Source: a virus (lineage: Duplodnaviria > Caudoviricetes). Taken from it: a stretch of 24,832 bases of DNA. The notes under the pieces were generated by a model, which had not been told where the DNA came from, did not search any database, and saw only the letters and a program-made list of their open reading frames with translations. The translations under genes and the position numbers were made by a program. Of the stretch, positions 1 through 24,832 are shown piece after piece (the stretch's first letter is position 1; every line of letters begins with the position of its first letter). The stretch spans positions 1 through 24,832 of the IMG/VR virus record IMGVR_UViG_3300017766_005104. One strand, 5' to 3'.

Positions 1-1341
1 AAGTTTTCTATATCCACTGACTCTAATTCCACTCAAGCGTTTACTGTTGACACCTCAGGCCGAGTAGGGATTGGCCTCACGAGCCCTGCCACAACCCTAG
101 ATGTCAATGGCGACGTAACCATCGCCGACAAGATTATCCACGGCGGCGACACTAATACTGCAATTCGATTCCCCGCTGCGGATACTGTTTCGGTTGAGAC
201 TGCTGGCAGTGAACGCGCCCGCATCGACAGCTCCGGCAGGCTGTTAGTTGGCACGTCTAGTGGTGTTAGCGCAGCTTTTGTCAACAGCTCAATTCAAGCT
301 CATGGTATTACCGGTGATGCTTCTTCGGTAACTCTTTACCGCTTCACAACATCTGCAACTGCCGCTGCAACCCCACGACTTGTAATGGCAAGAAGTGGAT
401 CAGACTCCAAAGACTTTACGGTCGTCGCTAATGGCAACCGCTTGGGCCAGCTTAATTTTGTTGGCGCAGACGGAACGCAATTTATTAGTGCTGCGTCTAT
501 TGACTGCGAGGTAGACGGCACCCCCGGCACTAACGACATGCCGGGCCGCTTAGTGTTCTCCACTACCGCCGACGGAGCGAGTAGCCCGACGGAGCGGGTT
601 CGCGTCACGAGCGGGGGGTATTTTAAGGCGAGTAACAGCGGAACGTACAGAAGTACAACAGATGCATATCATGAGCTATTGCAAGATACCACTAGCACCA
701 GTTGCTTAACTTCTAGTGCTAGTAACGCAAGTTATGCCTCTTGGATTCATCAGCTAGATGCAGCGAGGGCCGCAAATACCGCGTATAGCTTTGTTGTTGC
801 AAGATCAAGCTATACAGGTTCGGCTGATAATGAATTTAACCTTCGGGGCGATGGCACAGGACTCTGCGACGGAGCCTGGACTGGCGGCGGCGCTGACTAT
901 GCTGAATACTTTGAGTGGAGCGACGGCAATCCAGATGCCGACGACCGTCGTGGTATTGCTGTAGTGCTTGATGGCGATAAGATCCGCCCAGCCCTTGCTG
1001 GCGAAGACCCCATCGGTGTGATCTCCGGCAACCCAAGCGTCGTTGGCGACTCTGCCTGGAACAAGTGGAGCGGCAAGTACCTGCGCGATGACTACGGCAC
1101 CTACATCCTTGAGGACTACGAAGTCGAGGATGAAGACGGCAATACCGTCATCCAACAGCGACGCAAGCTCAACCCTGCCTACGACCCTGACGTGGAATAC
1201 ACCTCCCGCGAAGAACGCCCTGAGTGGGATTGCGTGGGTCTGATGGGCAAGCTCCGCATCCGCAAAGGTCAGCCAACCGGAAGCCGCTGGATTAAGATGC
1301 GCGACATCAGCGATTCCGTTGAGGAATGGTTAGTTCGCTGA
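1..1341 (+). CDS. Tail fibre/tailspike protein, 5'-truncated, with C-terminal Peptidase_G2-type autoproteolytic intramolecular chaperone
   Basis: Frame 1 is open from base 1 (KFSISTDS...GRVGIGLTSPATTLDVNGD...ERARIDSSGRLLVGTSS) into the listed 385..1341 ORF. Beta-rich fibre repeats; C-terminal ADYAEYFEWSDGNP...DRRG...IGVIS...VGLMGKL motif. Confidence 0.88.
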   Translation, partial: KFSISTDSNSTQAFTVDTSGRVGIGLTSPATTLDVNGDVTIADKIIHGGDTNTAIRFPAADTVSVETAGSERARIDSSGRLLVGTSSGVSAAFVNSSIQAHGITGDASSVTLYRFTTSATAAATPRLVMARSGSDSKDFTVVANGNRLGQLNFVGADGTQFISAASIDCEVDGTPGTNDMPGRLVFSTTADGASSPTERVRVTSGGYFKASNSGTYRSTTDAYHELLQDTTSTSCLTSSASNASYASWIHQLDAARAANTAYSFVVARSSYTGSADNEFNLRGDGTGLCDGAWTGGGADYAEYFEWSDGNPDADDRRGIAVVLDGDKIRPALAGEDPIGVISGNPSVVGDSAWNKWSGKYLRDDYGTYILEDYEVEDEDGNTVIQQRRKLNPAYDPDVEYTSREERPEWDCVGLMGKLRIRKGQPTGSRWIKMRDISDSVEEWLVR

Positions 1342-1348
1342 GGCCGTG

Positions 1349-1363
1349 TAGGCCTACTCACTG
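1349..1363. repeat. Boundary site 1 (TAGG-cctactc-ACTG) of a TAGT-N7-ACTA-like motif
   Basis: Resembles the sites at 2141 and 2920; lies 7 bp after the tail fibre stop. Confidence 0.4.
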
Positions 1364-1377
1364 CGAGGCGTGGCTCG

Positions 1378-1400
1378 ACTATCTGGAATTACCGGATAGT
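1378..1400. repeat. Intergenic inverted repeat ACTATCTGG-aatta-CCGGATAGT
   Basis: 9-bp arms with one mismatch, 5-nt spacer. Confidence 0.6.
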
Positions 1401-1407
1401 GGGGCTC

Positions 1408-1510
1408 AGCATTAAAAAGCGGCAGGATGTCACCCCCGCCGCTCTTGCGACTGGATCTCACCCCAGCCGCTTTGCTGCTTTCTGTTCAGCCGCAGCACTG
1501 TAGCACATGG
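1408..1510. repeat. 103-bp direct repeat, copy 1 (copy 2 at 2558-2660)
   Basis: Manual ungapped alignment at offset 1150 shows 7 mismatches in 103 bp. Confidence 0.97.
1412..1490 (-). ncRNA. Putative ~80-nt small RNA, copy 1: two hairpins with GUGAGA and GUGACA loops, ending in a U-tract
   Basis: On the minus strand: TGTG-C-TACAGT extended -10 (1507-1497), 9-bp stem (1470-1447), 10-bp stem (1443-1418), then TTTT. Stems close fully only with minus-strand G-U pairs. Confidence 0.65.
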
Positions 1511-1516
1511 TATGGT
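1497..1516. promoter_or_regulatory. Back-to-back extended -10 elements: minus TGTGcTACAGT (1507-1497) and plus TGgTATGGT (1508-1516)
   Basis: Both match TGnTAnnnT; they point to the sRNA and to the 1570 gene respectively. Confidence 0.5.
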
Positions 1517-1569
1517 GGGTGGGCAGGCGTGCGTCAACACCCTGCCCTGGCCACAGTTCCCTAGAAACC

Positions 1570-1926
1570 ATGACCCAAGAATCTTATAGGCATCCCATAA
1601 CCCCACCGCCGTGGCGAGTGCAGGAGTGGGGAGAAGAAGCTGCTCGCCGTCAATACACAGGTTCCGAAACAGACCAGCACATTGCGACTGAAGCCGCCCA
1701 ATGGGGCGCAGACACTGAGCTAGAGGCGTGCTGTCTGTGGGTGAACTCCGTTGATGACGACGATTGTTTTGGTGCAAACCTCCGCGCTGCCCGCCGCCCC
1801 AAGCCGCCGAGTTTGAAGGAGCAGGCCATTGCAGAGCTGGACGACGCTGTGATGAGGGGTGACTGCATCACTGTGTCTGAGGCACTGCCCACCATCCGCC
1901 GCGCCTTGGAGCAACTCGATGACTGA
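1570..1926 (+). CDS. Phage hypothetical protein, 'HPITPPP...AAQWGAD.ELEAC...RRPKPPSLKEQA' family (paralog of 2164..2556)
   Basis: ATG at 1570 (MTQESYRHPITPPP) aligns with the paralog's start; four shared blocks. Confidence 0.8.
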   Translation: MTQESYRHPITPPPWRVQEWGEEAARRQYTGSETDQHIATEAAQWGADTELEACCLWVNSVDDDDCFGANLRAARRPKPPSLKEQAIAELDDAVMRGDCITVSEALPTIRRALEQLDD

Positions 1927-2143
1927 CGAACCGTATGTGGGTGAGTTTCGCTGGCAGGGAGAGCCTCAGAACTCTCCTGTTGAGCTATGGGACGGAAAAC
2001 AGTGGGTACTTGTAGGCGGTTCCTTGCCAACGGATGAAGAGCTTTTTGATCTGGCGGAGAAGTACGCAGATGACAACGGGTTGCTAGGGCTGCACAACGC
2101 GCCTGGTTTTGCCCGCGCCGTTCTTGATCGCTGGGGCAAGTAG
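1919..2143 (+). CDS. Hypothetical protein (PTDEEL...FARAVLDRWG type)
   Basis: ATG at 1919 overlaps the end of the upstream gene; its TAG stop lies within boundary site 2. Confidence 0.7.
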   Translation: MTDEPYVGEFRWQGEPQNSPVELWDGKQWVLVGGSLPTDEELFDLAEKYADDNGLLGLHNAPGFARAVLDRWGK

Positions 2144-2155
2144 TCATTACCACTA
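2141..2155. repeat. Boundary site 2 (TAGT-cattacc-ACTA)
   Basis: Perfect 4-bp inverted arms around a 7-bp spacer; its TAG is the upstream stop codon. Confidence 0.5.
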
Positions 2156-2163
2156 ATCACACC

Positions 2164-2556
2164 ATGACGCAACAACATCCCATCACCCCACCGCCAGAGC
2201 TTGTGCAGCAGTGGACTGCTGACATTTTCGGAGACGCCCAAGAGTGCTTCTCTTGCGAAGTCGAGTTCGCCAACAGAGCCGCCCAATGGGGAGCCGACAT
2301 GGAGCTGGCGGCCTGTTGCAGACAACTCACGGATCCCAAGTGGTACGACGAAATCAAGAACTTGCGTGGGCCCTTCCGCGCAGCAGAGCTCCGCGCCATC
2401 CGCCGCCCCAAGCCGCCAAGCTTGAAGGAACAGGCGCTGTCGCTCGTTGAGCAGCACGAAGACGGCTGGCGGCCGTCACCCAAGGACTGGGACACCATCC
2501 GCCGCGCATTGGAGGCACTGCCCGACAGCATTGTCGTATTTCCTTCTCAGTGTTAA
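2164..2556 (+). CDS. Phage hypothetical protein, paralog of 1570..1926
   Basis: MTQQHPITPPPELVQQW...AAQWGADMELAACC...RRPKPPSLKEQAL...TIRRALE. Confidence 0.82.
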   Translation: MTQQHPITPPPELVQQWTADIFGDAQECFSCEVEFANRAAQWGADMELAACCRQLTDPKWYDEIKNLRGPFRAAELRAIRRPKPPSLKEQALSLVEQHEDGWRPSPKDWDTIRRALEALPDSIVVFPSQC

Positions 2557-2557
2557 A

Positions 2558-2660
2558 AGCATTAAAAAGCGGCAGGATGTCACCCCCACCGCTCTTGCAA
2601 CTGGATCTCACTCCAGTCGCTTTGCTGCTTTCTGATCAGCCCCAGCACTGTAGCACACGG
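2558..2660. repeat. 103-bp direct repeat, copy 2
   Basis: 96/103 identical to 1408-1510. Confidence 0.97.
2562..2640 (-). ncRNA. Putative twin-hairpin small RNA, copy 2
   Basis: Same promoter, stems, loops and U-tract as copy 1; all four in-stem substitutions keep pairing. Confidence 0.65.
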
Positions 2661-2733
2661 CAGGTATCAGCATGTATTACCTGAAAACAGGAATCAGCTA
2701 ATACTTGCCCGCTTACGACCCGTCTCAATTTCC

Positions 2734-2922
2734 ATGTCTGAACTTTCCTCCGCCGCGCAGGCGGTGATTACTGCCAGCAACTGTGCTGGGTCTCGAATCG
2801 TGCAGTTGCACATTGCCGCCGCCCTGCGAGCCGCTGCGGATGAGGTATGCCTCCGTTGGGCTGAGCTGAAACATCCTGCAGATGTTTTGAACACCATCGC
2901 TGACGAGCTTGAAGCCTCGTAG
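2734..2922 (+). CDS. Hypothetical protein (LSSAAQAV...AAALRAAADEV...IADELE type)
   Basis: 62-aa ORF with ATG start; TAG stop lies within boundary site 3. Confidence 0.72.
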   Translation: MSELSSAAQAVITASNCAGSRIVQLHIAAALRAAADEVCLRWAELKHPADVLNTIADELEAS

Positions 2923-2934
2923 TCACCTTCTCTA
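2920..2934. repeat. Boundary site 3 (TAGT-caccttc-TCTA)
   Basis: Same geometry as site 2 with one arm mismatch; its TAG is the upstream stop codon. Confidence 0.5.
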
Positions 2935-3001
2935 GGGTGGACAGCCGACCCTTCCCAACTGGCTGTAACCCTCCTACTCTGTACCAGTCTGGTTCTTCAT
3001 C

Positions 3002-3313
3002 ATGGCCACCACCTTTACGTGGGGTATCAACACCCTTGAACGCGAAACCGACGACGGCTTTGTGTTTACCGCTCACTACACCGTCAACGCTGAAGACGGC
3101 ACCTACTCGGCTGGCGCATATGGCAGCATCGGCTTTCAGCGCCCCGACAACCTGATCCCGTACAACCAACTCGACGAGCCAACTGTGATCGACTGGGTCA
3201 AGGAAGCCCTAGGCGGTGACGAAAAAATTGCCGAGATCGAAGCTGCACTGCAAGCTCAACTTGACGAGCAGCGCCATCCGTCTAAAGCCGCTGGTGTGCC
3301 TTGGGCATCCTGA
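3002..3313 (+). CDS. Conserved tail-fibre-associated phage protein (DUF7936-like)
   Basis: TFTWGINTLER...AHYTV...GAYGSIG...IPYNQL...VIDWVK..LG...GVPW pattern, recognised from memory. Confidence 0.7.
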   Translation: MATTFTWGINTLERETDDGFVFTAHYTVNAEDGTYSAGAYGSIGFQRPDNLIPYNQLDEPTVIDWVKEALGGDEKIAEIEAALQAQLDEQRHPSKAAGVPWAS

Positions 3314-3408
3314 TCGCTGCTTTGGCACTCCTACTAATCTGCCTGATTATTGCAGGCATGATTTGGCAGTGGTGCCATACTTCTGATTGGCAAGATCGTT
3401 ACTACTAA
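3301..3408 (+). CDS. 35-aa single-TM membrane peptide (MGILIAALALLLICLIIAGMIWQWCHTSDWQDRYY)
   Basis: Manual translation from TTG 3301; fills the gap up to the terminator; below the ORF-track cutoff. Confidence 0.55.
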   Translation: MGILIAALALLLICLIIAGMIWQWCHTSDWQDRYY

Positions 3409-3413
3409 CTAAC

Positions 3414-3441
3414 AGCCGGCGTCAATAGCCGGCTTTTTATT
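3414..3441 (+). terminator. Rho-independent terminator
   Basis: AGCCGGC-gtcaata-GCCGGCT followed by TTTTATT. Confidence 0.85.
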
Positions 3442-3508
3442 GATTTACCCCGAGCCCGTTCTAAGGTCATGCACACATGTAAGCTAACCTCAGGTCCCTA
3501 AGACTTCA

Positions 3509-3646
3509 TTGGCAACAAAAGCAAAAACCGGCACCGGCCGGCTTGACCACCAAGCTGGTCGCCCCAAAACCACCCGAGACGGGTACGGCCAGAACAGTCG
3601 TCCTCGGAGACGCGGCAAGAAAAAACGCGTCGGCCAGGGTCGCTAA
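3509..3646 (+). CDS. 45-aa highly basic protein (MATKAKTGTGRLDHQAGRPKTTRDGYGQNSRPRRRGKKKRVGQGR)
   Basis: Manual translation from TTG 3509 to TAA 3646; R/K-rich, ends in GQGR. Confidence 0.65.
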   Translation: MATKAKTGTGRLDHQAGRPKTTRDGYGQNSRPRRRGKKKRVGQGR

Positions 3647-3677
3647 TCTGAGAAAAAGGTCAGCGGCATGCCTTGTA

Positions 3678-3929
3678 ATGGAGCACTTCGACGAGGCACC
3701 CGTTAGCACCAAACCCCCTGAAAACCCCTTCAACCAAATCGTGCCAGCTCTGTTGACCGCTGCAGTGGTCGGCCTAGCTGGCCTTTTTATGCAAGTCGCC
3801 AAGCTAGACCAGTCCGTCAGCACCGTCGCCGCCGACATCCAAGAACTCAAAAACGACTCCAAAGAACGGCTCACCGATCTCGAAACCCGCGTGCGTCACA
3901 TCGAAATGACCGTCGGCAGCAAAAAATGA
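3678..3929 (+). CDS. Single-TM plus coiled-coil protein, possible holin or lysis accessory
   Basis: ATG 3678; IVPALLTAAVVGLAGLFM TM segment followed by heptad region; close to the endolysin. Confidence 0.6.
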   Translation: MEHFDEAPVSTKPPENPFNQIVPALLTAAVVGLAGLFMQVAKLDQSVSTVAADIQELKNDSKERLTDLETRVRHIEMTVGSKK

Positions 3930-4111
3930 GCGTCGTCAACACCACCGACTACGGCAACGGCTTCAGCCTGGATCAGCTGGAAAACGAGCGCGGCGAACTG
4001 TACTACCGCGCCTGCAAAGACAGCATCTGCCGCTACGCCGAGGACCACTACATCGCAATGATGTACCTCGAAGGCATGGGCTGGGACTTTAAGCAAACTC
4101 CCCTGGCTTAG
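3926..4111 (+). CDS. Hypothetical protein
   Basis: ATGA overlap with the upstream gene; typical codon usage. Confidence 0.7.
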   Translation: MSVVNTTDYGNGFSLDQLENERGELYYRACKDSICRYAEDHYIAMMYLEGMGWDFKQTPLA

Positions 4112-4247
4112 CCCCAAAATCCGGCCCCGGGTCCCGCCCCGTCTTCAACACCGCCACCGCCCTCGCATAGAACGGGCTGCTGGTCTTACCTGCGCGCTCC
4201 AGGGCCTCCTTCACCTTCGCCCAGTTCTCCCGAGTGCGGTCGTCCAT
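4089..4247 (-). CDS. Small hypothetical protein (MDDRTRENWAKVKEALERAGKTSSPFYARAVAVL...)
   Basis: ATG coupled to the endolysin stop (TGATG); 52 aa. Confidence 0.7.
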   Translation of the reverse strand: MDDRTRENWAKVKEALERAGKTSSPFYARAVAVLKTGRDPGPDFGAKPGEFA

Positions 4248-5386
4248 CAGTACAGCCACTCGGCTGCAGGCCTGGCACCGGCCCCAGGAACGAAACCTCC
4301 GCCCCCGCGCGTGTCCATATGCACGAAGCCGCGTGGTCGCCCATCGCCCAGACCCCCAGTCCACCTGACTTTTATCCACTGGTAGAAGCTGTCCAGGCTC
4401 CGGTCCACTGGGTAGAGGTCGAACGCCTCCCCGAGGACGTGCCTCGAGCCCGGTACCCCTCCCACCTGGGCATTGATCGGCTCCGGCCTGTAGAAGCTCG
4501 TCACCCCCAGGGGCCGCCCCCACGCCTCGCGCACTCGCTGAAACTCCGCCGCAGTGCGCAGCAACCGCGTCCGCACCGACGACGTCGGCCCTGGAATTCG
4601 CCGCCGGTCCCACTGCAAGATCTCACCCACAGTCAGATTTGGCGTTACTAGACAGTTGAAGTCGCCCCAATCGACATCAGGGCGCATGAACTCCCCCGAG
4701 CCGATCACCTTCCGCCAGTGTGGCTCGAACACAAACCAAGTCCCGGCCCCCGCCGCCAACTCCACCCGCGCATGCCCATCCGCCGGCCGCTCCGTGTATG
4801 CAACCACTGCATAATCTTTCCCGACGGGCACCAGAACCTTCTCCTTCTCACCGAGCTCGGCAGCCGGAACTGGCTCCTTCTTCAGCCATGTCACATGCAC
4901 CGCCTCGATCCGGTACAAGATCGACTTTGGCTCCGCCTTAACCACAGGCTTGCTCACCACCGAGGACGGTGCCCGCTCATCCATCAGCTTGATCAACTTC
5001 TCTGCGTAGGTCGGATCTGTCGCGTACCCCTGATCCACCAACGCCTTCGCCGCATCCTCTCGCGTCGCCGCCCGATTCACACCTTCGTATTTGTCCCAGT
5101 CCTTATACCATCGAGTAACCAAGTACCTCACACACGCCCCGAGATCCGAGAAGTCAATAAATTCTGCCGTTATAGTTATCCACTTTCCATCTACAAACTC
5201 TTTAGTTTCTTTACCTGTTCCAGTACCCTTCAAACCAAAATAATTATGTTTACCACTCGTGTGCTTCCCGTAGCCACTCTCAAGTGCCCACTGTGCTGCC
5301 ACAAGCTCGGGGTATTTAGCCCCAGCATCTTCCCCTGCCTGCCGCACACCCTCCCAGGTGTTCGAGTACGTCTTGCGAGTAGCCAC
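4247..5386 (-). CDS. Endolysin: N-terminal GH73 glucosaminidase/FlgJ-like domain plus C-terminal peptidase M15A domain
   Basis: AAQWALESGYG, NYFGLKG and GYATDPTY motifs; SFYR...N..VGG...SRH..GEAFD and FVHMDTR motifs. Confidence 0.9.
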   Translation of the reverse strand: MATRKTYSNTWEGVRQAGEDAGAKYPELVAAQWALESGYGKHTSGKHNYFGLKGTGTGKETKEFVDGKWITITAEFIDFSDLGACVRYLVTRWYKDWDKYEGVNRAATREDAAKALVDQGYATDPTYAEKLIKLMDERAPSSVVSKPVVKAEPKSILYRIEAVHVTWLKKEPVPAAELGEKEKVLVPVGKDYAVVAYTERPADGHARVELAAGAGTWFVFEPHWRKVIGSGEFMRPDVDWGDFNCLVTPNLTVGEILQWDRRRIPGPTSSVRTRLLRTAAEFQRVREAWGRPLGVTSFYRPEPINAQVGGVPGSRHVLGEAFDLYPVDRSLDSFYQWIKVRWTGGLGDGRPRGFVHMDTRGGGGFVPGAGARPAAEWLY

Positions 5387-5409
5387 AGATTTCGCGCAGA
5401 TACTTCACG

Positions 5410-5634
5410 CTACCGGCGCCGCTGCACCTCACGCCAATAGCGGTCCTCAACCTTGCCCTGCCAAGCCTGGTACTGCGACATACGTGCCGACGCCCGAGCT
5501 CGTTTCTTCCGCAGGTTCCAGTCATAAAAAAACTGGGCATCCTCCACCAAGCGATGAAGGAGCCCATTTGGTAAACGCTCTGCGATTCGGTTAAGCCGAG
5601 CCAACAACCGAGAACGCAGCTCGCTCTCGTCCAT
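5410..5634 (-). CDS. Hypothetical basic protein
   Basis: ATG 5634 coupled (TGATG) to the AbrB-like stop. Confidence 0.6.
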   Translation of the reverse strand: MDESELRSRLLARLNRIAERLPNGLLHRLVEDAQFFYDWNLRKKRARASARMSQYQAWQGKVEDRYWREVQRRR

Positions 5635-6014
5635 CAACCAGCCACAGCCACAGACTTACTGGAGGCTTTCACGCTCGCTGCAGATTGAGGCACAAGCCGA
5701 ATTGCATCATCCTCGATCACGATCTGCAGTTCATCGCCCGGCTCCACACCAAACTTCTCCGAGTACGTCTTGCCTACCAAAATCACACCATTACGATGGA
5801 CGGTAGTCATAAACTGCGCTGCTTTACCAGGCTTCTTGCTGGTTTTCAGCTTTACACCTTTAGCTTCAAGCAGTGCCTCGTGCAACTTACCGATGAGCAA
5901 GCGCTCATTACCCTTATCCGTATTGCGCACGTAGCCAGCCTCGCGAGCTAGCTCGGCTTGATCCATGTCCGCATTGGCTTTCACAAATGAAAGCAGGTCT
6001 TGCCCAGTGAGCAT
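5634..6014 (-). CDS. abrB: Cyanobacterial-type AbrB-like transcriptional regulator (cyAbrB)
   Basis: MLTGQDLL..VK...LAREAGY...EALLEAKG and TTVHRNGVILVGKTY...PGDE..I......IRL match the cyAbrB pattern; ATG at 6014. Confidence 0.85.
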   Translation of the reverse strand: MLTGQDLLSFVKANADMDQAELAREAGYVRNTDKGNERLLIGKLHEALLEAKGVKLKTSKKPGKAAQFMTTVHRNGVILVGKTYSEKFGVEPGDELQIVIEDDAIRLVPQSAASVKASSKSVAVAG

Positions 6015-6055
6015 GAGTGGTAAAACGCTACGAAAACAGCGTATCACACAAAGCT

Positions 6056-8005
6056 CTACTTGGCATCGGCCCAGCTACTACCAAAAGAAGCTTCCGCCAC
6101 GATAGGCACCAACTGACAAACTACCGAACCCGCGGCTTCCATAGCTCCGGCTAATGTTTTCGCCCACTTCTCCACTACCCCATCCTCAACCTCGAGAACG
6201 ATCTCGTCGTGCACCATGGCAATAAGCATCGCTTCCTCTGGCTTAGCCGCTTTTATGTTGTCCCATATCATCGCGATGGCAATCTTAGCGATGTCACCCG
6301 CTGTACCCTGCACTTGCGTGTTGATTCGCGTAGTGTATTTATCATTAAAGCCTGTCAGTATCCTACGCCTACCATACCTAGTAAATACAGCGCGCGTAGT
6401 CTTATTGCCTTCTTGCATCTGCCACTCATAAAGCTGGGGATACGCTTCACGAAACCCAGTAACAAGACCCTGGGCTTCTTCTAGCTCCATATCTACACCA
6501 TACTGTGCAACAGCTTGCTTCCTTAACGTAGCAGCACCTGCCCCATACAAAAGCCCGAAATTACAGAGCTTCGCAGAAGTACGCTCTTTCTTCGTAATAG
6601 TATCAGCACTTTTACCTGTCACTAAAGCCGCGGTCTCTGTGTGTAAGTCCCGCCCAGCTCGGTACGCCTCCAGCATGCGCTCTTCACCAGATAGCTCCGC
6701 GGCCACCCTCAGCTCCACCTGACTGAAGTCAGCCACAACCAAGGTGTAACCCTCACGAGCGCGAAACAGGCGCCGAAACTCCCCCTCCCGCGGCACTTGC
6801 TGAAGATTCGGACCTGAGCAACTCAGCCTGCCCGTCTCTGTCCCCATCTGCCGGTACCCCGCATGGATCCGCCCGTCCGGTCCAATCGAATCCAGCAGTT
6901 TCTCAATGTGAGACACACGGGTTACAGCCGCCTTCCACTCCATGTACATGGCCACGAGCTCGTACTCCCCCTTCAGAAACGCCAGCAGGTTCTGATCCAA
7001 ACTCGGTGCTCCCTTCTCGTCCGGTGGTAGCAGAATGCCCGCCTGCTCAAACCGCTCCGCCATCTGCTTCGGAGAGCGCGGGTTGAACCCCTTGTAGCGC
7101 TTGGTTCCAGCGCGGATCGACCCCGAGTCCTTCTCCCGTGTGTTTAAGGCCCCGTCCTCATCCCGCGGTAGCCACACCGCCGGCTCATCTGGCTTCTCCT
7201 GTTTGATCGCCAGATCCAACGCCTCGAGGAATGTCGTCTTAAGCGTCTCAGCATTGTCTTGCAATGAGACTTGCAGCGCCGCGGCAGACACCGCATCAAA
7301 TCCAAACCCGTTCCACTGCATCCGAGCGATGGGCCGAAGCGCCATCATCTCCAGCTTGAAGATGTCCCACAGCGTCACCGAGGGCGACACCTCTGACTCC
7401 TTCAGCGCTGCTACGAGTGCGGGCACCATCCTCGGTAGACACACCGCGTCCCGGGCGGCATAGCGGACCATCTCATCCGAGATCTCCCCTGCCCAGTTGG
7501 CCTTCTGTAGCTCCTTAGGCAGCGGCACCTTCAGCACACGGCTTACCAGACTCCCCAGGTCGTTCTTTGCCCCTGTGCCGTTGTTCACCACCTTGGCGGC
7601 AATCATCGTGTCGAAGATCGATCCTCCGAGCTCGACACCTTCCCCCGCTAGGAAGTTCAAGTCGAATGCAGCATTCTGCAGCACCTTCTTTTTTGGCCCC
7701 TCGAGCAACGCCTTCAGCTGACGTAGCCCTGGTGCATCCCAAGGCAGCTGCCGCCCGCCCTCGGTGCGCCAACCTTCCACATCGACCACCAACGCATAGT
7801 CGCAACTTGCGACTTGGATGAGACGCACGCGATTCACCAGTGGATCCAGGCCAGTGGTCTCTGTATCCACGCCCAGCGGACCCACTGCCTCCCCGAGCTC
7901 GGAAACGCGCCGGGTCAGCAATGCCGCAGCCTGTGGACCACGAATGAAGTCGAAATCCACATTATCTAAAGCTTCCTTGTGAGCAAGGGATTCATCGGAC
8001 GGCAT
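6056..8005 (-). CDS. polA: Family A DNA polymerase with 3'-5' exonuclease domain
   Basis: ExoI DTETTGL, ExoII NAAFDL, ExoIII YAARD; TGRLSC..PNLQQ; motif A DFSQVELR, motif B KLCNFGLLYG, motif C VHDE. Confidence 0.97.
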   Translation of the reverse strand: MPSDESLAHKEALDNVDFDFIRGPQAAALLTRRVSELGEAVGPLGVDTETTGLDPLVNRVRLIQVASCDYALVVDVEGWRTEGGRQLPWDAPGLRQLKALLEGPKKKVLQNAAFDLNFLAGEGVELGGSIFDTMIAAKVVNNGTGAKNDLGSLVSRVLKVPLPKELQKANWAGEISDEMVRYAARDAVCLPRMVPALVAALKESEVSPSVTLWDIFKLEMMALRPIARMQWNGFGFDAVSAAALQVSLQDNAETLKTTFLEALDLAIKQEKPDEPAVWLPRDEDGALNTREKDSGSIRAGTKRYKGFNPRSPKQMAERFEQAGILLPPDEKGAPSLDQNLLAFLKGEYELVAMYMEWKAAVTRVSHIEKLLDSIGPDGRIHAGYRQMGTETGRLSCSGPNLQQVPREGEFRRLFRAREGYTLVVADFSQVELRVAAELSGEERMLEAYRAGRDLHTETAALVTGKSADTITKKERTSAKLCNFGLLYGAGAATLRKQAVAQYGVDMELEEAQGLVTGFREAYPQLYEWQMQEGNKTTRAVFTRYGRRRILTGFNDKYTTRINTQVQGTAGDIAKIAIAMIWDNIKAAKPEEAMLIAMVHDEIVLEVEDGVVEKWAKTLAGAMEAAGSVVCQLVPIVAEASFGSSWADAK

Positions 8006-8028
8006 ACTCGGTTAAATGCAGTGGTTGT

Positions 8029-8250
8029 GTGGACGACCTTACTCTTAGATTCGCCCAAGAAGCAGCACTAAGGCAGATCGATGATTGTACCAATATAGCA
8101 GAGCTAAAAGCTCTAGCTAAAAGTCTCATTAAGTCTCACTTTACATCGCGCAGCTTCATAGCAACACTCTTGCTCCGCGAAACAACCCTGGGGCCCAGCC
8201 CCAGCTACCAGGCCGAGCTCGATGACGAGCTCCCCTGGCGCCAGGGCTAA
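8029..8250 (+). CDS. nblA: NblA-like (phycobilisome degradation adaptor-like) protein
   Basis: 73 aa, two amphipathic helices (LTLRFAQEAALRQIDD / IAELKALAKSLIKSHFTSRSFIATLL) with NblA-like hydrophobic spacing; exactly fills the polA-primase gap. Confidence 0.5.
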   Translation: MDDLTLRFAQEAALRQIDDCTNIAELKALAKSLIKSHFTSRSFIATLLLRETTLGPSPSYQAELDDELPWRQG

Positions 8251-8260
8251 GAGCGCAACA

Positions 8261-11014
8261 TCAACCCCAATCGGTGTCCTCCCAATCTCCGTAGTCCTGC
8301 GTAGAACCGGGGGTCCCATATATCTCCGAGGCCGTGTCCAAAACCTCCGGCGTATTTTCCGAAACCGCTGTGCTGGAGAGGGTTTCAGCCTCGGAGGTTT
8401 TGGACAACCCCTCTGTGTGTCCAAAACTGTCCGAAACCTCTAGGGGCATTTCGGCAGCGTTTTCCACAAAAGTTTCCACAGGCAGCTCGGTCTCGTGCGT
8501 CTCAGTTGAGACTGTGCCTTGCTGAACTGTTTCGACCTCGGAGGTTTTGGACACTTCGGGGTTTTGGACAATTTCGTCTGTACCCTGTCCAAAACCCAAA
8601 TCCCTTCCAGCACAAGGAGTTCCAAAGAAAGAAGGAGGGTTTTGGACACTCCGACCCTCGTATATAGGGGCTTTGACAGAAAAACCCACCAGAGGGCGCC
8701 CCCCTTTCTGTCCCGGCTGTCGCACCCGAGTTTCTTCCACGAGGCCGGCAACAACCCACCGCTGCGCCCACCGCTTAACCGTCTTCTCACTGACGATCGT
8801 CCCCGGCCCCCTACGCCCCGCCAGCCGGCTGTTGAGCGCGTAGCGCAGCTCCTTAGCTGTCATCGGCGCTTCCGCTTCCTTGAGGATCCCGAGAACGATC
8901 GTCCGTGGCGTCTCATCGCCCTGCCCACCGTTCTCTCGGGTCACAGTCGGGGTGAGATCCTCAATGCTCAGCGCTTCCTCAATGTCCTCCTGCACCAGGA
9001 AGCGATCCCCACCCCGCATGCCCCGACTCTTGTCGATTTCGAGGATGAGCGCATGATCCCCGTACTGAGCGCGCTCCTCGTCCGTCAGGTCCTTCAGTTC
9101 CCAGGTCTCGTGCACCGCATTCCGCAGCGTGTCTGTGCCGCGGAACTTCGTCCCGTCCTTGGTGTTGTGGTGGATCCACAGAAATGTCGTCGGTGGGAAC
9201 GCCGTCCCGTTCTCCCGCGCCAAGCGGTACAGCGTGTTCGAGTACTCCTTCTCGTACTCCTTGGCCGCAATCATCGTGCTCACCGACGTGAGTGAGTCGA
9301 CTACCACCAGTACTGGCTTGAGCTCTTGCAGCCACCGCAAGAGCACCCTGTACTGGCTTTGTTGCCACTGCGGTTTGAATCGGAACCAGGTATCGGCACC
9401 GGTCGAGTCAATCCCCTGCTGATCCAGGTACTCCGCATAGTCCGTCATCGACATGTCGTTGCCGATGAACAGCACATTCCCCGAGACCGTCGGCTCGACC
9501 GTCAGCCCCCGCACCTTCATCGGCAGCTTCTGGCCCACGATCTTGGCCAGCAGCACGGCAAGGCGCGTCTTACCCATCCCGCCCCTTGCGTGCAAGAGAA
9601 TCGAGCTCGGTGCCGACACAAAGTCCGGGATCAGGTAGTCCCGCTGCCCGCGCATCTTCTCCTGCCACTGCGGGTCTTCCTCTACCTGCTCCTGGTGCAG
9701 CAGGAACCGCTCGAGCGCTGACTCCACCTGCGGCCCCGACTTGTACACGTGCGTCAGCCCGGAGTCCCGCACCAGCTCCATCAACTGGTAATGCGCGAGC
9801 TCGGCATTGTCGTACCCGTTGATGATCTTCTCGGCTGCCGTAAAAAACTCCTGCCCCGATAGCCGTTTCAGCGGTGCATCTTTGATGGTGACCTCGGTCG
9901 CCGTTGCGCACGCCGGGTAGTCGTACCCCAGCTCCACGGCCAGCTCCGCCACATAGGCCTCGAGGGCGGGCCCACTCGGACGCCCAGCGTGCATGTCCTT
10001 GGTGCGGATCTTGTGGACGAAATCGAGCACGTCACCACCTACACCACACGCTTTGCAGTCCCAGCAACCGGTCTCTTCCGCGTACTGGAATGTCGTCCCG
10101 CTCTGCCCCCCGTGCCACGGGCAGCCGCTCATGCGCTGGGGCTTATCTCCACCGCGGCTCTTCCACCCGTACCGGTCAAACACCTCGTGGTTGAACACCA
10201 GATCAGCCAACCGCGGCCGCAGCAGCGACTGCACCTCCTCCTTGAAAAACCACCCACGGATCTGACGTGGCGGGACAGCTGTCTGCCCCCCGAGCTCGCT
10301 CATCACCTCCTTCTGCTCAGCCTCGGACAGCCATTGCACCGGCTTCCGATGTGGGCGCAGCACATCCAGCACCCACTGCGGTGCCGTCTCTACCTTTCCG
10401 CCGTTGTAGTTGAGGAACCGATAGGGCTGCTTTGTTTCCGGGTGTGGTGAGCCAGGGACCACGCTCTGACAGGCGTTGAACCGCAGCACCACCTCTTCGT
10501 AGGCAGCCCCACTGATCGCGTCCACATCACCACCGGCACCCCGGTTTGTATCCCCATGCCCCAGGTGCCACTGCCCATCGTCCGTGCGCAGGATCAAGGT
10601 CTTCACATCCCCGAGCTCGGGAACCAAACGCTTGGGTACCTGATACAGGATCTGCCGACGCCCGGGCTTACCCGAAGTCCACGACATGGTCCGCTCCTCG
10701 CCATAGACCTCGTACTCCGATCCCGCCACTTCGCGATAGCGCTGATCGGCGTCAGGCCCATCGATGTCGAGGGCTATGAGTCCCCCCGAGAACGAACCTG
10801 TCACCACACCCAGGCCTACGTATTCCTGCCTGAGCTGGTAGGCCGTCATGCACTCAATCCGCGTCAACGGCTTAGTGCTCCACTCCTTTACAAAGGTGGC
10901 TTTTCCCGCAACTGGCACAAAAGCCCATCCATCTGGAAATACATCACGTCGTAGCAATTCGATAGCTCGCCCCTTTAAGAGATCCGAGCTATTGCCATTG
11001 AGCTCTTTGTCCAT
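8261..11014 (-). CDS. Multidomain replication protein: Prim-Pol N-terminus, CHC2-type zinc finger, RecA-like AAA_25 helicase, wHTH, low-complexity tail
   Basis: GLGVVTG...LIALDIDG and QSVVPGSPHPET..Y; CPWH...WDCKACGVGGDVLDF; Walker A ARGGMGKT; Walker B LVVVDS; IHHNTKDG..FRG. Confidence 0.9.
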   Translation of the reverse strand: MDKELNGNSSDLLKGRAIELLRRDVFPDGWAFVPVAGKATFVKEWSTKPLTRIECMTAYQLRQEYVGLGVVTGSFSGGLIALDIDGPDADQRYREVAGSEYEVYGEERTMSWTSGKPGRRQILYQVPKRLVPELGDVKTLILRTDDGQWHLGHGDTNRGAGGDVDAISGAAYEEVVLRFNACQSVVPGSPHPETKQPYRFLNYNGGKVETAPQWVLDVLRPHRKPVQWLSEAEQKEVMSELGGQTAVPPRQIRGWFFKEEVQSLLRPRLADLVFNHEVFDRYGWKSRGGDKPQRMSGCPWHGGQSGTTFQYAEETGCWDCKACGVGGDVLDFVHKIRTKDMHAGRPSGPALEAYVAELAVELGYDYPACATATEVTIKDAPLKRLSGQEFFTAAEKIINGYDNAELAHYQLMELVRDSGLTHVYKSGPQVESALERFLLHQEQVEEDPQWQEKMRGQRDYLIPDFVSAPSSILLHARGGMGKTRLAVLLAKIVGQKLPMKVRGLTVEPTVSGNVLFIGNDMSMTDYAEYLDQQGIDSTGADTWFRFKPQWQQSQYRVLLRWLQELKPVLVVVDSLTSVSTMIAAKEYEKEYSNTLYRLARENGTAFPPTTFLWIHHNTKDGTKFRGTDTLRNAVHETWELKDLTDEERAQYGDHALILEIDKSRGMRGGDRFLVQEDIEEALSIEDLTPTVTRENGGQGDETPRTIVLGILKEAEAPMTAKELRYALNSRLAGRRGPGTIVSEKTVKRWAQRWVVAGLVEETRVRQPGQKGGRPLVGFSVKAPIYEGRSVQNPPSFFGTPCAGRDLGFGQGTDEIVQNPEVSKTSEVETVQQGTVSTETHETELPVETFVENAAEMPLEVSDSFGHTEGLSKTSEAETLSSTAVSENTPEVLDTASEIYGTPGSTQDYGDWEDTDWG
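8335..8648. repeat. Iteron-like cluster of TGTCCAAAACC in both orientations, putative replication origin
   Basis: Perfect copies at 8335(+), 8396(-), 8543(-), 8560(-), 8586(+), 8638(-); 10/11 copies at 8418 and 8428. Confidence 0.8.
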
Positions 11015-11043
11015 TACGATTTCAGCAGCAAGTGAAGGCCAAG

Positions 11044-11072
11044 ACCCTCCGCCACAAGCGGGGGGTTTTTTC
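11044..11072 (+). terminator. Terminator-like hairpin in the divergent intergenic region
   Basis: CCTCCGC-cacaa-GCGGGGG followed by TTTTTT; the G-U pair favours + strand RNA. Confidence 0.55.
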
Positions 11073-11171
11073 TTGGCCGTGTTTCACCGTAACGAGCTAC
11101 CAGATCCCCGACAACCCACCGCGGTAAGTCTCACGAGACTCACTGATTATTGCGAGTTTTCCTGCAGATCG

Positions 11172-11200
11172 TTGACGAAGTCACGCCAATCCCGTACGAT
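11172..11200 (+). promoter_or_regulatory. Sigma70-type promoter upstream of the SSB operon
   Basis: TTGACG-17 bp-TACGAT. Confidence 0.75.
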
Positions 11201-11267
11201 CTGCTCACGAGGCCGGGAAACCCCCGACCTCTGGCACATCACCCACTATTTACGGGATTTCGCCCCC

Positions 11268-11801
11268 ATGTCCACGTTCCTTTCAAAAGGTGCCATCGAG
11301 GAGATCTCCAAGGAGTCTTCCAGCGCCGGTCGCTACCTGAACCCATCCAAGATCACCGACGAAGTCCGAGTGCGCTTCTTCGGTGAAGGCGCGACAGGTT
11401 TCGAGGCCTGGACCACCGACAACAAGCCCATCCGCTGGGAAAGCAAGCCCGATGAGCTCCCCTCCAACATCCGCCAGCAGGAGGGCTACCAAACCGTCAA
11501 GCGTTTCATCGCCGGTGTGGTCTACGACTACTCCTCTGATGACTTCAAGATCCTGCAGATCACTCAGAAGACTCTGATGGATCAGCTCTTCAAGTTCATC
11601 TCCGACGAAGACTACGGAGACCCCACCGGCTACGACGTAAAGATCGGCAAAACCGGTGAAGGTAAAAAAACCGAATATACCCTAGTAGCCGCACCTCCTA
11701 AGCCGGTCAAAGCTGACCTTCAGGCACGCTTCGATGACCTCACGTGTGACCTGACTCGCCTCTACGACGGTGAGGATCCATTCGCTGAAGCCTCCGCCTA
11801 A
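11268..11801 (+). CDS. Putative single-stranded DNA-binding protein (gp32-like OB fold)
   Basis: ATG 11268; VRVRF...YGDPTGYDVKIGKTGEGKKTEY and acidic DGEDPF tail; next to replication genes. Confidence 0.72.
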   Translation: MSTFLSKGAIEEISKESSSAGRYLNPSKITDEVRVRFFGEGATGFEAWTTDNKPIRWESKPDELPSNIRQQEGYQTVKRFIAGVVYDYSSDDFKILQITQKTLMDQLFKFISDEDYGDPTGYDVKIGKTGEGKKTEYTLVAAPPKPVKADLQARFDDLTCDLTRLYDGEDPFAEASA

Positions 11802-11808
11802 CAGCCAC

Positions 11809-11833
11809 AGGGGAGCTATCCGCTCCCCTTTTT
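11809..11833 (+). terminator. Rho-independent terminator
   Basis: AGGGGAGC-tatcc-GCTCCCCT then TTTT. Confidence 0.85.
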
Positions 11834-11845
11834 ACTTAGTACCTC

Positions 11846-12079
11846 ATGGACACCACACAGCTGCTCGGACGCAACATTCGCTTCCATCTCTTCCGCACCC
11901 GGCTAACACTGCGCGATGTCGCCGAAGCCTCTGGCATATCCCCCTACTCTCTTGGTCGCATGGCCAGTGGCAAAACCAAGCTGATCGATCCCAACGTTCT
12001 CGCCGATCTAATGCGTGTCTTCCGCTGCGACGCCAACGCGCTGCTCCTACCCATCGAGGGCGTCCCCTATGACGGCTGA
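11846..12079 (+). CDS. XRE/Cro-C1 family HTH regulator
   Basis: LTLRDVAEASGISPYSLGRMASGK...L..L...F.C....LL. Confidence 0.85.
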   Translation: MDTTQLLGRNIRFHLFRTRLTLRDVAEASGISPYSLGRMASGKTKLIDPNVLADLMRVFRCDANALLLPIEGVPYDG

Positions 12080-12749
12080 CCTCATCCGCGGCCTACCCAA
12101 GTACGAACCAGTCCGCTCCCACGAGAACGGTGAACGCAGCTACTCCACACCACTTGGATCCTGCAGCTCCGTTACCACAATCCTGAGCGGCACCCGCGAT
12201 AGCTCCGGCCTGCAAGCTTGGCGCGAGTCCGTCGGTGAAGCCCGCGCAGACTTCATCTGCAACCTCGCCAGCTTCCGCGGCACCCGCCACCACGACGCTG
12301 TCGAGCGCTACCTACTCGACGGCACCGAGCCCGGCTTCGACTTCCTCAACACGCCCTACTGGAACAGCACGCGCAGCTTCCTCAACCGCATTCGCCGTCC
12401 TCTCGTCTGCGAAGGAGCTATCTACCACCCGCTCCGCTACGCCGGCACGTTCGACTGCATCGCTTATCTAGAGGACGATGGTGAACAGCCCTCTTTGCTG
12501 GACTGGAAAACAGCCGATAAAGTCCGCAACCCAGCAAAGATGTACGAATACTCGTTGCAAGTTGCTGCTTACACCGCCGCCGCTAATTACGTCTACAAAC
12601 CACAAGGCCTAAATATCACCCGAGCGCTGATCGTCGTAGCTATCCCCGACGAAACGCCTCAAATCGAAGAGCTCTCGCTCCGCAAGCTCACCCAGTACAT
12701 GCAGCACTTCGAGGCTCGCATCAAACGCTTCACCCGGTCCCGCGCATGA
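12069..12749 (+). CDS. PD-(D/E)XK exonuclease (Cas4/RecB-like phage exonuclease)
   Basis: ATG 12069; SVTTILS, RGTRHH...E, YAGTFDC, LLDWKT, Y.LQVAAY. Confidence 0.88.
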   Translation: MTADLIRGLPKYEPVRSHENGERSYSTPLGSCSSVTTILSGTRDSSGLQAWRESVGEARADFICNLASFRGTRHHDAVERYLLDGTEPGFDFLNTPYWNSTRSFLNRIRRPLVCEGAIYHPLRYAGTFDCIAYLEDDGEQPSLLDWKTADKVRNPAKMYEYSLQVAAYTAAANYVYKPQGLNITRALIVVAIPDETPQIEELSLRKLTQYMQHFEARIKRFTRSRA

Positions 12750-13135
12750 GCGAAACCACCCCTATCCACGCTCTGGTCAGCAACGTCATCGGAGGCTCCC
12801 TCCTAGTGCAGCACGCCAACGCGCTGGACATCGATCCCGAGCTACTCGCTGACCCCAGTAGCCCCGAGTCCTTCGAGCTCTACCGCAAGCTCACCACGCA
12901 CCTAGGCCTCGACTTTGAAGTCGCCGCTTCGCACGTTCTGAGCTCCGTGACAGCACTGCTCATCGACGCCGAGGTCAAGGACCACAACGTCCGCTACCTC
13001 GCCACCGCGCTCTGGAAAATACTCGGCGATCCTGCCCATAACGGCGACGAACCCCCACCGATCTACAACGAAGCCGCCAAGGCGATGTACGCCTGGACCC
13101 TGACCCTTCTCCACCCCACTTTTATCCGCCCCTGA
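12746..13135 (+). CDS. Hypothetical protein
   Basis: ATGA-coupled 129-aa ORF with typical codon usage. Confidence 0.75.
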   Translation: MSETTPIHALVSNVIGGSLLVQHANALDIDPELLADPSSPESFELYRKLTTHLGLDFEVAASHVLSSVTALLIDAEVKDHNVRYLATALWKILGDPAHNGDEPPPIYNEAAKAMYAWTLTLLHPTFIRP

Positions 13136-13137
13136 TC

Positions 13138-13749
13138 ATGCTCATCGGTATCTACTCTCCCGCCGCCGGCAGCGGCAAATCTTCCGTCGCCGACCACCTG
13201 GTTACACAGCACGGCTTCACCCACCTCAGCTTTGCCGAACCGCTCAAGTCAATGATCAGCTCGCTGCTCTATGACTTCGGCTATAGCCCTCAGGACGCGC
13301 ACCACGCGACACACGTCGCCAAAACCGCCCCTCTCCCCGAGATCGATGACAACGTCGACGCTCGCCACCTACTCCGCACCCTGGGCACCGAGTGGGGTCG
13401 TAGCTGCGTCCACCCCGACATCTGGCTCCGCTGCTGGACTTCCCGCTACATGCGCCTCCAGCTCCACGGCATCGAGCGCGTCGTTGTAGACGACATGCGC
13501 TTTCTCAACGAAGCCGCCCTCCTCGATCGCTTCGGCGCTCATCTCTGGAAAGTCACGCGCCCGGGAACCGAGCGCAACACCGACCACGCCTCTGAAGGCG
13601 GCCTCGACCACCTCCACGCCCTGACTGACCCCGAGAACGACTGCTCCCTCGCCTTCCACCACATCATCGAAAACGACGAATCCCTCGACGCGCTATACAG
13701 CCAAGTAGACGACGTCCTCGCGTTTGACTACTTCTCCGAAGTCATATGA
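13138..13749 (+). CDS. Deoxynucleoside monophosphate kinase (T4 gp1-like)
   Basis: P-loop PAAGSGKS, FAEPLK, LGTEWGR, VVVDDMRFLNE, HASE.GLD. Confidence 0.88.
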   Translation: MLIGIYSPAAGSGKSSVADHLVTQHGFTHLSFAEPLKSMISSLLYDFGYSPQDAHHATHVAKTAPLPEIDDNVDARHLLRTLGTEWGRSCVHPDIWLRCWTSRYMRLQLHGIERVVVDDMRFLNEAALLDRFGAHLWKVTRPGTERNTDHASEGGLDHLHALTDPENDCSLAFHHIIENDESLDALYSQVDDVLAFDYFSEVI

Positions 13750-13931
13750 GCTCACTATCCGTAGTCGAATTGCGTGCCCACTCCACCAACGTTGAAGACC
13801 ACATAGCCAGAGTGCTCAACGACTTCAGCGAAATCACTGGAGTAGCCGTCGAAGCTTTAACAATCACTCCAGCTTCCACCGCCGATTCATTCAGCACCAC
13901 ATACTACGTTCAGCTAAAAATCACCCTCTAG
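13746..13931 (+). CDS. Hypothetical protein
   Basis: ATGA-coupled 61-aa ORF. Confidence 0.6.
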   Translation: MSSLSVVELRAHSTNVEDHIARVLNDFSEITGVAVEALTITPASTADSFSTTYYVQLKITL

Positions 13932-14134
13932 TGGATCAGCATCTCGCCACCGTCCTACCGCAGTACATGCGGCTCGCCTCCAGCGCATCTGCCGAAACCA
14001 TCCGTTGCAACCCCGTCACCGGCCCCTACAGCGAGCTCTACTTCAAACTCGCTCGCCAGCACGGCCTCACCCACGCCCGAGCCTGGCTACTCGGCTCACT
14101 GGTCCGCGACCTTCACAGCTCCGCTGCTTCTTGA
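13931..14134 (+). CDS. Hypothetical protein
   Basis: GTG start overlaps the upstream TAG; 67 aa. Confidence 0.6.
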   Translation: MDQHLATVLPQYMRLASSASAETIRCNPVTGPYSELYFKLARQHGLTHARAWLLGSLVRDLHSSAAS

Positions 14135-14140
14135 TCAGCG

Positions 14141-15031
14141 ATGTCGGACCTCATCTCCCAGTACCTCAGTGACATCTCCCGGCATCCGATCCTCTCGCGC
14201 GAAGCCCAGCTCCGTCACGCCTATCGCATCCGCGCATGGGTCGACTACACCCCACCCGGCTCCACCGAGCCCGACCGCTCCGCCGCCCCCGCTCACATTG
14301 CACGCCCCGGCAAGCGCTCCCTGGACATCATGGTGCGAACCAACCTGCGCTTAGTTGTCCACCTCGCCAAGCGCTATCAGAACCGAGGCCTCGAACTCAG
14401 CGATCTGATCCAGGAAGGCAGCCTCGGTCTCATCCGAGGCATCGAGCTCTTTGACCCAACCCGCGGATACGCCTTCAGCACATACAGCTATTGGTGGATC
14501 CGCCAATCTATTTCACGCGCAATCTATAACTCTTCCCGCACAATACGGCTACCAATAAACGTGCAGGATCTTTCTACCAAGATCAAACGCGCTATGCACA
14601 CGCTGACTGCCTCTTACGGCAGGCCCCCTTCTATCGATGAGCTCAGCACCGAGCTCGAGCTCCCCCCTGAGCGCATCACCGAGACCTTGATCAGCTGCAC
14701 CATTACCAGCTGCACCTCCATTGACGCCCTATGTCAGCTCTCTGATGCCCCCATCTCCGAGGTACTCAGCTCTGACAACCCGACCCCGTCAGAAAGCCCA
14801 GAACTCACCGTATCCCTCATCGAGCGCGAAGAGCTTCTACAAAAAGCCCTCGCGACCCTCGACCCTACGCAACTCCTTGTGGTCCAAGCGATCCACTTTG
14901 AGCAACGCAGCCGCCACGAGCTATCCGACGAGCTCGGTATATCCCGCTATTGCATCTCATCGATCTACAAAAAAGCTATGCACAAACTAAGAGTAGAGCT
15001 CACTTATAGTTGGGATGCGTTTAACGAGTGA
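14141..15031 (+). CDS. RpoD/SigA-family (group 2-like) RNA polymerase sigma factor
   Basis: Region 1.2 YLSDISRHPILS; region 2 NLRLVVHLAKRY..RGL...DLIQEG..GLIR..E.FDPTRGY.FSTYSYWWIRQ; RTIRLP; region 4 HTH. Confidence 0.95.
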   Translation: MSDLISQYLSDISRHPILSREAQLRHAYRIRAWVDYTPPGSTEPDRSAAPAHIARPGKRSLDIMVRTNLRLVVHLAKRYQNRGLELSDLIQEGSLGLIRGIELFDPTRGYAFSTYSYWWIRQSISRAIYNSSRTIRLPINVQDLSTKIKRAMHTLTASYGRPPSIDELSTELELPPERITETLISCTITSCTSIDALCQLSDAPISEVLSSDNPTPSESPELTVSLIEREELLQKALATLDPTQLLVVQAIHFEQRSRHELSDELGISRYCISSIYKKAMHKLRVELTYSWDAFNE

Positions 15032-15032
15032 G

Positions 15033-15680
15033 CTACCAGACAGTAAATTCTTCTACTTCTATGCCCTCCATAGCAAAAGCGTATACACCTGTGTGCTTAC
15101 AACGATACACTCGCTGATAGATTGTAGAGTAATTTAGTCCTAATTCTTTGCACAAACTCTTAGCATTATACAGTACTCCCTGATACAGGTACATTGTTTT
15201 AGTTACGTGACCTACTACAGGTCTTTTACTACGTAGCACCCTAGATGCAGCTATGCGCACTGTTTGTTCCTGCGGGGATACGCAGTCTTTATTCCGTCTA
15301 CTCTTAGCTACTCCGCTTTCATCTCGTCCGTTATCGTCTTGCCATCCTAGCGCTAGTTCTTCTTTTCCTATGTGCCGGACTACCATACTACCTGGATTTT
15401 GACCCGTTTTTAAGTAGTACGCAATCCTATGGGCATAAAATAATCCATGTCCCCGCACAGACACTAACCATTTTGCTCCGCTTCTTGAACCAGCTGGTTC
15501 ACCTATTTTAGCTTTACCATTTTTACTAGCGACTTTCCAAACAAGGCCCGAAGGCGATGTACTAGATATCTCGAGCAGCTCTTCAACTATTGGTGGAATG
15601 GGGCGTGGAGCTCCCTTCCTATTGAGCGCGTAGTGCACATCGGTAAGCGGAAGGCAGCGCTGGTATGTCTGAGCAGGCAT
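15033..15680 (-). CDS. HNH homing-endonuclease-like protein with apparently degenerate active site
   Basis: AT-rich; SPSGLVWK...GEPAG...YAHRIAYYLKTG..P...VVRH and C-terminal LCKELGLNYSTIYQR HTH. Start uncertain (15680 or 15761). Confidence 0.65.
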   Translation of the reverse strand: MPAQTYQRCLPLTDVHYALNRKGAPRPIPPIVEELLEISSTSPSGLVWKVASKNGKAKIGEPAGSRSGAKWLVSVRGHGLFYAHRIAYYLKTGQNPGSMVVRHIGKEELALGWQDDNGRDESGVAKSRRNKDCVSPQEQTVRIAASRVLRSKRPVVGHVTKTMYLYQGVLYNAKSLCKELGLNYSTIYQRVYRCKHTGVYAFAMEGIEVEEFTVW

Positions 15681-15866
15681 ACAGGTCTCTGAGGTACCCC
15701 ACAAGCATACCCCCCTACAACTTTTATTTATATACAGTTTTTCTAGCCCAGGATGTGACATATCCCCCTCTAGCCCAGTCTCACTGCGACGCAGGGCTGG
15801 ACTCAACTTGTGACACAGCGAGACTCATGTCCCTCAGGTGCGACTCATGAGACTTACTGGGGTGGC

Positions 15867-15895
15867 TTGACGACCGCGCGGCGCCATGCCAGACT
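15867..15895 (+). promoter_or_regulatory. Promoter P1
   Basis: TTGACG-17 bp (ending TGC)-CAGACT. Confidence 0.5.
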
Positions 15896-15958
15896 GACCT
15901 CACGCGCGCACATCATGCGCGTTTTCAGCTCTCACTGCAACCACCTCCGGCGGATTGC

Positions 15959-15987
15959 TTGACAGCTGGCTGCCCTTGTGCAACGCT
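15959..15987 (+). promoter_or_regulatory. Promoter P2
   Basis: TTGACA-17 bp (ending TGTGC)-AACGCT. Confidence 0.6.
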
Positions 15988-16078
15988 TAAGGGCATCGGG
16001 AGCTCAGCCGCCCCGCGGAGCCTAGGCCTCTGGCCAGCTCCCCGCGGCTGCGCGCCGATCCCCGTTCCGGCGGGGTGC

Positions 16079-16107
16079 TTGACAGATCGCCCGATCTGTG
16101 CAACCAT
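16079..16107 (+). promoter_or_regulatory. Promoter P3
   Basis: TTGACA-17 bp (ending TGTGC)-AACCAT; 120 bp after P2; spacer contains the palindrome ACAGATCG-cc-CGATCTGT. Confidence 0.62.
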
Positions 16108-16113
16108 TCTCTC

Positions 16114-16646
16114 AGTCGAAACCACCGATGCGCTAAGCCACAGAGCGGGGCAGGGCCCCGCGCGATAAATAGGCCACGGCCGCCGAACCGCTTGTCCCCG
16201 TCTGGGGGAGCGAGGGCGCTAGGGCCTGAGATAAGTAGGGAGCTGGGCTAGTACCCCAGCGAACGCGAAACCCCCGAAAAGTCGGTCCCGCTTTCATGCG
16301 GGCTGAGTCCGGTGAGGGGCGGAGTAGTTGATCAACCGAAAGGCTCAGGTGGGTGTTGACCCGTAACCGAACGCGGACCCTTCGTACCGGTGTAGGACGC
16401 CAAAGACAGTAGTGGCTAGCGTGCACCGCCTCACGGCGGGGGTGTGTCCGGATTCCAGCTCCGGGCGAGGTGAGTCAACTCCCCACACCCAGCACAGATA
16501 GCGGCGCTCCTATCAGGCCGCATTACAAATGAGTGATAGGACGGTCGTGCGTGTCGACCGTGGCAACGGGCATTCGGCTCTGCCCATCACGCACAAACCA
16601 TCTCCCCCAGAAGTTCCCCCTGGCGCACTGCGTCCGGGGGTCTTTT
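16114..16646 (+). ncRNA. Candidate large structured non-coding RNA (~530 nt)
   Basis: No credible ORF; bounded by P3 and a terminator-like hairpin; more than 10 local stems plus long-range helices; locally G-rich against the C-rich + strand. Confidence 0.62.
16616..16646 (+). terminator. Terminator-like or processing hairpin
   Basis: CCCCCTGG-CGCA...GCGT-CCGGGGG then TCTTTT; extendable by CCAGAAG/CTTTTGG. Confidence 0.6.
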
Positions 16647-16689
16647 GGCTGAGGTGCTTTGCATCTCACGTCCCCAAGCTGTGTCCAGC

Positions 16690-16908
16690 ATGCGTTTCAA
16701 TTCCCGCCGCGCCGATGTCACCGGCTATCTCGAATTCATCTGGATCGAGAAAGACCTCCCCGAGGGCGTCAACCCTCAAGCCATCGCCCTGATCACGGAT
16801 ACGACCGACGGCCGCTTCCACGGCATGTATGGCCTCCAAACCGTGTCCGGCCCCACCGTTTCCGCAGTCAAGGCAGAACTGTTCGCCCTCATCGAGGCAG
16901 GCCAGTGA
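16690..16908 (+). CDS. Hypothetical protein (first gene of the early-type array)
   Basis: ATG 16690; C-ending codons begin here. Confidence 0.7.
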   Translation: MRFNSRRADVTGYLEFIWIEKDLPEGVNPQAIALITDTTDGRFHGMYGLQTVSGPTVSAVKAELFALIEAGQ

Positions 16909-17135
16909 TCACCGAGCACGCCACCGCCGAGCACTTCGCTCGCTGGGAGTCCCACGCCCGTGGTCTGGACGCCTACTCCCTCCGCTACATCGTGGCCGAC
17001 TGCCACCAGGCCGCCGCCGGTATGCGCGGTTGGAATCCCTCCCGTGAGGGCTACTACTTGGACCAAGCCGCCACCTATGGCATGGAGCTAACCCGCCGCA
17101 ACCGCGAGCTCCCACCAGCTTTGCGCCACCGTTGA
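16905..17135 (+). CDS. Hypothetical protein
   Basis: GTGA overlap; VITEHATAEHFARWE...YYLDQAATY..EL.RR. Confidence 0.7.
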   Translation: MITEHATAEHFARWESHARGLDAYSLRYIVADCHQAAAGMRGWNPSREGYYLDQAATYGMELTRRNRELPPALRHR

Positions 17136-17356
17136 CCCATTCCGAAACTGCACAAGCCATGACCACAGTCCACCGCATCGACACCGGCGAGACCTTCGTC
17201 TACACCCTCTCTCCCGCGCAGGCCGTCATCGCTGCCTACGAGCAGCACACCTGCCGCAACTGGAATACCTGGCGCTACCGCGACCCTTCCCAATACACGG
17301 GGTACCGCCGCACCAAGCATGGCCACGAATGCAACGGCTACTGGGCAAAAGCATGA
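17132..17356 (+). CDS. Hypothetical protein
   Basis: TTGA overlap; alternative ATG at 17159. Confidence 0.68.
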   Translation: MTHSETAQAMTTVHRIDTGETFVYTLSPAQAVIAAYEQHTCRNWNTWRYRDPSQYTGYRRTKHGHECNGYWAKA

Positions 17357-17535
17357 CCTACGAAATCCACTGCACCATCACCGATGAGCTCGGCACCCGC
17401 ACCGCCCCCACCGGCATCTGGGGGTGGAGCCGTGCCGACCTCGTGCTGGAACTCGCCGGCCTAACCCGCCGCAACCCGGACTGCACCTTCCACATCGAGG
17501 AGTGCATCCCCGAGGACGCCTTCAACGCCTACTGA
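17353..17535 (+). CDS. Hypothetical protein
   Basis: ATGA overlap at 17353; 60 aa. Confidence 0.68.
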   Translation: MTYEIHCTITDELGTRTAPTGIWGWSRADLVLELAGLTRRNPDCTFHIEECIPEDAFNAY

Positions 17536-17542
17536 TCTGCCA

Positions 17543-17731
17543 ATGAGCACCATCCGCCGCGCCCCCACCGAGTCTTTCCCCGAGACCGTCTCCTGGCTCG
17601 CTGAGCTGTTTTCCGTCGACCGCCGCACCGCAACCCACATCGCGTGGAACGTGTGCTTCCGCATCGGCACCGATCGTCACCTCTGGGTTGACGAAACCCG
17701 CGCCCACCGCTTCATCGAGCGCAAATCATGA
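17543..17731 (+). CDS. Hypothetical protein
   Basis: 62 aa with array-type codon usage. Confidence 0.68.
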   Translation: MSTIRRAPTESFPETVSWLAELFSVDRRTATHIAWNVCFRIGTDRHLWVDETRAHRFIERKS

Positions 17732-17895
17732 CCGTGGACCCCCACACCAAAGCCACCGAGGTCTGGTTCCTGCTCCACCAAATAGAGCAGCTAACCATCA
17801 ACGACCCCGCTTACATCCACGTCCTACGTGACGTGTCCAACTGCCTCGACCGCGTCGAAACCATCCAGCACGACATAGAGGCATCCGGCAACTGA
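17728..17895 (+). CDS. Hypothetical protein (55 aa, MTVDPHTKATEVWFLLHQIEQL...)
   Basis: Manual translation; ATGA overlap. Confidence 0.62.
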   Translation: MTVDPHTKATEVWFLLHQIEQLTINDPAYIHVLRDVSNCLDRVETIQHDIEASGN

Positions 17896-17974
17896 CGCTC
17901 CCCCGGAGCTCTACCCCTTCTATGGGCGGGCTCCCTGGGCGCCTCGCCCCTTCCCTTCACAAGCTGTAGACAGC

Positions 17975-18694
17975 ATGTCCCGCAAACTTCGCGGCTTCAT
18001 CGTCGATCGCGGTCTCTCCCCGATCGACGGCGAGCCCTACATCGCCGTGCTTGTTCTCCAATCCGAGAACGTCAAGACCGGCAACATGTGCCAAGTCTTC
18101 ATCCTCCGCCCGGACGTGCCTCCGCTGGAGGCCATCGCGTCTGGCGCCGACCGCACCATCTGCGGTGACTGCCCGCACCGCCGTCGCTGGTCTGATGAGC
18201 TGCAGCGCTACGTGCGCTCCTGCTATGTCGACGTAGGCAAAAGCGTCGGCAGCGTCTACCGCGCCCTCACCCGAGGCTCCTACCCCGAGTACGACCCCGC
18301 TCTACACGCCCGCTACATCCGCGGGCGCCGCATCCGCTGGGGTACCTACGGCGACCCTGCCATCCTCACCGAGTCCGTCGTTCGCGACCTCACCGCCCTA
18401 GCCGACGGCCACACCGGCTACAGCCACCAGTGGCGCCACGACTGGGCGCAATGGTGCCGCGGCTTTTTCCAGGCATCGTGCGACTCGTTCACTGACTACC
18501 TCGCCGCGTCAGCGGCGGGCTGGCGCACCTTTGCCGTCGTGCCCCAGGGCAGCGCCCCCTACAGCGGCAAGCTCTGCCCCGCCACCGCCGCCGACTCGCA
18601 AGCGCAGTGCCTTACCTGTCGCCTCTGCGACGGCGCCAAGACCGACATCTTCGTAGAAGCCCACGGCGTCGGCGCCGCCTACGTCAACGCATGA
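17975..18694 (+). CDS. Cys-rich phage protein (DUF7227/Gp88-like), possible Fe-S or radical-SAM-related fold
   Basis: N.KTG, ICGDCPHR...CYV, IRWGTYGDP, GYSHQW, ASCDS, GWRTF, CPA...CLTCRLC. Confidence 0.6.
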   Translation: MSRKLRGFIVDRGLSPIDGEPYIAVLVLQSENVKTGNMCQVFILRPDVPPLEAIASGADRTICGDCPHRRRWSDELQRYVRSCYVDVGKSVGSVYRALTRGSYPEYDPALHARYIRGRRIRWGTYGDPAILTESVVRDLTALADGHTGYSHQWRHDWAQWCRGFFQASCDSFTDYLAASAAGWRTFAVVPQGSAPYSGKLCPATAADSQAQCLTCRLCDGAKTDIFVEAHGVGAAYVNA

Positions 18695-18879
18695 CCCGCA
18701 AACCCCGCACCACCACCACCATGACCCGCCCCCGCCGCCCCACCCCTCCCTGGGTCCGCGCCGAACACATCGCCGGACTGTGCCTCGGCCTGGCCCTCGC
18801 CGCCATGGCCGTCGACTACGGCTACCAGCGCCCCAGCGACACCCTGCCCCCCACCCCCACCCTCTACACAGGCCCATGA
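18691..18879 (+). CDS. Small single-TM protein
   Basis: ATGA overlap; IAGLCLGLALAAMAV hydrophobic segment. Confidence 0.6.
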   Translation: MTRKPRTTTTMTRPRRPTPPWVRAEHIAGLCLGLALAAMAVDYGYQRPSDTLPPTPTLYTGP

Positions 18880-19082
18880 CCGACACCCCCGATCCCCGCC
18901 CCCTCTCCCCCCGCGACCCCGAGCCCGACGCTCCACCCATCCGCGTCTGGCACTTCCTCTCCGCCGACCTCGAGCACGAGCACTGGGTGGAGGACCCCAC
19001 CGAGGTCGAGCCCCTCCTCATCGAGTACGCCACCCGCGCGCAGCCCTACACCCTCAACCACTACGTGGAAGATCCGCACTAA
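18876..19082 (+). CDS. Hypothetical protein
   Basis: ATGA overlap at 18876; 68 aa. Confidence 0.65.
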   Translation: MTDTPDPRPLSPRDPEPDAPPIRVWHFLSADLEHEHWVEDPTEVEPLLIEYATRAQPYTLNHYVEDPH

Positions 19083-19142
19083 CTGCAGCAAAGCTGCTAA
19101 CTTCCTTGCGCTCCTCACCGATCCTTGCTAAACATCACGCAG

Positions 19143-19487
19143 ATGCGTAACCCGACCCGCACAACCCGCACCTACAGCCCCACCGGCGCAATCGGCCGCC
19201 GTCTCACCGCAGCCCACGAGCTGCAACTCCAATCGCAGCGCATCACCGCTGAGCTCACCGCTCACCGCACCTGGCTCTGCGACCGCATGGAGCGCCTCGA
19301 CCTCGACCGCATCGAGCAGGGCGACCTCATCGTCACCCGCAAACTTCGCCACCGCTGGACTTACACCTCCGAGACCGAGGCCGCCATGGAGGCCCTCCGC
19401 AAAACCCAACTCCGCGAGCAGGCCGAAGGCCTCGCCACCGACTCCCCCACCGTCTACGTCGCCCTCACCACTCAGTACCTGCCATGA
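19143..19487 (+). CDS. Hypothetical coiled-coil protein
   Basis: ATG 19143; helical N-terminal half followed by beta-type RHRWTYT segment. Confidence 0.7.
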   Translation: MRNPTRTTRTYSPTGAIGRRLTAAHELQLQSQRITAELTAHRTWLCDRMERLDLDRIEQGDLIVTRKLRHRWTYTSETEAAMEALRKTQLREQAEGLATDSPTVYVALTTQYLP

Positions 19488-19678
19488 GCCTCACAGCCCT
19501 CTCCCCCACCGAGCTCCACCACACCGTCACCGCCATGGAGCGCCACGGCGGCGGCTTCTGCCGCGCCCTCGCCGCCGCCTGGTACGTCGCCGACCCCAGC
19601 AACAAGCGCCGCCTCGAGAACGCCTTCAACCACATCCTCGAGGACTTCGCCCCCGGCTCTTACTTCTACAACCGCTGA
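19484..19678 (+). CDS. Hypothetical protein (MERHGGGFCRALAAAWYVAD..NKRRL..AF type)
   Basis: ATGA overlap; 64 aa. Confidence 0.75.
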   Translation: MSLTALSPTELHHTVTAMERHGGGFCRALAAAWYVADPSNKRRLENAFNHILEDFAPGSYFYNR

Positions 19679-19682
19679 CCCC

Positions 19683-19844
19683 ATGCGCATCATCACCCTT
19701 CAAGTCGTGCGCGAGCACGGCACCGAGCCACGCCTTGCCGTTCAAGTGGACGGCCGCCGTGGCGTCCCTTCATTCCTCGCCCCTGAGGACGTTGGCACCT
19801 GGATCCAGGGCTTCATCGCCGCACTCCCCCCGCTGGAGGACTGA
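19683..19844 (+). CDS. Hypothetical protein (53 aa, MRIITLQVVREHGTEPRLAVQVDG...)
   Basis: Manual translation; TGATG-coupled to the HNH gene. Confidence 0.62.
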   Translation: MRIITLQVVREHGTEPRLAVQVDGRRGVPSFLAPEDVGTWIQGFIAALPPLED

Positions 19845-20455
19845 TGCGCCGCTTCACTCTCACGCCTGGAACTGCCAAACCTGAATGGTTGGCTGTACCA
19901 ATACCAAGGTACGCTCACTTATACGAGGTCTCTAGTGCTGGACAAGTTAGAGCGCTAGACAGATTCGTAATAGACAAGCTTACGGGTATTAAGCGCTCGC
20001 ACAAAGGACGGATAATTACACCGAAACAGTCTGGCCGGTACCTAGGCGTTTCGCTATTCGACCATCCGGACTCCTCTCGTTTTTACATACACCGACTTGT
20101 AGCCCTTGCGTTCATTCCTAATCCCGATAACAAGCCCTGTGTTAATCACAAAAACAGAGACCGTTATGACAACCACGTCGAAAACCTGGAGTGGGTTACT
20201 TATCAAGAAAACTCACAGCATCTTATCTCATCTGTTGACTATGTGCCACCACGAGCGGTCAAAGGCGAGGATAGTCCCTCGGCGAAACTCAACGCTGAAG
20301 TTGTCGAGCAACTTCGCTTGTCCTGGGAGCCAGGGGCGCCTATTGGGAGCTTGGCTAGGCTGTACGGTGTTAGCCACAGGGCGCTATACCAAGCACTTAG
20401 CGGGAATACTTGGAAGCACGTTGCTCCTAAACGTGCAGTTAACTGGCCACACTAG
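19844..20455 (+). CDS. NUMOD4-HNH homing endonuclease with C-terminal HTH
   Basis: YEVSSAGQVR (NUMOD4); IHRLVALAFIPNPDNKPCVNHKNRDRYDNHVENLEWVT..EN; YGVS...TWKHV; AT-rich relative to neighbours. Confidence 0.93.
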   Translation: MRRFTLTPGTAKPEWLAVPIPRYAHLYEVSSAGQVRALDRFVIDKLTGIKRSHKGRIITPKQSGRYLGVSLFDHPDSSRFYIHRLVALAFIPNPDNKPCVNHKNRDRYDNHVENLEWVTYQENSQHLISSVDYVPPRAVKGEDSPSAKLNAEVVEQLRLSWEPGAPIGSLARLYGVSHRALYQALSGNTWKHVAPKRAVNWPH

Positions 20456-20717
20456 GCCAGTAACAGCTACTACTTATCACTCTTATTATCACGGCCGCAT
20501 CACCTATTGCGGCCAGACCTACCAGCACTGGGGCGTCAGCGCCGCCCACCCCTGGCTCCCCTGCGGCACCCGAGTGCGCGTCTCCCACCGAGGCCGCACC
20601 CTCACGGTGCCCATCACCGACCGCTGCGACTGCGCAAGTTTGGATCTCAGCGCCGGCGCCGCCTACCGCCTCGGCGTTCCGCTCGATGGCATCGCCTCCG
20701 TGCACATCTCTTACTGA
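20367..20717 (+). CDS. rlpA: RlpA-like double-psi beta-barrel lytic transglycosylase
   Basis: ATTY...YHGR.T.CG..Y.....SAAHPWLPCGTRVRV...TVPITDR...LDLS..A...LG. Start uncertain (GTG 20367, TTG 20421 or GTG 20433), all inside the HNH gene. Confidence 0.8.
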   Translation: MLATGRYTKHLAGILGSTLLLNVQLTGHTRPVTATTYHSYYHGRITYCGQTYQHWGVSAAHPWLPCGTRVRVSHRGRTLTVPITDRCDCASLDLSAGAAYRLGVPLDGIASVHISY

Positions 20718-20722
20718 GTCTC

Positions 20723-20956
20723 ATGAGTCTCACTATCCGCTACCTCCGCAAGGAGCTCCTCCACTTCACCGACGGCACCATCGCCGAACACACCCGCAAA
20801 GAAGTGGAGCGCCTGTCTTCCCCCGAGCACGAACCACCCCCCGTTAGCCGGGGTGTCGGCGCATTCCTCGTCCCCGCCTCTGACCACTACCTGCAGTCCT
20901 GGCGTGACATCAATCCCGCCATCCGCAACGTCACCTTCTCCTACACACGCGTATGA
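20723..20956 (+). CDS. Hypothetical protein
   Basis: ATG 20723; 77 aa; ATGA-coupled to the next gene. Confidence 0.65.
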   Translation: MSLTIRYLRKELLHFTDGTIAEHTRKEVERLSSPEHEPPPVSRGVGAFLVPASDHYLQSWRDINPAIRNVTFSYTRV

Positions 20957-21210
20957 CTGACCTCACCCTTCCCACTGTTCATCTAAACGGCACCAGCCGA
21001 GCCACCCTCTCTGAGGGCTACTTCAACGCCTACCGCGCCCTGCAAGACGCCATCCGCGCCTTCAACGAGATCGAAATTAACGCGAGGGACTACTACGTCG
21101 CCGGTCCCGGCGCGTGGCCCCAAGCCACCACGCAAAGAGACGTGATGCGCTCCCACCTCCGCGACGTCCAGCAGTACCTCGAAGCCCACCTCATCCACCT
21201 AGGCGAATGA
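20953..21210 (+). CDS. Hypothetical protein (PTVHLNGTS...NARDYY type)
   Basis: ATGA overlaps at both ends. Confidence 0.75.
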   Translation: MTDLTLPTVHLNGTSRATLSEGYFNAYRALQDAIRAFNEIEINARDYYVAGPGAWPQATTQRDVMRSHLRDVQQYLEAHLIHLGE

Positions 21211-21470
21211 ACGACCCTGCTTTCAACCTGCTCCAGCTTGAGTCGCGCCCCAACTGGTACGACCACCTCAGCGCCGTCGAGGCCGCCATGGCCGCCCAGG
21301 ACCGCATCGACACCGCCCGCTTCCGCGCCGGCTGGTCCGGCGATGAGGGCGGCTGGTACTCCCCCGACGGCATCCACGAATCCGACTGGGAGCTCGAGGG
21401 CTACCCCTTCCCCGAGGACGACAACTACGCCACCTTCTGGCACGCCTACATCCACAGCGCCTCCGTCTGA
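21207..21470 (+). CDS. Hypothetical acidic, Trp-rich protein
   Basis: ATG 21207; 87 aa. Confidence 0.7.
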   Translation: MNDPAFNLLQLESRPNWYDHLSAVEAAMAAQDRIDTARFRAGWSGDEGGWYSPDGIHESDWELEGYPFPEDDNYATFWHAYIHSASV

Positions 21471-21541
21471 CCACCCGGAGGGCTGCGCCTCCGCTACCAA
21501 CGCAGCCGGTTCCGCCGGCCCAGCACCCCTACCGCACCACC

Positions 21542-22624
21542 ATGCGCGACTACAGCCCCAACACCGTCACCACCGCCTACGCCGCCGACGGCCGCGGCCC
21601 TGCCGTTTACGGCAAGTACCGCGAGCACGGCTACGCCGTGAACCCCCTCACCGCCCAGCTCGGCACCTTCGTCCCCGAGCGTGCCTCCGCCACCGAGGCC
21701 TTCGCCATCGCCGGCCTCAACTGGACCGCCGAGAAGCGCCCCGTCTTCTACATGGGCCCCGACGGCCGCCGCATCGAGGCCCCCGACCACTGCTCCATCG
21801 TCCGCAGTGACAACGACGCCCTGCTCGGCATCCACGGCACCGCCTACACCCCGGTGCAGAACGACGCCCTGATCAACCTCCTCGACTACCTCCGCGAGAA
21901 CATCCACCTCGAGACCGTCCTCTCCATCCGCGACGGCCGCCGCGTCTTCGCCACCGCCGCCATCGACACCGAGAGCGAAGTCGTCCCCGGCGACCGCGTC
22001 CGCCGCTACCTCCACCTCTTCAACTCCCACGACGGCAGCTCCGGCTTCGGCGTCTTCTTCAGCGACGTCCGCCTCGCCTGCGCCAATCAGCTCAACTACC
22101 TAACCGGCCGCGCCGCCACCGCTGCCGCGTCCGCAGGCACCGGCCTTCGTCGCAAGCACACCAGCAGCGTCACCGAGTTCGCCCGCCATCTCCCGCAGCT
22201 GATCGACATCGAGCGCCGCACCTTCGCCGCCTCCATCGACGAGCTGCGCTCCCTCGCCAGCCTGCGCCTCACCCCCGAGACCGCCCGCCGCGTCCTCGAA
22301 GCCACCTACGCCGACAAACTCACCACCCCCATCCGCGACAAATCCACCGGCGACAAGCGCCCCCGCGTGCTCGCCGACCTCCCCGAGATCGCCACCATCC
22401 GCAGCCACTACTCCGGCACAACTGGCCTCGGCATCCACGACATCCCCGGCATCCCTGGCACCGCTTACGCCCTCTTCAACGCCATCACCCAGCACGCCAC
22501 CCACGACTCCGGCCGTGCCACCGACTCCACCGAGCGCGCCCGGGCCCGCCTCGAAGCGCTCTGGGGCGGCGCTGCTGCCAAGCGCATCGAGCGCGCCCGC
22601 GAAGCCTGCTTGGCGCTGGTGTAG
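21542..22624 (+). CDS. DUF932 family phage/plasmid protein
   Basis: GLNW...P, VRSD...LG....Y.PVQN, G.RVF, YL.L.NSHDGS, RLACANQL, GTAYALFNAITQH. Confidence 0.88.
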   Translation: MRDYSPNTVTTAYAADGRGPAVYGKYREHGYAVNPLTAQLGTFVPERASATEAFAIAGLNWTAEKRPVFYMGPDGRRIEAPDHCSIVRSDNDALLGIHGTAYTPVQNDALINLLDYLRENIHLETVLSIRDGRRVFATAAIDTESEVVPGDRVRRYLHLFNSHDGSSGFGVFFSDVRLACANQLNYLTGRAATAAASAGTGLRRKHTSSVTEFARHLPQLIDIERRTFAASIDELRSLASLRLTPETARRVLEATYADKLTTPIRDKSTGDKRPRVLADLPEIATIRSHYSGTTGLGIHDIPGIPGTAYALFNAITQHATHDSGRATDSTERARARLEALWGGAAAKRIERAREACLALV

Positions 22625-22688
22625 CCAGCACCCTGCTGTGGCCGGCTCCGCCGGCCTCCCTACCCTTGCCCTAGAGCGCCCTCCAGCC

Positions 22689-23093
22689 GTGCAAATCCCC
22701 GACAGCCCTGAGGCACTCTTCGAGCACCTCAGCGACAGCAGCGTCCGCGAGATGTTCTCCAACTACGACGCCCTGCGCCCCCGACACCGCAAGCTCGTCC
22801 ACCTGCTCCACACCGAGCTCACCAAGGGCGAACTCAGCGACTCGGCCTTCATGGACACGATCGCCTTCATCACCCTGCTCTGGCGCTGCTTCAACCGCAC
22901 CGCCTGCTTGCAGATCGAGAAGCTGATCGACGACCACGACGAGCTCGAACCTCGCTGGATCAACGCCGCCCTCGACTACGCCCGCGTCAACCAGTTCATC
23001 GACGCATGCCTCAACCTCTACGACGCCGCCCCCGACCTCACCGAGCTCGACGGCGAGAGCACCTACCACATCCGACGCACCTTGCCAGACTGA
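22689..23093 (+). CDS. Hypothetical helical protein
   Basis: GTG 22689; strong C-ending codon bias. Confidence 0.72.
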   Translation: MQIPDSPEALFEHLSDSSVREMFSNYDALRPRHRKLVHLLHTELTKGELSDSAFMDTIAFITLLWRCFNRTACLQIEKLIDDHDELEPRWINAALDYARVNQFIDACLNLYDAAPDLTELDGESTYHIRRTLPD

Positions 23094-23172
23094 TAAAGCC
23101 GGCCCTCCCCGAGCGCTGAGCGCCGCCCGGCCCACTCTTCACTCCCCTTCACGGCCCTGCCGTTGCTTTCGC

Positions 23173-23358
23173 ATGGCTTCGCTTGCGTTCGCCTACTACG
23201 ACCTGTGTAACCCCACCACAGGCACCATCCTCTATCGCACTTGCGCCACCACCTCCGAGATCCTCCAAGCCAATGCCCGACTACGAGACAGCGGAATACC
23301 CAGCCGCTACTACCCAGCCGACACCTTCCACGCGCCTCTACTACACGATCCGCGCTGA
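23173..23358 (+). CDS. Hypothetical protein
   Basis: 61 aa, ATG start after an intergenic gap. Confidence 0.6.
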   Translation: MASLAFAYYDLCNPTTGTILYRTCATTSEILQANARLRDSGIPSRYYPADTFHAPLLHDPR

Positions 23359-23542
23359 GGGCGGCTTCCTCGCCGCCAGCCACGCCGCCGACGGCCCACC
23401 CATCACGACAACCGCCGCCCCCGAGAGCGCCACGCGCTTCGTCGACATCCTGACCGCCGGTCGCCGCGCCGCCGCGCTACAGCAACTCGGCTGGCGCGAC
23501 CTCCGCGTCATCGCCATCTACCTCCCATCCACACGCCCATGA
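23273..23542 (+). CDS. Hypothetical protein
   Basis: ATG 23273 overlaps the previous ORF by 86 nt; ATGA-coupled to the next gene. Confidence 0.55.
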   Translation: MPDYETAEYPAATTQPTPSTRLYYTIRAEGGFLAASHAADGPPITTTAAPESATRFVDILTAGRRAAALQQLGWRDLRVIAIYLPSTRP

Positions 23543-23934
23543 GTAAAGCCGTCCCCCCTGAGCGCTACATCGAACTGATCACCCTTGCGGAGGCCCACTA
23601 CTCCCGCCAAGGCTTCGTCAAGTGGAGCGCCCTGGCCACCGAGCTCGGCCTCAGCCGCCAACGCATCCTCCAGCTCCTGCAGCAGGCCGTCGGCCTCGGC
23701 TACATCACCAGCGACGACCTCGACCGCTACCGCTCCGAGGCCGCCCGCCGCATGGCCGCCCGCACCAACCGCGAGCTCCGCCGCGACCTCGAGCGCCTCA
23801 AGCTGCAGGTCGTGCTCACCCCCGACAACCTCAGCTGGCTCGACGCCGCGCTCGCTGCCGCCCCCTACGGCATCACCCGCAGCGACCTGATCAACACAGC
23901 TATTACACATTTCCACACCGCCACCAATGCGTAA
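23539..23934 (+). CDS. Putative DNA-binding protein: N-terminal HTH plus C-terminal ribbon-helix-helix-like segment
   Basis: WSALATELGLSRQRILQLL; LQVVLTPDNLSWLD......ITRSDLINTAI. Confidence 0.65.
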   Translation: MSKAVPPERYIELITLAEAHYSRQGFVKWSALATELGLSRQRILQLLQQAVGLGYITSDDLDRYRSEAARRMAARTNRELRRDLERLKLQVVLTPDNLSWLDAALAAAPYGITRSDLINTAITHFHTATNA

Positions 23935-24097
23935 AGCAACCCTCTTCCGCTCCATCGCCCGCTACTGCTCCGAGCTCGCCCCCATCGCCGGCCCCGTGCT
24001 GCTCAGCGCCGCCGACCTCGCAGGCGCCCTCGAGCGCGCCGCCCTGCTGGCAGCCGCACCACCCGCCAAGCTGCCGGGATCCCCCGAGGACGACTGA
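23927..24097 (+). CDS. Hypothetical protein (56 aa)
   Basis: Manual translation MRKATLFRSIARYCSELAPIAGP...PGSPEDD. Confidence 0.55.
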   Translation: MRKATLFRSIARYCSELAPIAGPVLLSAADLAGALERAALLAAAPPAKLPGSPEDD

Positions 24098-24107
24098 TCC
24101 GCACCCC

Positions 24108-24350
24108 TTGCCCACCCACATCGACCCTCTGCAACTCCCTGATGACCACTTCATCGAGCGCGCCCGCGCCATGTGCGCGACAAAGATCCCTCACCTGAAC
24201 CGCCAGGCAGCTGCCGCACACCTCCGCCGCGGCAGCTACAACGGCACCCCGTACCACTGCCCCATCTGCGGCGACTGGCACACCACGACCTACGACCGTG
24301 CCCAAGCCAAACGCTTCGCTCGCCGCTTGTCCCGCCTACTCCGCAACTAA
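24108..24350 (+). CDS. Small zinc-finger protein
   Basis: TTG 24108; C..K.......A......YHCPICGDWH pattern. Confidence 0.7.
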   Translation: MPTHIDPLQLPDDHFIERARAMCATKIPHLNRQAAAAHLRRGSYNGTPYHCPICGDWHTTTYDRAQAKRFARRLSRLLRN

Positions 24351-24518
24351 ATGCAACGCACAAAGCTTTATCAAGCCCGTCTGCAATGCCGCACTATCGG
24401 CTTGATGGCATTTGACTTAGAAGATGCTAAGGTCTGCTTGCAAGAGCTTTACCCCAATGAAACGATACTAAGTCTCATACTCGCTCCCGAATGGTGCAAC
24501 GACGATGACGCTGCGTAG
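24351..24518 (+). CDS. Hypothetical protein (55 aa, AT-richer)
   Basis: Manual translation MQRTKLYQARLQCRTIGLMAFDLEDAK... Confidence 0.55.
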   Translation: MQRTKLYQARLQCRTIGLMAFDLEDAKVCLQELYPNETILSLILAPEWCNDDDAA

Positions 24519-24530
24519 CACCCACACCAA

Positions 24531-24620
24531 ATGACCCTGCACGAGATCGAACTACTAACAGCTATCTACATAGCTGCTTGCTTCCTTCTATTGTTCATCG
24601 CCTCCAAACTCCTGCCATGA
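24531..24620 (+). CDS. 29-aa hydrophobic peptide (MTLHEIELLTAIYIAACFLLLFIASKLLP)
   Basis: Manual translation; ATGA-coupled to the next gene. Confidence 0.55.
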   Translation: MTLHEIELLTAIYIAACFLLLFIASKLLP

Positions 24621-24775
24621 CAATCGACCCCAAAACAGAACAGCGTCGTCAGGACTACCTCGACGCCCTGTACGAACGCAGCGGCCGCACCTGCAGCACC
24701 TACACCGGCCTCTATCAAGAGCGCCTCACCGAGCTCGTCCAACGCGACATGCAGGAGATCCTCAGCGATGCCTGA
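24617..24775 (+). CDS. Hypothetical protein (RRQDYLDALYERSGRT...YTGLYQ type)
   Basis: ATG 24617; 52 aa. Confidence 0.7.
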   Translation: MTIDPKTEQRRQDYLDALYERSGRTCSTYTGLYQERLTELVQRDMQEILSDA

Positions 24776-24832
24776 CTATGCAACACCCGAGCAGTGGGCC
24801 CAGTGCGAGGAGTGGGTGAACAACCCCGTCGT
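24768..24832 (+). CDS. Hypothetical protein, 3'-truncated (MPDYATPEQWAQCEEW...)
   Basis: ATG 24768 overlaps the previous gene's end; open to the window edge. Confidence 0.55.
   Translation, partial: MPDYATPEQWAQCEEWVNNPV

Follow-up and report, generated by a model that had tools for sequence, protein, structure and literature searches.

What does a 103-nt element encode that stands twice behind the tail-fibre gene of a phage, and why would the phage carry it? The window considered here is an entire viral contig of 24.8 kb (24,832 nucleotides), whose genes include the end of a tail fibre, an endolysin, a DNA polymerase, a primase, a sigma factor and an AbrB-like regulator. Because the genes adjoining the twin-hairpin element have their homologues mainly in Synechococcus phages, we infer a picocyanobacterial host. 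The protein-coding surroundings of the element are as follows:

385..1341, plus strand: tail-fibre gene, 3' part, with an autoproteolytic chaperone domain (PHROGs tail fibre and pre-neck matches, Pfam Peptidase_G2); left anchor of the island
1570..1926, plus strand: phrog_32006 small ORF, with a PHROGs match only
2164..2556, plus strand: phrog_32006 paralogue; all-helical model without an informative fold match
3002..3313, plus strand: phrog_7802 / DUF7936 gene with homologues in Synechococcus phages; right anchor of the island

The small ORFs at 1570-1926, 2164-2556 and 2734-2922 belong to a family of small, helical cyanophage proteins that is very large, with about 8,000 clusters (7,987 relatives listed), and whose members have their end segments in common and often stand in tandem. 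Neither Pfam nor named-fold matches were found for this phrog_32006-like family, and the structural model of phrog_32006 (pLDDT 75) matched unnamed viral proteins only. Elsewhere in the window, the AbrB-like regulator and the sigma-70-family factor lie at 5634-6047 and 14141-15031, and the 3' part of the primase-helicase ORF contains short direct and inverted repeats (8328-8413, 8382-8571).

A repeat search placed the two copies of the element at 1408-1510 and 2558-2660 (93% identical), so that both the positions and the seven differences reported in an earlier note on this DNA were found again. The differences lie at 1438, 1449, 1462, 1467, 1485, 1492 and 1508. The first four are stem positions, and the analysis confirmed the note's claim that all four swap Watson-Crick and G·U pairs in a way that preserves pairing on the minus but not on the plus strand. 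Between the copies, neither the loops nor the 11-nt extended -10 differ. The minus strand folds with z-scores of -4.9 and -3.9 for the two copies (0 of 200 shuffles as good), and the plus-strand fold is weak (z -2.2 and -1.6). The predicted anatomy is:

1497..1507, minus strand: extended -10 promoter of copy 1 (predicted); a conserved -35 is absent
1414..1491, minus strand: predicted 78-nt RNA of copy 1, its start inferred from the -10 spacing
1447..1470, minus strand: hairpin 1 of copy 1, 9 bp, with a six-base loop of the U-turn type and no U-tract of its own
1410..1443, minus strand: hairpin 2 of copy 1 (1418-1443, 10 bp, same loop type) plus U-tract; predicted intrinsic terminator
2647..2657, minus strand: extended -10 promoter of copy 2 (predicted)
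2564..2641, minus strand: predicted 78-nt RNA of copy 2, with hairpin 1 at 2597-2620 and the terminator hairpin at 2568-2593

A terminator scan of the window listed the terminator hairpin of copy 2 and not its equivalent in copy 1. The sequence of copy 2 is identical to the element in six viral loci from an IMG/VR pattern scan; copy 1 reached 119.8 bits with the element model, of whose training set it is itself a member. In the Rfam scan of the window, a step the earlier note had suggested, the element matched no family, and the sole match at E<=1 was an unrelated weak one at 13079.

Homologues were gathered by five IMG/VR pattern scans and one partial metagenome scan, in which 33 of 118 loci were true homologues. 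Together, they gave 50 distinct full-length variants from viral and metagenome contigs, 49 of them parsable, and the minus strand was the better fold in all 50. In the alignment of the 39 variants aligned first, 96.0% of the stem cells were paired, against 90.9% in shuffles (0/500). Two-sided changes affect three pairs, a count not above that of shuffles in the same alignment (325/500), and two of the three merely divide the two subfamilies of the element. Judged from these alignments, two-sided changes in the stems are few events, and the strand asymmetry, with nine G·U against one A·C among the stem pair types on the minus strand, is the better evidence for RNA pairing. Fold z-scores, pairing in homologues, promoter and terminator thus agree with the selected, structured minus-strand element that had been proposed at the outset.

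The pattern of variation also bears on a simpler origin, a terminator that was captured once and has since been carried as a neutral passenger by island recombination. A mean identity of 88% across the variants and the small number of two-sided changes would suit such a history. We nevertheless give it very little probability, since the unpaired stem cells of the 49 variants are limited to loop-proximal pairs plus one C·C, while the spacer after the -10, the 5' leader and the linker vary freely; moreover, the two subfamilies are spread over unlike genomes.

Conservation ends at the TG upstream of the -10 and just past the U-tract. Positions 1, 2, 4 and 6 of the -10 hexamer are kept in 49 of 49 variants and the TG in 48 of 49, and the hexamers of three variants shift towards the sigma-70 consensus. 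The 5' leader of the predicted RNA is mostly unpaired and starts with five invariant bases, after which length and sequence vary. Hairpin 1 lacks a U-tract and is kept in both subfamilies; termination alone is therefore an insufficient explanation of the element. By these predicted features, the element is built like an independent gene whose RNA product would be about 78 nt long, and it is very probably transcribed. Contigs from several of eight sequencing runs cover it, which as contigs carry neither strand nor RNA ends; runs with small shares were set aside as evidence of habitat. The two hairpins are alike at a period of 28-29 nt and seem to descend from a single 28-nt unit that was duplicated in tandem long ago; in locus L218, a single fused unit is present.

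The most constant part of the RNA is its loops. In all 98 loops, position 2 is U, position 6 is A and position 4 is a purine (its rare variants included), and positions 1 and 3 are G in 97 each. Position 5 is G in 43, C in 38 and U in 17 loops and A in none. The base 3' of the loop is always U, with a varying pairing partner. The earlier statement that loops and promoter are invariant thus holds between the two copies; among homologues, it fails for loop position 5, which varies freely. The six-base loops are compatible with a UNR U-turn closed by a G·A pair: according to the available part of PMC4105743, such turns have a U-N-purine core and are often closed by a sheared G·A pair.

Because the central base of the loop is free, a base-pairing seed is unlikely. 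A small RNA acting in trans on mRNAs of host or phage by base pairing would fit the size and anatomy, which are those of cyanobacterial sRNAs, and could use the unpaired leader with its invariant first bases. We regard this as highly improbable in view of the variable leader and loop centre and of the search for trans targets within the window, where the best duplexes lay within or barely beyond 8 shuffles. One 12-nt complement to the top of hairpin 1 lies at about 8948-8959 on the minus strand, in the primase gene; it hardly exceeds shuffles, and the bases concerned include paired ones.

A loop of the same pattern, closed by G·U, is also found at position 633 of the 16S genes of two picocyanobacteria, which we take to be the '690 loop' of helix 23, bound by uS11 and IF3. 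The phage RNA might accordingly imitate this rRNA loop and titrate a translation factor or a loop-directed nuclease. Position 5 of the rRNA loop, however, is A, the base found in 0 of 98 phage loops, and the surrounding stem is unlike that of the element. In addition, similar letters occur at several rRNA sites, so that the loop motif is generic. An rRNA mimic is therefore very unlikely.

Similar loops were also found on hairpins that follow genes in Mucilaginibacter and in a further Bacteroidota-like contig, and on one picocyanobacterial terminator; these look-alikes were picked by pattern and by HMM are not homologous to the element. Since terminator-like hairpins of these Bacteroidota, and of one genome of picocyanobacteria, carry the loop as well, stability alone may be the reason for its conservation. 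The Mucilaginibacter and Bacteroidota-like loci (L300, L304, L309, L349, L402-L410, L612) hold dispersed elements of two or three hairpins with the same loop behind genes; in G005, two hairpin elements of the Bacteroidota type flank a weakly HEPN-like two-gene cassette. An RRM protein, common to cyanobacteria and Bacteroidota, was considered as ligand and rejected, as the available text of PMC11697453 shows no such loop motif and the Bacteroidota element occurs in 1 of 61 family genomes. Likenesses to an anticodon loop, boxB, a -35 box and ANTAR were dropped because register or consensus did not match.

The element is present once in 40 of 40 related records searched whole, including all eight that are at least 90% complete. 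The duplication by which the earlier note had characterised the gene is therefore a local event peculiar to the present contig. Each of the two window copies carries a different one of the two common flank types, which suggests that they are likely positional alleles joined by recombination. Both lie in a hypervariable island, in which we recognise a slot running from a conserved junction after the tail-fibre stop to a conserved plus-strand promoter-leader cassette, with interchangeable fills. Its parts in the window are:

1349..1359, plus strand: left arm of the slot, a conserved motif at the junction behind the tail-fibre stop
1378..1400, no strand assigned: near-palindromic hairpin; second slot module, seen with and without the element
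1508..1569, plus strand: right arm of the slot, made up of a promoter-like site in divergent orientation (1508-1516) and the leader of the following ORF, with the leader hairpin at 1521-1547
2659..2709, plus strand: usual flank of the copy-2 allele, a long imperfect hairpin immediately upstream of its promoter

The hairpin at 2659-2709 shows G·U-preserving variants and always adjoins the promoter of the copy-2 allele. Among 34 distinct slot fills, from a sample biased towards the element, 16 hold it by pattern, as does 1 of 14 fills in the phrog_7802 sample. Elsewhere the slot is empty or is filled by a plain terminator, by long hairpins or by a different structured RNA, and in L722 by a tRNA. 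The element is thus optional: it occurs in 4 of 80 loci among the closest phrog_7802 relatives and in 2 of the 52 with the tail fibre in view. Element-bearing records span 31-87 kb and 47-61% GC. An integrase-like ORF lies on the plus strand of the same island, 0.7-1.8 kb from the element, in L014, L015, L143 and L160, and in S-LBS1 an annotated integrase sits between the tail fibre and the phrog_7802 homologue.

The earlier note had also considered an antitoxin travelling with the adjacent small genes, which the comparison of genomes did not uphold. No protein family is common to all ten element-bearing genomes compared; the commonest neighbour, the phrog_32006-like family with its roughly 8,000 members, is found in nine and also exists without the element. 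As the partner is not fixed and this family occurs without the RNA, a role as antitoxin for the adjacent ORFs is unlikely. No toxin ORF follows the RNA and its terminator on the same strand; the downstream genes lie on the opposite strand, and conserved minus-strand frames there are shadows of plus-strand ORFs.

In all 49 contexts with a gene match (of 50 contexts), the element is opposite in strand to the tail-fibre and island genes, at varying positions. U-turn loops start antisense pairing in plasmid systems. The constant antisense orientation would thus suit a cis-antisense RNA whose loops pair with a late transcript reading through and lower the genes behind the tail fibre, and with a cis target a free loop position would be tolerable. 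Such a role is quite unlikely, though, for 76 of the 80 related loci do without the element, its place among the island ORFs varies, and the predicted leader of the island mRNA does not include the complementary stretch, which is located upstream of the plus-strand promoter.

A different kind of partner appears in the slot of relatives. Rfam scored abiF above threshold directly 3' of the element and on the opposite strand in L218 (954-990), L134 (2104-2140), L079 (1951-1987) and L014 (1052-1088). Altogether, abiF or an abiF-like pattern abuts the element in 10 of 48 contexts, of which five have the canonical form and the other five a variant unscored by Rfam; in the 80 phrog_7802 loci the pattern occurs twice, both times alongside the element. 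The two modules are independent, as 5 of the 120 viral abiF loci listed carry the element, abiF stands alone in the slot of L802, L804 and L818, and the Rfam scan of the present window found no abiF. In the available text of 10.1101/2025.04.15.648962 and PMC12737573, abiF RNA is described as the antitoxin of the HEPN nuclease AbiF, acting in trans by protein binding, and the former models the C. difficile RNA with two motifs, one per subunit of the AbiF dimer. The RNA has also been reported in cyanophage S-CREM1 (PMC9964418, available part).

Abi_2 is encoded in 10 of 201 genomes of the alpha-carboxysome family of G115 (picocyanobacteria). At four of these ten loci, an upstream hairpin is alignable to the phage abiF module, with 33 invariant columns and an 8-nt insertion; the Rfam abiF model did not score the hairpins at host Abi_2 loci. 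In the abiF-bearing phage records (16-70% complete), Abi_2 was found in 0 of 5. The slot thus seems to acquire antitoxin RNA that comes without its toxin and has relatives at host loci.

Some further observations concern abiF itself. Three kinds of hairpin stand upstream of Abi_2 genes in picocyanobacteria (L923, L924, L925, L929; L921, L922, L930; L926-L928), one of which matches the phage abiF module bar the 8-nt insertion. At the 3' end of the element, L024, L106, L115, L128, L154 and L013 hold abiF-like modules with a similar flanking stem and different loops, possibly specificity variants. In viral contigs, abiF is common (at least 120 loci, L801-L920), and often a tRNA or tRNA-like sequence, not a toxin gene, stands directly after it.

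Taking anatomy and neighbourhood together, we propose, at a probability of roughly 0.45, that the element RNA is a trans-acting, protein-binding decoy for counter-defence; this role, one of the two suggested in the earlier note, gains indirect support from the known antitoxin RNA in the slot of relatives. Host RNA polymerase would transcribe the optional phage module early into the 78-nt RNA, and both look-alike loops would bind one host protein in trans and neutralise it. The bound protein would be a defence effector, most likely an RNA-controlled anti-phage toxin or nuclease, and the two hairpins might offer one site per subunit of a dimer, as the two abiF motifs do on the AbiF dimer. A wider proposal, which we hold to be possible though doubtful, is that the slot serves as an exchangeable store of counter-defence RNAs (captured abiF, tRNA-like RNAs and the twin-loop RNA), in which the twin-loop RNA would be the decoy for a picocyanobacterial defence system that is under RNA control and has yet to be described.

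The main rival to the decoy is a portable promoter-terminator cassette acting in cis. Here, the back-to-back promoters would serve the small plus-strand ORFs, the hairpins would block backward transcription into the tail-fibre gene, and the homology would promote shuffling. The element would then resemble PeSL of T4-like phages (PMC4122927, available text), a small cassette at recombination joints of a hypervariable region. The plus-strand promoter-like site overlapping the region in one flank type, the plain terminator with the same tail in the slot of other relatives, the hypervariable island with the one-hairpin recombinant L218 and the terminator-like hairpins capped by the loop elsewhere all speak for a cassette. 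We still consider it unlikely. The element is single-copy per genome and PeSLs are multi-copy; in the available text of PMC4122927, the PeSL stem-loop lies upstream of a promoter on the same strand, whereas the promoter of the element aims into the hairpins and away from the ORFs. Furthermore, the right-arm cassette of the 1508..1569 type is common in relatives without the element, the commonest flank type lacks the plus-strand site although the minus-strand -10 is constant, and hairpin 1 has no U-tract.

By the tests made on sequence and predicted structure, the element lies outside abiF, type III loci, CsrB, PeSL and Yfr. CsrB and RsmZ carry several GGA motifs in loops. The element likewise repeats one motif in hairpin loops, terminator included, but the loop census holds no GGA and there are two sites only. 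Phage RNA decoys include the pseudo-ToxI of PhiTE and RNA anti-CRISPRs. Like these and like orphan antitoxins (treated in general in the available text of PMC11825919), the element is toxin-free and repeat-like, lies in an accessory region and is proposed to titrate a defence protein; it consists of plain hairpins, whereas pseudo-ToxI and the anti-CRISPRs are pseudoknots or CRISPR repeats. With type III and AbiF toxin-antitoxin loci it shares short tandem repeats, seen in two similar hairpins 28-29 nt apart, but not a toxin ORF downstream on the same strand. The abiF RNA (RF03085; RCd22 / AbiFr) is also a small hairpin RNA of the same phage slot, and RCd22, as far as the available text describes it, has two repeated motifs and acts in trans on a dimeric toxin. 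In contrast to abiF, the element has no Rfam match, a different sequence, its own terminator, the opposite strand and a tight six-base loop in place of a large one, and a cognate toxin was not found. Yfr1 and Yfr2 (PMC6778093, available text) are similar in size, host group and the presence of two stem-loops; Yfr1 is conserved in a single-stranded motif between the stems and the element in its two hairpin loops. The absence of Yfr1 and Yfr2 motifs recorded in the earlier note is thereby supported, as it is by the lack of an Rfam match.

Searches for a host counterpart covered several sets of genomes. The element model gave weak matches in 11 of 151 cyanobacterial genomes and 5 of 151 family genomes; the 12 and 5 loci listed were terminators or chance, and one of these matches (L535) has the same loop. 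Two patterns matched 27 and 39 of 401 host genomes; among the loci listed, 1 of 27 for the first pattern is an intergenic hairpin with the loop of the element, and 0 of 30 for the second match the element model. A counterpart beside a toxin gene was not found in the 151 + 151 genomes by model or in the 401 by pattern, in samples that are partial and for RNA-controlled systems that are rare (Abi_2 in 10 of 201 genomes). A pattern scan of 44 of 64 parts of GTDB returned at least 120 loci, none homologous (best nhmmer E 0.12). Searching GenBank phages with both subfamilies by blastn gave short chance matches only, and the model found the element in 0 of 5 cultured cyanophages with shared neighbour genes. 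The literature searched on cyanophage small RNAs, phage RNA decoys, structured RNAs, AbiF and orphan antitoxins does not describe it. The RNA family has no match in Rfam or among GenBank phages; the automated catalogue of 8,495 IMG/VR candidates (PMC10690425, available part) may contain it.

Few phage counter-defences made of RNA are known. The present family, which is not listed in Rfam, occupies a modular slot that also takes a known antitoxin RNA, and the flanks of that antitoxin RNA match those at host toxin loci. Should the RNA be a cassette only, the gain would still be an RNA motif with good support and a way in which the island is shuffled. If it is a decoy, its ligand would reveal a new picocyanobacterial defence system, for which the RNA could be used as bait, and the slot would give a list of further RNA candidates. 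Unlisted structured non-coding fills are found in L015/L063, L019/L707/L709, L698/L727/L766, L083, L206 and L722; among them are long hairpins, a tRNA-Leu-like gene and one plus-strand RNA equipped with a promoter-like site of its own.

Follow-up and report, generated by a model that had tools for sequence, protein, structure and literature searches.

The window analyzed here is the whole 24,832-nt stretch of virus record IMGVR_UViG_3300017766_005104 (24.8 kb; Caudoviricetes), a record that is 36% complete and encodes tail proteins, a DNA polymerase, a primase, a single-strand binding protein, an exonuclease, a sigma70 factor, and two HNH nucleases. Among isolates, the top match of the sigma factor is that of Synechococcus phage S-CBS3, with 33% identity; no isolated phage matched the window at the DNA level, and its proteins are at most 33% identical to those of isolated phages (top matches 31–33%). 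An AbrB-like transcription regulator (PF14250) is encoded at 5634–6047 on the minus strand, adjoining the DNA polymerase gene. Because the sigma factor resembles that of S-CBS3 and an AbrB-like gene is present, the host of this freshwater virus is likely a cyanobacterium. Two close-set genes of the unknown family phrog_32006 lie at 1507–1926 and 2164–2556.

The first-pass annotation had marked 16114–16646 as the only long gene-free stretch of the window; such a stretch exists and is longer than claimed, running from 15807 to 16689. It lies between an HNH endonuclease gene on the minus strand (15033–15806), which adjoins the promoters, and the first early gene on the plus strand (16690–16908; 72 aa, no Pfam family). 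The second HNH endonuclease gene is found at 19844–20455, and an exact 16-nt repeat inside the early genes (17088–17103 and 17461–17476) is a possible recombination point. With a promoter profile trained on the family's own promoters, three plus-strand sites were scored at about 26, namely P1 at 15867–15895 (sigma70-type: TTGACG, 17 nt, extended −10; 26.2), P2 at 15959–15987 (26.0), and P3 at 16079–16107 (26.3), while the next best site in the window scored 10.7. These sites are sequence motifs, with −35 elements starting at 15867, 15959, and 16079; the position of the proposed RNA just after P3 is thus borne out, and its start is predicted from the P3 spacing at about 16113–16115. No other promoter of this type precedes the early genes, which therefore seem to need transcription through the RNA, in agreement with its placement at the head of an early-type gene array. 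A GC-rich hairpin just past P1 (15899–15924) persists even in phages whose sigma identity is 66%.

The proposal that this stretch encodes a structured non-coding RNA of about 530 nt on the plus strand was supported in size, strand, non-coding status, and structure, and contigs from RNA libraries lie on it. Five of the six sequencing runs matching the stretch are recorded as RNA. In three RNA-library runs from one study, contigs of 540, 449, and 278 nt lie on 16145–16638, 16145–16583, and 16215–16490, and the 540-nt contig has its own minigene (described below) within 44 loose bases at the 5′ end. In runs X2 and X3, from a second study, contigs extend through the promoters, the cassette, and the neighbors, and the one compared over 20 kb shows broad coverage of the phage. 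For runs X1, X4, and X5, the rest of the 20 kb is uncovered except for pieces of about 30–80 nt; the runs were picked by this stretch, so this non-coverage is not counted. All of this evidence consists of contigs, which are silent on strand, ends, and level and may include DNA.

The RNA had been described as assignable to no family, and searches agreed. Rfam covariance models gave no hits in the window at the gathering score and none in E-value mode, nor any hits in 11 related loci. ARAGORN found no tRNA or tmRNA genes in the window (of a record 36% complete) or in 13 loci, and neither program gave a match to tmRNA, RNase P RNA, or group I/II introns in the window and related loci. No description of the RNA was found in the literature covered, which comprised titles and abstract beginnings, with most subscription papers outside that coverage. 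The IMG/VR candidate RNA set of PMC10690425 spans 29–151 nt and could include sub-modules of this RNA; six motifs of the RNA were absent from the supplements covered.

Exchange and diversity of the core

Related loci were fetched via the sigma factor, and 80 of 114 were kept. When compared with the window, they match to about 16138 and resume at 16542–16591, and most of them are unmatched in between; the plus-strand segment at 16140–16545 is thus delimited by locus comparison as an exchangeable structured core, called allele A in the window. In a tree of sigma genes with 24 rows, allele A appears in three separately supported clades, which forces at least three changes. The allele A cores of four phages are 94.7–98.3% identical, although their sigma genes are 64.9–97.2% identical to that of the window; conversely, five phages whose sigma genes are 98.0–98.6% identical to the window's carry allele B, with a core identity of 46–49% against a shuffled baseline of 47.5–49.4%. 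Comparison of the loci with the sigma tree shows the core to be a cassette exchanged whole between related phages. The 5′ joins vary from one A carrier to another and are found again in several independent records, so chimeric assembly is unlikely, even though assemblers could in principle be misled by the near-identical 3′ flank.

Further loci were gained by pattern scans. Among the 120 stretches listed for a 14-base core pattern in viral contigs, there was one full-length allele A match (L256); a gapped two-motif pattern gave 29 stretches, made up of 24 contigs of the existing set, one new B member, and four chance hits; and a genome scan gave 14 stretches, of which one was genuine (L288, allele C) and none came from a cyanobacterial genome. 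Positions 1–800 of L288, a 3.4-kb contig from a bin labeled Myxococcota, hold allele C together with a promoter remnant and the 3′ module; it is probably a mis-binned phage contig.

The slot is filled by very different bodies. Forty distinct bodies fell into nine blastn clusters, three of which align as one C group, and body D (L020) lies outside this 40-body set; at least eight body types can therefore be counted. Two-sided changes were found in 35 of 150 predicted pairs of body B and in 29 of 80 predicted pairs of the C group, counts that lean favorable because the structures were predicted from the same alignments. An arm of 60–68 nt closed by GAA/AGUA, a closure that we take to be loop-E-like, is seen in A, B, F, and G; in the window it lies at 16260–16327 on the plus strand and is likely common to bodies B, D, F, and G. 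A covariance model of this arm, R2, was built from the B, F, and G arms and searched against 67 kb including held-out loci. Each of its top five matches lies in a held-out locus, at the place where the arm was expected (L322, E 0.001; two A copies, E 0.05; D, E 0.08; L136, E 0.18), and its top match in the window is at 16264–16330 (10.8 bits, E 0.69). Since the arm limits were picked after seeing A, a common arm in several bodies is suggestive only. Model R1, built from the entire B core, missed the window core and found another A copy at no better than E 0.79; A and B are therefore not shown to be homologous over the whole core. The RNA is likely under diversifying selection.

In 25 loci, the allele tracked neither the first downstream gene nor the HNH gene at 15033–15806, as expected for a self-contained product. 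The HNH gene was found in 9 of these loci, the window's own included, and by allele in 1/5 A, 7/9 B, and 1/2 F loci. It was accordingly discarded as the driver of exchange. It may still be asked whether the bodies are selfish or nearly neutral filler, that is, folded inserts spread by recombination or by the adjacent HNH nuclease with no gain to the phage. The high mobility of the core, the adjoining HNH gene, and a relative (L042) with a long ORF after the promoter instead would fit such filler, but HNH presence does not track the allele, no intron or ribozyme family was matched, and pairing is conserved within each family, so that this explanation appears improbable. The L042 locus (7172–8000) belongs to a more distant relative with 41% sigma identity; its ORF begins about 120 nt past a similar promoter, and it has no minigene.

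Pairing within allele A

All ten stems named in the first-pass annotation are present in the sequence at the positions given for them, and the reversed skew noted at 16201–16260 was counted as stated (26 G against 13 C). The description of the region as densely paired did not hold for single-sequence energy, which is at the chance level: the MFE is −224.3, with a z of −0.63, and 23 of 100 shuffles are equally stable, so that the folding energy of the region is no better than that of shuffled controls. Its only outlier is the 3′ end (z −4.3 to −4.6). Folding energy was dropped as a proof of structure, given the z of −0.63 here and a range of +0.5 to −3.4 among the 15 bodies tested.

The named stems were therefore judged by comparison, being fixed beforehand and examined in seven distinct homologs that are 97% alike. 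The long-range helix 16130–16141/16412–16422, proposed to close a domain of about 270 nt, was not supported, with 5 of its 11 pairs broken in six of the seven sequences. In the nine local stems, by contrast, all 50 pairs are kept across the seven sequences, with two two-sided (compensatory) and four one-sided (wobble) changes; the one-sided changes are all from G-C to G-U on the plus strand. In a scan of all helices compatible with the seven sequences, nine carry a two-sided change, and the two longest of these, 16224–16230/16344–16350 and 16541–16547/16555–16561, had not been named before. The former is a long-range helix of 7 bp that closes a multi-branch domain (16224–16350, plus strand), with one compensatory change from A-U to G-C in L033. 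The AGGCC/GGCCU stem (16171–16227) keeps its pairs in the seven sequences, but it is probably not a native pairing because it overlaps this helix. A 5′ hairpin at 16145–16161 on the plus strand is also found heading some C-type bodies. Much of the core fold of allele A remains a candidate only, as the seven distinct copies are 97% identical.

A minus-strand ORF of 97 codons spans 16133–16426, which raises the alternative of a small protein gene or, together with the possibility of an assembly chimera considered above, of an element acting at the DNA level. A stop interrupts this frame in L033, so the ORF is not conserved among homologs, and it has no Pfam match; the one-sided stem changes, all from G-C to G-U on the plus strand, and the varied and recurring 5′ joins also count against these alternatives. 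These alternatives are largely refuted and can be given hardly any weight. Pairs kept through compensatory change without a conserved ORF, the mark of a large structured non-coding RNA, were found for allele A and, as regards pairing, for other alleles as well. Across the family, the comparisons show a non-coding RNA with pairing kept under change, whole-core swaps, a conserved minigene, and conserved 3′ modules, as read from the aligned loci.

Minigene, boxA-like motifs and 3′ modules

Just inside the predicted 5′ end lies a start-stop minigene, ATG-CGC-TAA, at 16128–16136 on the plus strand. From 51 distinct sequences with the 3′ module, six truncated short of the promoter were left out, and ATG followed by one codon or none and a stop was found in 42 of the remaining 45 relatives with promoter and 3′ module; the middle codon is varied, and all three stops are used. 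In controls, the same arrangement was found in 4 of 158 interior windows and at none of 31 upstream promoters. The three relatives without a minigene are L152, L096, and L151. L152 has three plus-strand matches to the picocyanobacterial boxA and L096 two weaker ones, the boxA sequence being that of an rRNA primer in PMC9769826; by eye, neither a minigene nor a boxA-like motif is present in L151. The bodies of L152 (500–875) and L096 (740–926) form a related pair that is AT-richer. In the window, no boxA match within three mismatches was found at 15800–16700. It has been reported that two-codon minigenes can increase downstream expression, possibly via mRNA protection (PMC8708949, available part).

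At the 3′ end, two elements follow each other on the plus strand. The first is a pseudoknot module at 16541–16592, in which the loop (16549–16553) of stem 16541–16547/16555–16561 pairs with 16588–16592, with a hairpin at 16568–16585 in between; its helices carry 3, 1, and 1 pairs with two-sided changes among 23 distinct sequences. Most B alleles lack the pseudoknot. The second is a long imperfect hairpin of 23 bp at 16599–16656 (z −4.56), which is 100% paired in the 23 sequences, with two two-sided pairs. Together, the two elements are 99.9% paired in the 23 distinct sequences, with seven two-sided pairs, a level reached by 0 of 500 shuffles, a comparison that kinship can inflate. The RNA had been said to end in a hairpin plus a U-tract; the hairpin is there, but the tract consists of four U (16643–16646), received no call in a terminator scan, and can pair inside the long hairpin. 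This hairpin is likely an RNase III-type cut site or a leaky terminator. According to the available parts of the sources, cyanobacteria possess RNases III, P, Z, E, and J (PMC10989914), and the RNase III site R1.1 of T7 is cut on a single strand (PMC8708148).

An HDV-like ribozyme was also considered for the 3′ pseudoknot and was ruled out by eye, since the HDV-like fold includes a P3/L3 element and the module has none. At 16651–16668, an alternative pairing is available between the 3′ arm of this hairpin and bases just downstream, and in L117, L006, and L136, this arm changes together with its upstream partner and with the downstream bases; such joint change suggests a switch, or a 5′ hairpin formed on the mRNA after cleavage. 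In L010 and L151, a further hairpin module (about 63 nt) sits immediately ahead of the long hairpin, flanked by two copies of a short shared word.

Seven distinct sequences end in a tRNA-like cloverleaf instead, with acceptor and T arms that are varied yet complementary. The cloverleaf replaces the window's 3′ hairpin at L039 (4825–4945), L040 (7775–7870), L021 (7965–8120), L322, L329, and L352; it has a long acceptor stem, a T arm, and an extended anticodon arm, was missed by ARAGORN and Rfam, and in L021 has an insert before the T loop. The C-type body is seen with either 3′ ending, and the presence of two unrelated modules after the same type of body suggests a common job of setting the end of the RNA.

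The features at both ends also bear on a cis-acting leader, in which the RNA would aid read-through of the 3′ hairpin by polymerase (put-like or boxA/Nus-like) or protect the early mRNA and would have no role once released. The RNA separates the only strong promoters from some 8 kb of early genes, it ends in a hairpin with a U-run whose 3′ arm has an alternative partner just downstream, and boxA-like motifs occur in L152 and L096, all of which would suit a leader. Against this, the promoter and cassette region of the window has no boxA even at three mismatches, a boxA-like motif (by our own pattern) occurs in only 8 of 40 bodies, and unalignable cores interchange ahead of the same first gene; the RNA antiterminators known to us are, moreover, far shorter. 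A cis-acting leader is thus regarded as rather unlikely.

Possible role and comparison with known systems

The reading preferred here, though held tentatively, is that this folded non-coding RNA, with its core exchanged between phages, acts in trans as a stable free RNA, serving as a decoy or scaffold; it draws on analogy. A role in trans is favored because folds that cannot be aligned interchange ahead of one and the same gene and because the same end is marked by two modules unrelated to each other. The position of the RNA on the sole path from P1–P3 to the early genes counts against it, as this position fits a role in cis equally well. For a trans-acting RNA, the following course may be proposed. 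P1–P3 would be used by the host RNA polymerase, so that the RNA is likely among the first products made in infection; a ribosome would load at the start-stop minigene, shield the 5′ end from decay, and depart at once, so that the RNA stays folded. The core would then fold, tertiary motifs included, and would be freed from the early mRNA by the long hairpin, through an RNase III-type cut or a leaky stop, or, in other phages, by the tRNA-like cloverleaf, through RNases P and Z. In the last step, by analogy, the free RNA could serve as a decoy or scaffold that soaks up a host factor able to bind or cut RNA, and several folds may be kept circulating by different host types.

A broader and more speculative possibility is that phages of this group have a dedicated RNA-gene slot heading the early genes, with a ribosome shield and a release module built in, in which large folds are traded as host-specific effectors. 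If true, such RNA-slot effectors would be the RNA counterpart of hypervariable anti-defense proteins. Phage RNAs of the large ornate kind were discovered years ago, and a function for them has been lacking; here, one slot, behind the same promoters and often ahead of the same downstream gene, takes several folds, which amounts to a natural swap experiment, in which the alleles are exchangeable one for one and the features common to the folds (partner, size, and one arm) should point to the job. The conserved minigene heading a non-coding RNA, together with boxA-like motifs in relatives without one, suggests how a phage may protect a long untranslated RNA.

The RNA had been proposed as a new or divergent member of the GOLLD/ROOL kind. 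It is structured and matches no Rfam family, but membership in GOLLD or ROOL was not upheld, as Rfam was negative and the window has no tRNA genes; Rfam includes profiles of both, according to the available part of bioRxiv 10.1101/2024.12.08.627333. The RNA studied here resembles the GOLLD and ROOL RNAs described there in being phage-encoded, several hundred bases long, and rich in covarying helices. GOLLD is often longer than 800 nt and often lies near tRNA genes, whereas the present RNA is about 530 nt long in a window without tRNA genes (36% complete record); it also differs from both in matching no Rfam family, in heading an early operon, in having unalignable bodies in one slot, and in starting with a minigene. 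GOLLD and ROOL do form cages (same source, available part), and an RNA-only assembly, with each allele forming its own homo-oligomer or cage, would be in line with the similar size, the phage origin, and the covarying folds rich in tertiary motifs. The lack of an Rfam match and of tRNA genes in the window speaks against such an assembly, as does the failure to find, by eye, a loop palindrome kept across variants, and it is considered quite unlikely.

The RNA may also be set beside three other arrangements. The bacterial rRNA operon has a boxA in its leader, and its stable RNA is released by RNase III and by processing of spacer tRNAs; the present locus is similar in its strong tandem promoters, its long untranslated folded RNA, its hairpin or tRNA-like end module, and the boxA-like motifs of L152 and L096, but boxA is missing from the window, the RNA body is not an rRNA, and most members have the minigene instead. 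The early region of coliphage T7 has tandem host promoters, and here, too, three tandem sigma70-type promoters, recognized as motifs, are followed by a long imperfect hairpin immediately ahead of the first gene; unlike in T7, a structured and exchangeable RNA of 400–650 nt lies between promoters and hairpin, and the hairpin is only a candidate cleavage site. Finally, the two-codon leader minigenes of axe-txe and EHEC LEE1, as described in the available part of PMC8708949, share an ATG, one codon, and a stop near the 5′ end of the transcript, whereas the minigene described here heads a non-coding RNA; some 550 nt separate it from the next gene, a distance that makes close translational coupling unlikely.
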